Source of the DNA: Coleofasciculus sp. B1-GNL1-01
GTDB lineage: Bacteria; Cyanobacteriota; Cyanobacteriia; Cyanobacteriales; Coleofasciculaceae
Direction: 5' to 3' (one strand)
DNA: 64,000 nucleotides
Assembly (NCBI GenBank): GCA_040220235.1
Contig: JAVJTO010000004.1
The notes beneath the pieces were generated by a model. It was not told the origin of the DNA, made no database searches, and saw only the letters and a list, made by a program, of their open reading frames with translations. This document shows positions 1 through 64,000 of the stretch, in pieces; position 1 is the stretch's first letter; every line of letters begins with the position of its first letter. Both the position numbers and the translations under genes were made by a program.

Positions 1-93
1 AATACTTTGAGGCGTATGGACAGTGGATAAAGTGCCAGGAAATGGGGTAGCATCCTTCCTAAGTATGGCATCACCTTGTTCAGGGAAAATGTA

Positions 94-206
94 CCCTTGC
101 TCCCCCAGCTCCCTCAGCTTCCCCTGCTTCCCCTGCTCCCCCTGCTTCCCCTGCTCCCTCAGCTTCCCCAGCTTCCCCTACTCCCCCTGCTTCCCCTGCT
201 CCCCCT
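94..206. repeat. 9-nt short tandem repeats (CCCCTGCT[T/C]-like)
   Basis: Visible tandem cccctgctt/cccctgctc/ccctcagct units; similar runs at ~3246-3282, 16520-16573, 25480-25535, 27095-27171. Confidence 0.8.
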
Positions 207-273
207 CACCTCACCACTTATTCAGCAAGCCCTACATATCATGTCATGCCCTTGAAGGTCGTGAAGGAAAACC

Positions 274-2832
274 TTACTCCTCAGAGGCGGGAGGCGCTGT
301 TACTGGTGCTGGTGCTGGTGCTGGTGCCGCCGGAGCGGGTTCAGGTGCAGCTTTGCGCGAGGCTGGAGGCGCTGGGGGCGGTGCTACAGGCGCTGGGGCG
401 GGTGCAGGGGCTGGCGGAGCCGAAACCGCCGCAGGTTGAGCTGGGGCTGGGGCTGGGGCTGGCGGAGCGGGTTTGGGTGCAGGTGCTGACCGTCTGGGGG
501 GTGGGTTGCTGGGCGCTGTGTTGCGAACCGGGGCTTGGCGACGGGTAGAACGGGCGGGTGCAGGTTGGCTCCTAGTGTTACTGCGACTACTTCCACCACT
601 GCTTCTGCTGCTTGAACGGCGTGGGGTATAACTACGACTGGTGGAACGAGAGGTTGATCGTCTGGTGGTCGAAGCGCGGCGGCTTGTCCGTCTTCTGCTA
701 GAGTGAGTCTGGGTTGTCTTCTTGGTATAGGTTTTTTTCGGCTCGATCGGTTTGGCTTCAATCGTCCCTTCCCGACCATCGAGTTTATCCGGTCGATCCG
801 GAAAGTCTTCCGCCCTCATATTTTCGACGGCTTCTTCCATAAATTCGCGCCAAGCGATCGCGGCGGTGCTACTGGCTCCCCAAGTTGGTTTATTATCATC
901 ATTACCTAGCCAAACACCAGTCACCAGTTGGGGAATATAGCCGATGAACCAGAGGTCGCGGGCTTCGTCTGAGGTTCCCGTTTTGCCCGCTACGGCGCGA
1001 TCGCGTAACTGAGCGTTCCCCCCTGTCCCCGACGTGACCACATTGCGGAGCATCCAGGTCATAATCGCAGCCGTGTCTTCGTCAATGGCTCGCTCGCGTT
1101 GGATCTGTTCTCGATAAATCACCTTACCCTGTCGATCCAGGATGCGGCGAATCCCATGGGGGTGGACGTGTATGCCTTGAGTGGCTAACGTGCCATAAGC
1201 ACTGGTCAACTCCAGTAAATTCACTTCTGACGCCCCCAACGCCAAGGAATAGGTTTTGTTGAGGGTCGATTCAATGCCCATTTTCTCGGCAATTTCCACT
1301 ACCGGGTCCCAACCCACCTTGATTAAGGTTTTCACTGCCACAATGTTCACTGAATGGGTGAGAGCATCCCGAATCGAAGTCCAACCGCGAAAGTTTTCAC
1401 TATAGTTCTTGGGTTCATAACCATCCACGACAAAGGGGGCATCCTGATAACTTTGATAGGGAGAGAAACCTGCCGCGATCGCGGTTGTGTAAACAAATGT
1501 TTTAAATGTCGAACCTGGTTGGCGTTGTGCCTGGGTGACGCGGTTAAATTGCTGATCTAAAAACTCCTTACCCCCAACCATGGCTTTGATTTGACCATTA
1601 CGCGGATCAATTGCCACTAATGCGGCTTGTTCAAACCGTTGGTATTTGCCATAGGTTTCGATTGTCTCTGCCACCGCCGCTTCTGCGGCTACTTGCCATT
1701 GAGGATTGAGGGTTGTTTCCACGATCAATCCCTTTTTACCCAAAACATCGGGGGGAACGTATTTCGGCAGTTCTTGTTGAATATATTCAGTAAAATAAGA
1801 CGCCTGTCGATCTAAACGCTTCGGGTTGCTGCGCTTTGTCCTTAAAGGAGTCGCGATCGCGGCGTCTGCTTCCCCTTCGGTAATATACCCATTTTTCTGC
1901 ATCCGGCGTAGCACCACATTCCGCCGCTCTTGGGCTATTTTTTTATTAATAAAGGGAGAATACTCGCTCGGTGCGGGTGGCAAGGCAGCTAAGGTTGCCA
2001 TTTCCGCTAAGGTCAATTCTGTGACAGGTTTACTAAAATACACCCAAGCCGCATCCGCGACGCCATACGCCCCAGACCCCAAATACACCAGATTCAAATA
2101 GCGCTCCAAGATTTGATCTTTCTCCAAATCCTGCTCAATTTTTTGCGCCATCCGCATTTCTTTGAGCTTACGCCCTAGGGTTTGTTGCTGATCAAAATAG
2201 ACAATCCGCGCCAACTGCTGGGTAATCGTACTGCCGCCTTCCACCACATCTCTGGCTAACAGATTCGAGAACGCCGCCCGGACAATCCCTTGGTAATCCA
2301 GTCCGCTATGCTTTTCAAAGCGTTGGTCTTCTATCGAAATAAACGCTTGCTTCAGCTTGTCCGGAATTTCCCATATTTTTAGATTATCGTGAGTCGCAGG
2401 TCCAATTTGGTGGAGAATCGTACCATCAGCCGCTTTTACGGTAATCGTCTCATCCCGGATATAGGTCAACACATCATCCGTGGACTCCGGTAAGGTTTCT
2501 TCCAGGGCTTGCCAACCCAAACCGAAGGCGATCGCACCACCACTGATCCCCACCATTCCTATCCCCACCCAAAACTTACGCCGACGATAGATAGGAGGGG
2601 GTCCGACAAATGACTTAACCAGGGTACTCGAAATTCCCTTGATCCCATTCATCGTCACCGTTACACCCCGGCGGCATCGTTTTGCCATACCCAAGCCTGG
2701 TGACGGTTTTTGCTGGGAGTCTGGTTGAATCTGATCCTCTTCCTCTGAGGCAGACTGGGCGGGTTGTTCCGTTACCGCCTCTGAATTCAACTGACTTGAT
2801 GGATCTTCGTGCTTTGGGATAGAATTTGACAC
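274..2832 (-). CDS. Class A penicillin-binding protein (PBP1A family, transglycosylase + transpeptidase) with low-complexity C-terminal tail
   Basis: TG motifs EDQRF, GGSTITQQL, RKLKE, YLNLVYLG; TP motifs STFK, SVN, KTG; N-terminal TM helix. Confidence 0.93.
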   Translation of the reverse strand: MSNSIPKHEDPSSQLNSEAVTEQPAQSASEEEDQIQPDSQQKPSPGLGMAKRCRRGVTVTMNGIKGISSTLVKSFVGPPPIYRRRKFWVGIGMVGISGGAIAFGLGWQALEETLPESTDDVLTYIRDETITVKAADGTILHQIGPATHDNLKIWEIPDKLKQAFISIEDQRFEKHSGLDYQGIVRAAFSNLLARDVVEGGSTITQQLARIVYFDQQQTLGRKLKEMRMAQKIEQDLEKDQILERYLNLVYLGSGAYGVADAAWVYFSKPVTELTLAEMATLAALPPAPSEYSPFINKKIAQERRNVVLRRMQKNGYITEGEADAAIATPLRTKRSNPKRLDRQASYFTEYIQQELPKYVPPDVLGKKGLIVETTLNPQWQVAAEAAVAETIETYGKYQRFEQAALVAIDPRNGQIKAMVGGKEFLDQQFNRVTQAQRQPGSTFKTFVYTTAIAAGFSPYQSYQDAPFVVDGYEPKNYSENFRGWTSIRDALTHSVNIVAVKTLIKVGWDPVVEIAEKMGIESTLNKTYSLALGASEVNLLELTSAYGTLATQGIHVHPHGIRRILDRQGKVIYREQIQRERAIDEDTAAIMTWMLRNVVTSGTGGNAQLRDRAVAGKTGTSDEARDLWFIGYIPQLVTGVWLGNDDNKPTWGASSTAAIAWREFMEEAVENMRAEDFPDRPDKLDGREGTIEAKPIEPKKTYTKKTTQTHSSRRRTSRRASTTRRSTSRSTSRSYTPRRSSSRSSGGSSRSNTRSQPAPARSTRRQAPVRNTAPSNPPPRRSAPAPKPAPPAPAPAPAQPAAVSAPPAPAPAPAPVAPPPAPPASRKAAPEPAPAAPAPAPAPVTAPPASEE

Positions 2833-3355
2833 TTGAACTCCTCAATTAAACCACAAGCCGCCATGACCTCTTGCTTATTTTAGGGCTTGGGATCAAAATT
2901 TGCCGGATGGATGAAGCCAAGCTTCCTTCTCAGTAAAATCCCGATGAGTAAGACTTGGCAATATAGCGTCATCCTAGCATCGGTTTCGTTGGCGTTGAGG
3001 TGTCGCCTGGGTGCAATCGATTTTGTCTGCCAATGGTTATCATTTTTTCTTTTTAAGCCGTTTAAGTCACTCCAGCGCTCAAATTGTATCTCAACTATTG
3101 GAAAAATCCCACCGTACCCAGGGATACTGGGATTGGAGCCAGTTCGGACACCATAAGGCGATCGCACTTAAAGAGGTAACATCTGGAGAGCCAAACACAG
3201 ATTACCTAGTGCAAGAAGGCAGAAATAACTGAACAGCTAATATCTCCCCCCGCTTCCCCTGCTCCCTCTGCTCCCCCTGCTTCATCGTATCTACGAAGCT
3301 GCTCAAGTATTTTTATGCCCGCTGCACTAGCGCGATCGCATGAATTATTTATCCC

Positions 3356-3468
3356 GTAGGGTGCGTTAGGCGCTGGCTTGGGTTTAGTTAAAAAATTGAG
3401 GATTTTCTCGCCGTAACGCACCGTTTTCGGTTGGGATGGTGCGTTACACTTGCGTTTTCACACCCTAC
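3356..3468. repeat. GTAG-type REP cluster (GTAGGGTGCGTTA...TAACGCACC...CACCCTAC)
   Basis: Inverted repeats beginning GTAG and ending CTAC. Confidence 0.65.
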
Positions 3469-3495
3469 AGCGATCGCACTTCATTTCAACCTAAT

Positions 3496-3828
3496 GCGAT
3501 CGCACTTCTATTTTTACCCATTTATACGATAGAGGCTTGACTTTGGTTAATTTATTAGGTACTATTTTATCATGGAAAAATGTGCCAGCCTATAGACTCT
3601 TTCCTCATCACTTCAAAAACACAGATTACACAGATTGAATAACACTAAAGAGAAGACTCAAAGCGTGAAGGACGCAGATTGACACAGAGGACTTAATAAT
3701 ATCCCGACAATTCTTACATCTCCTGCCAATTGAGAACTAACACCTCTGTGAAAGAGCGTGCAACTAACCTCTCACCCCCCACCGCTACCGTTTCTCTAAA
3801 TCCGTGAAATCAGTGTTACTGTGATCGC
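3496..3828 (+). repeat. ~333-bp HIP1-bounded repeat, copy 1 (promoter + nested inverted repeats; possible ncRNA)
   Basis: Aligns end to end with 4388-4724; starts GCGATCGC, ends GTGATCGC. Confidence 0.85.
3537..3565 (+). promoter_or_regulatory. Putative sigma70 promoter TTGACT-N17-TACTAT
   Basis: Near-consensus -35/-10 with 17-nt spacer; both hexamers conserved in copy 2 while the spacer diverges. Confidence 0.65.
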
Positions 3829-3877
3829 AACAGCTAGGTTAGAATTGTTGTAGCCTAGGCAGAGAGTGAGGTAAGGA

Positions 3878-4177
3878 TTGCGTTATAGCTTTGATTGGGA
3901 CTCGACCAAAAACCAGCAAAACATTCGTAAACACCGGGTTTCTTTTCGTCAAGCTGCGACAATCTTTCGAGATCCCAACCAGCTTTCTATTTATGATGAG
4001 GAACATAGTCAGGATGAGGAACGCTGGATTACTATGGGAATAGACAGCACAGGTGTGGTTCGCGTTGTCGTACATACTTATGAACAGATCAACGATGAAT
4101 TGTGCCAAATTCGGATTATTTCGGCACGTAAAGCAACAAATCAAGAAATGAGCCAGTATAGGGAGGGGAATCAATGA
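3878..4177 (+). CDS. brnT: BrnT-family type II toxin
   Basis: FDWDxxKNxxNIRKHxVSF...EER...IRIISARKA signature. Confidence 0.88.
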   Translation: MRYSFDWDSTKNQQNIRKHRVSFRQAATIFRDPNQLSIYDEEHSQDEERWITMGIDSTGVVRVVVHTYEQINDELCQIRIISARKATNQEMSQYREGNQ

Positions 4178-4383
4178 AAGCAGACTATGATTTTTCTAAG
4201 GGTGAACGAGGCAAGTTTTATCATCCTGATACCGTTTTCAGCTTTCCCATTTATCTTGAACCTGATGTCAATGAGGTTATGAACAAGCTTGCTAATGAGA
4301 ATGGCGTTGAGGTTGAGATATTGGTGAATGAATGGCTCAGAGCTAATATAAAGCTGATTGAAAGTGTTCGGCGAACTAATTGA
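4174..4383 (+). CDS. Putative antitoxin (BrnA/CopG-like) of BrnT
   Basis: ATGA overlap with the toxin; MKxxYDFSKGxRGKFY N-terminus typical of BrnT partners. Confidence 0.75.
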   Translation: MKADYDFSKGERGKFYHPDTVFSFPIYLEPDVNEVMNKLANENGVEVEILVNEWLRANIKLIESVRRTN

Positions 4384-4387
4384 TAGG

Positions 4388-4724
4388 GCGATCGCACTTC
4401 TATTTTTACCCATTTATACGATAGAAGCTTAAGCTTGACTTAGGCTAATTTTTTAGGTACTATTTCATCATGGGAAAATGTGTCCGCCTATAGACTCTAT
4501 ACTCATCACTTCAAAAACACAGATTGCACCGATTGAATGTCACTAAATAGAAGACTCAATAGCGAAGCACACAGATTGACACAGAGGACTTAATAATTTC
4601 CCGAAATTCAAACATCTTGTGGCTATTGATGACTAACACCTCCGTGAAATCAGTGGATGCTCACCTCTCACTTCCCACCGTTTACGCTTCTCTAAATCAG
4701 CGAAATCAGTGTTACGGCGATCGC
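4388..4724 (+). repeat. ~337-bp HIP1-bounded repeat, copy 2
   Basis: Direct repeat of 3496-3828; perfect GCGATCGC at both ends (4388-4395, 4717-4724). Confidence 0.85.
4435..4463 (+). promoter_or_regulatory. Putative sigma70 promoter TTGACT-N17-TACTAT (copy 2)
   Basis: Same hexamers and spacing as 3537-3565. Confidence 0.65.
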
Positions 4725-5204
4725 TACTTTGAGCCTAATAGTTTGTCTTATGGGGCGTGTGTTCCGATCCAAAACCAAACTAGATCATTTACCAATTTGT
4801 GGCTGTTGTATCCATGGCTACAGACATTGTTTAGGCTTTCCTTCAAGTTGTTTGGGCTACACTTGTCAAGTTCTGATAATTCAAACTATTCTTTCCCAAA
4901 AAAAAGTTTGAATATTTAAATCTGTTTGATGTCTTAACACAACATCATAATTGCTCGTTTTTTACTCAGTTTCCGGAATAATCTACGAATTATCAGGGGA
5001 TTCAGCTAATGTGAGCCAGATGTGCGATGTTCAGGTATATTATCTATGGTGGATATTTTGTGTGCAAAAATAATTCAAATACAGCTAAACCCCGTGAATC
5101 TTGGTAAAACATTGTATAAGTTCTGGTTTTCGTCTCCCGCCCAACGTTCCCTTGGAGGCATGTATTTTGGTAAAGTTGGGATAAAAATTATTACAAGGGA
5201 TTGA

Positions 5205-5411
5205 CAAAAACACAGAGTACACAGACAAGGAAATGGCACAGACAGAATACTAAATCGTGAGGGACACAGATTCACACAGACAACTAACTAATTTCCCCAC
5301 AATCATCTTTTTCTCTTTTGCCTCCCCAGAACTAACGCTTCTGTGAAATCAGTGCTATTAACCCCCCAACGCCCCACCCTTACCATCTCCAAAAATCCGT
5401 GAAATCAGTGT
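5205..5411 (+). repeat. Diverged third copy of the repeat core
   Basis: Retains AAAAACACAGA..CACAGA, CACAGATTCACACAGA, TCTGTGAAATCAGTG and AATCCGTGAAATCAGTGT blocks at similar spacing. Confidence 0.7.
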
Positions 5412-5444
5412 GCCAGATTCTTACAATAGAAAGCACAAACCTAA

Positions 5445-7076
5445 TTGCCTCAAACGCTGCTTGTGACTGCTTCTGCTTTTACCGCTGAACGCCTACTCTT
5501 TACACCCACTACCCCCGAAACCGATGCCATCCCCACCATCTTTGCCTTTCCCAATGACTACACCGTAGGCATCACCAGCCTAGGCTATCAGGTGGTTTGG
5601 GCAACCCTAGCCTCGCGATCTGACCTCCAGGTGAGTCGCTTGTTTACTGATTGCCATGAACCATTGCCCAGACAAGCCGAATTACTCGGCTTGTCTATAT
5701 CATGGGAACTCGATTATGTCAATATATTGTCCCTACTTGAATCCTTAGAGATTCCGGTACGATCCGCACAACGAGAGGATCGCCATCCCCTCGTGTTTGG
5801 TGGCGGACCCGTTCTAACTGCAAACCCTGAACCCTTTGCTGATTTCTTTGATCTGATCTTGTTAGGGGATGGGGAAACCCTATTAGGGGATTTCATTAAC
5901 GCTTATAAACAGGTTCGCCAAGCCGATAGACCCGAAAAATTGCGGCATTTAGCCCAAGTTCCAGGGATATATGTTCCCAGTCTGTATACCGTAACCTATC
6001 AGGATCAAACAGGCGCGATCGCATCCATTCAACCTGTTGATGCCCAGATACCCCCAACAGTAACCAAGCAAACCTATCGCGGTAATACTCTATCCGCCTC
6101 CACCGTTGTCACGGAGAAAGCCGCTTGGGAAAATATTTACATGGTGGAAGTGGTACGCAGTTGCCCAGAAATGTGCCGTTTCTGTTTAGCCAGTTATTTA
6201 ACCTTGCCCTTTCGCACGCCGAGTGCCACGGATTCGTTGATTCCAGCGATTGAACGCGGATTGACGGTAACTAAGCGGATTGGCTTACTGGGGGCGTCGG
6301 TGACTCAGCATCCAGAGTTTGAAGTCTTGCTGGATTATCTGGCACAACCAGACTATGATGATGTCCGCTTGAGTATTGCCTCAGTGCGAACCAATACCGT
6401 CACGCCCAAGCTAGCGGAAACCTTGTCGAAACGGGACACGCGATCGATCACTATTGCTGTGGAAAGTGGTTCGGAACGATTACGGCAAATTATTAATAAG
6501 AAATTGAATAATCAGGAGATCATCCAGGCGGCAATTAATGCCAAGGCGGGAGGATTAAAGGCACTCAAGCTTTATGGGATGGTGGGTGTTCCCGGAGAAG
6601 AGATGTCTGATGTGGAACAAACCGTAGCCATGATGCAGGCGATCAAAAAAGCCGCCCCAGGTTTACGTTTAACGCTGGGATGTAGTACATTTGTTCCCAA
6701 AGCCCATACCCCCTTTCAATGGTTTGGCGTGAATCCCGCCGCCCAGAAGCGGTTGAAGTATTTACAGAAAACCTTGCGATCGCAGGGGATTGACTTTCGC
6801 CCGGAAAGCTATAACTGGTCAGTAATTCAGGCGCTAATCTCTAGAGGCGATCGCCGATTGTCGGAGTTGTTAGAATTAACACGGCATTATGGCGACTCCG
6901 TGGGCAGTTTTCGACGGGCATTCAAGCAGTTAAAAGGCAAGTTGCCAGAATTGGATTTTTATGTACATGACGATTGGTCAACAGAGCAAATATTGCCTTG
7001 GAGTCATTTACAAGGATCTTTACCTCAAGGTACATTAATAAAACATTTGGATGCGGCGATGTCTATTAGTCATTAG
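5445..7076 (+). CDS. B12-binding-domain-like radical SAM protein (start possibly GTG at 5463)
   Basis: CxxxCxxC (CPEMCRFC); FGGGP...NPEPFADFFD...GDGE motif. Confidence 0.85.
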   Translation: MPQTLLVTASAFTAERLLFTPTTPETDAIPTIFAFPNDYTVGITSLGYQVVWATLASRSDLQVSRLFTDCHEPLPRQAELLGLSISWELDYVNILSLLESLEIPVRSAQREDRHPLVFGGGPVLTANPEPFADFFDLILLGDGETLLGDFINAYKQVRQADRPEKLRHLAQVPGIYVPSLYTVTYQDQTGAIASIQPVDAQIPPTVTKQTYRGNTLSASTVVTEKAAWENIYMVEVVRSCPEMCRFCLASYLTLPFRTPSATDSLIPAIERGLTVTKRIGLLGASVTQHPEFEVLLDYLAQPDYDDVRLSIASVRTNTVTPKLAETLSKRDTRSITIAVESGSERLRQIINKKLNNQEIIQAAINAKAGGLKALKLYGMVGVPGEEMSDVEQTVAMMQAIKKAAPGLRLTLGCSTFVPKAHTPFQWFGVNPAAQKRLKYLQKTLRSQGIDFRPESYNWSVIQALISRGDRRLSELLELTRHYGDSVGSFRRAFKQLKGKLPELDFYVHDDWSTEQILPWSHLQGSLPQGTLIKHLDAAMSISH

Positions 7077-7125
7077 TCATTAGTCATTCGTCCTTTGTCC
7101 TTTGTCATAAGTCCTTCGATAACTC

Positions 7126-7419
7126 ATGCAAGATTTAAAAGCCGAACTCGCCCAATCTGTCGATGAAGCTGCTTGGGACTGGCTGGTTCCTCATGCTAAA
7201 CGAGATGTTGTGATTGTGGTGAAGCCAGAGTTAGATTTACTCGATGTGGGAGTCGCGATCGCGAATGATGATACGTTGTCTGTCCAGTCTTGGATTAGTC
7301 ACCAACAGCTTCACAAACCGTTTGCGAATCAGTTAGCCGATTGGAATAGCGATCAAAGTAAACGTTTTCAAGCTTTGATTGTACAACCCTATGTTTTAGT
7401 GCAAGAACTCGCCGCCTAA
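7126..7419 (+). CDS. DUF2288-family protein
   Basis: WDWLxPHAKRD...LDLLDVGxAIA.D...V..WI...F.ALIVQPYVLVQ pattern. Confidence 0.75.
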   Translation: MQDLKAELAQSVDEAAWDWLVPHAKRDVVIVVKPELDLLDVGVAIANDDTLSVQSWISHQQLHKPFANQLADWNSDQSKRFQALIVQPYVLVQELAA

Positions 7420-7491
7420 AACATTGCTGAGTTTAACCTCATTAATCGGTTATATTCCAGACGTGCCATGGAACGTCTGTAGCAAGTCATT

Positions 7492-7655
7492 GGAGGGGCG
7501 GGTTTAGCCACCATTGTAGGGGCGGGTTTAGGGACAATTGTAGGGACGGGTTTAGGGACAATTGTAGGGGCGGGTTTAGGGACAATTGTAGGGGCGGGTT
7601 TAGGGACAATTGTAGGGGCGGGTTTAGGGACAATTGTAGGGGCGGGTTTAGGGAC
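7492..7655 (+). repeat. Tandem array of a 24-nt REP-arm unit GTAGGGGCGGGTTTAGGGACAATT (~7 copies)
   Basis: Units start at 7492 (degenerate), 7516, 7540, 7564, 7588, 7612, 7636. Confidence 0.92.
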
Positions 7656-7665
7656 TAAATTCAGA

Positions 7666-7811
7666 TCTTCACCGATAAAGGAACAACAAAACCCGCCCTC
7701 CCCACCGATAAAGGAACAACAAAACCCGCCCTCCCCACCGATAAAGGAACAACAAAACCCGCCCTCTTCACCGATAAAGGAACAACAAAACCCGCCCTCT
7801 TCACCGATAAA
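7666..7811 (+). repeat. Tandem array of a 33-nt unit CACCGATAAAGGAACAACAAAACCCGCCCTC(CC/TT) (4 copies + partial)
   Basis: Units start at 7670, 7703, 7736, 7769, 7802; contains AAACCCGCCC, complementary to the 24-mer arm. Confidence 0.92.
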
Positions 7812-7827
7812 TAAACTCTCATACGTT

Positions 7828-8442
7828 TTATTTGTTCAGGAAATTGGATGTCTGACCCAGAGTCGCGCCAGTATGTCCAGTTGTCACCCACAATAACGCC
7901 CTCGCACCATCCCGTAGGGATTTCTCAATCGGTTCCGGATCACGTCCTAATGACACCGGGACAGGTTTAATAGTGATCCCGCGACTACCAAATACAATTT
8001 CACCAATTACCCGCGCCCGTAACATGTGATCGTCGGCTGTAATCAAATAGACACCATCGATTCCTTGGGCTTTCAACTCATCCACCAACGTCGTAAAGTT
8101 CGTCACCGTATCGGTAGCGCGGCGATCAATATGCAGGTGATTGCGGGGAATTCCCGCCTTGGCGAATACCTTTTCGGTGTACCAAGACGGACTACCCGAC
8201 GATACCCAGATGTGGAGATCGGGGTGATGCTGGGCAAAATCCGCCGCAAACAGTTCTCGTTCTTCTTCTCCCCCTAAAACCAAAATAGCTTCCGGCTGGA
8301 TCAAATAACTTTGAATTTGCTTATAGCCACAGAATAGCGAAACCGCCAAAATCGGCATCAGCCAGGATAGCAATCTAATCTTAGAGCGCCGCGATCGCGA
8401 AAACCCATATCGCCGTTGACGCACAGAAATCCTCAAAAGCAT
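7828..8442 (-). CDS. YdcF/DUF218 family protein
   Basis: ILVLGG...RE; AxDTVTNFT; YLITxDxHMxRA. Confidence 0.85.
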   Translation of the reverse strand: MLLRISVRQRRYGFSRSRRSKIRLLSWLMPILAVSLFCGYKQIQSYLIQPEAILVLGGEEERELFAADFAQHHPDLHIWVSSGSPSWYTEKVFAKAGIPRNHLHIDRRATDTVTNFTTLVDELKAQGIDGVYLITADDHMLRARVIGEIVFGSRGITIKPVPVSLGRDPEPIEKSLRDGARALLWVTTGHTGATLGQTSNFLNK

Positions 8443-8700
8443 GAATAAACAGATGAATCAGGTGGTATCAAGGAGGAGCGCTCGTTTGGGCGGAACCTGG
8501 AAATCCCCCCTACATCGCAAGATACCAGTCTAAAGGTACGCTTAACCGCAATGCAATCCATTACTGGAAAAGTTCCACGATCCCCTGAAAACTTTCCACT
8601 CTAATTCTCTGCTAGTCCGTAAAGCTTCTAAAAATCTACTGTCAGATGACTTCAAATTAGGCAGCCGCCGTGATAATATTCGACACAAAGGTGGAAGATG

Positions 8701-9684
<984 letters not shown>

Positions 9685-9803
9685 TATCCTTCTGTTGTTA
9701 ATCGTGTTTGTCGATTCGGGTAATCGATTTGAAAACACAGGGATGTCAACAATGACGTTTTACTGACGGGACTGGCCGGATTCGAACCGGCGACCTAGCG
9801 CTT

Positions 9804-10671
9804 CAGATTGGTGTGAGTTTCCTCACTCTCTGGACTATCCCTTCACCTTGGGCGTATCGCCTTTAGGTGGTAGCCGTTCTGTTTAAGGACGTTTGTACTT
9901 TATAGAGCATACTGTCGTGGATGTAAGGGCGAATGAACGCTAAAAAGCGTTTTCCTTCCTTCGTTCCCATTCGCAGACGATAAAGTCCTTTGGCTTTACT
10001 CAGCCCCCACTTAAATCCCCAAACCTCGGCAAAATAAGCAACAATGATCTCATTTTGTTCTTTAGAGAGATAAGTATTCAGCTTAAGCGTTAAAGCGTGA
10101 ACCTTTCCGTCTTTTTTGGGGAAGGACTTAGACCCATCATCCATAAACCAAATTGCTATTCCCTGGGGGGTTAAGAAATTCAGGAACGTTCGCGTGATTG
10201 TTTGGGTTCCAGCTTGATAAAGCCTCTTAACTAAGACCCGTGTCAGGGGAATCAACTTTGGTTCTAGGCGAATTTGGTCATAGCCCTTTTTTGTACTCCA
10301 GCGTCGGAGACTGACTGGTTTACCAGTTATCTGTTCGAGAAGCTTTTTCTTAAATAAGAGATACTCCTCATACTTCGATGAATTCTGGATAAAGAAATTG
10401 TTTTGATTTCTTTTTCCATCACCTAATAACAGTCCAGCCAGAATACCGCGTTGCTCTACTTTCGATGAGACATTATAGTCCATCTTTTATTGGTGTCCTT
10501 AAACCAGTCTCTGCACCTTCCGATTCGTTTTTAGAGTGGAGTTTTGCCAGATTGACTTAAACTCAAACAAATCGGCTTGGCTCAAGATTACCGTATCTGG
10601 GATCAGATTTAGGCTTCCTTGAATTTGACTACATTCACTCGTCAGGTTTCCCTGGCGGTGCCCGATTTTTC
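9804..10671 (-). mobile_element. Group I self-splicing intron (IC3-like), 868 nt, between tRNA positions 36/37
   Basis: Exon ends in U, intron ends in G; P1 CCU|GA-AAAA-UC-GGG with U.G at the splice site; P2 with GAAA loop; P AAATTCAAGGAA; Q AATCTTGAGCCAAG; R GGTGCAGAGACT; S GAAGGGATAGTCC; P3 GTAGTC/GGCTAC; P8 CACCT/AGGTG; P9 GTGAG-GAAA-CTCAC. Confidence 0.94.
9863..10483 (-). CDS. Intron-encoded two-motif LAGLIDADG homing endonuclease (I-SceI-like, LAGLIDADG_2 type)
   Basis: Motif 1 ILAGLLLGDG, motif 2 LTPQGIAIWFMDDG, C-terminal IRPYIHDSMLYK; basic 206-aa protein inside the intron. Confidence 0.92.
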   Translation of the reverse strand: MDYNVSSKVEQRGILAGLLLGDGKRNQNNFFIQNSSKYEEYLLFKKKLLEQITGKPVSLRRWSTKKGYDQIRLEPKLIPLTRVLVKRLYQAGTQTITRTFLNFLTPQGIAIWFMDDGSKSFPKKDGKVHALTLKLNTYLSKEQNEIIVAYFAEVWGFKWGLSKAKGLYRLRMGTKEGKRFLAFIRPYIHDSMLYKVQTSLNRTATT

Positions 10672-10722
10672 AGGAGGCGCTTGCTCTATCCATCTGAGCC
10701 ACAGCCCCATTTCAACTCAACT

Positions 10723-10751
10723 ATTATACCCAATCCTTTCTCTCTAGTCAT
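10723..10751 (-). promoter_or_regulatory. Probable tRNA promoter (ATGACT-N17-TATAAT)
   Basis: Perfect TATAAT on the minus strand 14 nt upstream of the tRNA 5' end. Confidence 0.6.
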
Positions 10752-10754
10752 TTG

Positions 10755-10820
10755 GTCGGGGCGGGTTTTGCAGCTAAGCTAGGGATAACAATCAATATTA
10801 GTCCCTAAACCCGCCCCTAC
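10755..10820. repeat. 66-bp REP doublet (REPIN-like)
   Basis: GGGGCGGGTTT...AAACCCGCCCC arms; near-identical inverted copy at 56036-56101. Confidence 0.85.
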
Positions 10821-10894
10821 ACACAGACATGCCATAGCACATCTCCCCCATCTCCCAGACGTGCCATGGCACGTCTCTACATGCTCCCCAGCTA

Positions 10895-12004
<1,110 letters not shown>

Positions 12005-12374
12005 TTATGGTTCATTGTTCATTGTCGTTAGCGTTATCACAAAGGCTGTGAGGTGAGGTGCGGAGGGTGCGGAGGGTCTGCCAGTAAACAAAGGACGAAT
12101 GACGAACGACGAACGACGATCAAAACTTTACCAAAACTTTATAGAGAATTAGTATCATTCATAAATATTAAGCCATAATGATCTAAAGCACTGGAAGAAG
12201 AATAATTATGTCACGTTTTGTTATCAATTTTTAAGATGAGTTAAATGTGCGTGCGGATCGGGGTAGCTGAGCTAAGGTGGCGAATCAAACACCGACTACG
12301 AATGGATGGAGCGATCGCGGCGACAAGGTCTTAGACTTAGCCCCAGCCAACTGCTTAGATAAGGTTATATAAAG

Positions 12375-14216
12375 ATGGTTCAAAACCCTGCGAGTTCTAC
12401 AGTTTCCCTAGCTGAATTTTCGACACTGACAGAACTGCTGCGTTGGAGGGCGCGACAGCAGTCGGACAAGTTAGCGTATAAATTTCTCGTTGATGGCAAG
12501 CCAGATGGACCGGAACTCACTTATGCAAAACTTGACCGTTTAGCCCGGGCGATTGGCGCTTGGCTACAACAGCACAGTGCTAGAGGAGAGCGAGCGTTAC
12601 TCCTGTATCCCCAAGGATTAGAGGTGATTGCCGCCTTTTGTGGCTGTTTGTATGGGGGAATTATCGCGATTCCGGTGCCGCCTCCCGATGGGGGACGGAT
12701 GAAGCGCACGTTACCCAGACTGCGATCGATTGTTCAGGATGCTCAAGCCTCGATTTGTTTAACTACAGGTCGAATTCTGTCTCTACTGGAGAATGGACGG
12801 GAGGACTTTCCGGAATTCGATCAAATGCAATGGCTGGATACTGAACAGGTGGATCTCAATCTGGCTCAAGCATGGCAAGATCCACAAGCAAGTCGGGATG
12901 ATCTGGCGTATCTTCAGTACACATCAGGGTCAACCTCCACACCCAAGGGCGTGATGCTATCTCACCATAACCTGATGTTTCATTCCGGCTATCTGAATGA
13001 AGCCTGCGGTTACGATTCAGATAGCGCCACCGTGACTTGGATGCCTTATTTCCATGATTACGGGTTAGTCCAAGGCATGATCCAACCCCTCTATAACGGT
13101 ACGCCCTGTTATGTGATGTCGCCCTTCTCCTTTATTAAGCAACCGATGCGCTGGTTAGGAGCAATTACCCATTATCGGGCAACCCATAGCCAAGCACCGA
13201 ACTTTGCTTACGATTTGTGCGTGCGGCGGGCAAAACCAAAACAACTGGCAAAACTGGATTTGAGCAGTTGGCAAGCGGCGGGAAACGCGGCGGAACCAAT
13301 TAACCCGAAAGTAATGCAGGCGTTCTTTGAAACCTTTGAACAGTGTGGGTTTCGCTGGAATGCCTTTGCTCCGGCGTATGGATTAGCGGAAGATACGTTG
13401 CTGGTATCCAGTAAGCCATTACTGACTCCGCCCGTTCTCTGTATCCTGGATGCGTCTGCTTTAGAAAAAAATCGGATTGTTCCCCTATCTAGCCCCCAAG
13501 AGGGAGTAAGGATGTTACCCAGTTGCGGTCGTCTGGTTTGTGATACTCAAGTGGTTATCGCTAATCCTGATACATTGACCCAATGTGAGCCTGATGAAGT
13601 AGGAGAAATTTGGGTGAAAGACCCCAGTGTCGCTCAAGGGTATTGGCAACGACAAGAGGCGACAAAGGAAACCTTTCAGGCTTATCTGACAGATACTGGC
13701 GATGGTCCATTCTTGCGAACCGGGGATTTAGGATTTTTACGGGATGGTGAACTGTTTATTACGGGTCGGATTAAAGACCTAATTATTATCCGAGGTACGA
13801 ATCATTATCCGCAAGATATTGAATGGACAGTGCAGCAGGTTCACTCCGCCTTGCGTCCTGATTATGGGGCGGCATTTTCCATCGAGGCTGGCGGCGAGGA
13901 ACGGTTGATTGTGTTGCAGGAGGTTGAACGCCGGACTCACGATGTCAGCTTTGAGGAAGTGATTACGGATATTCGCCAAGCGATCGCTGAGGAACATGAA
14001 ATCCCAGCGTATGCGGTTGTCTTAGTTAAATCTGGCACGATTGAGAAAACCTCAAGTGGCAAGATTCAGCGCCGTGCGGCGAGAACCAAGTTCCTGGATG
14101 GAGAACTGGGTGTGATTGCCGATTGGAGTGAAAATCCGAAACTGACGAGTAAGTTCCGTACTCTCCAGGGAGAAGTGGATGCTTTGGCGCAGCAATTACA
14201 AGTTCCTAAGTCTTAG
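12375..14216 (+). CDS. Fatty acyl-AMP ligase (FAAL)
   Basis: YLQYTSGSTSTPKGVM, PYFHDYGL, YGLAE, FAAL-type insertion, LRTGDLGF, GRIKDLIIIRG.NHYPQDIE, KTSSGKIQR. Confidence 0.92.
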   Translation: MVQNPASSTVSLAEFSTLTELLRWRARQQSDKLAYKFLVDGKPDGPELTYAKLDRLARAIGAWLQQHSARGERALLLYPQGLEVIAAFCGCLYGGIIAIPVPPPDGGRMKRTLPRLRSIVQDAQASICLTTGRILSLLENGREDFPEFDQMQWLDTEQVDLNLAQAWQDPQASRDDLAYLQYTSGSTSTPKGVMLSHHNLMFHSGYLNEACGYDSDSATVTWMPYFHDYGLVQGMIQPLYNGTPCYVMSPFSFIKQPMRWLGAITHYRATHSQAPNFAYDLCVRRAKPKQLAKLDLSSWQAAGNAAEPINPKVMQAFFETFEQCGFRWNAFAPAYGLAEDTLLVSSKPLLTPPVLCILDASALEKNRIVPLSSPQEGVRMLPSCGRLVCDTQVVIANPDTLTQCEPDEVGEIWVKDPSVAQGYWQRQEATKETFQAYLTDTGDGPFLRTGDLGFLRDGELFITGRIKDLIIIRGTNHYPQDIEWTVQQVHSALRPDYGAAFSIEAGGEERLIVLQEVERRTHDVSFEEVITDIRQAIAEEHEIPAYAVVLVKSGTIEKTSSGKIQRRAARTKFLDGELGVIADWSENPKLTSKFRTLQGEVDALAQQLQVPKS

Positions 14217-14220
14217 GGTT

Positions 14221-14270
14221 TGTCATTCGTCATTCGTCATTTGTCATTTGTCATTTGTCATTTGTCATTC
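14221..14270. repeat. STRR heptamer run (TCATT[T/C]G)n
   Basis: Tandem tgtcatt/cgtcatt units; related runs near 7065-7110, 12095-12118, 25612-25662. Confidence 0.8.
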
Positions 14271-14281
14271 GGTACAGGTTT

Positions 14282-16090
14282 ATGCATCAACTGAAACAGT
14301 ATCAAATAGCGGAAGCGCTAGAACGGGATTTGGGCGATCCGGGTCATCCAGAGAGTACGATGTCCTTTAAACGGGTGATGGAACTGGATGAGAGCGAAGA
14401 GTTTCCAGAAGCGGAAGTGGATTGGCTTTATAACTGGAAACTGCAAGATTACTATGTTCCTGAAAACTGTGGTGGGAAGTTTTCCTCCTTTGAGGAATTC
14501 GTCGCCTTTGTCCGGGTGATGTCACGGCGGGATCAGACGATCGCGATCGCATTCACCACGATGTTCTGGTCATTCCTTACCTGGATGGCGGGGACAGATG
14601 ACCAGAAAAAGAAACTCTCCCAGTTTATCCGCGAGGAAAAAGGGACAATGTGTCTGGCTTATTCCGAACGGGCGCATGGGAGTGACTTGATTGGCGGTGA
14701 TGTAACAGCTAAAAAAGTTGAGGGCGGCTATCTCCTGAATGGTGAAAAGTGGCCCATTAACCGCGCCACTCGTTCCGGGGTAACCTTTGTTTTAGCCAAA
14801 ACCGATGAAGAGGAGGGCGCTCGCTGTCTCTCCTTATTTATGGTGGACAAACGTCAACTTGACCCCTCCAGCTACTACAACCTGCCCAAAATCCTCACCC
14901 ATGGGATTCGTGCTTCGGATATGAGCGGAATCGGGTTTAAGGATTGCTTTATTCCCGAAGCAATGCGGTTAAAGGAGGAAGGTGCGGGGTTAGAACTCGC
15001 ACTCAAGGGATTCCAAATCACCCGCATGTTGTGCGCCGCTTTTTCTCATGGTGCGGCTGATACGGCAATGAGAACCACGCTGAACTTTGCCGTTAACCGG
15101 GTTATTTATAACAAAACCGTTTTCGATATCCCCCAACCTCGACAAACCCTAGTCGATGCCTTTATTGACATGTTGGTTTGTGACTGTGAAACCATTGGTG
15201 CCGCTAGAGGGTTTCATATTATCCCCGAACAATTCTCGGTTTGGGCGGCGGTGGTGAAATACTTTGTCACCATCAAACTAGAGGAGGTGATTAATAGTGT
15301 TTACGTTGTCCTCGGTTCCCGCTTCTATATGCGCGATGAGCATGACTACGGCATATTCCAGAAACTGCTGCGGGATAATTCAATTATCAGTATGTTTGAT
15401 GGCAGTAGTGTGGTAAACCTCCATGCTCTAATTCTCCAGTTTCGCCAAATTGCTAAATATCGCTCCAGACGCAAGCAGAAGACGATGGAGGGAATTCAAT
15501 CTCGTCTGGATACCATTTTTTCCCTAGAAAAATCTGTGCCGCCCTTTGAGCCAGAGAAACTGGGATTATTTGGTCGCGGGGCTGATGATGTGCTGCAAGG
15601 GCTAGAAATTGCCTGGGAACAGCTTCAGGCGCTGACGACGGAAGCGGATGTTGACGCCGACGTATTGGAAAAAATTATCAGCTTAACTACCATTGTTCTA
15701 GAGGAACTCGATGCCTTCGACGAACGCATTGCCAACTCCGGATTTGAACATGGTCATGATCAAGATCCCGAACTCTTTGAACTGGCGAAAAAATACTGCG
15801 ACTTACACGCCGCCGCCGCGTCAGTTCACACTTGGATTTACAACCGGACAATCTTGGATGACTTCTTTGCTAAAGGGGAATGGTTAGTCCTAGGACTTTA
15901 TCGCCGCTTACGCCCTTGGCGATCGCTGCCCAATATTGTCCCGAAAGCGTACAGTGAAAATGTGGCACAACACCTGCTGAAGCTGCATCAGGAAAACAAA
16001 ATGTTTTCCATTGTACCGATTCAACTCGCCCAAACTGAAACACAAGAGGAAAAACCCCATGCAAGTGCAGAACTCCAACTCCAAGCCTAA
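14282..16090 (+). CDS. Acyl-CoA/acyl-ACP dehydrogenase family protein
   Basis: CLAYSE..HGSDL, LNGEKWPINRA, GIRASD, FDGSSVVNL; start set at the ATG after the STRR run. Confidence 0.88.
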   Translation: MHQLKQYQIAEALERDLGDPGHPESTMSFKRVMELDESEEFPEAEVDWLYNWKLQDYYVPENCGGKFSSFEEFVAFVRVMSRRDQTIAIAFTTMFWSFLTWMAGTDDQKKKLSQFIREEKGTMCLAYSERAHGSDLIGGDVTAKKVEGGYLLNGEKWPINRATRSGVTFVLAKTDEEEGARCLSLFMVDKRQLDPSSYYNLPKILTHGIRASDMSGIGFKDCFIPEAMRLKEEGAGLELALKGFQITRMLCAAFSHGAADTAMRTTLNFAVNRVIYNKTVFDIPQPRQTLVDAFIDMLVCDCETIGAARGFHIIPEQFSVWAAVVKYFVTIKLEEVINSVYVVLGSRFYMRDEHDYGIFQKLLRDNSIISMFDGSSVVNLHALILQFRQIAKYRSRRKQKTMEGIQSRLDTIFSLEKSVPPFEPEKLGLFGRGADDVLQGLEIAWEQLQALTTEADVDADVLEKIISLTTIVLEELDAFDERIANSGFEHGHDQDPELFELAKKYCDLHAAAASVHTWIYNRTILDDFFAKGEWLVLGLYRRLRPWRSLPNIVPKAYSENVAQHLLKLHQENKMFSIVPIQLAQTETQEEKPHASAELQLQA

Positions 16091-16496
16091 TGACGTTATG
16101 GTTCAAAGTGACGTAGAAACGAACAATCAGTCTGTTGATTCGGTTCAAGCGATTCAAAATTGGATGGTGAATCAACTGGTTGAACAACTGTCCCTAGATG
16201 CCAAAAACATTGATGTTACCGAACCCTTAACCCGCTATGGGTTGGATTCCATTGATGCGGTAACCATTGTCGGTGAACTCGAAGATTGGTTAGAGGTAGA
16301 ATTACCTTCAACATTATTCTGGGATTACCCGACGATTGAGAAATCGGCTCAATATTTAGTTGAAGAATTCGATGTTTCAGCCGCATTAGACAACGCCGAA
16401 CCCACCGCCGCCTCTGAGACGAAAGAAGCGAAGCCCGAAGCATCGGCAAAATCTGGCAAAGGCTGGGGTGGATTTTGGAAAGGATTGGGAGGGTAG
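16059..16496 (+). CDS. Acyl carrier protein with N- and C-terminal extensions
   Basis: YGLDSIDAV phosphopantetheine Ser motif, LFWDYPTIE; GAGGA RBS before ATG 16059; overlaps ACAD end. Confidence 0.9.
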   Translation: MQVQNSNSKPNDVMVQSDVETNNQSVDSVQAIQNWMVNQLVEQLSLDAKNIDVTEPLTRYGLDSIDAVTIVGELEDWLEVELPSTLFWDYPTIEKSAQYLVEEFDVSAALDNAEPTAASETKEAKPEASAKSGKGWGGFWKGLGG

Positions 16497-16587
16497 AGAC
16501 GTGCCATGGCACGTCTGGGAGATGGGGAAGCAGGGGAAGCAGGGGGAGCAGGGGGAGCAGGGGGAGATGGGAGACAAAATTTCTATA

Positions 16588-16627
16588 GCCTATTCCCTAT
16601 TCCCTATTCCCTATTCCCTATTCCCTG
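16588..16627. repeat. STRR heptamer run (CCCTATT)n
   Basis: Tandem ccctatt units. Confidence 0.8.
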
Positions 16628-16716
16628 TTCCCTAACAAATGACATAAACGTAGCTTGCTTGGCGCTCCCTTGAGTATGACGAATGACAAAGGACAAAAAA
16701 AGGAGGAAGCCGTTAA

Positions 16717-18186
16717 TTGAATTTTTCTGACTTTTCCTTCTGGTGGATACTACTGCTTTACGCCATTCCTTTCTTTGCCATTCGCTATGTGGGCAAATCC
16801 CTGAAGTTATGGCGAGACAACTTTGACACCATCGGCTTGGCGGTGATGTCATTGATGTTATTTTTGAACGCCAGTCGCTCCAGTTTTGCCATTTTTATCG
16901 TTGAAATTATTTTCAACTACTTCATGGTACGGCTGATGCTTCGGCGTCGTGGCAATGGTGCCAAGTTAATTGCTGCGATTGTCATTATCACTGATATTGC
17001 AATCCTCGCTTACCTCAAATACTTGACATTTTTTGTCGAAGATGTATTTGGCATCGTCGTACCGGGATTCAGGAATAACTGGGAACAAGGCTTTCCCTTG
17101 CCCATTTTTCAACAGATTCCCCCTGGTGTTTCCTTCTACACCTTCCAGATGGTGGCGTTTGTGGTTGATTCCCTCAGACCCAAATATAAAAAACCCATCG
17201 CCTTTCTGGATTACATTAACTTTATTGCCTTCTTTCCGCAAATTGTCGCAGGACCAATCGAACGGCGGGCTGACTTATTACCCCAAATTCAATCGTTTCG
17301 CTTTAAATTCACAGCAGAAAACTTTGAACATGGGTTCCGGTGGCTATCTTTGGGCTTCTTTATGAAGTTGGTGCTAGCCGACAATATCGCCCCCTACATT
17401 AACTTACAAGAAACCGCCAATCCCTGGATGGTTTGGTTTTTTGCTTACTTATTTACTCTGAGAATCTACTTTGATTTTGCCGGGTACAGTTTTATGGCGC
17501 TGGGTGTGGCGAGAATATTGGGAGTAAAACTAACCGTGAACTTCCTGGCACCCTATACCTCCGTCAGTATCCAGGAATTTTGGCGGCGATGGCACATTAC
17601 CCTAAATAACTGGTTTCGCGACTATGTGTTTCTGCCGTTGATGGGTTCTAAAAAACAATTAGCCGCTTTCTTTTTATTCATCACCTTTACCCTATCCGGA
17701 TTCTGGCATGGTGCGGCGTGGAATTTTATTATTTGGGGGGCGTATCACGGCTCGTTACTGTTGCTATTGCGCTACACAGGTAGACCCTTTCAACGCTTGA
17801 TGGGGAAAGGAAAACAAGTCTCCCGATTTCAGTTTATCTCCTGGGCGCTAACCTTTGGTTCAGTGACGCTGGGGTGTCTGTTCTTTATGGACACAAATAC
17901 TCTGCGATTGCTGTCAAAGTTACAAACGCTGGTTACGCCGTGGGCTTATTCTTTGTCCAATTTAGGTAATTTCTTCAGTTCCTACAGCTTGAATGAAGGT
18001 ACGGCATTAATTGTGACCCTTTTGCTTGCCAATGGCGTTTTATTTATGGAACATTTAGCCGTTTGGCAAAAGCGTAAGTTTGAATATGAATTGTTACTAT
18101 TGCCTTGGGTGTCGCGAGTTTTATTAGGATTAACCATCCTATTCGCGGCGAATCAGCCCTCTGAGTTTATCTACTTTGAATTCTGA
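16717..18186 (+). CDS. MBOAT family O-acyltransferase (AlgI/DltB-like)
   Basis: PPGVSFYTFQ, FFPQIVAGPIER, YFDFAGYS, NF.APY, FWRRWHITL..WFRDY, SGFWHGA (catalytic His), terminal FIYFEF. Confidence 0.92.
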   Translation: MNFSDFSFWWILLLYAIPFFAIRYVGKSLKLWRDNFDTIGLAVMSLMLFLNASRSSFAIFIVEIIFNYFMVRLMLRRRGNGAKLIAAIVIITDIAILAYLKYLTFFVEDVFGIVVPGFRNNWEQGFPLPIFQQIPPGVSFYTFQMVAFVVDSLRPKYKKPIAFLDYINFIAFFPQIVAGPIERRADLLPQIQSFRFKFTAENFEHGFRWLSLGFFMKLVLADNIAPYINLQETANPWMVWFFAYLFTLRIYFDFAGYSFMALGVARILGVKLTVNFLAPYTSVSIQEFWRRWHITLNNWFRDYVFLPLMGSKKQLAAFFLFITFTLSGFWHGAAWNFIIWGAYHGSLLLLLRYTGRPFQRLMGKGKQVSRFQFISWALTFGSVTLGCLFFMDTNTLRLLSKLQTLVTPWAYSLSNLGNFFSSYSLNEGTALIVTLLLANGVLFMEHLAVWQKRKFEYELLLLPWVSRVLLGLTILFAANQPSEFIYFEF

Positions 18187-18237
18187 TGGAATCAAAAGCT
18201 ATCTGGCTGGCTTGAGGTTGAATGAGTACTATGAACA

Positions 18238-19503
18238 ATGAACAATGAACCATCTATTCACATTTGCATTTTAGGGGGTGGTTTTGGTGGACTTTATACC
18301 GCCTTATACCTGCAACGGTTTCGCTTGTTTAAATCACCGAAGTATAAAATTACCTTAATTGATCGCAAAGATCATCTGGTGTTTACGCCCTTGCTCTATG
18401 AACGGGTGACCCAGGAACTACAAGCCTGGGAAATTGCCCCCCGTTATCGAAATTTAATTAAAAACACAACGGTTGATTTTTGTCAAGGAAATATTCAGGC
18501 GGTCGATCTAGAAAAACGCCAAGTTAAGCTGCAACTAGAAACTCTATCAGAATTAGGGCAAAATCTCAAAATCCTAAATTATGACTATTTAGTATTAGCC
18601 GTTGGTGCCGAGATGCGCTTAGAGGGCGTACCGGGTGCGGCGACTTACGCTTATCCCTTTCGCACCGTTACTGATGCAGAACGCCTCAACCAACAGCTTA
18701 ACCAGTTGGAACAGTCGAATTTGTCCCAAATTCGCATCGCGGTGATCGGTGCAGGACCGAGTGGTGTAGAGTTAGCTTGTAAACTGAGCGATCGCTTGCA
18801 AGAACGGGGACAAGTACGACTAATTGAACGGGGTCAACAATTGCTGAAAAGCTTTACCCCCTACAGCCAGAAATCAGCCTATCGCGCCTTAACCGCCCGT
18901 CGGGTACAAATGGATTTTGTCACTAGCGTAGAGGCGATTGAACCGGATCACATTACCCTGATTAATCAGAACGGAAAAACCCTTATGCCTGTTGATTTGG
19001 TGTTATGGACAGTGGGGACTCGTTCCATTGAATGGGTAAGCCATCTCCCTTGTCAGCAGAATCCTCAAGGTAAGATACTCACCCACCCTACTTTACAGGT
19101 TGTGGATTATCCAGAAGTCTTCGCCCTAGGGGATATGGCAGAAATTCAAGATTCCGAAGGCAGACTCCCCAAAACCGCACAAGTAGCTTACCAGCAAGCC
19201 GATTGTGCGGCAAAAAACCTGTATCGGGCAATTAGGGGTAAACGCTTAAAGCCGTTCCGCTATTTACATCTCGGAGAAATGTTGACCTTGGGAAAAGGGG
19301 AGGCGGTGGTGTCCAGTTTTGCCCTAAAGATAAGCGGTCGTTTGGCTGGTATGATTAGACAATTCGTTTATCTCCAGCGATTGCCCACCCTACGCCATCG
19401 CTGGCGGGTGTTGCAGCATTGGGTCGGTCAATGGTTGGTTAATTTAAGGCGACAATTAGCACAGCTCTTTTGGAAACGGCGACGAAAAACGGTTCAGCGT
19501 TGA
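18238..19503 (+). CDS. NAD(P)/FAD-dependent oxidoreductase, type II NADH dehydrogenase family
   Basis: ILGGGFGG, FTPLLYE, YDYLVLAVG, IGAGPSGVELA, FALGD, AQVAYQQA. Confidence 0.88.
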   Translation: MNNEPSIHICILGGGFGGLYTALYLQRFRLFKSPKYKITLIDRKDHLVFTPLLYERVTQELQAWEIAPRYRNLIKNTTVDFCQGNIQAVDLEKRQVKLQLETLSELGQNLKILNYDYLVLAVGAEMRLEGVPGAATYAYPFRTVTDAERLNQQLNQLEQSNLSQIRIAVIGAGPSGVELACKLSDRLQERGQVRLIERGQQLLKSFTPYSQKSAYRALTARRVQMDFVTSVEAIEPDHITLINQNGKTLMPVDLVLWTVGTRSIEWVSHLPCQQNPQGKILTHPTLQVVDYPEVFALGDMAEIQDSEGRLPKTAQVAYQQADCAAKNLYRAIRGKRLKPFRYLHLGEMLTLGKGEAVVSSFALKISGRLAGMIRQFVYLQRLPTLRHRWRVLQHWVGQWLVNLRRQLAQLFWKRRRKTVQR

Positions 19504-19770
19504 TTGTCCTTTGTCATACTCAATATTCGTGCCAAAATTGACCGGGTGATGAAATCAAGAACGCTGAATTCCCTCGACTAGATTCGTCGCCTCTTGCGAT
19601 TAGATCAGTCATGGAGTTTTATTTTGTAGATGAACGGACTGTCCCACCCGGAGAAACTCAGGATGTAGAGAAGCAGATTCAGTGGCAGCAATCTTGTTCC
19701 CCAGATGCTAAAGGCAATGAGTGAGAAGGGATAGGAATAAAAGAGAATCAATCGTGAAGTGTTAAGGGTA

Positions 19771-19874
19771 TATAGCGCTTCGCTAAGCGTGTATTTACAC
19801 AAAGCGAGATGAATGCTTGATTAGGAGGATTTTAGAACACTTGTACTGTAACTACGCGAGAGCGAACGGCTATA
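19771..19874. mobile_element. ~104-bp MITE-like element with TATAGC...GCTATA termini (family B)
   Basis: Imperfect terminal inverted repeats; shares GCGTGTATTTACA and TGTAACTA blocks with 49114-49219. Confidence 0.6.
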
Positions 19875-19978
19875 ATTTCTAGCTCTCTTGGGGATATTTG
19901 CTCAAATCAAAATTAGTTCTCCCAACGTAATAGAGTTCTTCTAAAACATGCTATTTAATTCTTCCATTTTTATCTTTA

Positions 19979-20965
19979 TTGGGTCAATCACCTATGCTAG
20001 ACCATTTACCTAAGCCTAAGACACTCTCTCTTAAGAACTATCATATTGCGGTTTTGCTTCCATGCCATAACGAAGCATTAACGATTGCCCAAGTCGTAAC
20101 TGAGTTTCAATCTACACTCCCAGAAGCCAAGATTTATGTATACGATAATCATTCAACCGACAATACGGCAGAGCAGGCAATGACGGCAGGTGCTGTGGTT
20201 CGGCATGAGCCTAGGTTAGGCAAGGGTAACGTAATCCGGCGCATGTTTGCTGATATAGAAGCGGACATCTACATCATGGCAGACGGTGATAACACCTATG
20301 AGGTCGCAGCAGTACGTCGATTGGTGCAGCGCCTGTTAGCAGAACAGCTAGATATGGTTATCGGTATGCGTCGCCCTGGGGCGGGAGAAAATGCCGCCTA
20401 CCGTCGTGGTCATCGGGGCGGCAATGCCTTTCTCACAGGCTTGGTGAAATTCCTGTTTGGGGCGCGGCTTTTGGATATGCTTTCTGGCTATCGAGTATTT
20501 TCGCGCCGATTTGTCAAATCATTTCCAGCACTCTCTAGTGGTTTTGAAATTGAAACTGAGTTCACCATACACGCGCTAGAACTGAAAATGGCATTTGCCG
20601 AAGAGCCAACGTTGTACATTGCCCGACTCCCAGGTTCACACAGCAAACTCAAAACCTTTAAAGATGGTTGGCGAGTTTTAGGAACGGCATTATTGTTGTT
20701 TAAAGAAGTTCGACCGTTCCTTTTCTTTGGTATTATTTTTGTCGGGCTTGCCCTGATCTCCCTAATTCTGGGGATTCCTATTGTGAAGACTTTTCTGGAG
20801 ACAGGATTAGTGCCACGGTTCCCCACTGCTATCCTAGCCGCTTCGATTATGTTGCTAGCTTTCCTGAGTCTCACCTGCGGTCTTATCTTGGATTCTGTTG
20901 CTCGTGGACGTCGAGAGGCAAAACGCATTGCCTACCTTGCCCATCCACTACCTGAATTTGACTGA
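19979..20965 (+). CDS. GT2 glycosyltransferase (polyprenol-phosphate glycosyltransferase-like)
   Basis: LLPCHNE, YDNHSTD, GKGNV, DGD, DMLSGYRVFSRRFVKSFP, GFEIETE; two C-terminal TM helices. Confidence 0.88.
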   Translation: MGQSPMLDHLPKPKTLSLKNYHIAVLLPCHNEALTIAQVVTEFQSTLPEAKIYVYDNHSTDNTAEQAMTAGAVVRHEPRLGKGNVIRRMFADIEADIYIMADGDNTYEVAAVRRLVQRLLAEQLDMVIGMRRPGAGENAAYRRGHRGGNAFLTGLVKFLFGARLLDMLSGYRVFSRRFVKSFPALSSGFEIETEFTIHALELKMAFAEEPTLYIARLPGSHSKLKTFKDGWRVLGTALLLFKEVRPFLFFGIIFVGLALISLILGIPIVKTFLETGLVPRFPTAILAASIMLLAFLSLTCGLILDSVARGRREAKRIAYLAHPLPEFD

Positions 20966-21081
20966 CACTATAGCATCGTTATTGCTCAATCAGGTTTAAA
21001 TTGATTAATCATTCAATCTTTGTCAAAATAATTAATCGCCAATTTTAATAGTTAATCAAAAATTGATGCTAATTAATTTCT

Positions 21082-22641
21082 ATGAAAACTTTAACAAAAA
21101 TAATTTTGATTTCCTCACTATGGATTACCGCCGTCAACTCAGGAACGCTTGGTGTTCTCGATACTGATCTGAGATTGCAAATGGCTCATGCCTGGTGGAC
21201 GGGAACGGAAGAAGTACAAGTATCCCCAGATTATCAACTCAAAGTGCGGGGAGATATCCAAGCTGGCGTTATAGGAACGGGTGGAAAGCGTTACATCGCT
21301 TACGAACAGGGGCAGTCTTTACTCATGCTTCCAGGTGACTGGTTGGGAACCCAGTTGCATAGCTTTTTTCCGGAAATACCATCAAAAATAATCCGGGACT
21401 TAACCGTTAACTTCTTAATTTTCATTCCCTTAAATGTGGCTACTGTAGTCGCTTGTTTCTGGTTACTGAGACTTTTTGACATTGAAGAACGAGTTGCCGG
21501 ATTAACCAGTATTTCCTGGCTACTTGGCACGACAGTTTTACATTACGCCCAAGTGCATCAGCATAATAATCAATTGCTGCTATTTACCATCATTGGTTAT
21601 GCAGGTGCTTTAGCTTATGTGCGAAGTGGACGCTCTCGCTTTGTCTTCATCAGCGGACTCGCCTTAGGTGGGGCTGTCTTAATCCGAATTACCAGTATTG
21701 TTCATGCGTTTACCGTCGTCCTTTTTCTAGTCGGGTGTCTGGCGTATCAACGCCGTGACAACCTTCAAGTGATTAAGCAAGTCGGATTATGGATAGTCGG
21801 TTTTATTCCGTTTACGTTACTTGGACGCATTTTTGATTATATCCGCTACGGGAGCTTTTTAGCCACAGGGAAAAGAGTCGAAAAGCAGCAATTAGATACT
21901 GATCCCATGTGGACAGGTTTGCCGGATCTGCCGGATAATTATCCCCTAATCAATGAACCATTGGTAGGAATTATCGGTCCCTTGCTATCACCTGCTAAAA
22001 GCATTTTTGTTTATGATCCCTTACTTATACCCTGTTTAGTATTGGGCATCCTCCTGTGGCGAAAACTGTCACCATTCATGCAGTGGTATCTAGTTACGGG
22101 AGTGTTAAACTTGGGTTTACATCTAGTTGCCTACAGTCGGTTCTTTTTCTGGCATGGGGATCATGCTTGGGCAGCCAGATATCACGTTACCTCTGTCCAT
22201 CTCTTACTCATCCCTCTTTTAGCTTTATTTATACAGCATCTTCTATCGGCGAAGACGTTAAAGGCTTGGTTGATGAGAGGAATCCTGGCAATTGCCATCC
22301 TGGCTCAAATTGCATCGGTGGCAATGCCCATGAACTTAGAAATTTATCAAAAAAAGGTAGGAATGCCAGGAACTCGTTTTGATGCCCGTCTAGCTCAACG
22401 CTTGAATAATATTGTTTGCTTGGTTGATGGGTCTTTCACGGAAGGATGTGTCGAGATGAATCCTAAAAAAAAGGGGTTTGTAGAGCATTTAAACCACGTA
22501 TACTTTTTGCCATTTAACTTGAGAAAAAAAGCCGTAGAAAATCCTGAATTATTAAAACTTTCACAAATTTTGTTAATTTTTTGGATAGTTGTGGTAACTT
22601 TGGCGATTGGGACGACGCTATGGTTCTGTTACGTCGGCTGA
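21082..22641 (+). CDS. Polytopic membrane protein, probable GT-C-type glycosyltransferase
   Basis: Many TM helices; acidic residues in the first periplasmic loop (DTD); late W..RY motif; follows a GT2. Confidence 0.5.
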   Translation: MKTLTKIILISSLWITAVNSGTLGVLDTDLRLQMAHAWWTGTEEVQVSPDYQLKVRGDIQAGVIGTGGKRYIAYEQGQSLLMLPGDWLGTQLHSFFPEIPSKIIRDLTVNFLIFIPLNVATVVACFWLLRLFDIEERVAGLTSISWLLGTTVLHYAQVHQHNNQLLLFTIIGYAGALAYVRSGRSRFVFISGLALGGAVLIRITSIVHAFTVVLFLVGCLAYQRRDNLQVIKQVGLWIVGFIPFTLLGRIFDYIRYGSFLATGKRVEKQQLDTDPMWTGLPDLPDNYPLINEPLVGIIGPLLSPAKSIFVYDPLLIPCLVLGILLWRKLSPFMQWYLVTGVLNLGLHLVAYSRFFFWHGDHAWAARYHVTSVHLLLIPLLALFIQHLLSAKTLKAWLMRGILAIAILAQIASVAMPMNLEIYQKKVGMPGTRFDARLAQRLNNIVCLVDGSFTEGCVEMNPKKKGFVEHLNHVYFLPFNLRKKAVENPELLKLSQILLIFWIVVVTLAIGTTLWFCYVG

Positions 22642-22861
22642 TGAGAGAGGTGTTGGCTTGCTGTTTAAACCGTTCTTAGGAGACTAAATAAGGTATACTA
22701 AATCCCTAGTGAGACCTAATCTCATTCCTCATTGTTAACATTTTGGCTTATTCGGCGGGTTAGCGTAACGGAGGATTGCCTATTGACTGGCAAATTACAT
22801 CGTCTTGATCAATAAAGCTCACTCAATCGTTTATTTTTTTCCATATCGATAAGAATTGGTT

Positions 22862-23200
22862 ATGAACAATCCTCTGGTTCTCAGCGTTCTGATTTTGATA
22901 TCCGTCTCCTTAAACTCCCTCGGTCAAAGCCTTCTAAAACTAGGAGCTGGTCAAAATCCTCTAAATCTTTATCTATTCGGAGGTATTACGGCTTATGCAG
23001 TGAGTACAGTATTTTATGTACTCGTTTTGGGTAAACTTAATTTATCCTTGGTTTATCCCTTAGTTATTGGATTAACTATTACGGCAACCACTTTATCGGG
23101 AGCGATTCTTTTAAAAGAACATGTTCCCTATACCCATTGGGTAGGCATTGGTTTAATATTGAGTGGAATTTGCGCGATCGCTTTTGGCAGGATTTCCTAA
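22862..23200 (+). CDS. SMR/EamA small membrane protein (ArnE/F-like flippase candidate)
   Basis: Four TM helices, GQSLLKLG, LSLVYP, LLKE, WVGIGLILSGI. Confidence 0.7.
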   Translation: MNNPLVLSVLILISVSLNSLGQSLLKLGAGQNPLNLYLFGGITAYAVSTVFYVLVLGKLNLSLVYPLVIGLTITATTLSGAILLKEHVPYTHWVGIGLILSGICAIAFGRIS

Positions 23201-23457
23201 ACGGATTCAAGTGAAAAGATAGTGAATGTTTATTAGTAGACCCTAGAAATAAAGCTTCCCTTACAGAGAAAGCTTACATCATTCTATTAATAAGCTGAAA
23301 TTTTCCCTACACCCCACACCTATTACCCACGCCCAAGATGCTATGAAAAACAAGATAAACAAAAGTTTGCCCCTAAAAATTATCTGTGTTACATTCTTTC
23401 GGAGAATTGCTATCATTCAAAAATTCAGGCTCAATTTGGAAAACTAGGACTTGAGAA

Positions 23458-24468
23458 ATGGCGGATTCATTATCGTTTGAGACCTATCAAGCAAAAATCC
23501 TTTCACCAAATCCACTGGCGTTATCGGTGGTTGTCCCTATTTACAATGAAGTCGCTAGCATACCTCACCTGGTTGACGCTGTAGCAACCAGTTTAAGTGC
23601 CAATCAGCTTTCCTACGAAATCGTTTGTGTCGATGATGGTTCCCAAGATGGTTCCACAGAACTTCTCCTGGAATTAGCACGCAGCCGCCCGGACTTAAAA
23701 GCGGTGATTCTCCGCCGAAACTATGGTCAAACCGCCGCCATGTCAGCCGGATTTAAATATGCTCAAGGTCGCGTTATTGTGATGATAGATGGTGATTTAC
23801 AAAATGATCCGGCTGATATTCCCGCCTTACTCGCCAAGATGGAAGAAGGGTATGATTTAGTCAGTGGTTGGCGCAAAGAACGACAAGATGCAGCTTTAAC
23901 TCGACTCCTCCCCTCTAAAATTGCCAATTGGCTAATTGGGAAAGTGACTGGTGTCAAATTACATGACTATGGTTGTTCCCTAAAAGCCTACCGTTCTGAA
24001 CTGGTGGCGGATATGCATCTCTATGGTGAGTTACATCGATTTCTACCGGCGTTAGCCTATATTGAGGGAGCAAGAATTACGGAAATTCCTGTGCGACATC
24101 ATGCCCGTCGCTACGGTCAAAGTAAGTATGGCTTAGGACGAACATTTCGTGTAATTATGGATTTAGTTACCGTATTTTTCATGAAGAAATTTCTCACTCG
24201 TCCCATGCATGTCTTTGGATTATTCGGCTTGCTTTCCTTCGGTGTGGGATTGTTTTTAGGGCTATATTTAACCGTACTTAAACTAGGGTTTGGGCAGAAT
24301 ATTGGTGACCGACCTTTACTGATTTTAGCTGTTGTCCTTCTGTTAGCAGGAGTCCAGTTATTTAGTTTTGGTCTATTAGCAGAAGTGTTAATGCGAACCT
24401 ATCACGAGTCCCAAGGGCGACCAATTTATCGAGTGCGGGAAGTAATAGGAGGAATGAAGGATGTGTAG
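23458..24468 (+). CDS. GT2 glycosyltransferase (ArnC/DPM-like)
   Basis: SVVVPIYNE, VDDGSQD, RNYGQTAA, DGDLQNDP, LHDYGCSLKAYR, GELHRFLP. Confidence 0.9.
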   Translation: MADSLSFETYQAKILSPNPLALSVVVPIYNEVASIPHLVDAVATSLSANQLSYEIVCVDDGSQDGSTELLLELARSRPDLKAVILRRNYGQTAAMSAGFKYAQGRVIVMIDGDLQNDPADIPALLAKMEEGYDLVSGWRKERQDAALTRLLPSKIANWLIGKVTGVKLHDYGCSLKAYRSELVADMHLYGELHRFLPALAYIEGARITEIPVRHHARRYGQSKYGLGRTFRVIMDLVTVFFMKKFLTRPMHVFGLFGLLSFGVGLFLGLYLTVLKLGFGQNIGDRPLLILAVVLLLAGVQLFSFGLLAEVLMRTYHESQGRPIYRVREVIGGMKDV

Positions 24469-24538
24469 GGTGTGGGGCGGGGGGAACGATTGAACCCGCT
24501 CTAACTTCCGTTGATTCACCTGCTTCAGGATCATTGAT

Positions 24539-25474
24539 TTATTTTCCCGAAATCCCTTGCATACGTTCACTTAAAGTTGCCAGTCCAGCAGCGCTCATTT
24601 CTGCCAGAATACTGACCAAGCGAAATAGGGCAATACCCGTAAGGATGAGACCTTTAGGCAACTGCTGATCCAAAAGTGCGATCGCGGTGGCTTCAAATAC
24701 CCCTAAACCGCCAGGTGCCCCAGGTACGACTAATCCCGTTAACCAGGCAAAACTAAACGCACTCAGTAATGGCAGAATCTGATTGGGAGTAATTGAGCCT
24801 ACCGCCAGTAAGGTAAATAAAAATCCGGTTCCCCGAAATCCCAAAAAGCCGATTTCACCCAACAACGGCAATAAGGGATAGTGTTTAATCGGAAACTCTT
24901 GCGTATCTTGAATTTTCTTAAATCGGCTTAAGCGTTGAACAATAGGATTAAGAACTCGCGGATGAACTCCCAGCAACACCACGGCTAAACCCACAAATTT
25001 TAAACCCCATATTCGGCTATCAGACGCCATATTCACCCAACCCAATCCACCACTAATTAAGGCAATCGCTAACGCAGAAGCTGCCATTAACAGGGGTTCG
25101 AGCAACACGCTGATACTAGCAGCCCCCACGGAACCTCCTGCGCCCATGACAGCGGAAATTCGACCGTAGAAATGCCATACATTGCCGGGTAAATATTTAG
25201 CAACATTTGTTTTCAGATAAACTTGCAGCGCCTGACGCTGTCCAATAGGTTGTTTAAATGCCTTGAGAATCCACGTCCAAACCCAACCCGACCAAATATG
25301 TGCCAGAAGCGTGACCAAGACTGCGATCGCTAGCATTGTCCAACCCTGGGGATCAATGCGAATTCCAGTAATGTCTCGCCAATGATCTTTAAAAGCTTTG
25401 GCGATAAAAAATAGCGTCCCGCCCAGAATGACCCAGCGAATGTAGGGTTTTATCGATGACCAGACTTTTTTCAT
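24539..25474 (-). CDS. Lysylphosphatidylglycerol-synthase TM-domain (UPF0104, flippase-like) protein
   Basis: KYLPGNVW, PGAPGGLGVFE, FRLVSI motifs. Confidence 0.8.
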   Translation of the reverse strand: MKKVWSSIKPYIRWVILGGTLFFIAKAFKDHWRDITGIRIDPQGWTMLAIAVLVTLLAHIWSGWVWTWILKAFKQPIGQRQALQVYLKTNVAKYLPGNVWHFYGRISAVMGAGGSVGAASISVLLEPLLMAASALAIALISGGLGWVNMASDSRIWGLKFVGLAVVLLGVHPRVLNPIVQRLSRFKKIQDTQEFPIKHYPLLPLLGEIGFLGFRGTGFLFTLLAVGSITPNQILPLLSAFSFAWLTGLVVPGAPGGLGVFEATAIALLDQQLPKGLILTGIALFRLVSILAEMSAAGLATLSERMQGISGK

Positions 25475-25540
25475 GGGCTAGGGGAGAAGCAGGGGAAGCA
25501 GAGGGAGATGGGGGAGATGAGGGAAGCTAGGGGAAATGTT

Positions 25541-25603
25541 GTAGGGGCGGGTTTGACTACTATCTTTTCGGTTACACCCAGATGCAACTAAACCCGCCCC
25601 TAC
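25541..25603. repeat. 63-bp REP doublet (REPIN-like)
   Basis: Perfect 14-bp arms GTAGGGGCGGGTTT/AAACCCGCCCCTAC. Confidence 0.85.
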
Positions 25604-25667
25604 TTAACGAAGGACAAATGACAAATGACAGACAAATGACAAATGACAAAGGACGAATGACAAACCC

Positions 25668-26963
25668 CTATTTACTGCTGGAATCAGCTAGCTTGGCTAT
25701 GGATTCTTCAACGATTGTAGCGGCTGCATCCACTTCTTCCGCCGAGACAATCAAAGGCGGGACAAAGCGCACCACCTTCGGACCTGCGGGTACTAGCAAC
25801 AATCCTTGCTCCATCGCCGCTTTCGCCACATCCACTGCTGTAAATTCTACATCCGCATTCAACTCCATTCCATTAATCAGTCCCCAACCGCGCACCTCAT
25901 TAATGAGCTGGGGATAGTTCATCGCGATCGCTCTTAAACGAGTCCGTAACTGTTCACCCCGTTGCTGAACATTGTGCAGAATATCGTCCCGTTCCAACGT
26001 TTGAGCCACGGTTAAAGCCGTCGCACAAGCCAAAGGATTCCCGCCAAAGGTACTCGCGTGATCCCCAGGTTGAAACACATTACAGAATTGCTTACACAAC
26101 ATCGCCCCAATCGGAACACCACCCGCTAATCCCTTCGCGCTAGTAAAAATATCGGGTTCAATCCCTAGATTCTCATATCCCCAATACTTACCCGTGCGAC
26201 CCATACCGACTTGTACTTCATCTAAAATCAGCAAGATACCCGTTTCGTCACAAATTTTCCGTAAGCGCAGGAAGTACTCCAACTCGCCGGGACGCACACC
26301 CCCTTCTCCTTGCAGGGGTTCAAGCATCACTGCGGCTACTCGTTGATCCCCTTCATCCAATTCTCCGATCGCATCTTCCAAAGCACCGATATCGTTATAC
26401 GGCACATAATAGAATCCCGGCACCAAGGGGTCAAAATTTTTCTGATACTTGGGCTGACCCGTAGCTGTAATCGTCGCTAACGTGCGTCCATGGAAACTGG
26501 CATTCGCAGTCAAAATTACAGGTTTCTCAATCTCTAGAACCGTGTGGGCGTATTTCCGAGCCAATTTAATCGCCCCTTCATTCGCCTCCGCTCCAGAGTT
26601 ACAGAAAAAGACGCGATCGGCACAGGAATGCTCAATCATCCACTGAGCTAATTCTCCTTGAGGGGGAATATAGTAAAGATTAGAAACATGGTGCAGGGTT
26701 TTGATTTGCTGCGTCACCGTTTCGATCAGAGCCGGATGAGCGTGACCCAAGGTACAGGTAGCGATCCCAGCGACAAAATCGAGATAATCACGTCCGGCTG
26801 TATCCCAAACTCGACAACCCGTACCCCGTTCTAGGGCGATGGGGAAGCGATTATATGTTCCCATCACGTTAGTATCGAAGTTGCTGGGATTGTATGCAGT
26901 CGATACACCCTCTGCTGATTCAGCAGGAATTCCGGGATTCTCGACGAGAGTTGGTTTGGTCAC
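25668..26963 (-). CDS. argD: Acetylornithine aminotransferase
   Basis: YLDFVAGIA, FFCNSGAEANE, SFHGRT, EPLQGEGG, DEVQVGMGRTG, SAKGLAGG, HASTFGGNP. Confidence 0.92.
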   Translation of the reverse strand: MTKPTLVENPGIPAESAEGVSTAYNPSNFDTNVMGTYNRFPIALERGTGCRVWDTAGRDYLDFVAGIATCTLGHAHPALIETVTQQIKTLHHVSNLYYIPPQGELAQWMIEHSCADRVFFCNSGAEANEGAIKLARKYAHTVLEIEKPVILTANASFHGRTLATITATGQPKYQKNFDPLVPGFYYVPYNDIGALEDAIGELDEGDQRVAAVMLEPLQGEGGVRPGELEYFLRLRKICDETGILLILDEVQVGMGRTGKYWGYENLGIEPDIFTSAKGLAGGVPIGAMLCKQFCNVFQPGDHASTFGGNPLACATALTVAQTLERDDILHNVQQRGEQLRTRLRAIAMNYPQLINEVRGWGLINGMELNADVEFTAVDVAKAAMEQGLLLVPAGPKVVRFVPPLIVSAEEVDAAATIVEESIAKLADSSSK

Positions 26964-27532
26964 GAATATTATCTCCTAATTTGATTGATCATTTTTCAGG
27001 AAACAGGGAACAGGGAATACATAATGTTGGATCGGGCGGGTTAGTGACATTAGGGCAAAGTATCAAAATATAACAACAATATGATCAATTCAATCTCCCC
27101 CAGCTCCCAGACGCGCCATGGCACGTCTCTACATCTCCCCCAGCTCCCTCTGCTTCCCCAGCTCCCTCTGCTTATTTTCACCCGATCGGTAGAGAGTAAA
27201 ACAGCCACCTGTATGAGATTCTGTATATAGCCCATTGAGTTTGCCGCTATAATCCATACATCTATGCTGTTCAATATTTTGTAATCAGGGCAACAACTAG
27301 CCAAATTGCTTCTGGTAGCCTTAGAATCAGTATTTTCTAATCCTAAACATAGAGAAGGTATCGAGATGGGGGTGCGCCTTGAATAGCGACTCTCACTCAA
27401 ATCATCTCTTATGTTGTGTTGAGCTGTACAGCCCGTAGCTACAGCCAGTGTTGAAAAATTTTCATTGACAGTACCCATTTATATTCAGTCCATCTGCCCA
27501 ATCTGTCTAGTTCAATCTATCTAACTGACCGA

Positions 27533-28711
27533 TTGCCTAAAAACCCAATCACAAGCTTTCATAACACTCCTACTTCAAACCTAACTATGACTATCGCACA
27601 ATTGAACCCAACTGCTACTCGTCAGTTTACAGAAGATACGGATTTTTCTCACCCTCAGAGTGAGCAAATCTCAGATAATGACCAAAATCAGGTCGAAGTC
27701 GAATTTTCCGAAACAGAGACTCGTGCCGGAAAAAGCCGACAATCTGGCTACCATAAAACTAGCTCTGATGATACAGTAGGAGCATTCTTCAAGGAGATGG
27801 CGCGTTACCCCTTGCTGAAGCCAGAAGAAGAGATTGAGTTAGCCACTCAGGTTCAATTCCTGGTAGAAATGGACGAAATGACTGAACGCTTGCACCAAGA
27901 GTTGGGACGCAAACCAACGAACGCTGAACTGGCTCAAGCTTTAGATCTGACCGAACGTCAATTTGAAAATCGTCTCTACCGAGGACAGATATCGAAGCGT
28001 AAAATGATTCGTTCCAACTTACGCTTAGTCGTTTCCATCGCCAAACGTTATCTTAACCGGGGAGTTCCTTTCCTGGATTTGATTCAAGAAGGCGCATTAG
28101 GACTCAATCGGGCGGCGGAGAAGTTCGATCCCGCCAAAGGTTACAAATTCTCCACCTATGCCTATTGGTGGATTCGTCAGGCGATTACCCGTACCATTGC
28201 CAATGACGCCCGCACGATTCGCTTACCGATTCACATTGTCGAAAAGCTGAATAAGCTGAAAAAAGTGCAGCGGGAACTCAAGCAGAAACTGCAACGGACT
28301 CCCAACGAAACCGAACTCGCAGAAGCCTTAGACATTAGCCGCACTAGCTTGCGTCAGTTGTTACAATTACGTCGGCGATCGCTCTCTCTCAACCATCGCG
28401 TGGGTAAAGGCGAAGATACAGAACTCGTGGATTTGCTGGAAGACAACGATCTGCACTTGCCCGAACAGCAGATGAGCGAATCGATGATGCGTCAAGAGAT
28501 TTCCGATGTCTTGAGTGATGTTCTCACCGAACGGGAAAAGGATGTCATTTCTCTACGCTATGGATTAGCGACGCCTGAATCCTACACCTTAGAGGAAGTG
28601 GGCAGCATGTTCAACCTTTCCCGCGAACGAGTCCGTCAGATTCAGAGTAAAGCCATGCGGAAGCTGCGCCGTCCTCAAGTTGCTCGCCGCTTACAAGGGT
28701 GGTTAAGTTAG
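27533..28711 (+). CDS. sigE: Group 2 sigma70 factor, SigE-like (start may be ATG 27587)
   Basis: DTVGAFFKEMARYPLL region 1.2 characteristic of cyanobacterial SigE; NLRLVVSIAK, GYKFSTYAYWWIRQ, LSRERVRQI. Confidence 0.8.
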   Translation: MPKNPITSFHNTPTSNLTMTIAQLNPTATRQFTEDTDFSHPQSEQISDNDQNQVEVEFSETETRAGKSRQSGYHKTSSDDTVGAFFKEMARYPLLKPEEEIELATQVQFLVEMDEMTERLHQELGRKPTNAELAQALDLTERQFENRLYRGQISKRKMIRSNLRLVVSIAKRYLNRGVPFLDLIQEGALGLNRAAEKFDPAKGYKFSTYAYWWIRQAITRTIANDARTIRLPIHIVEKLNKLKKVQRELKQKLQRTPNETELAEALDISRTSLRQLLQLRRRSLSLNHRVGKGEDTELVDLLEDNDLHLPEQQMSESMMRQEISDVLSDVLTEREKDVISLRYGLATPESYTLEEVGSMFNLSRERVRQIQSKAMRKLRRPQVARRLQGWLS

Positions 28712-28774
28712 GATTGGTTTTGTAGTAAGCGCTTCAGCGCTGATGGCACGCTTCGTGCCAACTACGAACGAACA

Positions 28775-29272
28775 ATGAGCAAGCTAAAGATACGACCCGC
28801 TACCCCAACAGATGTGCCAGTGCTGTTTGAACTCATTCAAGCACTGGCTGAGTATGAGAAGCTGTCTCACCTAGTCACAGGGACGATGGACGCTCTCCAC
28901 GACCACCTGTTTGGGGCTAATCCTTATGTTGAGGCAATTCTGGCAGAGTATGAGGGGCAGACGGTAGGCTTTGCCCTGTTTTTCTCTAACTATTCCACCT
29001 TTTTAACCAAACCGGGCATTTACATCGAAGATTTATTCGTGCGCCCGGAGTTTCGGCGTCAGGGTATCGGGAAGGCGTTACTAACCTATGTTGCCCAACT
29101 AGCGGTAGAACGGGATTGTGGACGCTTAGAGTGGTCAGTCTTGGACTGGAATGAACCTGCGATCGCGTTTTATCAGCGCCTCGGTGCTAAAGTGCTACCC
29201 GACTGGCGCATTTGCCGAGTCACAGGTGATGCACTTCCCCAACTAGCGACACAAACCTTATATAATCATTAA
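28775..29272 (+). CDS. GNAT N-acetyltransferase (diamine acetyltransferase-like)
   Basis: LAEYEK, YSTF, IYIEDLFV, RRQGIG, LEWSVLDWNEPAI.FY. Confidence 0.9.
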   Translation: MSKLKIRPATPTDVPVLFELIQALAEYEKLSHLVTGTMDALHDHLFGANPYVEAILAEYEGQTVGFALFFSNYSTFLTKPGIYIEDLFVRPEFRRQGIGKALLTYVAQLAVERDCGRLEWSVLDWNEPAIAFYQRLGAKVLPDWRICRVTGDALPQLATQTLYNH

Positions 29273-29418
29273 ACTCGTTGACAACTTATGTCGCCAAAGC
29301 TAATGAAATATCAAAAACTGTGTTTTTCCTCTTGCCGTCAGTGATCCCAGTCTTTTACAAAAATAAGTAGATTTACTTAAGATTGTGATTAACTGTTTCA
29401 GGGAATGAGGAGAACATC

Positions 29419-29622
29419 ATGATTTGGGTGAATGAACAGGTCGATCCGGGAGGTTTGATTTATTCCTGTATCGCTTGTTGTGACGAGGCTCAAGCCAAAG
29501 ACTGCCATGAATCGTTCCAGCAGAACTTGACAGAGGAGCAAAAATCAGCAGGTTGGGTAGCGCGTCTGAGAACTGTCAGTTCCTGGGATGAGGTGCCAGT
29601 CAATGCGTTGAAGCTGGACTGA
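29419..29622 (+). CDS. Small conserved-looking cyanobacterial hypothetical protein
   Basis: GAGGAG RBS; WVNEQ.DP.G...CIA...SWDEVPVNALKL. Confidence 0.65.
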   Translation: MIWVNEQVDPGGLIYSCIACCDEAQAKDCHESFQQNLTEEQKSAGWVARLRTVSSWDEVPVNALKLD

Positions 29623-29692
29623 GGAGATCTGTATAATCTGGGATTGTCGGGGCATGGGCGAAAATAGGAAGGCTATCACCCTTGATTCTCCT

Positions 29693-29753
29693 GTAGGGGC
29701 GACCCGCTTGCACAAATCAACAACTGTGTCCACTCAATTGGCTCGGGTCGCCC
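29693..29753. repeat. REP doublet GTAGGGGCGACCCG...CGGGTCGCCC
   Basis: Inverted arms; related copy at 52331-52393. Confidence 0.75.
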
Positions 29754-29887
29754 TGGACTCAACTTAAGTTGACATCAATGATCAAGGTGCGCTTATACAA
29801 ATCCGTCAATGCCCACTCCAATTGGACTTTAAGGTTATTGGCATTTGTACAAAATATCATTAGCATCAAAAGATTGAAGCAAAGCAA

Positions 29888-29952
29888 CCAAATGACCAAT
29901 GACCAATGACCAATGACCAATGACCAATGACCAATGACCAATGACCAATGAC
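29888..29952. repeat. STRR heptamer run (CAATGAC)n ending in the wzm start codon
   Basis: About 8-9 tandem aatgacc units. Confidence 0.85.
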
Positions 29953-30769
29953 GCAAGAACTGATAATTGAGGCTGGTCGCACCGAACAACAATATTGGAA
30001 AGACTTGTGGCGTTACCGGGAATTGTTCTACTTTCTGGCATGGCGAGATATACTGGTACGATACAAGCAAACCATCATTGGCATAGCTTGGGCATTAATC
30101 CGACCCTTTTTAACAATGGTGGTATTTACCATAGTTTTTGGTAAACTAGCAAAATTACCCTCTGAAGGCGTTCCCTATCCGATTTTGGTATTTGCGGCTA
30201 TGTTACCTTGGCAGTTCTTTTCCAATGCCCTTTCCGGGTGCAGCAATAGTTTGATTAGCAATGCCAATTTAATCGCCAAGGTCTACTTTCCCCGCTTGAT
30301 TGTGCCAGCCAGTGCCGTGATTGTCAGCTTTGTAGATTTTATGATATCAGGGATAATTTTGCTAGGCTTAATGGCGTGGTATGATTTCCTACCCAGTTGG
30401 CGAATCTTGACACTACCATTTTTTATTATAATTGCGTTTGCAGCATCAATGGGGGCAGGGTTATGGCTAGCGGCACTGAATGTAAAGTATCGGGATTTCC
30501 GCTATATAGTACCGTTTATCGTCCAGTTTGGTTTGTATATTTCGCCCGTGGGATTTAGTAGCACAATTGTGCCTCAAGAGTGGCGATTAGTCTATTCACT
30601 TAACCCTATGGTCGGGGTAATCGATGGATTTCGTTGGGCAATTTTAGGTGGAGACGCCAGAATTTATTTGCCAGGATTTCTTCTATCATTAGGATTGGTT
30701 TTTGGAGTATTGGCAAGTGGCATTTGGTATTTTCGTAAGGTAGAACGGACGTTTGCGGATGTAATCTAG
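29948..30769 (+). CDS. ABC-2 polysaccharide exporter permease (Wzm-like)
   Basis: LWRYRELFYFLAWRDI.VRYKQT.IG.AW; KVYFPRL; YRDFRY; LNPM. Confidence 0.92.
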   Translation: MTQELIIEAGRTEQQYWKDLWRYRELFYFLAWRDILVRYKQTIIGIAWALIRPFLTMVVFTIVFGKLAKLPSEGVPYPILVFAAMLPWQFFSNALSGCSNSLISNANLIAKVYFPRLIVPASAVIVSFVDFMISGIILLGLMAWYDFLPSWRILTLPFFIIIAFAASMGAGLWLAALNVKYRDFRYIVPFIVQFGLYISPVGFSSTIVPQEWRLVYSLNPMVGVIDGFRWAILGGDARIYLPGFLLSLGLVFGVLASGIWYFRKVERTFADVI

Positions 30770-30805
30770 GTATTTTCAGTGGATAAGCTAACTAGGTAAT
30801 AGGTA

Positions 30806-32080
30806 ATGTCTGACACGGTGATTCAGGTCGAGAATCTCGGTAAGAAATATATCATTGGTCATCAGCAGCAGAAGCGTAACAAAATGTTACGGGAGGCGAT
30901 TGCCAATGGAGCTAAGTCTCTTGGACAAAGATTGCTGAGTTCTTGGGGGAAATCGCTAGCTAACCCAGCTTATGAAGAGTTTTGGGCGCTCAAGGATGTT
31001 TCGTTTGAAGTCAAGCAGGGTGATAGGATTGGGATTATTGGTCGCAATGGGGCAGGTAAATCGACGCTATTAAAGATTTTAAGCCGAATTACTGAACCAA
31101 CAAGGGGTAGAATTAGGATTAAGGGTCGGGTTGCCAGTTTGCTAGAAGTAGGAACAGGGTTTCATCCTGAGTTAACAGGGAGGGAAAATATTTTTCTCAA
31201 CGGTGCAATTCTGGGAATGAGCAAGGTTGAGATTAAGCGGAAGTTTGATGAGATTGTGGCATTTGCAGAAGTGGAAAAGTTTTTAGACACACCAGTAAAG
31301 CGGTATTCTTCGGGTATGTATGTACGGCTGGCGTTTGCTGTGGCAGCTCATTTAGAACCAGAAATTCTAGTTGTCGATGAAGTACTAGCTGTAGGAGATT
31401 CACAGTTTCAAAAAAAGTGTTTAGGCAAGATGGAAGATGTAGCACAGCACGAAGGACGGACAATTCTGTTCGTGAGTCATAATATGAATGCCATTGAAAC
31501 TTTCTGCACAAGCGCTATGCATCTGAAGTCGGGTCAACTTTTTGGTACAGGCGCTGTATCAGACCAAATTGAACTGTATCTCAATTCCTTTCAGGATCAG
31601 AGTAAAATTACTTCAAATAATCCAATTCAGCTTGGGGAGAATCTAGAACTTCAGAGATTAGCAATTTCACCCAACCCTGTTGTGAGTGGAGAGCCTGTAG
31701 AATTTGTCCTTGAGTTTTGGTCATCTAAAGCAACTCAACTTGACGAAGCGGCACTATTAATTCATTCCGTAACGGGTATACGTGTTGCTCTCCTTAATCT
31801 TAAAACCAATGATCTTACTCATAAACTAGACGGTGCTAAAACTTATACAATCTTTGTAAGTACAAAATCTATTCCTTTGGTAGCAGGTGATTACAGTATA
31901 GGGCTTTTCCTAAGTTGTGGAAGTTTGATGAATAATTTTTTAGATTTATCAATTTTAACTGTTGTAGATAAAGGGGAATTTGGACACTCTTTTCTATATC
32001 CTAATCGTCTTCGAGGATTAATAGAACTAGATTTGAATGTTCATAGTTGTATAGGTAAAGATTTTATGGGAGGAAATTGA
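30806..32080 (+). CDS. ABC polysaccharide exporter ATPase (Wzt-like) with C-terminal domain
   Basis: GRNGAGKST, YSSGMYVRLAF, ILVVDEVLAVGD, VSH. Confidence 0.93.
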   Translation: MSDTVIQVENLGKKYIIGHQQQKRNKMLREAIANGAKSLGQRLLSSWGKSLANPAYEEFWALKDVSFEVKQGDRIGIIGRNGAGKSTLLKILSRITEPTRGRIRIKGRVASLLEVGTGFHPELTGRENIFLNGAILGMSKVEIKRKFDEIVAFAEVEKFLDTPVKRYSSGMYVRLAFAVAAHLEPEILVVDEVLAVGDSQFQKKCLGKMEDVAQHEGRTILFVSHNMNAIETFCTSAMHLKSGQLFGTGAVSDQIELYLNSFQDQSKITSNNPIQLGENLELQRLAISPNPVVSGEPVEFVLEFWSSKATQLDEAALLIHSVTGIRVALLNLKTNDLTHKLDGAKTYTIFVSTKSIPLVAGDYSIGLFLSCGSLMNNFLDLSILTVVDKGEFGHSFLYPNRLRGLIELDLNVHSCIGKDFMGGN

Positions 32081-32138
32081 ATCGTAAAATTAGATAGTTG
32101 TTATAAGATTTTAAAAATATCAATGAGCTAAATTAATT

Positions 32139-32330
32139 ATGCCTGGAATTAGTACAATTTTATTTGTAGATAAAAATTTAGATAAATCCGAAATAAGAGG
32201 TAAAAGAATTATTGATGTTGGTTCATACGACTTCAATGGTAGTATTCGCCCACTAATTGAATCATGGAAACCTGCTGAGTACATCGGTGTTGATAATAAA
32301 ATAGAAAGATTTACAAATAATGACTTTTAA
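32139..32330 (+). pseudogene. Truncated class I SAM methyltransferase fragment
   Basis: Motif I IIDVGSYDFNGS and YIGVD, then an abrupt end at 63 aa into AT-rich sequence. Confidence 0.6.
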
Positions 32331-32423
32331 AATGTTCATTTTGCAAAAATAGTTTTAAAATAAGAATTTAAAAAAATAGGCAATATTATAAAAGCGCCAA
32401 TTAGTTTTTTATAAAATATTAAC

Positions 32424-33302
32424 TTGAAGGAACTAGTCAACATGACTCTATACGGAGTGAGTACAAACATGATTTTCCTTTATTTAGGGCATCACAAATG
32501 TGCTTCAACTACACTACAAAATATTTTCCAGGAAACTATGATTTCTTTGGGAAAAAAACATGGTTGTATTACCTATCCACATCCAGAAATAGCACCTTTA
32601 GTCAAACGTCGCCAGTTTGAATGCTTGTCCATACGACAAGCCGACTACGCCAAGCTAAAAAACATGGAAAATTTCCGAGCATTTCATCTAATACGTGACC
32701 CTCGCGACATTATTGTTTCGGCTTATTTTTCACATCGTTATTCTCACGAAACGACTAACTGGCAAGAGTTACAGGAACATCGACAACAGCTTAATTCCGT
32801 TTCCCAAGAAGAGGGTTTATTGTTAGAAATGGAATTTGGAGTGACTAGATGTACTCTAGAAGCTTTACAAAATTGGCAATATTCTAATGCTCATATATTG
32901 GAATTAAAATTTGAGCAGTTTATTATTGATCCTGTGCAAACCTTTATTAATATATTTTCTTTCTTTGAAGTCTTAGATAAAAAATCAGCTAAAACAAAAA
33001 GGAACTTCAATTGGTTAAATTATTACAATAAAGTTATTTATTCCTATCGCTTACTGAGACCGTTAAAGATACCCTTAGCCAAAATAAAGCCCCAATATCT
33101 TAAGCAGATAGTTAAAAAATATTCCTTTGAAAATATGACTGGAGGGCGTCAACGAGGTCAAGAGGATATAAAAAATCATTACCGAAAAGGAGTACCAAAC
33201 GACTGGACAAACTATTTCACCGACTTACATAAACATTATTTTAAAGAAAACTATCCAAATTTGTTGCTTAAAACTGGCTACGAAAGAGATGGTAACTGGT
33301 AA
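32424..33302 (+). CDS. Sulfotransferase domain protein
   Basis: 5'-PSB-like HHKCAST, 3'-PB IRDPRDIIVSAY, RKG...DW.NYF. Confidence 0.85.
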   Translation: MKELVNMTLYGVSTNMIFLYLGHHKCASTTLQNIFQETMISLGKKHGCITYPHPEIAPLVKRRQFECLSIRQADYAKLKNMENFRAFHLIRDPRDIIVSAYFSHRYSHETTNWQELQEHRQQLNSVSQEEGLLLEMEFGVTRCTLEALQNWQYSNAHILELKFEQFIIDPVQTFINIFSFFEVLDKKSAKTKRNFNWLNYYNKVIYSYRLLRPLKIPLAKIKPQYLKQIVKKYSFENMTGGRQRGQEDIKNHYRKGVPNDWTNYFTDLHKHYFKENYPNLLLKTGYERDGNW

Positions 33303-33327
33303 TCGCTAGAAGTTACTTGAAAAAAAG

Positions 33328-34245
33328 ATGGTTTTTAACAAGTTCACCCCACCACAAAAAAAAAGATACATGAAGATTGAAAAGATTATCTCGATGGCAA
33401 ATAAGGAAGTGCGATTGCGATTTACGGCAATGGAGCGATCCTTACGCGCTACGGGCTGTCAACTCCCGCTGTGGGTAATTCCCTATGACGACAATCTTTT
33501 TGAGTTACCTAAAGGCTCTAGCTGGTGGGAAATTCCAGAAATTATCAATTGGCTGAACGTTCAGCAATCTTTGCCAGTCATGCGAAAGTATCAATGCCTG
33601 ACAACCGGAAATTACCAATTTGTTGATGCAGATGTATGCTTTTTGAGGAATCCTGAAAAAGTATTGGAACCTCATTTTGGTTTTATTACCTCATGCGGAC
33701 ACTGGCATAATTCAAGCCACACCTATAGCGAACAATCAAAGCGCATAATGTCGCAAAAGACTACTACCTGGCAGAAAAGCGTCTTTAATACGGGGCAGTT
33801 TGCCTGTGATTTCCCTCTTTTTGAGATTGAGAAACTGAAGTCAGTAGCAATGCAACCAGATTTTATAGATACGTGCATTCAGTTTCGATTTCATGAACAA
33901 CCAGGACTTAACCTGCTAGTATTTGAATCTGGAGTTGAGGTTACAAATCTTACTCTTCCTCCTTTGTGTATGGAATCAACTTGGGCTGGTGACTACCCCG
34001 GCGAATATGCTCACTACTGGATAGAACTACAACGCAAACCCTATTTAATTCACTGGGCAGGGATTAGAATGGATGTACCTCGACCTATCAATCAAATTTT
34101 CTATGATTTTCTTACTCAAGCTGAAAAAACTGAGTGGGATGAACAGGTTAAGCAGTGGAGTCAATTACATGATAAAAAGAATAGGTATATAGAAGGGATT
34201 GCTCATCGCTTTAAGCGTGCATTGAAGACGCTAATTTATTCATAA
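33328..34245 (+). CDS. Putative nucleotide-diphospho-sugar transferase (GT-A fold)
   Basis: DxD (FVDADV), FNTGQF, EQPGLN, LIHWAG. Confidence 0.55.
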   Translation: MVFNKFTPPQKKRYMKIEKIISMANKEVRLRFTAMERSLRATGCQLPLWVIPYDDNLFELPKGSSWWEIPEIINWLNVQQSLPVMRKYQCLTTGNYQFVDADVCFLRNPEKVLEPHFGFITSCGHWHNSSHTYSEQSKRIMSQKTTTWQKSVFNTGQFACDFPLFEIEKLKSVAMQPDFIDTCIQFRFHEQPGLNLLVFESGVEVTNLTLPPLCMESTWAGDYPGEYAHYWIELQRKPYLIHWAGIRMDVPRPINQIFYDFLTQAEKTEWDEQVKQWSQLHDKKNRYIEGIAHRFKRALKTLIYS

Positions 34246-34272
34246 AGCCGTTGTTTACCCAAACTAATATTT

Positions 34273-35007
34273 TTGACAGAGGTAATCTTATTCGATAGGA
34301 TGTTAAATTCAATTTTTAGATCTGTTGATTGGTTAATTCCTTTGTATCGATTTTATCGAACAAGTCGTAAGGCTAAATGGTTATTTGTTCGTCCTCAACA
34401 AATCAAGTCATATCTTAATAGCTTTGAGGTGCGAAAACTGCAATTGGGTGGGGGTTCCCATCCTCTAGCTGGCTGGTTAAACACTGATTTATATCCCTTT
34501 CAAGCGCCGGGGGTCGTTTTCCTTGATGCAACCAAACCATTTCCTTTTAAAGATGAAACTTTTGACTATATATTTAGTGAACACATGATAGAGCATATAA
34601 CTTATCGGGATGGCTTGTTTATGCTTCGCGAGTGTTACCGAATCTTAAAACCTGGTGGCAAAATTCGGATTGCTACGCCTGACCTGAGTATCCTAGCTAA
34701 TCTATACAGAGCAGAAAAAACTGAAAATCAGAAAAGATACATCAAATCAGTGATTGATACTTGGCTTCCAGACATGGAAATTTACAATGAGTGCTTTGTT
34801 GTAAACAATATGTTTCACAACTTTGGACATCAATTTATTTACGACCAACCCACCCTCCAATGCGCTATGGAGAAATTAGGTTTTATTGAGGTGACTCGCT
34901 GTCCAATTGGAGAAAGTGATGACGAGGTTTTTCAAGGAATTGAGTTTCATCTCAATGATGAAGCTATACGGTTTGAGACAATGGTGTTAGAAGCTAAATG
35001 CTTTTGA
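34273..35007 (+). CDS. SAM-dependent methyltransferase
   Basis: LQLGGG..GWLNTD, DATKPFPF, FSEHMIEH, RILKPGG. Confidence 0.85.
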   Translation: MTEVILFDRMLNSIFRSVDWLIPLYRFYRTSRKAKWLFVRPQQIKSYLNSFEVRKLQLGGGSHPLAGWLNTDLYPFQAPGVVFLDATKPFPFKDETFDYIFSEHMIEHITYRDGLFMLRECYRILKPGGKIRIATPDLSILANLYRAEKTENQKRYIKSVIDTWLPDMEIYNECFVVNNMFHNFGHQFIYDQPTLQCAMEKLGFIEVTRCPIGESDDEVFQGIEFHLNDEAIRFETMVLEAKCF

Positions 35008-35209
35008 TGTGATTCATTGAGAAGTGCTATATATACAGCTCTATTTTGTGAGAAAAACTACTCGACTAGGCTGGCAGAGATAACTTACCAGAAAAAATAA
35101 TACCCTGACTCCCTCGGTTTTCGGAACTGCTGGAAAACATTTGCACAGAAGGCCTAGTCTCTGAAGTCCTATAATACACAACCCAGTCAAGTTCTACATC
35201 TGGCTATCT

Positions 35210-36616
35210 CTAGAAGACTATATCTACCAGAGGGTTAAAAGTTCCGCTGGCAATATCGACCGAGGCGATTATGTCCGATGGTCTAAAACTAAAAACTATA
35301 TTAATAACATTTCCTCCCGCATTAATAAAATCATAGTCATTCAACCCTGCTCCTCGATCTGCGAGCTGAATCTGATCTACACCAGCTTCAAAATCTGTTA
35401 TGTCTGCCTGACCGTCCCTTGAATAGTATACTCCAGAACCAGTTTCTCCGATGATGAATAAATCTTCTCCAGTGCCTCCTGTAAAAGTATCAATATCACC
35501 AGTTTTTCTTGCACCCTCTTCATAACCGATTAAGGTATCATTTCCGTCACCACCGACCAATATGTCATCGCCAAAACTGCCAAAAAGTTCGTCATCACCC
35601 TCACCCCCTGCCAGATTATCATTACCACTACCGCCAATGAGAGTATCCAGACCATTATTACCTTCAATCATGTCATTTCCACTTCCTCCCTCCAGAATAT
35701 CATCGCCCTCTCCACCAAGCAGAATATCATCGCCATTCCCACCATTGAGGCTGTCATTCTCAGTACCCCCATCTAGAGCATCATTGCCACCCTCGCCGAT
35801 TAAAGTGTCCTGACCAGCACCGCCACTTAGAATATCATTGCCTTGAATGCCAAAACCAGTGTCGTTGTCCCCAACTAGACGATCATCACCGTCCCCACCT
35901 TCAAGACGGTCATTATTATTACCTCCAATCAAGATGTCGTTACCAGTATTACCAATGAGAATATCATCACCGACTAATCCTTGCAGGGTACTGTCAATCC
36001 CAGCATTTGCCGTAATTTCGTTGTTTTTATTGTTGCCGATACCCTCATTTGCGTCGTACCAGAGAATCAGATTCTCGATCGAGTTAGGTAGAGTATAGCT
36101 AGTCGTGTTACTACCAAGAAAGTCATCTCCTCCAATGCGAACCGTATCTATTCCACCACTATCAAATACAGTGTTAGTAGGGGTGAGATCGATATAGAGG
36201 TCATCGCCTTCGCCTCCATTCACGAGCGTAGTCTTACTCCCAGGACGAATCTGATCATTGCCAGCACCGCCTTCCGCGTATACTAGACCACCGAAGATCC
36301 TGTTATCGAGTGCATTGCCTCTTAGGGCATTGATTCTGTTTCCGCCCCTTACATTTTCCAGGTTGTCTCCCAGAGTATAACCATTACCTAATTTATCTGA
36401 ATCACTTATAATAACAAAATCATTACCTTGATTAGACTCTTCAGTGATCACATCACCAAAATCATCGACGAAGTAAGTGTCATCACCATCGCCCCCAATC
36501 ATGGTATCGGCTCCGGCTAGAGCAATTAGTATATCATCAGAATCACCGGAGTCAGCAACTATTAAGTCGTCTCCTGGGGTACCAAATATTGTACCTGAGC
36601 CTGTTATTTCTGCCAT
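35210..36616 (-). CDS. RTX/hemolysin-type calcium-binding repeat protein
   Basis: Numerous GGxGxDxL nonapeptides; C-terminal DxITDF..G.D.I.L motif. Confidence 0.9.
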   Translation of the reverse strand: MAEITGSGTIFGTPGDDLIVADSGDSDDILIALAGADTMIGGDGDDTYFVDDFGDVITEESNQGNDFVIISDSDKLGNGYTLGDNLENVRGGNRINALRGNALDNRIFGGLVYAEGGAGNDQIRPGSKTTLVNGGEGDDLYIDLTPTNTVFDSGGIDTVRIGGDDFLGSNTTSYTLPNSIENLILWYDANEGIGNNKNNEITANAGIDSTLQGLVGDDILIGNTGNDILIGGNNNDRLEGGDGDDRLVGDNDTGFGIQGNDILSGGAGQDTLIGEGGNDALDGGTENDSLNGGNGDDILLGGEGDDILEGGSGNDMIEGNNGLDTLIGGSGNDNLAGGEGDDELFGSFGDDILVGGDGNDTLIGYEEGARKTGDIDTFTGGTGEDLFIIGETGSGVYYSRDGQADITDFEAGVDQIQLADRGAGLNDYDFINAGGNVINIVFSFRPSDIIASVDIASGTFNPLVDIVF

Positions 36617-36804
36617 TGTTCTGTCCTGAACGTATATGTTTTATGACTGTACATACATTTACTACATAGAGTAAACTTAAACTTAGTTGATAAGACTTGG
36701 CTTATAGTTTATTATAACTTATTATCAGCCAATTCTCACAATTAATATATAATTTATTACATTTGTGTGTATTTGCACTCATCAATCCCTAATTCCCTAT
36801 TACC

Positions 36805-37653
36805 ATGCCCTCAAGTCCCTTTTTTTCAGTCGTAATACCAACATATCACCGCAATGACCTACTGGTAAAGTGCCTCGACTGCCTAGCGCCTGGAAGGCAG
36901 ACTATACCTGCCGATCAATACGAAGTAATTATCACGGATGATGGTTGCCAAGCGACTGCCGAGACAATAGTACTAGAATACTATCCCTGGGCTAAATGGG
37001 TGGCAGGATCAAGGTTAGGACCTGCAAGTAACCGAAACAATGGGGCTAAGTATGCTCAGGGAGAATGGCTAGTTTTCACAGATGATGACTGTTTGCCCGA
37101 TCCCCAATGGCTAGAAGCTTATCGGGAGGCGGTAGCCGCTGAGACTGCTTGCTTAATTTTTGAAGGACGAGTATACGTGGATCGTCCCAGACGTAGCTTT
37201 AGCGAAACCGCACCAATCAATGAATTAGGAGGGTATCTTTGGTCTTGCAACTTTGCCATTCACAGGCAGTTATTTGAATTTTTAGGCGGTTTCGATGATC
37301 GATTTCCCTACGCGGCGATGGAGGACGTAGATTTGAAGTTAAGAATCACAAAGAGTCAACAAAAATTTATTTTTGTTAAAAGAGCGGCTGTCTGTCACCC
37401 TTGGCGATATAAAGGGGGATGGAAACAGCTAAAAAAGCGTCAAGAATCAGTTCTGCTCTACTTATCAATTCACCCGGAACAACTAACACACCTCAATTAT
37501 CGCTTTTTTATTAGAAGCTTTTTTCGGACTATTATAGTAGGATTAAATGCCATCCAAAAACTAAATTTAATTGAAATAAAAGAACTTCTAAATGAAGCGA
37601 TTTATTTCTTGCGAATGTCTATTTTGGTAACAACTAATTGTCATAAGTTGTAA
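36805..37653 (+). CDS. GT2 glycosyltransferase
   Basis: SVVIPTY, ITDDG, GPASNRN.GA, FTDDDC, GGFD..F...MEDVD. Confidence 0.9.
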   Translation: MPSSPFFSVVIPTYHRNDLLVKCLDCLAPGRQTIPADQYEVIITDDGCQATAETIVLEYYPWAKWVAGSRLGPASNRNNGAKYAQGEWLVFTDDDCLPDPQWLEAYREAVAAETACLIFEGRVYVDRPRRSFSETAPINELGGYLWSCNFAIHRQLFEFLGGFDDRFPYAAMEDVDLKLRITKSQQKFIFVKRAAVCHPWRYKGGWKQLKKRQESVLLYLSIHPEQLTHLNYRFFIRSFFRTIIVGLNAIQKLNLIEIKELLNEAIYFLRMSILVTTNCHKL

Positions 37654-37703
37654 TTACAATAAGTAGTCAAACACAAGTTTCGGATCTCAAACTGTACAAG
37701 AAT

Positions 37704-38618
37704 ATGAAATATTCAAAAAAACTGAAAGGAAATTGCCCATTGAAGGTAGAATATGGCATAGTATTGGGCTGCCCTCGTTCGGGAACTACATTTCTGATGA
37801 AAGCACTTAAAGGCTTGCCAAATTCTGAGTGTATTTCCGGCTCTCATTTACCTGTATCTATTCCTCACATTGTTAGTTTTTCTTTGACTGAACCGCTGAA
37901 AAAAGCTTTGGCATTTGGATTTGAACATTCATTGCTCAACTACTTAGATGAGGCGACTAACAGTCAATGGCTAGCCTTGCAGAAATGGCTAAAAGGAAGT
38001 GCCAGCATCACCGAGTTGATTCAAACGATACAGCGCAAGCGAAAGGTAGAACGTATAGTTTATAAAGAGCCTTTTTTGGGATTTTCTCCAGAATTTATCT
38101 ATAAAGCTCTCCCCAATTGCCGAATCATTCACATCTACCGGGATGGTCGGGATTGTGCTAACTCGCTTGTCCGCAGTTACAACGTACTGACTGATGAAAA
38201 ATTACAAGACTTACGCACAGCAGAAATGCCTTTGGGTCGTCAATATGATTATCGTTACGTACCTTGGTGGGTTGAGGAAGAAAGAGAAGAGGAATTTATT
38301 GCTTGCACTCCCTATGTACGAGCAATCTGGATGTGGAAAGAGATAGTGAGCCGTTGTCATGATTTTTTTTCCCGTCCGGAGATCATTGCTAGTAACCGAA
38401 TTTTGTTACTAAAGTATGAGGATTTTGTTAATGAGCCGCTTAAATACGGAGAAATTGTGGTAGAATTCCTGGGTTGTAAAATGAATAATAGATTGCGAAA
38501 AAAATTTAAACAAGCTAGTAACCGTTCAATTGGAAGTTACCAAGGACGTGATCCAAGAGAAATTGAAGTAGCTGAGAGAGTAGCCCAGGTGGAACTTGAA
38601 ATTTATGAATATCTTTAA
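37704..38618 (+). CDS. Sulfotransferase family protein
   Basis: GCPRSGTT, IIHIYRDGRD...S, KYEDFV..P. Confidence 0.85.
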   Translation: MKYSKKLKGNCPLKVEYGIVLGCPRSGTTFLMKALKGLPNSECISGSHLPVSIPHIVSFSLTEPLKKALAFGFEHSLLNYLDEATNSQWLALQKWLKGSASITELIQTIQRKRKVERIVYKEPFLGFSPEFIYKALPNCRIIHIYRDGRDCANSLVRSYNVLTDEKLQDLRTAEMPLGRQYDYRYVPWWVEEEREEEFIACTPYVRAIWMWKEIVSRCHDFFSRPEIIASNRILLLKYEDFVNEPLKYGEIVVEFLGCKMNNRLRKKFKQASNRSIGSYQGRDPREIEVAERVAQVELEIYEYL

Positions 38619-38749
38619 TATTAATGAATAAAAGGAATAAATTGATGAACTTCACTAATATACCAAAAATAGCTGGAACTTTTTCTTGTCCTGAAACGTA
38701 GATAAAATCTAATATTAAATTGAGTAATTCAAGTTAAAATTAAAAACTG

Positions 38750-39838
38750 ATGGTAATTATCCAAATTATCCCTTACCTGCCCCCAGCAATTAGTGGTGTA
38801 GGAGATTATGCGCTTAATCTTGCTTACCAACTCCATAAAGATTTTGACATCACAACCCATTTTGTTGTCGGAGATCCTAATTGGCAAGGTTCTACGCACC
38901 TCGAAGGTTTTTCCATCAGCCAGGTGACTAAGCATTCGGATGCTATTTTGTTATCTCTCTTACCGAGTAACCAAGCTACAGTACTATTACATTACGTCGG
39001 TTATGGTTATGCCAGAAGAGGTTGCCCTTTCTGGTTGGTGGAGGGATTGCAGCAGTGGTGTGCTTCTGGTATCAATAAATGCCTTGTGACGATGTTCCAT
39101 GAAGTCTACGCTTCTGGACTCCCCTGGACAAGCGCTTTCTGGTTATCTCCCCTACAAAGAAAATTAGCCGCTTGCCTTACTCAGATAAGTACTCACTGCT
39201 TCACGAGCAAACAAAGTTACGCAGAAATACTCAATACCTTTAGCCGTAGTAAAAATATCTCAGTTACTACATTACCAATTTTTTCAACGATTGGAGAGCC
39301 GACTCAGATACTCCCTTTAGCAGAGCGTAGCAAACGACTAGTGATATTTGGAAGTCGAGGTAAACGGCTCAGGGTTTACAAAGAGTGCCAAGAACAACTA
39401 AGCAAAGCTTGTCAACTGTTAGAGGTGGAGGAAATCTGGGATATTGGACAACCTACAGGTCTGGCTTTATCCCCTGTCAATAACCTGACGATAGTTGAGA
39501 AGGGACAACAGCCAGCCAAGCAAATAAGTTGTATCCTCTTGAATTCCGCAGCAGGTTTATTGGATAATAACCCTAACTTCCTGGCAAAATCAACAATTTT
39601 TGCCGCCTATTGCGCTCACGGGGTATTGCCTATAATTTGCCGAGGTAGTGCCTTGCCAACAGATGGTATTGAATTGGGAAAACATTACTGGGTGGTTGAT
39701 CATCGGGAAAGAGAGCTACCAAATAAAATAGACTTACAACAAATCACCAATAATGCTTATTCCTGGTATCAAACCCATAACTTGTCGTTACAAGCAAATA
39801 TTTATGCCACCCATCTAAAAAATCAAAGTTCACAATAA
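38750..39838 (+). CDS. GT-B (GT4-like) glycosyltransferase
   Basis: PP.ISGVGDY, LHYVGYGY, FHE, KSTIFAAYCAHG. Confidence 0.7.
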   Translation: MVIIQIIPYLPPAISGVGDYALNLAYQLHKDFDITTHFVVGDPNWQGSTHLEGFSISQVTKHSDAILLSLLPSNQATVLLHYVGYGYARRGCPFWLVEGLQQWCASGINKCLVTMFHEVYASGLPWTSAFWLSPLQRKLAACLTQISTHCFTSKQSYAEILNTFSRSKNISVTTLPIFSTIGEPTQILPLAERSKRLVIFGSRGKRLRVYKECQEQLSKACQLLEVEEIWDIGQPTGLALSPVNNLTIVEKGQQPAKQISCILLNSAAGLLDNNPNFLAKSTIFAAYCAHGVLPIICRGSALPTDGIELGKHYWVVDHRERELPNKIDLQQITNNAYSWYQTHNLSLQANIYATHLKNQSSQ

Positions 39839-40046
39839 GGAAATAAAATGAGGCTCTTTCAGACTAACTATGATAAATTACTACAAAAAAATCTCCACAA
39901 TCTTTGCTACGCAAGCATCATGGAGATTTAAAAAAGCAATTTTATTAAATAAAATAGGCTTTTTATTTTGTTAGATCCTTTGCTATTTAAGGGTTTAAGC
40001 TCATTTAAATTGTTAATTTGCCATAACCAGTCTAAGAGAGCCTAAA

Positions 40047-41246
40047 ATGAGTGAGCATAGATACCGATTACTCTTTGTTGTTTCTCATCCAATTCAATAT
40101 GCGGTGCCGCTTTTTCGTTTAATGGCAGAGCATCCAAAACTGGATATACTAGTAGCCTATTGTAGCTTACAAGGAGCAGAACCGGGAATAGACTCGGAAT
40201 TTGGGATAGAAGTAGCATGGGACATTCCATTGCTGGATGGTTATCCTTGGATTTATCTACCCAACCAATCTCCAAAACCAAGGTTAGGTAATTTTTTCGG
40301 ACTGATAAATCTGGGGCTATGGCAGCTTGTACGCACAAATAGTTTTGACGCTGTAGTTGCCTATACAGGTTATGCCTATGCCAGCTTCTGGATTGTGGCA
40401 GCAGCAGCAAAAACTCAGGAAATGGCTCTTCTGTTTGGTACAGATGCTCATGAATTAAGTACCCGAGACAATCAATTGTGGAAAGTTCAGATAAAGAAGT
40501 GGCTATTGCCTCAGATTTTTAGCCTAGCAGATATCGTTATTGTTCTTTCATCTGGGGGATTGAAACTGATGTCTTCTCTGGGCATTCCTCAACAAAGGGT
40601 GCAACTAACGCCTTATGTGGTTGACAATCAATGGTGGATCACTCAGTCAGAACAAGTAAACCGAGAAGTGGTGCGGCAACAGTGGGATATTCCTCAAGCG
40701 GCAGTTGTTGTGCTGTTTTGTGCTAAACTCCAACCTTGGAAGCGCCCCCGGGATGTATTAAAAGCTTTTGCCAAAGCAAATGTTTCTGGTAGCTATCTAG
40801 TATTTGCTGGCGAAGGTCCTTTGCGAATAGAATTGGAAGCAGCAGCTAAAGCGTTGCAGCTTTCAGAGAGAGTCAAATTCCTTGGCTTTGTCAATCAGTC
40901 TCACATGCCCTCTATCTATCGGTCTGCTGATTTGTTTATTTTGCCCTCGGAATATGAACCATTTGGTGTAGTTGTAAACGAGGCAATGCTATGTGGTTGT
41001 CCAGTTACTGTGAGTGATCAAGTCGGTGCCCGTTATGATCTTATCCATCCTAGCGAAACTGGAATAGTATACCCTTGTGGTAATGTGGATGCCTTAGCAG
41101 CAATTTTACAATCGTTGTTGCCGGATAAGAAGCGACTAAAGCGGATGGGAGAAGCCGCTTACCAACGAATGAAAACTTGGTCGCCTCGCGAGAATGTAGA
41201 AGCTTTAGTCAAGGCGATAGAAAGATCTGTAAAACATAAAGCATAA
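40047..41246 (+). CDS. GT4 glycosyltransferase
   Basis: SHPIQY, EPFGVVVNEAM (Ex7E). Confidence 0.9.
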   Translation: MSEHRYRLLFVVSHPIQYAVPLFRLMAEHPKLDILVAYCSLQGAEPGIDSEFGIEVAWDIPLLDGYPWIYLPNQSPKPRLGNFFGLINLGLWQLVRTNSFDAVVAYTGYAYASFWIVAAAAKTQEMALLFGTDAHELSTRDNQLWKVQIKKWLLPQIFSLADIVIVLSSGGLKLMSSLGIPQQRVQLTPYVVDNQWWITQSEQVNREVVRQQWDIPQAAVVVLFCAKLQPWKRPRDVLKAFAKANVSGSYLVFAGEGPLRIELEAAAKALQLSERVKFLGFVNQSHMPSIYRSADLFILPSEYEPFGVVVNEAMLCGCPVTVSDQVGARYDLIHPSETGIVYPCGNVDALAAILQSLLPDKKRLKRMGEAAYQRMKTWSPRENVEALVKAIERSVKHKA

Positions 41247-41271
41247 GACGAAAATTGTTTTTGAGGTTTTA

Positions 41272-41976
41272 ATGTTAAACGATAAGGACAGATATTTAAT
41301 TGTAGGCACTGGACGCTCCGGCTCCAGCTTATTAGCCGCTATTCTAGCGGATGCAGGAGCAGACTTCAATCTACCTAGTGTATTAACATGGAATAGAAGC
41401 TCCGGAGCTTATGAACATCCTAAGCTTATTTGTGCTTGCAAATGGTTTTTTCGATCGCACAAGGCAGCTTTCCTTTCAGACCAATTGCGTCGCTTTTGCG
41501 AAATTAGGATGGAAAGGGAATTATTGCTCCTTTGGCAAGAGGCAGTGTTTGCCAAGTATCCAAATGCAGTTTGGTTGATTCATTTTATCCCCAGGTTAGG
41601 CTATAGTCCTAAGGTAATTTTATCTTATAGAGAATTTACAAGTTTTAGCCTGAGTGAGTATTTAAAAAAAGGAGTATCTATGCCTGATTTAGTGAAAAAG
41701 TATTATGAAATTAATAGTACGGCAATGTTGGCATTAAATGTTTTTGGTGGGGTGGCAGTAAGTTACGAGGAGTTGGTAGATAAAAATGATACAATGTGGG
41801 CAGATGCAATTTCTTCATTAACCAATATAGACAGTCAAAAAATTATATATTTTCGCAATCAGAGAGTCAAAGAGATAAAAAATAAAAACAATTTTTCCAT
41901 TTACTATGATGAGAAAACCACGAATATTTATCAATCCATGGTTGAGTTAAAAGGCAAATTAATAAAAAACAATTGA
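41272..41976 (+). CDS. Sulfotransferase-like protein
   Basis: LIVGTGRSGSSL P-loop-like 5'-PSB motif; SYEEL. Confidence 0.65.
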   Translation: MLNDKDRYLIVGTGRSGSSLLAAILADAGADFNLPSVLTWNRSSGAYEHPKLICACKWFFRSHKAAFLSDQLRRFCEIRMERELLLLWQEAVFAKYPNAVWLIHFIPRLGYSPKVILSYREFTSFSLSEYLKKGVSMPDLVKKYYEINSTAMLALNVFGGVAVSYEELVDKNDTMWADAISSLTNIDSQKIIYFRNQRVKEIKNKNNFSIYYDEKTTNIYQSMVELKGKLIKNN

Positions 41977-42029
41977 CACTAATCCTCCTAAATACCGCTA
42001 CTATGGATAATTAAAGTTGATAATGTATA

Positions 42030-42132
42030 TATAGCAATCCTATTTAGGTTGTGGCAATTTTCAAAAGTGAACCCCCTGCTATACCTAGGTTTCAATCCGT
42101 TCACTTGTTGCATCCTATTTAAAATTGCTATA
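42030..42132. mobile_element. 103-bp MITE-like element (family A), copy 1
   Basis: TATAGCAAT...ATTGCTATA termini; homologous over full length to 48898-49000. Confidence 0.75.
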
Positions 42133-42163
42133 CTGCTTATTCAGAAATTTTACAAGTCAATCA

Positions 42164-43189
42164 ATGAAAATTTTGCTCTCATCCAGGTTGTTTCATCCGA
42201 GCTTAGGTGGCAGTCAGAAAAGTGCAGAACTTTTGGCTCGTGAATTTATAAACCTGGGACAAGAAGTTAAAGTTGTCACCCAAACTATTGGTAGTAATAC
42301 CGCTGCAGATGGTTCCCTGTTTCCATTTGATGTCATTCGCCAACCCAATCCTATACAGTTACTTAAACTTGTCCATTGGTGCGATGTATATTTTCATAAT
42401 GGTATCAGCTTGAGGGATGCTTGGCCGCTTCTTATAATTAGAAAACCTTGGATCATTCGGCATTTATCCTGGCTCCCCTCTGTTGGTATTAGTCATTCAT
42501 CCTTGAGGGGGCGTCTGAAACATTTTATTATCCGATTTTCGGTATCGACTGCAGTCAGTAAAGCAATCGCAGCTCATTTAAGATATCCTTCTACTGTGAT
42601 TCCTAGTCCTTATCTTGATGATTTATTCCGTTTCATTCCTGAAATTAATAGAGACAAAGAACTCATTTTTTTGGGACGGTTAGTTTCGGACAAAGGCGTA
42701 GGATTGTTACTGGAGGCACTGTTTAAGTTAAGAGATAGTGGATTGAAGCCTAAGTTAACAATTATTGGTCAAGGTTCCGAAGAGTATAAGTTGCATCAAA
42801 AAGCTATAGATTTGGGAATCCAAGAGCAAGTGTATTTTATGGGTACAAAGGTTGGCGAAGAACTGGTAGAGATACTCAATGAACATCAGATTATGATTGT
42901 TCCTTCACGGTGGAACGAACCTTCAGGAGGTGTGGCTACGGAAGGAATTGCCTGTGGTTGCGTTGTTGTGGGATCAGAGGGGGGAGGTTTAAAAGATATG
43001 ATTGGTCCTTGTGGACTCACTTTCCCCAATGGGAATGTCAACGCATTAACCGAAATTCTGTTGGATTTATTGAAAAATCCCGATAAAATTGCAACTTACA
43101 GAGCAAAAGCCGCCAAGCATTTGCTAAGCTACAAGAAAAAGACTGTGGCAAAAGCATATTTACAAGTTCTTGAGGCTGCTGTTCAATGA
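42164..43189 (+). CDS. GT4 glycosyltransferase
   Basis: MKILL..F.PS.GG; FLGRL...KG; EPSGGVATE (Ex7E); start moved to the ATG after the MITE. Confidence 0.88.
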   Translation: MKILLSSRLFHPSLGGSQKSAELLAREFINLGQEVKVVTQTIGSNTAADGSLFPFDVIRQPNPIQLLKLVHWCDVYFHNGISLRDAWPLLIIRKPWIIRHLSWLPSVGISHSSLRGRLKHFIIRFSVSTAVSKAIAAHLRYPSTVIPSPYLDDLFRFIPEINRDKELIFLGRLVSDKGVGLLLEALFKLRDSGLKPKLTIIGQGSEEYKLHQKAIDLGIQEQVYFMGTKVGEELVEILNEHQIMIVPSRWNEPSGGVATEGIACGCVVVGSEGGGLKDMIGPCGLTFPNGNVNALTEILLDLLKNPDKIATYRAKAAKHLLSYKKKTVAKAYLQVLEAAVQ

Positions 43190-44595
43190 AATTGCTAATC
43201 GGTCTGTTAGCTGCTATAGTTATATTCTATATTTCATCCCTTAACTGGCGTCACACCGTTAAGGCAGTTTTATTCATTTTGGTGGTTGAAGGAGCATTGC
43301 GAAAATGGATATTTCCGCAAGCGAGCGACCTGATATATTTCTTGAAAGATTTTCTACTTTTAGGAGCTTACTTGAGTTACTTTGGATTTTTAAAATCTAC
43401 TAGACAATCCCGGGTTAAAAATTTATGGATAAATATGCTAATTTTTTTTGTTACAGGTTGGTGTATATTTCAAGCTTTTAATCCCAGTTTAGGGTCGCTG
43501 GTTGTCGGCATTTTTGGACTCAGAGGATACTTGCTTTATATTCCCTTAATTTGGATAATACCAAATCTGTTTCAATCAAGGGGAGAACTAGAACAGTTTC
43601 TGCGTTCACACCTTTTACTAGTGATTCCTGTGGGCATCTTGGGAATTGCCCAATTCTTTAGTCCACCGTCGAGTCCAATTAATGTCTACGCCCCCGGAGA
43701 CGTGGCAGATGTTGCCACATTTGGAGGAGGAACGGGTATTGTCCGAGTGACCGGTACTTTTTCCTACCTCAGCGGTTTCTCTGTCTATTTATTAGTCTGT
43801 TTTGCTTTACTAATACCTCTAGTTTCCCTCAAACAATCTCGCAGGTGGCAGTCTATCTATATTACTGAGCTGCTTTTAGTAGTGGTCAATTCTTTTATGA
43901 CGGGTTCACGAGGTTTGATCATCTCTGAGATTTTGTTTCTGTTTGGTTATTTTGGTATCAGAGCCTTTATTCTGCCTTCAGGTGTTGTGCGCTTAATCAA
44001 ACGGTTCTTTGTACCCATCCTTGGCATTTCTCTGGCTGTTACCTTTTGGTTCCAACCAGCTATTGAGGTATTTTGGATGCGCACTACTTCTAACCAAGAT
44101 TTGCCTGAACGCATTCAGAGAAACTTGACACAACCGTTTGAATTTTTCCAGTATAAAGCACTGGATGGCTATGGTACGGGAGCAACTCACCAAGCGACGC
44201 CAGCCCTGCGTGCAGCTCTGGATCTGCCAAGAGGAGAGTTAATTCCTACCCAATTTGAAGGAGAAATGGGTAAAGTTTCATTAGAAATTGGTCCTATTGG
44301 TTTTTTTCTGTGGTATGCTTTAAGAGCTAGTCTAGTGGTATATTTGGGTTTACTTGTATGGAAATTAAAAATACCATTCTTGCGTCAATTAGCCCTTGCT
44401 GCCTTTCTAATCCATGCCATCAATCTCCGTGGACAAGTAGTTTTTAATCACACATTTTCGATTTATTACTGGTTTCTGGCGGGCTTCATCTTTTTGTTGC
44501 CTAGACTGGAACAGATAGAAAGTTGGCAACAGTACCACCAACAGTTTAAATTCCATGGTCAAATCCCAAATTTCCCTCATTCATCCAACCAGTAA
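43186..44595 (+). CDS. Wzy polymerase / O-antigen-ligase-like membrane protein
   Basis: ~10-12 TM helices; R.TGTFS, TGSR, G.GTG motifs. Confidence 0.65.
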   Translation: MKLLIGLLAAIVIFYISSLNWRHTVKAVLFILVVEGALRKWIFPQASDLIYFLKDFLLLGAYLSYFGFLKSTRQSRVKNLWINMLIFFVTGWCIFQAFNPSLGSLVVGIFGLRGYLLYIPLIWIIPNLFQSRGELEQFLRSHLLLVIPVGILGIAQFFSPPSSPINVYAPGDVADVATFGGGTGIVRVTGTFSYLSGFSVYLLVCFALLIPLVSLKQSRRWQSIYITELLLVVVNSFMTGSRGLIISEILFLFGYFGIRAFILPSGVVRLIKRFFVPILGISLAVTFWFQPAIEVFWMRTTSNQDLPERIQRNLTQPFEFFQYKALDGYGTGATHQATPALRAALDLPRGELIPTQFEGEMGKVSLEIGPIGFFLWYALRASLVVYLGLLVWKLKIPFLRQLALAAFLIHAINLRGQVVFNHTFSIYYWFLAGFIFLLPRLEQIESWQQYHQQFKFHGQIPNFPHSSNQ

Positions 44596-45814
44596 TCCCT
44601 TTGCTCGCAATGCGGCAATCGCTTTAGCGGAAGCGGGTTTACTAGAGGAAGTAATCACAACGTTTATTTACAATCCTCAAGGAACTATTGCATCTTACTT
44701 AAGACTATTTCCCTCACAACTCAGGAAATCTATTGTCCAAGAACTAGGACGGCGCACTTGGATATCTCCAAATGGAGTACCTATAAGAATAAGAACCCAT
44801 CCCTGGCGAGAAATCCTACGAGTAGCCCTGGTAAAAACAGGTCTTGGTCAGCGTTTAGGCTTTGGACAACATGGACCTATCGATTGGGTTTATGCTTGCC
44901 TAGATCGCCACGTTGCTAAGTATCATCTTCAAAACCTTGATGCTGTTTACGGTTACGAAGATGGTGCAGCTACTACGTTTCAAACTGCTAAGCAAAGAGG
45001 CATCCTGTGCTTATATGATCTACCTATTCCCTTTTACCGCTTGAGTCGAGCTATCCAATTGGAAGAAGCCGAACGATTTCCGGAGTTAGCACCAGCACTG
45101 CAAGCGATTCAGGAGCCTGCTTGGAAGATTGAGCGTAAGGAGCAGGAAGTCCAGTTAGCTGATCATATATTTGTAGCATCTTCATTTACTAAAACATCTT
45201 TACTAGAGGTTGGTGTAAAATCTGAAAAAATTAGTATTATTCCCTACGGTGCGCCAACTGACTATTTTCAACCTAAACCCAAATCGGATAAACTGTTCCG
45301 AGCTTTATTTGTGGGTCGTGTTAGTCCCCGAAAAGGAGTTCACTATTTACTAGAAGCATGGCAGCAATTAAAGTTACCTGAAGCCGAGTTGTTGTTGGTT
45401 GGAATTAACGAATTTCCTCAAGGCTGGCTCGCTCAGTATAGTGATGCTTTTAGCTATATTCCCTCTGTACCTCATAACTCGTTAAATCAATACTACAGTG
45501 CTGCTAGTGTTTTTGTTTTTCCATCCTTAGTTGAAGGGTTTGGGCTAGTACTCTTAGAAGCAATGGCTTGTGGTATTCCTGTAATTACTACACCTAACAC
45601 AGCAGGCTCTGATATCATTACCAATGGTGTAGAAGGTTTTATTATACCTATTAGAAGCGTAGAAGCCTTAAAGGAAAAACTGGAGTGGTGCTATAGTCAT
45701 CCCCTAGAGTTGGCTCGTATGGCACAAGCCGCTCATTGTAAAGCCGAAGAAAATACATGGAAAGTTTACCGCAAAAAAATGGCAACTATAGTGCAGAAGA
45801 TTTTATTTGATTAA
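44555..45814 (+). CDS. GT4 glycosyltransferase
   Basis: FVGR...RKG; EGFGLVLLEAMACG. Confidence 0.9.
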   Translation: MVKSQISLIHPTSNPFARNAAIALAEAGLLEEVITTFIYNPQGTIASYLRLFPSQLRKSIVQELGRRTWISPNGVPIRIRTHPWREILRVALVKTGLGQRLGFGQHGPIDWVYACLDRHVAKYHLQNLDAVYGYEDGAATTFQTAKQRGILCLYDLPIPFYRLSRAIQLEEAERFPELAPALQAIQEPAWKIERKEQEVQLADHIFVASSFTKTSLLEVGVKSEKISIIPYGAPTDYFQPKPKSDKLFRALFVGRVSPRKGVHYLLEAWQQLKLPEAELLLVGINEFPQGWLAQYSDAFSYIPSVPHNSLNQYYSAASVFVFPSLVEGFGLVLLEAMACGIPVITTPNTAGSDIITNGVEGFIIPIRSVEALKEKLEWCYSHPLELARMAQAAHCKAEENTWKVYRKKMATIVQKILFD

Positions 45815-45883
45815 AATATTTATATTTATTTGTCTTGATCCTCCTACGTTAAAAATCAATTAAATATTAAAAAAACTAAAAAA

Positions 45884-47026
45884 ATGAAAGAAATACATTT
45901 ATGGAGTCCTAATATATTTAATTTCAAAGGTGGCATCCAATTGTTTTTAGATACCTTCATAAAGGTAATGCAGCAAATTGCTCCAAATAAAAACTATCAT
46001 ATTTTCCTGAAACACGATAATAGATTGTATTCAAAAATACCATTTTATAGAAATACAAAATTTCACTTTTATGGGCAATTATTCTTGCCATTAAGAACAT
46101 TTATATTTGCTGTTAATATTTTAATTTATGGATTCTGGAAACAGCCAACTCTAATTATAGCAGGTCATGTCAATTTCACGCCAGTTGCTTATTGGCTAAA
46201 ATGTATAGTTGGAGTTCCATATTGGATAATAGTTTATGGTGTAGATGCTTGGAATATTGAGCGTCCAGCCCTAAAGACTGCTCTAGCTAATGCCGAATAC
46301 ATCCTTTCCATCAGTAGTTACACCCGTGATCGCCTCCTCAAAGAGCAAAATATCGACCCAGCTAAAATTTCACTTTTACCCTGTACTTTAAATGCCGATC
46401 AATTTAAAGTTACTTCTAAACCTCAATATTTACTAAAACGGTATGGACTGACAGCAAATCAACCGATTATTTTGACTGTAGCTAGATTAGACAGTAGCGA
46501 GAAATACAAAGGATATGATAAGATTCTGCTAGCCCTACCGGAAATTCGTAATAAAATTCTAGATGTTCACTATATCCTAGTTGGTAAGGGAAGCGATCGC
46601 GCCCGCATTGAACAACTCATCACCAGCCTCAACCTCCAAGATTGTGTTACCTTAACGGGCTTTGTTCCCGATGAGGAATTGTGTGATCATTATAATCTTT
46701 GTGATGTGTTTGCTATGCCCAGTAAAGGTGAGGGATTTGGCATTGTTTACCTAGAAGCCCTAGCTTGTGGTAAGCCTACCATTGGTGGCAATCAGGATGG
46801 AGCAATCGATGCACTTTGTCAAGGAGAATTGGGTGTGTTGGTCGATCCTGATAATATAGAGGAGATAACCAAAACCATCATTCAAATCTTGCAAGGTATC
46901 TATCCCCATCCCCTCCTTTATCAACCTGAACTACTGCGCCAGAAAGTTATCAAAACTTATGGGTTTGAGCGCTTTAAAGAAACTTTGGCAGAATTACTCC
47001 AAACAACGGAACTGGGAGTGCAATAG
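45884..47026 (+). CDS. GT4 glycosyltransferase
   Basis: LTVARL...KYKG; EGFGIVYLEALACG. Confidence 0.9.
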   Translation: MKEIHLWSPNIFNFKGGIQLFLDTFIKVMQQIAPNKNYHIFLKHDNRLYSKIPFYRNTKFHFYGQLFLPLRTFIFAVNILIYGFWKQPTLIIAGHVNFTPVAYWLKCIVGVPYWIIVYGVDAWNIERPALKTALANAEYILSISSYTRDRLLKEQNIDPAKISLLPCTLNADQFKVTSKPQYLLKRYGLTANQPIILTVARLDSSEKYKGYDKILLALPEIRNKILDVHYILVGKGSDRARIEQLITSLNLQDCVTLTGFVPDEELCDHYNLCDVFAMPSKGEGFGIVYLEALACGKPTIGGNQDGAIDALCQGELGVLVDPDNIEEITKTIIQILQGIYPHPLLYQPELLRQKVIKTYGFERFKETLAELLQTTELGVQ

Positions 47027-48226
47027 GTGAAAGTTCTACACGTTATTCCCTCCGTTAGTCCAGCTTTAGGGGGTCCTACACAGGTTGTACTTAACTTAGT
47101 TCAAGTATTGCGAAAATGGGGTATTGATGCTGAAATTGTCACCACTAATGACAACGGTGCAAGACTTTTAGATGTACCATTAAATCAACGCATTACATAT
47201 AGACAGGTTCCTGTTTGGTTTCTGCCGCGATTTTCTCCACCTTTAAAAGAGTTTATCTTTTCGACAGCACTGACTCAATGGTTGTGGCAGCATATTCAGG
47301 ACTATGATATCCTAGACAACCATTATCTTTTCTCCTACGCCTCCACCTGTGCTGGTGCGATCGCTCGCTGGTATCAAATTCCCTATACCGTCCGTACCAT
47401 GGGTCAACTCAGCCCTTGGGCATTGGAGCAAAGTAGGTTAAAAAAACAACTATACACCTTCCTAATTGAACGTCGCAATCTCAACCGTTCTGCTGCTATT
47501 CACTGCACATCAGCTAGTGAAGCCCAAGATGTGCGTAACTTTGGCATTCCAACTCCCACCGTTACCCTTCCTCTAGGGGTGAACTTACTTCCAGATTTCC
47601 CGGAAGCTAAACAGAATTTACGTCATCGCTATGGAATACCGAATCAAAAGCCAATTGTACTGTTTTTATCTCGCCTGCACTATAAAAAGCGTCCCGGTTT
47701 GTTAATCCAAGCCCTTAGCAAACTCACTGTTCAAAACTATGATTTTCACCTGATATTGGCGGGTTCAGGTGAACCAGACTATGTGAATCATCTACAAAAA
47801 TTAGTTGCCTCTCTTGGTTTAGTGAAATATACATCATTTGCGGGTTTTGTTACGGGTGAAGATAAAAACTTACTCCTTCAAGGTTCTGATATTTTTGTCC
47901 TCCCTTCTTTTTCCGAAAATTTCGGAGTAGCAGTAGCCGAAGCCATGGCGGCGGGATTACCCGTGATTGTTACGCCGGGAGTACAAATTTCACCCGAAAT
48001 TGCTGAAGCCAACGCGGGATTAGTTGTAGAGGGAGATGTTGAGACTCTTGCTGATGCGATCGCGACTTTGCTAAACTCTCCTCATCTACGCCATGAACTC
48101 GGCGAGAATGGCAAGCGCTTGGTGAGTCATCGATATTCCTGGAAGGTGATCGCTCAAAATCTGATTTCTGTCTATACTGCAATAATCGAGGGGAAACCTT
48201 TGCCGGATCATCTCAGTAATTATTGA
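47027..48226 (+). CDS. GT4 glycosyltransferase
   Basis: LHVIPS...GG; FLSRL..KK; ENFGVAVAEAMAAG. Confidence 0.9.
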   Translation: MKVLHVIPSVSPALGGPTQVVLNLVQVLRKWGIDAEIVTTNDNGARLLDVPLNQRITYRQVPVWFLPRFSPPLKEFIFSTALTQWLWQHIQDYDILDNHYLFSYASTCAGAIARWYQIPYTVRTMGQLSPWALEQSRLKKQLYTFLIERRNLNRSAAIHCTSASEAQDVRNFGIPTPTVTLPLGVNLLPDFPEAKQNLRHRYGIPNQKPIVLFLSRLHYKKRPGLLIQALSKLTVQNYDFHLILAGSGEPDYVNHLQKLVASLGLVKYTSFAGFVTGEDKNLLLQGSDIFVLPSFSENFGVAVAEAMAAGLPVIVTPGVQISPEIAEANAGLVVEGDVETLADAIATLLNSPHLRHELGENGKRLVSHRYSWKVIAQNLISVYTAIIEGKPLPDHLSNY

Positions 48227-48891
48227 TCAGCCGTCAAATCAGTGACATTTCCCCCTATCCCGCTAGTACAAATATTCTGGTGAAAATCTGCCGTCATCAA
48301 TTTAAATGGAGATGCTGTTTAACCAGCGCTACTCTGATCCTGATCCTACTGAGTATCATTCCCCTGCGGCTGGCGATCGCACAATACCAATCCCCTCATC
48401 CCCAAGCTATTCTAACCTTAGGCGGTGGGCGCGATCGCGAACGATTCACCGCCCAATTTGCCCAAACTCACCCCTCCCTAGATATCTGGGTGTCTAGTGG
48501 TTCACCCCCAGACGTTTTGTATGCTATTTTCCAAAACGCCAATATTCCGATCCAGCGCATTCATCTCGACTATCGCGCTGTTGATACCGTCACCAATTTT
48601 ACCTCCCTAGTGGCTGACTTCAAACGCCACCAAATCCAACATATCTACCTAATCACCTCAGACTATCATATCCCTAGAGCCAAAGCGATCGCGACTCTTG
48701 TCCTTGGAAGCCAAAGCATCACTTTCACCCCAGTCGCCGTACCCTCCAACCAACCCCCTGAATCCTGGCTACGGATTCTTCGTGATAGCATTCGCGCCCT
48801 ACTCTGGATTATCACAGGTCATACTGGCGCTAGACTTAAACCACAATTGATTTCCTTTGTCCTTCGTTATTTATCCTTTGTCCTTTGTTAG
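48223..48891 (+). CDS. YdcF/DUF218 family protein (paralogue of 7828-8442)
   Basis: ILTLGG...RE; AVDTVTNFT; YLITSDYH.PRA. Confidence 0.85.
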   Translation: MISRQISDISPYPASTNILVKICRHQFKWRCCLTSATLILILLSIIPLRLAIAQYQSPHPQAILTLGGGRDRERFTAQFAQTHPSLDIWVSSGSPPDVLYAIFQNANIPIQRIHLDYRAVDTVTNFTSLVADFKRHQIQHIYLITSDYHIPRAKAIATLVLGSQSITFTPVAVPSNQPPESWLRILRDSIRALLWIITGHTGARLKPQLISFVLRYLSFVLC

Positions 48892-48897
48892 TTGTCA

Positions 48898-49000
48898 TAT
48901 AGCAATCCTATTTAGGTTGTGGCAATTTTCAAAAATGAAACCCTTGCTATACCTGGGTTTCGAGCATTTCGCTTGTTGCATCCTATTTAGGATTGCTATA
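48898..49000. mobile_element. 103-bp MITE-like element (family A), copy 2
   Basis: Perfect 13-bp TIR TATAGCAATCCTA/TAGGATTGCTATA; internal GAAACCC...GGGTTTC hairpin. Confidence 0.8.
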
Positions 49001-49113
49001 TCATTGACTTAAAACGAATATTGTTGACTTAAGAGAAATATCGTTAACTTGGACACTAGAAAAGGAATTTATTCTCTTTAAGCTTAAAGTAAAAATCAAG
49101 CTTATTAGGTAAT

Positions 49114-49219
49114 TATAGCAAATCGCTAGGCGTGTATTTACAACTCCCGTACCTGAAACTGAGTCCAGATGGGATGTTTGTACAAACAAAGTGTAACTAG
49201 ACCAGCGCGAAGCGCTATA
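49114..49219. mobile_element. ~106-bp MITE-like element (family B)
   Basis: TATAGC...GCTATA termini; shared blocks with 19771-19874. Confidence 0.6.
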
Positions 49220-49284
49220 ATTTAACCCGTTTTAACGGGTTTTAGCTTTTAGCCCGAACTTGAGTTCAGGGCTTTAGTCAGTGC

Positions 49285-50700
49285 TTACCCACCACTATTC
49301 ATCGCCATCACGATAAAACGCAGCACAAAAATCCCCGCCAAAACCCACACCGCGATCGCGACTTCCTGGGCTTTCCCCTGAAAGCCTTTAATTAACGGGT
49401 AAGTAATCAATCCAATCGCCAAACCTTCCGCGATCGAATACGTCAATGGCATCATTAAAATCGTTAAAAAGGAAGGAATTGATTCTGCTGGATCATCCCA
49501 GTGAATCCCCCGCAAATTCCCCGCCATTAATACTCCCACAATTACCAATGCTGGCGTCGTGGCAAACGGCGGAATTCCGGAAAGTAACGGAATAAAAAAT
49601 ATCGAACCCATAAACAAAAACGCCACAACAACAGCCGTAAACCCCGTGCGCCCCCCTTCCGTAATCCCTGAAGCTGACTCAATATACGTCGTCACCGTCG
49701 AGGTTCCCAAAACCGCCCCTACTGTTGTCCCCACCGCATCCGCCATCAATGCTTGATTCGCCCTAGGCAATTCCCCTTGTTCGTTAATATAGCCCGCCTG
49801 CATCCCCACCCCAGTCAGCGTACCCACGGTGTCAAATAAATCCACAAACAGAAACACAAACACCACCGCCAGGAAATCCCAGCTATTCACCTGATTGATT
49901 TTAGCCAATCCCGCGATCGCAACTCCGACTAAATCCACGGGTAACTCAGGAACACCAATAATCCCCTGGGGTAACGGAGACACGCCGAGAATCCAGGCTA
50001 GCGCCGCCGTTGCCAAAATCCCCCATAGCAGCGCCCCGGTGAGGCGACGGGCGACAAATGCGGAGGTAATTAGGATACCCGCGATTGCAATTAATGTCGA
50101 AGGTTGACTCAAGTCCCCTAATTTCGTTTTCGTCACCGCATCAGCAGCGATAATCCCCGCCCCACTTAAGGCAATATAGGCGATAAATAAGCCAATTCCA
50201 GCCGCCGTTGCCCGTTTCAGACAATCGGGGATCGCTTTGACGATTAAATGACGGACATTTGACAGGGTTAGGGCAATAAAAATCAACCCTTCGATTAAGA
50301 TAGCAGAAAGGGCAATTCGCCAGTCGATACCTAATCCCAATACCACCGAGTAGGTAAAAAAGGCATTAAGTCCCATACCGGGGGCAAGGGCAAGGGGATA
50401 ATTCGCCCACAATCCCATAACTAGGGTAGCAATTGCCGCAGAAAGTGCTGTGGCGATGACCAATTCATTAAACAAATCTCCTGATGCTTGTAAAAAAATG
50501 GCATCGGATAAAATTCCCGGATTCACGACTAAGATATAAGCCATCGTCATAAAGGTGGTGAACCCTGCCAATAGTTCTATGCGGATGGTGGTTTGGTATC
50601 GATCAAATTTAAATAATTTAGCCAAAACTCCCGGCTGTTTCGCTGGTTGTCCAGACGGATTAGCCGGGGAATGCTTCTGATTTGGATCATGATGACTCAT
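49285..50700 (-). CDS. NCS2/AzgA-like purine permease
   Basis: TTF.TMAYI..VNP, APGMGLNAFF, DLFDTVGT, TYIESASG..EGGRTG, MPLTYSIA.G. Confidence 0.92.
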   Translation of the reverse strand: MSHHDPNQKHSPANPSGQPAKQPGVLAKLFKFDRYQTTIRIELLAGFTTFMTMAYILVVNPGILSDAIFLQASGDLFNELVIATALSAAIATLVMGLWANYPLALAPGMGLNAFFTYSVVLGLGIDWRIALSAILIEGLIFIALTLSNVRHLIVKAIPDCLKRATAAGIGLFIAYIALSGAGIIAADAVTKTKLGDLSQPSTLIAIAGILITSAFVARRLTGALLWGILATAALAWILGVSPLPQGIIGVPELPVDLVGVAIAGLAKINQVNSWDFLAVVFVFLFVDLFDTVGTLTGVGMQAGYINEQGELPRANQALMADAVGTTVGAVLGTSTVTTYIESASGITEGGRTGFTAVVVAFLFMGSIFFIPLLSGIPPFATTPALVIVGVLMAGNLRGIHWDDPAESIPSFLTILMMPLTYSIAEGLAIGLITYPLIKGFQGKAQEVAIAVWVLAGIFVLRFIVMAMNSGG

Positions 50701-50743
50701 AAGTGTCGCCTGAGATGCCCTAAGATTTAGCCATTAGTATTAT

Positions 50744-52294
50744 ATGATTGGAAATTATAAATTATATCACTTATCAAAATATTGGTTTCGTCTTGGATTA
50801 ATCGCTATTTTTTTAGCCTCAGTCCTACTCCGATTTTGGGGATTAGGTCGATTTAATACGCTGGTATTTGACGAGGTGTATTACGCCAAATTTGCCAATA
50901 ATTACTTAACCGGAACAGAGTTTTTCAATGCTCACCCGCCCTTGAGCCAATATATTATCGCGATCGGGATGTGGCTGGGTTCTCATTTACCCTGGGATCA
51001 GCCGTCCATGAATGGTTTGGCGGGTTCATTACGATCGACCTGGAGTTATCGTTGGCTGAATGCGCTCACGGGTTCGTTTATCCCCTTAGTTGTCGCCGGA
51101 ATTGCCTATCAGCTTAATCGGCGTCGCAGCTATGCGTTAATCGCCGCTTTGTTAGCTGGGGCGGATGGTCTATTTTTAGTTGAGTCTCGCTACGCCCTGA
51201 ATAATGTCTATTTGGTTATTTTGGGATTATTGGGGAATTTATGTTTGTTAATCGCACTCAATCAATCTCAGTCGAAACGCTGGATAATTTTGGCATTATC
51301 AGGGGCTTTTTTCGGCGCATCTGCTTGTATTAAATGGAATGGCTTATGGTTTTTATTCGGGGTTTATCTACTGTGGGGGATGGCTGGGTTGCTTCAGTGG
51401 AGAGGAGATAGTTCAAAGTTTAAACCTTGGGTTGACGCAGGTTTAATTGCATCTGGGTCAAAAAGAGACAATAGTAGTGAAACCCGCCCCTACAAACCAT
51501 GCACTCCAGCGAAGCGAAGGGTCAACACTCAACACTCAATACTTAAAACTTCCTTAGTTAATTTAACTCAATTAAACGGGATTCAATTTTTAGTAAATTT
51601 TGCCATAATTCCGGCGTTGACGTATAGCTTGCTTTGGATTCCCCACCTAATTATGAATCCCCAACCCGGATTTTGGGAAGCCCACTATAGAATTTTGACG
51701 TTTCACGAAAAAATCGGTAGTGGACCCGATGTTCATCCCTACTGTTCTAAATGGTACACTTGGCTAATTATGCTGCGACCTGTGGCTTACTTTTACCAAA
51801 CTGCCCAAAATACCCGCGAACAAGTCCCGACTTACCCACCGTTACCCAAAGGATATGGTCAGGTGATTTATGATGTTCATGCGATGGGAAATCCTATCCT
51901 TTGGTGGCTATCAACATCAGCAATTTTATTGTTACTGTTGCTGTTGCTACAGCGTATTTGGTCAGGAATGTGTGGATATTTTCCACCCACAACGGTGAAT
52001 TATATTAGCCTCTATTTAGGTCTTAACTGGTTAGCTCAGTTACTCCCTTGGATTGGGGTCAGTCGCTGTACATTTTTATACCACTATATGGGAGCTTCTG
52101 TGTTTTCCGGGTTAGGGTTAGCTTGGCTAATTGACCGTTGGCTACATCGGGAGCAAGAATCTTGGCAAATCGCGGCGATAACGGTTATCAGTTTAATTCT
52201 GTTGGCATTTGTCTTTTGGTTACCGATTTATTTAGGATTACCTCTATCTCCTGAGGGTCATCAACTGCGAATGTGGTTCCGTTCTTGGATTTAG
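50744..52294 (+). CDS. Phospholipid-carrier-dependent glycosyltransferase (PMT family)
   Basis: VFDEVYY, HPPL, ESR, KW.G, HPYCS.W..W, GNP.LWW, FLYHY. Confidence 0.88.
   Translation: MIGNYKLYHLSKYWFRLGLIAIFLASVLLRFWGLGRFNTLVFDEVYYAKFANNYLTGTEFFNAHPPLSQYIIAIGMWLGSHLPWDQPSMNGLAGSLRSTWSYRWLNALTGSFIPLVVAGIAYQLNRRRSYALIAALLAGADGLFLVESRYALNNVYLVILGLLGNLCLLIALNQSQSKRWIILALSGAFFGASACIKWNGLWFLFGVYLLWGMAGLLQWRGDSSKFKPWVDAGLIASGSKRDNSSETRPYKPCTPAKRRVNTQHSILKTSLVNLTQLNGIQFLVNFAIIPALTYSLLWIPHLIMNPQPGFWEAHYRILTFHEKIGSGPDVHPYCSKWYTWLIMLRPVAYFYQTAQNTREQVPTYPPLPKGYGQVIYDVHAMGNPILWWLSTSAILLLLLLLLQRIWSGMCGYFPPTTVNYISLYLGLNWLAQLLPWIGVSRCTFLYHYMGASVFSGLGLAWLIDRWLHREQESWQIAAITVISLILLAFVFWLPIYLGLPLSPEGHQLRMWFRSWI
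51431..51493. repeat. 63-bp REPIN inserted in frame within the PMT gene
   Basis: Colinear with the reverse complement of 25541-25603. Confidence 0.8.
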
Positions 52295-52454
52295 ATTATT
52301 TTCATTTTTCATTGGTAATATCGGGCGCTTGTAGGGGCGACCCGCTTGTATAAATGAACAACTTTTGTCGTCTCGATTTGGTCGGGTCGCCCTCTATGAT
52401 TCGGTGAGATTGCAAGCATTTATCCCCTACGTTTCCCTACATTTAGGTGTACTA

Positions 52455-53078
52455 TTACCCTTCTGTCATTGCCACAATTTGAAGCGTTCTTAGTTCTAAC
52501 TGAGGAAACCAAGGAGACAGAATTGTCGCGTCTCCTTGATATCGCGCTGCCTGGTATTCATCGTCAATCAAACGATTGATCGTTACCGTGGGTTGTTTAG
52601 GAGATCCAATATATTGAACGCCTCCGAGTCCGGCATAATCGACGATCCAGTATTCCGGGATTCCGAGTGTTTCGTACTCATTTAATTTAATCCGGTAATC
52701 GTCCCGCCAATTGGTGCTGACAACTTCAATCACCAGGGGAGGTGGTATGTATGCTGCCGCAGATGCTGAACTTTGACGCATTCTTTGCCATTCGTCTTTG
52801 GCGAATACGACAATATCGGCTTTACGACTGGACTCATTTTCACCAGGGGCGTTATTCAAGCGAACTTGTTTGCTCTGACGGGGAACATAAGGCAGATTCA
52901 AGTCTTGGCAGTGGTTGATTAGGATACGACAAAGCCCATCAACAACGTCTTCATGTTTGGCTGTGGGTTCGCTGAGAGGCATAGCAACTCCTTGGACAAG
53001 CTCGAATGACCTACCGGAGCCGTCATCCCAGTTGAGAAATTCCTCAAAGGTCAGGGGTTTTTGCGCGATCGCGATCAT
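52455..53078 (-). CDS. Uma2-family endonuclease-like protein
   Basis: LTFEEFL, ELV.G, PPLVIEVVS...DY..K..EY..LGIPEYWIVD. Confidence 0.9.
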   Translation of the reverse strand: MIAIAQKPLTFEEFLNWDDGSGRSFELVQGVAMPLSEPTAKHEDVVDGLCRILINHCQDLNLPYVPRQSKQVRLNNAPGENESSRKADIVVFAKDEWQRMRQSSASAAAYIPPPLVIEVVSTNWRDDYRIKLNEYETLGIPEYWIVDYAGLGGVQYIGSPKQPTVTINRLIDDEYQAARYQGDATILSPWFPQLELRTLQIVAMTEG

Positions 53079-53403
53079 TGTTATTGCTCCAATCCATCGG
53101 TCAGCTTGATTTTGCTTATGTCTATGTTAAGGTTAATGGCACTGAAATAAACAGTTTTGGAACGCCAAAATCCTTGATATAATATATAGTAGGGTGGGCA
53201 TTGCCCACCAGCCTAACAGGAGCGTGACATTCATCTTCAGTGAATTTTTCTACCCAACTTCCAAATGTGTAGACGATAGGTTGGGTGGAGCGTCAGCGAT
53301 ACCCAACGATAACGATATGATTGCAGTGATTGATAAAACACCAGTCTCAATCGATCAATTCCTGGATTAGTATCCACAGATTTCAGAGAACCGCTACGAA
53401 TTG

Positions 53404-53565
53404 CGGCGCTACATTGGCTCACCCAAGCAGCCAACGTTCACGGTTTGCACCATGGTGGATGGGGAATACGAATTACAGCAGTTTCGTGGCAATGACCGTA
53501 TTATTTCTCCCACATTCCCCGAATGAGAATTAACGGTCAACCAGATTTTCCATCCAGGTGAATGA
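53404..53565 (+). pseudogene. C-terminal fragment of a Uma2-family gene with internal stop
   Basis: Translates RRYIGSPKQPTFTVCTMVDGEYELQQFRGNDRIISPTFPE*ELTVNQIF; YIGSPKQPT also occurs in the neighbouring intact Uma2. Confidence 0.75.
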
Positions 53566-53930
53566 GCCAGTGGTGGGTGACGATCGCGCCTTGGTACGAT
53601 AGACCTATCGTAGGTTGGGTGGAGCGATCGCGATACCCAACAATTGCCAGGTTTACGTCAATCTTTCGCGATTATTGACAGATAGATATGAGCGATGTTG
53701 GGTTTCGTTCTAAGGGGCAAACCTACGATCCTCTGCTCCCAGACGCGCCATGGCATGTCTGGAACATTGCTTCCCCTGTTCCTGGAATACCTCCGCTCCC
53801 CCTCTTCCTCACGATAGAATGGGTAAAATGACCAGCGATCGCACTGCCTCTGGTCAACTATCCATTAAAATCTCTAAAGTTATTGTATATAGCGATTTGG
53901 CATTAACAGCGAGAGGAGACAAAAGCACGC

Positions 53931-55988
53931 ATGGGCAAGGTAGTCGGCATTGACCTAGGGACAACAAACTCTGTGGTAGCCGTCATGGAGGGTGGCAAGC
54001 CGGTTGTCATTGCTAATGCAGAAGGTATGCGGACAACCCCTTCTGTGGTGGCGTTTAGCAAGGAGGGGGAACGCTTAGTCGGACAAATGGCACGCCGCCA
54101 AGGGGTTCTCAATCCCCAAAATACGTTTTATGGGATTAAGCGATTTATGGGGCGTCGATATAGTGAACTCAATCCGGAGTCGAAGCGCGTCCCCTATACG
54201 ATTCGCCGTGATCCAGAAGACGCGATTAAAATTCGCTGTCCTCGGCTGAAGCAGGAATTTTTCCCGGAAGAGATTTCGGCGATGGTACTGCGGAAGTTGG
54301 CGGATGAGGCGACTCGCTATCTGGGTGAAGAGGTGACGGGGGCGGTAATTACAGTTCCCGCTTATTTTAATGATTCCCAACGACAGGCGACACGAGATGC
54401 AGGGCGGATTGCGGGGTTGGAGGTGTTGCGAATTCTCAATGAACCAACCGCCGCTTCCCTAGCGTATGGGTTGGATCGCCAAGATAGTCAGACGATTTTA
54501 GTTTTTGATTTGGGCGGGGGTACGTTTGATGTCTCGATTCTAGATGTGGGGGATGGCGTTTTTGAGGTGAAAGCCACCAGTGGCGATACCCAGTTGGGGG
54601 GAAATGATTTTGACCGCAAAATTGTGGATTGGCTAGCCGAACAGTTCCTGGAAGCCGAAGGGGTAGATTTACGCCGCGATCGCCAAGCCTTACAGCGATT
54701 GATGGAAGCCGCCGAAAAAGCCAAGATTGAGCTTTCGGGGGTGGGGGTGACGGAGATTAATTTACCCTTTATTACCGCCACTGCTGATGGACCCAAGCAT
54801 CTGGAAACCCGCCTGACTCGTCCCGAATTTGAGGGATTGTGTGGGGATTTAGTCAGTCGTTTACGTCGTCCCCTCAAACGCGCCTTCAAAGATGCGGGAT
54901 TGACGCCTGTACAGATTGATGAGGTGGTTTTGGTTGGAGGTTCAACTCGCATTCCTTTAGTTCAGCAATTGGTGCGGAGTTTGATTGACAAAGAACCGAA
55001 TCAAAATGTGAATCCCGATGAAGTAGTGTCCGTCGGCGCCGCCATTCAAGCGGGTATCCTGAGTAATGAAGTTAAGGATGTGCTGTTGCTGGATGTGACG
55101 CCGTTATCGATGGGATTGGAAACCATTGGTGGGGTGATGAAAAAGCTGATCCCCCGGAATACGACGATCCCGGTGCGGCGATCGGATATCTTTTCCACCA
55201 GCGAAAATAATCAAACCCTGGTGGAAATTCATGTTCTGCAAGGGGAACGGGAAATGGCGAGTGATAACAAATCCCTGGGACGGTTTAAGCTGACCGGGAT
55301 TCCGCCTGCGCCTCGCGGGGTTCCCCAAGTGCAAGTGGCGTTTGATATTGACGCCAATGGGATTTTACAGGTAACCGCCCTGGATAAAACCACAGGACGG
55401 GAGCAAAGTGTGACAATTCAAGGTGCATCGACCTTAAATGAGTCGCAAGTGCAACAGATGATTCGGGACGCCGAGGAAAACGCCCAATTAGATCGTCAAC
55501 GTCGGGAACGGGTAGAAAAGCGCAATCGCGCCGAAACCATGGCGACGGATGCGGAACGTCAACTCAAAGAAGTTACCCTGGATTTTGGCACTCAATTTGC
55601 CAGTGCGTATCGGCGGCGGATTGAAGCCTTGGTGCTGGAACTGCGAGACGCGATCGCCCAAAATGATGATCGGGGGATTGACCGGGCGCAGTCAGATTTA
55701 CAAGATACTCTCTATGAACTCAAACGGGAGGTACGGTTAGCTTACGCCGACGATGAGGATGATGACTTTTTTGGCTCAATTCGCCGTGTCTTCACTGGAG
55801 AAGACGAAGAGGACGCCTATTGGGAACCCAGACGACGTGAACCCCGTGATCCTTATGATTACGGTGTAGGGACAGGTCGATCCAGTCGCCGACGCGATTA
55901 CGAAAGACCAAGAAGTTATTCCCGTCGCGATGTCCGTTCCGCCCCCTTAGAAAATGATTGGGATGAAGAGGATGATGATTGGTTTTAA
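53931..55988 (+). CDS. dnaK: Hsp70 chaperone DnaK (cyanobacterial DnaK3 type)
   Basis: [25 protein letters not shown]; acidic C-terminus ending WDEEDDDWF. Confidence 0.96.
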
Positions 55989-56035
55989 ATCGTGTTGACC
56001 CTTCACTTCCGAAAGAGGGCATGGCGCGTGATTGT

Positions 56036-56101
56036 GTAGGGGCGGGTTTAGGGACTAATATTGATTGTTGTTCCTAGCTTGGCTGCAAAACCCGCCCCGA
56101 C
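56036..56101. repeat. 66-bp REP doublet (inverted copy of 10755-10820)
   Basis: Near-identical reverse complement including the spacer. Confidence 0.85.
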
Positions 56102-56125
56102 TAAGTTTTGACGGCGAGACCTATT

Positions 56126-56204
56126 TGACAAATGACAAATGACGAATGACGAATGACAAATGACGAATGACAAATGACGAATGACAAATGACAAATGACT
56201 GACA
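56126..56204. repeat. STRR heptamer run (GAC[A/G]AAT)n before dnaJ
   Basis: About 10 tandem units. Confidence 0.85.
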
Positions 56205-57200
56205 ATGCAAAACTTTCGGAATTATTACGAGATTTTAGGAGTTACCCCCGATGCATCCAATGATGAGATAAAAAAGGCATTTCGGCGACTCGCCCGTAAA
56301 TATCACCCAGATGTGAATCCAGGGGATAAACAGGCTGAAGAACGGTTTAAGGATATTAACGAAGCCAACGAAGTCCTGTCTGATCCCAGTCGGCGATCGC
56401 AGTATGATCAGGTTGGCAACTTCTTTAAGAAGAAAGGATTTACCCGTAAGGCGACGAAAACCAGTCCAGTCAGAACCGCCTTCTCCCGTAATGGTCGGGG
56501 GCGTACTTCTAGCCAAGAAGTGGACTATAGTGAGTTTGGTGACTTTAACAGCTTTGTTGAACAACTTCTAGGACGCCGTCCGCCTCGTCCTGGTATGGGA
56601 ACAGAACGGACAGGAAGCCGAGTTGAGTCCTCAGATTCGTTTCGTCCTGGAACTCGTAGAACCGCTTATCGAGTTAATTCTAGCGCCCAGCCGAAAAATG
56701 TAGAGGCGCGATTAACATTACCTTTAGAAAAAGCCTATACCGGAGGAATTGAGCGAATTCGCCTCGAAGATGGTCGATCCTTAGAAGTCGAATTACCCGG
56801 AAACATGGTCACGAATCAGCGAGTGCGCCTCAAGGGTCAGGGAATCGCGGGTGGGGATTTATTTTTAATTATTACGGTTTCGCCCCATCCGTTCTTCAAG
56901 CTGAGAGGGTCAGATATTATTTGCCAGTTACCCGTGACAGCCGCCGAAGCGGTATTAGGAACGCCTGTAGACGTACCGACTCTGGATGGGCGCGTGAAAA
57001 TGAATATTCCGGCGGGGGTGCAATCCGGTCAACGATTACGCCTTGCGAATAAGGGGTATCCTATAGAAGGAGAACGGGGTGATCAGTTAGTTGAAATTCA
57101 AATTGTAGTGCCGAAAACGCCAACTCCGCAAGCGCGAGAACTGTATCAGAAGTTGTTAGAAATTGAACGGTTTAATCCTCGGCGGGATTTGCCGATTTGA
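56205..57200 (+). CDS. dnaJ: Class II DnaJ/CbpA-like co-chaperone
   Basis: J-domain with HPD; no Zn finger; DnaJ C-terminal domain. Confidence 0.9.
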
Positions 57201-57341
57201 GGGAAAGGTAGAGGATGAGGGGAGAGCGATCATGTCACCTTGGTCGGTCGGGTTGACGAAAGAAAACCCAACACCCTCGAAACAAAGATAAAACGCGGTA
57301 GGATAAGGAGTCATTATCGGATATGAGGAGGAGATTTAGGT

Positions 57342-57521
57342 ATGTACAAAAATGAAATTCTGGAAGAAATTCACCAATATCGAGAAGAATATGCTTGCTC
57401 ATTTCAATATGATTTGAAAGCTATTTTTAATGATTTGCAAAAAAAGCAAGCAGCTCACAAAGACAGACTGGTTAAACTTCCGATCAAACGCTGGTCGAAC
57501 CAAAAAATCAGCCGTTGCTAA
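57342..57521 (+). CDS. 59-aa hypothetical protein (possible orphan antitoxin), absent from ORF track
   Basis: GAGGAG upstream; MYKNEILEEIHQYREEYACSFQYDLKAIFNDLQKKQ resembles small proteins often found next to PIN genes. Confidence 0.55.
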   Translation: MYKNEILEEIHQYREEYACSFQYDLKAIFNDLQKKQAAHKDRLVKLPIKRWSNQKISRC

Positions 57522-57944
57522 CGAGATATGGAGAGATTACAGTAATACTTACACTCTACCCAACCCACAAGAATCTTGTGAGCATTTATTTCTCTTCTGG
57601 TTGATCGGGAATAGATTTAAGCGGTGTTTTGAGTAATACCCAATCGAGATAGAGAATAAAAATATGCATTTTCGCAAAATTACTGACACGTTGAAGCTTG
57701 CGATCGCGCAGCACCCACGCCCAGAGTTTCTCGACCAGCAGTACCAGAACGATTTCGGCAGACTTCTCTAGAGCCAGAACTAAGATATTTTCAACCATTT
57801 CAATAACCTTGCTAGTTTGTTGACTCTTCTAAAGTCGCTGAAATGAAGTAAAAGCAAGGCTTTTGGCGTGTGTGAGTTGTGTATGCGCTATGGGTGACTT
57901 TTGCTTGATGTCGCTAAAATTAAGTAAAAGATTACTATTAGGCT

Positions 57945-60431
57945 ATGGTTGAGCGATCGCTTAGGGCTTCTCCAGAGGGCAGAAAGACGGCAAAAACAGC
58001 GCTCATTGGCTGTCGTCTGACTCAGCAGCAATTGGCAGATGCATTAGGAGTCACTCGTCAACCAATCGGTAAGTTTTTCAAGGGTAAGCCTGTTGATCGC
58101 GAACTATTTGTCCGCATCTGCGAAAAGTTGAAGCTGGATTGGCAGGCGATCGCACAGAAAGATGATGAACTTGAAACAGAGCCAAACCGGAACCAAGACT
58201 CTGACATTGATGTTCTAGTCCAAGAAATCCGTAAGCAGGTCGAGCCTACCATCCGAGAGCGATGTGGCACAATGCGGGTACTGGATATGAGCCAGCCGAT
58301 TGGTTTAGGCAAAATCTACACCAGCGTCAATATCTTGGAAAAACTGACGAAAACGAGAGGACTGGAATTAGCGGATCTGATGCGGGATACCTCTCCAGAG
58401 GAGTTTGATCGCTTCTGCTTGGGTAATGTCAGAGCAAGGCGCATTCCAGGATTGGAAGCGGTTGAGCAATTCTCCAAGTTGATGATTCTTGGGAAACCAG
58501 GTGCGGGAAAAACGACGTTCCTGAAGCATCTGGCGATTCAGTGCATCGGCGGGAAGTTTCAGACAGAAAGGATTCCGGTATTCATCACATTAAAAGACTT
58601 TGCCGAAACTGATGGGAATCCGGATTTGCTGGAGTACCTTGATCAGTCACTCCTGATGCACCCCGCTTTACAAAATGTGGTCTGTGCAGGTAGAGCATTA
58701 ATTTTATTGGATGGCTTGGATGAGGTTAGAGATGCTGATAGCGATCGGGTATTGCGGCAAATTACCGTATTTTCACAGCAGTTTCCCCAAAATCAATTCG
58801 TCATTACTTGCCGGATTGCGGCACGGGAATACACGTTTGAGAAATTCACAGAAGTAGAAATTGCTGACTTTGACGACAAGCAAATTGCTGATTTTTCCGG
58901 TAAATGGTTCCGTAGCAAAAACGACCCGATTAAGGCAGAACGGTTCCTGCACAAGCTACAGGAAAATGAACCTATCCGAGAACTGGCAACGAATCCGCTA
59001 TTGCTGACACTGCTATGTCTAGTTTTTGAAGACTCCGGCAGTTTTCCTACCAATCGCGCTGAACTATATGAAAACGGTGTGGATGTGTTACTGAAAAAAT
59101 GGGATGTTAAGCGCAATATTGAACGCGATCACGTTTACAAAGGGCTGTCATTAAAGCGAAAAAAAGATTTACTCAGTCAAATTGCCCGAACAACTTTTGA
59201 AGAGGGAAACTACTTTTTTAAACAACGGCAACTGGAGCGCTACATCAGCGAATATATCCAAAATTTATCAGGTGCTAGCACTGATCTCGAAGCATTGGAA
59301 ATAGATAGTGCAGCCGTATTGAAGTCGATTGAAGCACAGCATGGGCTGTTAGTGGAACGGGCAAGAGGTATCTATTCCTTCTCACATCTGACTTTTCACG
59401 AGTATTTCACTGCCCGTAAGATTGTGATGAGTTGCAATCCCTATGCTGCTGATGATCTGACGCTGCAAGAGTTGGTAAGTCACGTTGGTGAGAAGCGCTG
59501 GCGGGAAGTGTTTTTGCTAACGACTCAAAGTTTAGACCCTGCAGATGCATTGTTGCGGTTGATGAAAGCTCAGATTGATAGGCTGTTGGTAGGAAATGAG
59601 AGGTTACAGGAGTTTTTAATCTGGGTGGATGAGAAGGCGCGATCAGTTAAAGTACCATTTAAGTTGGCTTCCGTTAGAGCATTTTACCTCGCTCTTGAAC
59701 AGAGATTAGAAATTGATTCTAATCAGGCTAACGTCCGGGAATTTCCTATTCCGACGCTAGCCTTTAGTATAGATCCTGATTTTGCTTTTGCTTATGATTT
59801 AGGAATTGATTTTGAGTTGCTCAAAACTTTATTAGCTTCTCAAATAATTGAAGAAGCTACTCGTTCTGTTAATATAAAAAGTTTGAGTTTTTATGATAAT
59901 GACGGAAATTATTATGATGATGGTGGGGTTTATCTGGGTAAGGAAGATACATTTATACTGGGTGATGATGACTCCGATCTCAATCAGTACCAAGCTAAGG
60001 TTTATGGACAATTTTGGGACGACGTCAAAGAAAAATGGAATGTGGACAGTGATATAAGCCTCCATGACGAATTATATATTGTTTTTCAGTATCCCCTTGA
60101 GGAAAAACTAAGAGAAGAATTACTCTTTCTTAGAGAGCAATTACCTACGCCATTGGAATTTGCCAAAAATCCAGAAAATGAAGGTGAAGAAAACTGGAAT
60201 GATTGGGGTGAATTTGACTGCCAAAGTTGGACTTTGTCTCTATTAAATACTATGCTGGAACATCGTAACATTGGGCAAGACTGGCAGTTTAGCGATACTG
60301 AGGAAGCATGTGTTCAGCAGTATTACAACGCTAATAAGCTGCTGGTGGATTGCCTAAATAGCGATTGTTATGTCAGCCGGGAAGTCAGGCAGGAAATTGA
60401 GGATACATTACTTTTGCCAATGTCTGAGTAG
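57945..60431 (+). CDS. NACHT (STAND) NTPase with N-terminal HTH
   Basis: LTQQQLADALGVTRQPI HTH; Walker A GKPGAGKTT; Walker B LILLDGLDEV; ITCR; NPLLL; FSHLTFHEYF; C-terminal YY.AN.LLVDCLNSDC. Confidence 0.92.
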   Translation: MVERSLRASPEGRKTAKTALIGCRLTQQQLADALGVTRQPIGKFFKGKPVDRELFVRICEKLKLDWQAIAQKDDELETEPNRNQDSDIDVLVQEIRKQVEPTIRERCGTMRVLDMSQPIGLGKIYTSVNILEKLTKTRGLELADLMRDTSPEEFDRFCLGNVRARRIPGLEAVEQFSKLMILGKPGAGKTTFLKHLAIQCIGGKFQTERIPVFITLKDFAETDGNPDLLEYLDQSLLMHPALQNVVCAGRALILLDGLDEVRDADSDRVLRQITVFSQQFPQNQFVITCRIAAREYTFEKFTEVEIADFDDKQIADFSGKWFRSKNDPIKAERFLHKLQENEPIRELATNPLLLTLLCLVFEDSGSFPTNRAELYENGVDVLLKKWDVKRNIERDHVYKGLSLKRKKDLLSQIARTTFEEGNYFFKQRQLERYISEYIQNLSGASTDLEALEIDSAAVLKSIEAQHGLLVERARGIYSFSHLTFHEYFTARKIVMSCNPYAADDLTLQELVSHVGEKRWREVFLLTTQSLDPADALLRLMKAQIDRLLVGNERLQEFLIWVDEKARSVKVPFKLASVRAFYLALEQRLEIDSNQANVREFPIPTLAFSIDPDFAFAYDLGIDFELLKTLLASQIIEEATRSVNIKSLSFYDNDGNYYDDGGVYLGKEDTFILGDDDSDLNQYQAKVYGQFWDDVKEKWNVDSDISLHDELYIVFQYPLEEKLREELLFLREQLPTPLEFAKNPENEGEENWNDWGEFDCQSWTLSLLNTMLEHRNIGQDWQFSDTEEACVQQYYNANKLLVDCLNSDCYVSREVRQEIEDTLLLPMSE

Positions 60432-60483
60432 GTTCCCTCTCAATTACCATACGTTATGATAGCACCACACATCTAAAGGCTCT

Positions 60484-61137
60484 ATGGTTGAAGTTATTCA
60501 GGCAAGCAATCTAGCTTTATATGAACTAGAAGAAAGGTTTAACCTGGTACAGGTTCAAGACTATGACTTTTTCCCAGAGTGGCAGAGTATAGCACCAGAC
60601 TTGACAGCCTATGAACAGCATTGGCTTGATCAAGCTAAGGCAGATTTTCTCAGCCTTGCTAAGTATCCACTGCACGAAGAAATTGTCAAAATTGCTGTGT
60701 TAGCTCCAGTTTTGTCCATAGCAGGGTTATGTCGTGCGCCATTTGTTCCTGCGGCTGAAAAGCAGGTAGAAATTACATTTGAAGATGAAGATGAGGTGAT
60801 TCGAGGACGAGTCGATTTGCTGGTACTTTATCGTAATCTTTGGGTTGCCACAATTGAAACCAAACCAAAACAAGCAGATGTACTCACAGCTTTACCCCAA
60901 GCTTTACTTTACATGATGGCAAGTCCGATTAGTTCCCTTCCCCTGTTTGGATTGTTGACAAATGGTAATCATTTTATATTTGTGAAACTGCTCAAGCAGG
61001 AGACACCGAGTTATGGCTTATCAGAATTATTTACACTCCTGCGACAGGAGAATGATCTGTATCGAGTTGTGGGAATTTTGAAGCATTTGAGGGAGTTGGT
61101 GCTGAGTGAAGATTGGCAAGCGCAGCAAGTTTACTAG
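60484..61137 (+). CDS. PD-(D/E)xK HsdR-N-like protein (short cyanobacterial type)
   Basis: GRVDLLV...IETK; PQAL.YM; GLLTNG..F.FVKL. Confidence 0.7.
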   Translation: MVEVIQASNLALYELEERFNLVQVQDYDFFPEWQSIAPDLTAYEQHWLDQAKADFLSLAKYPLHEEIVKIAVLAPVLSIAGLCRAPFVPAAEKQVEITFEDEDEVIRGRVDLLVLYRNLWVATIETKPKQADVLTALPQALLYMMASPISSLPLFGLLTNGNHFIFVKLLKQETPSYGLSELFTLLRQENDLYRVVGILKHLRELVLSEDWQAQQVY

Positions 61138-61202
61138 AGCGTCAGTCGGCGTAACTAAAATTAGCGCTTATGTAAATAAATGCCATAGCACGTTTGTTAA
61201 TT

Positions 61203-61290
61203 GTAGGGGCGGGTTTAGGGATGAAATCTAACGTAAAAGGGATGAAATCTAACGTAAAAGCCGATAACTGAACAACAAAACTCGCCCTTA
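61203..61290. repeat. REP doublet with internal 21-nt duplication
   Basis: GTAGGGGCGGGTTT arm; GGGATGAAATCTAACGTAAAA x2; AAAACTCGCCC arm. Confidence 0.7.
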
Positions 61291-61425
61291 AGAGCCGATA
61301 ATTGATCAATAAAACCCGTACACCTGAATGTAGGGGATCTAGGCTTACGCCCTTATCGAAGTGCCGCATCAGCGCGGAAATCGTTATATAATGACTAGCA
61401 TCTGTAGAAAGCTGGAGTCATTCCC

Positions 61426-61656
61426 ATGTCGTTACAAGAACTAAAAGAACAGGCTTTCAAGTTATCCGTGAATGATCGCCTTGCACTCGTCAATGCTATT
61501 ATTCAATCTCTGCAAGATACCCTCAATCCACAACCCAACCGAAAAACCCTGATAAACCAGATGCGAGGATTGTTGAAAACTGATCAGCCACCACCAACTG
61601 ATACTCAAATTCAGGCAATCTTGGAAGAACGTCGGGTGGAGAAATATATCCAGTGA
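61426..61656 (+). CDS. Putative antitoxin of the downstream PIN toxin
   Basis: 75 aa, 4-nt overlap with the PIN gene. Confidence 0.65.
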   Translation: MSLQELKEQAFKLSVNDRLALVNAIIQSLQDTLNPQPNRKTLINQMRGLLKTDQPPPTDTQIQAILEERRVEKYIQ

Positions 61657-62066
61657 GAGTCCTGATCGATACTAATGTTATTTTAGATTATTTACTGGAA
61701 CGAGAGCCGTTTTTGCAAGATGCACAAGCCTTATTTCAGGCGATTGGTTCTGAGCAGGTTATTGGTTATGTTACAGCAACAACGCTAACTGATATCTTCT
61801 ACATTGCGAGAAGACAGACTCAGAGCGTTGAGCAGGCAAACCAAGTCGTCTCTATGACACTGGCAGTGATGGAAATTTGCCCAGTGGATCGCGCTGTATT
61901 GGAGGTAGCTTTAACATCTGGTATAAGAGATTTTGAAGATGCTGTGCAGGTTGCTTGTGCGATTGCTCAAACTTTAGATGCAATTGTTACCCGTGATACA
62001 CAGGATTTTTATAATGCAACCGTACCTGTTTTATCGGTTAGTCAACTATTGGAACAGTTGGAATAA
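61653..62066 (+). CDS. PIN-domain (VapC-like) toxin
   Basis: LIDTNVILD, DFEDAVQ, IVTRD..DF. Confidence 0.9.
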   Translation: MRVLIDTNVILDYLLEREPFLQDAQALFQAIGSEQVIGYVTATTLTDIFYIARRQTQSVEQANQVVSMTLAVMEICPVDRAVLEVALTSGIRDFEDAVQVACAIAQTLDAIVTRDTQDFYNATVPVLSVSQLLEQLE

Positions 62067-62310
62067 CTCTGTACTTTAACACTAATGCGATCGCTTCCCT
62101 CCAACAGACTCAAGAATCCTGGGTAAGGGGGAAACCAGAAGTTCCGTTATTCCCTCCCCTTGCCCAAGGGAGGGTCAGAAAGGGGTCTGTCTCTAGGTAT
62201 GGGAGTTTTTTAGCTTAAGTTGAATGGTAAGCCTTGCGCTCCTACAGTTGGTTGTACCGCACAGGAGAACCAGATTGCTATCATTTATGTGTAGCGGTGA
62301 GGACAGCGAA

Positions 62311-62565
62311 ATGACGATTGCGGAGGTTCGTGAGCTGGTGCAATATGTCACCAACGTTCATGGTGAAACAACTGGCGTATTAGTTCCTCTGAATGTTTGG
62401 GAAGAGCTTCTGAAATCGTTACAGGCTTTTGCCGATGAGCTTGAACAAATTGATGAAGCAGAACCTAATGAGCAAATTCTAGCAGATTTGAAGGATTCCC
62501 TTCGTTATGTGAAAGCAGGGCAAACGTTCCCTATCTCTGAATTATGGGATGGAATTGATGTCTGA
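62311..62565 (+). CDS. Putative antitoxin
   Basis: GAGGA RBS before ATG; ends G.TFPISELWDGIDV overlapping the toxin start. Confidence 0.65.
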   Translation: MTIAEVRELVQYVTNVHGETTGVLVPLNVWEELLKSLQAFADELEQIDEAEPNEQILADLKDSLRYVKAGQTFPISELWDGIDV

Positions 62566-62893
62566 AAATTCGGCTGTTGAGGTTCGATTTACGTTGCCGT
62601 TTAAGCGTCGGCTGAAATCCCTCTCCAAGCATTATCGTCAGATTCGTAAGGATATTCAACCCATAATTGATGAGCTTCAGGCTGGAAATTTTGTTGGCGC
62701 TCAGATTGCTGGGACAAACTATGTTGTTTTCAAGGTGCGAGCAAAGAATAGACTCTTGCACTTGGCGATTAGAAATCGCAGCTATACAAACCAAACCCAC
62801 CTACGTGGGTTTCCAACCTTTTTTGTTAGTCCTTACCTTGCGGACTTTGCTTGTATATGCCCCTCCAATTCTATTCTGAAGGCATGGTACTAA
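62558..62893 (+). pseudogene. RelE/HigB-like toxin truncated near 62749 by a repeat element
   Basis: FKRRLKSLSKHYRQIRKD...VFKVRAKN N-terminal half; expected GKSGGYR.IY half replaced by repeat-derived residues. Confidence 0.65.
62764..62860. repeat. Cyanobacterial palindromic dispersed repeat
   Basis: GCGATT-AG-AAATCGC hairpin; AAACCCAC-CTAC-GTGGGTTT hairpin; AGTCC...GGACT. Confidence 0.6.
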
Positions 62894-62901
62894 ATTTGAA
62901 A

Positions 62902-64000
62902 TCAACTCAAGCGCTGGCGTAGCCACAACGCCAACAGAGGGAGAGCCAGTCGATAATTTTGCTCGGAGCCATAAATCAAGCCTTTGTGTTGTAATCCCGC
63001 GATCGCGCCTTGGAGACTCCCCCCTCTGGATAGGTAATGTTTGTGAATATAATCGCGACTTTGGGGCTTGTCAGTCGGATCTAATGCCAGAGATTCCAAC
63101 AGATGCGCCTGATTCGCCGGAAGCAGCATCAGTAATGACTCGAAAACCATGGATAGGTCAGATAATAGCTCTTGAATTGCCTGCTGGATGTGGCGATCGC
63201 GGATTAATCCGTCAGCCACTCGCACCGACTGGAGGCGTCGCACCAGTGCGGAAGCATCCCCTAAATGTCCCTGTACCGCATTGACAAACAATTCCAAGGC
63301 TTGCGATCGCGGATCGAATGTTAGCCCTTCGACATGCAGAACCTCCTGCGCCCAAGCCGCCACCACATCATTGGCTAAGGGGGCTAGCTGCACGATTTCT
63401 AAGCTATTTCCCAGTTCATCGGGATGAATGCTAATTTCTGCGATCGTTGCTACTAATACATAACTCACCTGAGTCTGACGCTCGATCTCTTGCTTCAAAA
63501 AATTTTCCCACACCCTATGACGATCCCAAGAGCGAATGTGGGGGAAGCTTTCCAAAATTAGCACCACCCGTTCACCTGTAGATTTGGCTAATTCTTGTAG
63601 GAGTTCCAGTAATCCCTCAAATGCTTTCCATTGCTGCTGTTGACTCTTTACCCGAACAGGTTTTAGCTGCGCTCTACCTCGTCTACTATCGTTGAGGACA
63701 AATAATTCAGCCGCTTTGTGTTCAATCCACTCTTGCATGAGAGCGTGAGCCGTTGTACTGAAAAACGTCTGATTGATGCTCTCGCACAACAATTGCACGA
63801 AGCGTTGACCATCAGTCACCCGGATACAGTCAACTTCCAGGATTTTCACACCAACTTCCCGAGCCGCTAGCCGTACCAGACTCCGCCGTCCGCTTCCCGG
63901 TACTCCCACAATCAACAGGTTGCCCTCATGGGCTAAAACCTGGATGATTCGCTGGAATTGCGATTGCCGTCCAACCAATTGAAACGGTGTTGATACATCC
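62902..64000 (-). CDS. P-loop ATP-binding protein (AAA/archaeal-ATPase-like), 5' end at or just beyond the window edge
   Basis: LVGR; degenerate Walker A GVPGSGRRS; frame open to the window end. Confidence 0.75.
   Translation of the reverse strand, partial: DVSTPFQLVGRQSQFQRIIQVLAHEGNLLIVGVPGSGRRSLVRLAAREVGVKILEVDCIRVTDGQRFVQLLCESINQTFFSTTAHALMQEWIEHKAAELFVLNDSRRGRAQLKPVRVKSQQQQWKAFEGLLELLQELAKSTGERVVLILESFPHIRSWDRHRVWENFLKQEIERQTQVSYVLVATIAEISIHPDELGNSLEIVQLAPLANDVVAAWAQEVLHVEGLTFDPRSQALELFVNAVQGHLGDASALVRRLQSVRVADGLIRDRHIQQAIQELLSDLSMVFESLLMLLPANQAHLLESLALDPTDKPQSRDYIHKHYLSRGGSLQGAIAGLQHKGLIYGSEQNYRLALPLLALWLRQRLS

Follow-up and report, generated by a model that had tools for sequence, protein, structure and literature searches.

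The only tRNA-Arg(CCU) gene of this Coleofasciculus genome is split in its anticodon loop by an 868-nt group I intron, and the intron carries its own open reading frame (ORF) for an I-SceI-type LAGLIDADG protein. Chance is excluded as the origin of this combination of split tRNA, group I intron and ORF. Taking the evidence together, we consider it probable that the split gene and ribozyme core go together with an endonuclease that is active here and with a lasting, maturase-like role of the protein. In what follows, the window is the whole 64,000-nt stretch of DNA that was analysed; the features discussed are collected in Table 1.

Table 1. Features of the intron-split tRNA-Arg(CCU) gene and its encoded protein, in window coordinates
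Feature	Position	Strand	Remarks
Promoter-like site (ATGACT, 17 nt, TATAAT)	10723..10751	-	~15 nt upstream of tRNA 5' end
tRNA-Arg(CCU) 5' exon	10672..10708	-	Acceptor 5' strand, D arm, anticodon stem 5' strand, loop through CCU
Group I intron, 868 nt	9804..10671	-	G+1 at 10671 to terminal G at 9804
Ribozyme 5' half	10505..10674	-	P1, P2 with GAAA loop, P3 5' strand, P4, P5/P5a, P6/P6a, P7 5' strand (bulged A)
Arm basal stem, 5' strand (P7.1-like)	10495..10504	-	From alignment of ORF-bearing versus ORF-less introns; pairs with 9881-9890
ORF, 206 aa + TAA (621 nt)	9863..10483	-	Monomeric double-motif LAGLIDADG protein, I-SceI family
Predicted long-range helix, 5' strand	10452..10459	-	Codons 9-11; from cofold of the two ORF ends; partner 9902-9909
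LAGLIDADG motif 1 (aa 15-23)	10415..10441	-	Catalytic Asp22 at 10418-10420
LAGLIDADG motif 2 (aa 109-117)	10133..10159	-	Catalytic Asp116 at 10136-10138
Predicted long-range helix, 3' strand	9902..9909	-	Codons 192-194; pairing would turn the ORF into a closed loop
Arm basal stem, 3' strand	9881..9890	-	Doubles as codons for residues ~198-201
Ribozyme 3' half	9804..9875	-	P3' 9870-9875, P8/P8a 9844-9869, P7 3' strand 9830-9837, P9 with GAAA loop 9813-9826
tRNA-Arg(CCU) 3' exon	9767..9803	-	Loop AA, anticodon stem 3' strand, variable loop, T arm, acceptor 3' strand

The sequence itself shows two exons of 37 nt each on the minus strand that join into a regular 74-nt cloverleaf. ARAGORN in intron mode places a tRNA-Arg(cct) at c[9765,10709] and an 868-nt intron within its anticodon loop; the coordinates that the first-pass annotation had given for the two halves and the insert between them proved exact. 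The intron is inserted after anticodon base 36. The last base of the 5' exon is the U at the 5' splice site, and this position is U in all 83 aligned homologues, while the 3' exon has a discriminator G and does not encode the CCA. Across the alignment, the anticodon stem formed between the two exons has standard pairs in 414/415 cases. The 8.66-Mb assembly contains no other tRNA-Arg(cct), no other match to the Rfam model RF00028 and no other match to the Pfam family PF03161; ARAGORN finds two genes for tRNA-Arg(tct) in the genome. Its intron mode also called 14 further “intron” tRNAs genome-wide, which we treat as probable false positives, since a second group I intron does not come up anywhere in the genome with RF00028.

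In the whole window, ARAGORN in default mode detects no tRNA gene and Rfam at gathering scores gives no match. These blanks are no evidence against the element, because both searches are blind to such an architecture. Passages of PMC8450103 describe standard pipelines as overlooking split tRNAs of this sort, and databases label the intron protein a free-standing “DNA endonuclease”; the earlier warning that the tRNA could be missed and the ORF called free-standing was therefore apt. Upstream of the gene, the promoter-like site has 10/12 matches. With 2 such sites observed and 1.4 expected from shuffling, however, it does not rise above shuffle expectation and is a weak candidate. The miRNA-like Rfam matches at 10819-10882 were set aside, as they reflect a dispersed palindromic repeat that the models hit by chance.

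The group I character of the insert, which had been proposed from its U and G junctions, the U.G pair of P1 and the core, was borne out by both model search and comparative pairing. In E-value mode, the window intron matches RF00028 (Intron_gpI) with 43.4 bits (E 2.2e-9), a score kept below the 50-bit gathering cut-off by the ORF, a 628-nt insert into which the 3' half of the model is forced; four orthologues of this intron that lack the ORF lie above the cut-off (54.5-60.5 bits). Our pre-tRNA alignment holds 83 distinct sequences, 57 with the ORF and 26 without, in which the U at exon -1, the G at intron +1, the terminal G and the bulged A of P7 are each present in 83/83. P1, formed by exon CCU with intron GGG, has its U37.G46 pair in 83/83 sequences and standard pairs, the U.G pair included, in 249/249. 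Standard pairing is complete or nearly so in P3 (498/498, with 2 compensatory pairs, spanning the ORF), P4 (573/581, 4 compensatory), P6 (249/249), P7 (579/579), P8 (331/332) and P9 (412/415); it stands at 288/332 in P8a and at 467/494 in P6a, where two-sided changes occur at 6/6 pairs. When the partner strand was slid by one column as a control, standard pairs fell to 2-55%. The core helices P3-P8 thus show covariation, and the bulged A of P7 lies next to a G-C pair. Bacterial tRNA introns carry the subgroup label IC3; to our knowledge, that subgroup does not have an arm between P7 and P3' among its features.

It is the loop of just such an optional arm that the ORF occupies in the window intron, the protein gene having expanded the arm to 628 nt; there are also ORF-less orthologues with a 2-4-nt linker instead of the arm. 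In its basal stem, the first 7 pairs are well kept and two-sided changes are seen at 6/10 pairs. The 5' strand of this stem also holds an AAGGA run resembling a Shine-Dalgarno sequence. The reading frame continues through the 3' strand of the arm and P3' into P8 and stops at a TAA (9863-9865) in the P8/P8a internal loop, so that the final ~11 codons and the stop are ribozyme core sequence. The triplet at the stop site is UAA in 41/57 ORF-bearing introns and in 20/26 ORF-less ones. We infer, mostly from conservation, a long-range helix between the two ORF ends, each pair of which is standard in 44-55 of the 57 ORF-bearing introns (77-96%), with little covariation. Synonymous variability falls at codons 1-12. 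By eye, the tRNA-Leu version L095 has not retained this helix.

The ORF had been described as intact, with 206 aa and two LAGLIDADG motifs, and it indeed matches PF03161 (LAGLIDADG_2) over profile positions 1-168 of 168, with 125.9 bits against a 25-bit cut-off (E 2.1e-36); NCBIfam has no family for the protein. The window copy has both catalytic Asp residues, D22 and D116. In a phmmer search of PDB sequences it matches I-WcaI and I-SceI (E 1e-5, 21-23% identity). The AlphaFold2 model, which is well defined (pLDDT 93.3, pTM 0.90) with disorder limited to tail residues 201-206, has the two-domain monomeric alpha-beta-beta-alpha-beta-beta-alpha fold. I-WcaI and I-SceI are also the best PDB matches of this model in Foldseek (TM 0.76-0.77), and 2ab5 and 1p8k (I-AniI and bI3 maturase structures) are among the fold matches. 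Motifs and predicted fold make it plausible that the window copy still works as a homing endonuclease.

The wider family has a different history at the catalytic positions. Only 11/55 orthologues, the window's Coleofasciculus-like clade among them, retain both Asp (D/D), and one or both are missing in the other 44, although nearly all frames are full-length; among cluster representatives, 40/121 are D/D. On the ORF tree, the Asp state changes at least 4 times, and one clade of 30 rows has neither residue. The Asp-less clades nevertheless appear to be under purifying selection, with median dN/dS values of 0.17 in the Q/R clade (45 pairs), 0.16 in the W/K clade (10 pairs), 0.26 in the x/C clade (3 pairs) and 0.11 in the A,V/K clade (12 pairs; dS partly saturated), as compared with 0.13 in the D/D Coleofasciculus clade (28 pairs). 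The combination of Asp loss and purifying selection points to a retained non-nuclease, maturase-like role of the family, which looks more like a long-kept intron protein of this kind than like a freely hopping one. The same selection indicates that the protein matters, and it may reflect DNA binding or some other role in place of a maturase. Retention under selection without the nuclease residues is found in the relatives and not in the window's own protein. In the Coleofasciculus clade, all 8 members keep both Asp (dS up to 0.30), a retention that could be due to recent history and not to selection for cleavage. A few copies look decayed, namely L068 (199 aa) and L106 (164 aa), and 9/55 orthologues have ATA in place of ATG.

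The pairing, at first called unusual, is no rare one-off: among the close-family loci of named cyanobacterial genomes, 55/59 have the same intron with the same ORF at the same tRNA-Arg(cct) site. In a sample of 401 genomes, the intron was found in 51, of which 6 have the ORF and 45 are ORF-less (204-319 nt), in agreement with the earlier statement that bacterial tRNA introns usually lack an ORF; the close orthologues within this sample are in tRNA-Arg(cct) in 5/5 cases. Exon-only matches occur in at least 28 of the 401 genomes, and all 20 that were checked are intronless tRNA-Arg(cct) genes of other cyanobacteria. The three allele states are patchily distributed over the sample. Every genome of the Coleofasciculus clade (8/8) has the same intron at 866-868 nt, and the ORF tree groups by host family. 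A sister ORF lineage is located in tRNA-Leu(UAA) introns of Acidobacteriota, so that at least one transfer between genes or phyla, of the ORF or of the intron, has taken place. More distant relatives (~25-33% identity), from CPR and archaeal MAGs, lie outside tRNA genes.

RNA-library contigs from four metatranscriptome runs span 9764-10784 with a word depth of ~180-440, and the adjacent 9600-9731 has zero depth, which we regard as a hint only; these contigs give no RNA levels, and their ends at 10709 and 9764-9766 are not readable as RNA ends. One of the contigs joins 9803 to 10672 exactly, at a depth of 2.6 and with just 26 letters on one side; coming from a mixed community, it may represent the intronless allele of another cyanobacterium. 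A further contig joint, 9849 to 10502, belongs to an ORF-less relative.

We propose the following scheme for the element. The genome's only tRNA-Arg(CCU) gene would be transcribed as a ~940-nt precursor in which the ribozyme sits directly after the anticodon. With its complete, covariation-supported P1-P9 core, the ribozyme would fold, and two guanosine-initiated transesterifications would remove the intron and join the exons into the 74-nt tRNA. Since the frame runs into P3' and P8 and is ended by the ribozyme's own UAA, translation and ribozyme folding would compete for the same RNA. The D/D protein is most likely still a site-specific endonuclease, with intronless tRNA-Arg(CCU) genes as its substrate and a cut close to the anticodon-loop junction that would seed gene conversion (homing). 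Family-wide, the protein would mostly be inherited with the host, and because it is conserved even where both Asp are gone, its long-term function is probably that of a maturase, which binds the RNA of its own intron and aids folding and splicing; the window copy is most likely bifunctional. The orthologues with the 2-4-nt linker speak against this scheme, since they imply that the ribozyme core in principle does not need the protein. Only tentatively do we extend the scheme to a first bacterial tRNA-intron maturase family, in which an I-SceI-type protein might have entered the arm, had its frame fused with the core, become a splicing cofactor and then been long inherited in filamentous cyanobacteria, with the nuclease left only in a few lineages such as the bifunctional Coleofasciculus-like one.

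The element had at first been taken for a mobile intron homing into intronless trnR-CCU alleles. Such targets do exist, but “mobile” is too simple a word in view of the host-following ORF tree, the widespread Asp loss and the selection described above. A purely selfish mobile intron, encoding a homing endonuclease and nothing more, splicing unaided and repeatedly invading intronless tRNA-Arg(CCU) alleles, would fit the intact Asp pair of the window copy, the coexistence of intronless, ORF-less and ORF-bearing alleles in the phylum, the sister lineage in Acidobacteriota and the few decayed-looking copies. However, a purely selfish nuclease gene should decay after losing its activity, and the full-length Asp-less frames with dN/dS of 0.11-0.26 therefore count against this explanation; the ORF tree, which follows host taxonomy, likewise argues against frequent recent homing between lineages. 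We consider it unlikely. The opposite view, to which we give scarcely more credence, is that the element is domesticated and immobile: the protein would no longer cut here despite D22 and D116, would act as a splicing cofactor only and would be inherited vertically. The family-wide pattern of Asp loss, selection and host-following descent agrees with it, and the uniform intron length in the Coleofasciculus clade is what vertical descent predicts; yet the clade has kept its Asp pair while sister lineages lost theirs repeatedly, and the predicted fold superposes on the active I-SceI and I-WcaI.

It is also conceivable that the insertion inactivated the tRNA gene and left a dead relic. tRNA-Arg(UCU) could in principle read AGG by wobble, and the two tRNA-Arg(tct) genes of the genome would then stand in for it. 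Such a relic is highly improbable, for compensatory changes accompany the conservation of exons, splice-site nucleotides and all core helices in the 83 sequences, the genome has no other tRNA-Arg(cct), and RNA-library contigs cover the locus. The element is of interest in several respects. tRNA-Arg(CCU) is silently absent from the standard annotations of many filamentous cyanobacteria. At one orthologous site there are intronless alleles, ORF-less introns, ORFs with an intact active site and Asp-less ORFs under selection, a four-state series that would provide a natural test of the passage from homing endonuclease to maturase, in culturable bacteria rather than organelles. The coding overlap with P3' and P8, together with the putatively base-paired ORF ends, offers a compact case of translation versus ribozyme folding. 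The D/D members offer candidate meganucleases of the I-SceI family, whose natural target, the tRNA-Arg(CCU) anticodon stem-loop DNA, is defined and highly conserved. In a literature search that covered few subscription journals, no account of a LAGLIDADG gene within a tRNA-Arg(CCU) intron turned up.

Among known systems, the ORF-less tRNA-Arg(CCU) introns are closest; self-splicing of the one in Agrobacterium tumefaciens was reportedly described by Reinhold-Hurek and Shub in 1992. They share the host gene, the insertion point after base 36 and the ribozyme core with the window intron, and differ from it in the P7-P3' arm, which only in the latter is expanded by a protein gene. The tRNA-fMet intron of Synechocystis sp. 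PCC 6803 resembles ours in being a cyanobacterial group I intron in a tRNA anticodon loop with its own homing endonuclease gene; its enzyme, I-Ssp6803I, is a PD-(D/E)XK protein of 150 aa, as the first-pass annotation had stated of its class, and the sole tRNA-intron enzyme listed in the 2007 compilation PMC1995217, whereas the window protein is a 206-aa LAGLIDADG_2 protein in another tRNA. With I-SceI and I-WcaI it has in common PF03161, a monomeric double-motif fold and an acidic residue at position 8 of both motifs. Those enzymes reside in group I introns of fungal mitochondrial LSU rRNA and target rDNA, whereas the window protein has a bacterial host and a tRNA gene, and its target is presumably anticodon stem-loop DNA. 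Bacterial group I introns with LAGLIDADG genes are also known from the 23S rRNA of Synechococcus sp. C9 and Thermotoga, according to PMC1995217, and PMC3984707 reports maturase-like activity for the Thermotoga neapolitana protein; the window intron differs from these in its tRNA location and in the lineage of its protein. Finally, the family recalls I-AniI, which is bifunctional, and the bI3 maturase, which has no nuclease activity, as intron-encoded LAGLIDADG proteins kept after loss of catalytic residues. I-AniI and bI3 come from fungal mitochondria and belong to a different LAGLIDADG subfamily, and their maturase function was shown at the bench, whereas for the window family sequence evolution is what argues for such a function.

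Introns had to be allowed before ARAGORN called the split gene, as tRNA-Arg(cct) with an 868-nt intron at exactly the exons found by direct reading; in default mode it detected no tRNA across the 64-kb window. Both the split tRNA-Arg(CCU) and the warning that standard pipelines could miss it, as put forward in the first-pass annotation, are therefore borne out. A default scan of the assembly (8.66 Mb, 172 contigs) gave 53 tRNAs, including Arg-acg, Arg-ccg and two Arg-tct. Since no Arg-cct is among them, the split gene is the sole tRNA-Arg(CCU) gene in the assembly. The tRNA-Leu(taa) of this genome is uninterrupted according to ARAGORN, and the intron and its ORF are the only matches genome-wide to RF00028 and PF03161, respectively. 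Intron mode also returned 14 further "intron-containing" tRNAs (contigs C11, C24, C34, C35, C47, C63, C88, C100, C112, C151 and C172); these are probably false positives, for example adjacent tRNAs bridged as one, and none coincides with RF00028. The upstream flank (10744-10900) is made up of two kinds of short dispersed repeat that carry palindromic hairpins and occur in about 180-190 genome copies each; they account for the chance miRNA-like Rfam matches there.

Features of the split tRNA gene, its intron and the intron ORF
Feature	Position	Strand	Remark
tRNA-Arg(CCU) exon halves	10708-10672 + 9803-9767	minus	direct reading: regular 74-nt tRNA, CCA not encoded
Insert in tRNA-Arg(CCU)	10671-9804 (868 nt)	minus	directly 3' of third anticodon base
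Basal stem of arm	10504-10495 with 9890-9881	minus	kept; two-sided changes at 6 of 10 pairs
Predicted 8-bp helix between ORF ends	10459-10452 with 9909-9902	minus	cofold of both ends
ORF stop UAA	9865-9863	minus	P8 internal loop

The window contains no Rfam match at gathering scores. In E-value mode the group I model does find the intron (Intron_gpI, RF00028, E 2.2e-9), but at 43.4 bits it falls short of the 50-bit cut-off. Aligned to the model, the intron fits well over P1 to P7, its 5' half, and the remaining 3' part of the model is pushed into the ORF; four ORF-less orthologues score 54.5-60.5 bits, over the cut-off. Helices defined on the window sequence were counted in 83 distinct aligned pre-tRNAs (57 with the ORF, 26 without). 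Standard pairs made up 249/249 in P1, U.G pair included; 498/498 in P3, with 2 compensatory positions and strands 750 nt apart in the window; 573/581 in P4 (4 compensatory positions); 467/494 in P6a (two-sided changes at 6/6 pairs); 579/579 in P7; 331/332 in P8; 412/415 in P9; and 414/415 in the exon-exon anticodon stem. As a control, a one-column offset of the 3' partner left 2-55% standard pairs (67% for the invariant 3-pair P1). All 83 sequences have the exon -1 U, the intron +1 G, a G at the intron's end and the bulged P7 A. The proposed group I core and U/G junctions are thus confirmed: conserved helices and splice-site nucleotides identify the insert as a group I ribozyme, for which we infer self-splicing.

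The alignment also places the ORF within the ribozyme. The segment from the P7 5' strand to P3' measures 2-4 nt in the shortest introns and forms a 35-66-nt hairpin in others; where the ORF is present it is 626-662 nt long, and 628 nt in the window. The ORF therefore lies within the loop of an optional, P7.1-like peripheral arm. Rather than closing inside the arm, its frame takes in the 3' side of the arm, then P3' and the 5' strand of P8. The triplet at the stop position is UAA in 41/57 ORF-bearing introns and, since it is also common in ORF-less ones (20/26), the stop is ribozyme sequence. Residues 201-206, the tail encoded by ribozyme sequence, are exactly the disordered part of the structure model. 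Synonymous variability is about 0.65-0.8 in the ORF body versus 0.27-0.35 in codons 1-12 and 0.23-0.38 in codons 189-206. The ORF ends are probably base-paired with each other: each pair of the predicted helix is standard in 44-55 of the 57 ORF-bearing introns (77-96%), with little covariation. Such pairing would join the two ribozyme halves, burying an AAGGA run and the start codon.

The double-motif LAGLIDADG ORF is intact, as originally described: alignment of the 206-aa product to PF03161 (LAGLIDADG_2) covers the profile in full (E 2.1e-36), and the two motifs terminate in D22 and D116. Among solved structures, I-WcaI and I-SceI come closest in sequence (E about 1e-5). They also lead the Foldseek ranking of an AlphaFold2 model built from 35 homologues (pLDDT 93.3, pTM 0.90), at TM 0.76-0.77, with bI3 maturase and I-AniI lower in the list.

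A protein search gave 177 clusters at E <= 1e-10, the best, at 98% identity, from Coleofasciculus chthonoplastes PCC 7420 and others from Symploca, Lyngbya, Oscillatoria, Laspinema, Phormidium, Desmonostoc and Spirulina; where database names exist, they are "LAGLIDADG/DNA endonuclease" or "hypothetical protein". Among 59 close-family loci (>= 52% identity, species-representative genomes), 55 are tRNA-Arg(cct) introns at the identical site, 3 are interrupted by contig ends and 1 is a tRNA-Leu(taa) intron in a Pyrinomonadaceae MAG. The pairing of intron and ORF, first taken to be unusual, is therefore not rare in this family. When 401 genomes of the phylum were searched at the DNA level with the first exon and the 5' ribozyme half, counting matches spanning exon and intron, 51 proved to have the homologous intron, 6 in the ORF-bearing form (the window's genome included) and 45 as ORF-less introns of 204-319 nt; the best 30 loci are all tRNA-Arg(cct) with the intron at the same position. 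Exon 1 alone matched in at least 28 genomes, and 20/20 examined matches are intronless tRNA-Arg(cct) genes, so the intronless alleles postulated as targets do exist. All three states that a homing cycle needs are therefore present. Upstream of one intronless gene (L132:1320-1470, genome G092), its leader and first ~52 nt, anticodon loop included, are repeated in tandem over about 67 nt.

tRNA-Leu(taa) also hosts sister ORFs, in group I introns of 921 nt (L095:1315-2323, the Pyrinomonadaceae MAG, Acidobacteriota; protein 61% identical to the window's) and 859 nt (L150:871-1817, a metagenome contig; protein 77% identical to the Pyrinomonadaceae protein P0101). Direct reading of L095 shows the ORF immediately behind P7, with a frame that enters P3'/P8 and both catalytic Asp in place. 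Judged from these sequences, there has been movement between tRNA genes and between phyla, either of the ORF or of the intron. P0101 also has a relative at 51% identity (L151:480-1400), housed in a group I intron that RF00028 scores at 47.9 bits; no tRNA is detectable around this intron, its flanks resemble a protein-coding gene, and the ORF again begins just past the P7 5' strand. Distant relatives (22-33% identity; L109-L129, L152-L175) come from CPR/Patescibacteria, Chloroflexi, Hadarchaeota and Gammaproteobacteria MAGs and metagenome contigs, none in tRNA genes. Two adjoin tRNA-Ile(gat), followed in L175 by tRNA-Ala(tgc), and are for that adjacency probably in rRNA operons.

One search found parts of the locus in 6 RNA-library runs. 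Contigs were mapped from 4, all metatranscriptomes from 2017 under 4 study codes, possibly one campaign. At 95-99% identity they cover 9764-10784, with a word depth of about 180-440; the depth drops to zero over the adjoining 9600-9731 and is 5,000-48,000 over the flank repeats. This coverage, blind to RNA ends and levels, is compatible with precursor transcription or abundant excised intron, and no more. One contig, from run X15, passes straight from 9803 to 10672 and so leaves out precisely 868 nt (depth 2.6, one side only 26 letters), and may be an intronless gene of another organism.

Asp at position 8 of both motifs (D/D) is retained in 40/121 cluster representatives and 11/55 genomic orthologues: the window, 7 other Coleofasciculus genomes, Aerosakkonema, one Symploca and Hassallia. 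The others carry Q/R, W/K, V/K, A/K, K/K and similar, nearly all in full-length frames (shortened in L068, 199 aa, and L106, 164 aa). ATA replaces the ATG start in 9/55 orthologues (L063, L064, L066-L069, L083, L105, L106), with the frame open upstream into the ribozyme; unless these genes go untranslated, their start must be a non-ATG codon or lie upstream. Median pairwise dN/dS over codons 3-194, RNA-constrained ends excluded, was 0.13 for D/D Coleofasciculus (28 pairs), 0.17 for Q/R (45), 0.16 for W/K (10), 0.26 for x/C (3), 0.11 for A,V/K (12/15 pairs usable, dS partly saturated) and 0.18 (range 0.12-0.33) for the ATA-start D/R clade (6). A maximum-likelihood tree of 54 orthologues with the tRNA-Leu outgroup, omitting L104 (no start motif) and the truncated L106, clusters by host family, needs at least 4 changes of D/D state (3 forced by well-supported branches), and includes one 30-row clade without either Asp.

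Most orthologues would thus not be nucleases. The original reading as a homing endonuclease has the anatomy right, and nuclease activity of the window copy is plausible, but the function it assigns is too narrow, with Asp-less clades at dN/dS 0.11-0.26. Because a selfish nuclease gene should decay after active-site loss, yet this family does not, a role beyond that is suggested. Maturase function is the best-known explanation for LAGLIDADG proteins kept after active-site loss, with I-AniI and bI3 as precedents. A maturase-like LAGLIDADG case is also reported from Thermotoga (PMC3984707). Taking precedent and non-decay together, we therefore read the family as a splicing helper, which would be intron-bound and mostly vertically inherited; the window's D/D copy is probably bifunctional.

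In searchable full text we found no description of a LAGLIDADG gene in a tRNA-Arg(CCU) intron; most subscription journals lie outside that reach, and an earlier account is possible. A 2007 compilation of bacterial intron endonucleases gives I-Ssp6803I alone for tRNA introns (PMC1995217), a 2011 paper gives one in an intein as the only known HEG of M. chthonoplastes (PMC3229294), and a 2017 paper has earlier work knowing cyanobacterial tRNA introns in tRNA-Leu and tRNA-fMet only (PMC5733544). Relative to that literature, the host site and the insertion arm would be undescribed, together with the apparent family-wide maturase-like signature; a group I intron carrying a LAGLIDADG gene is itself a known arrangement.
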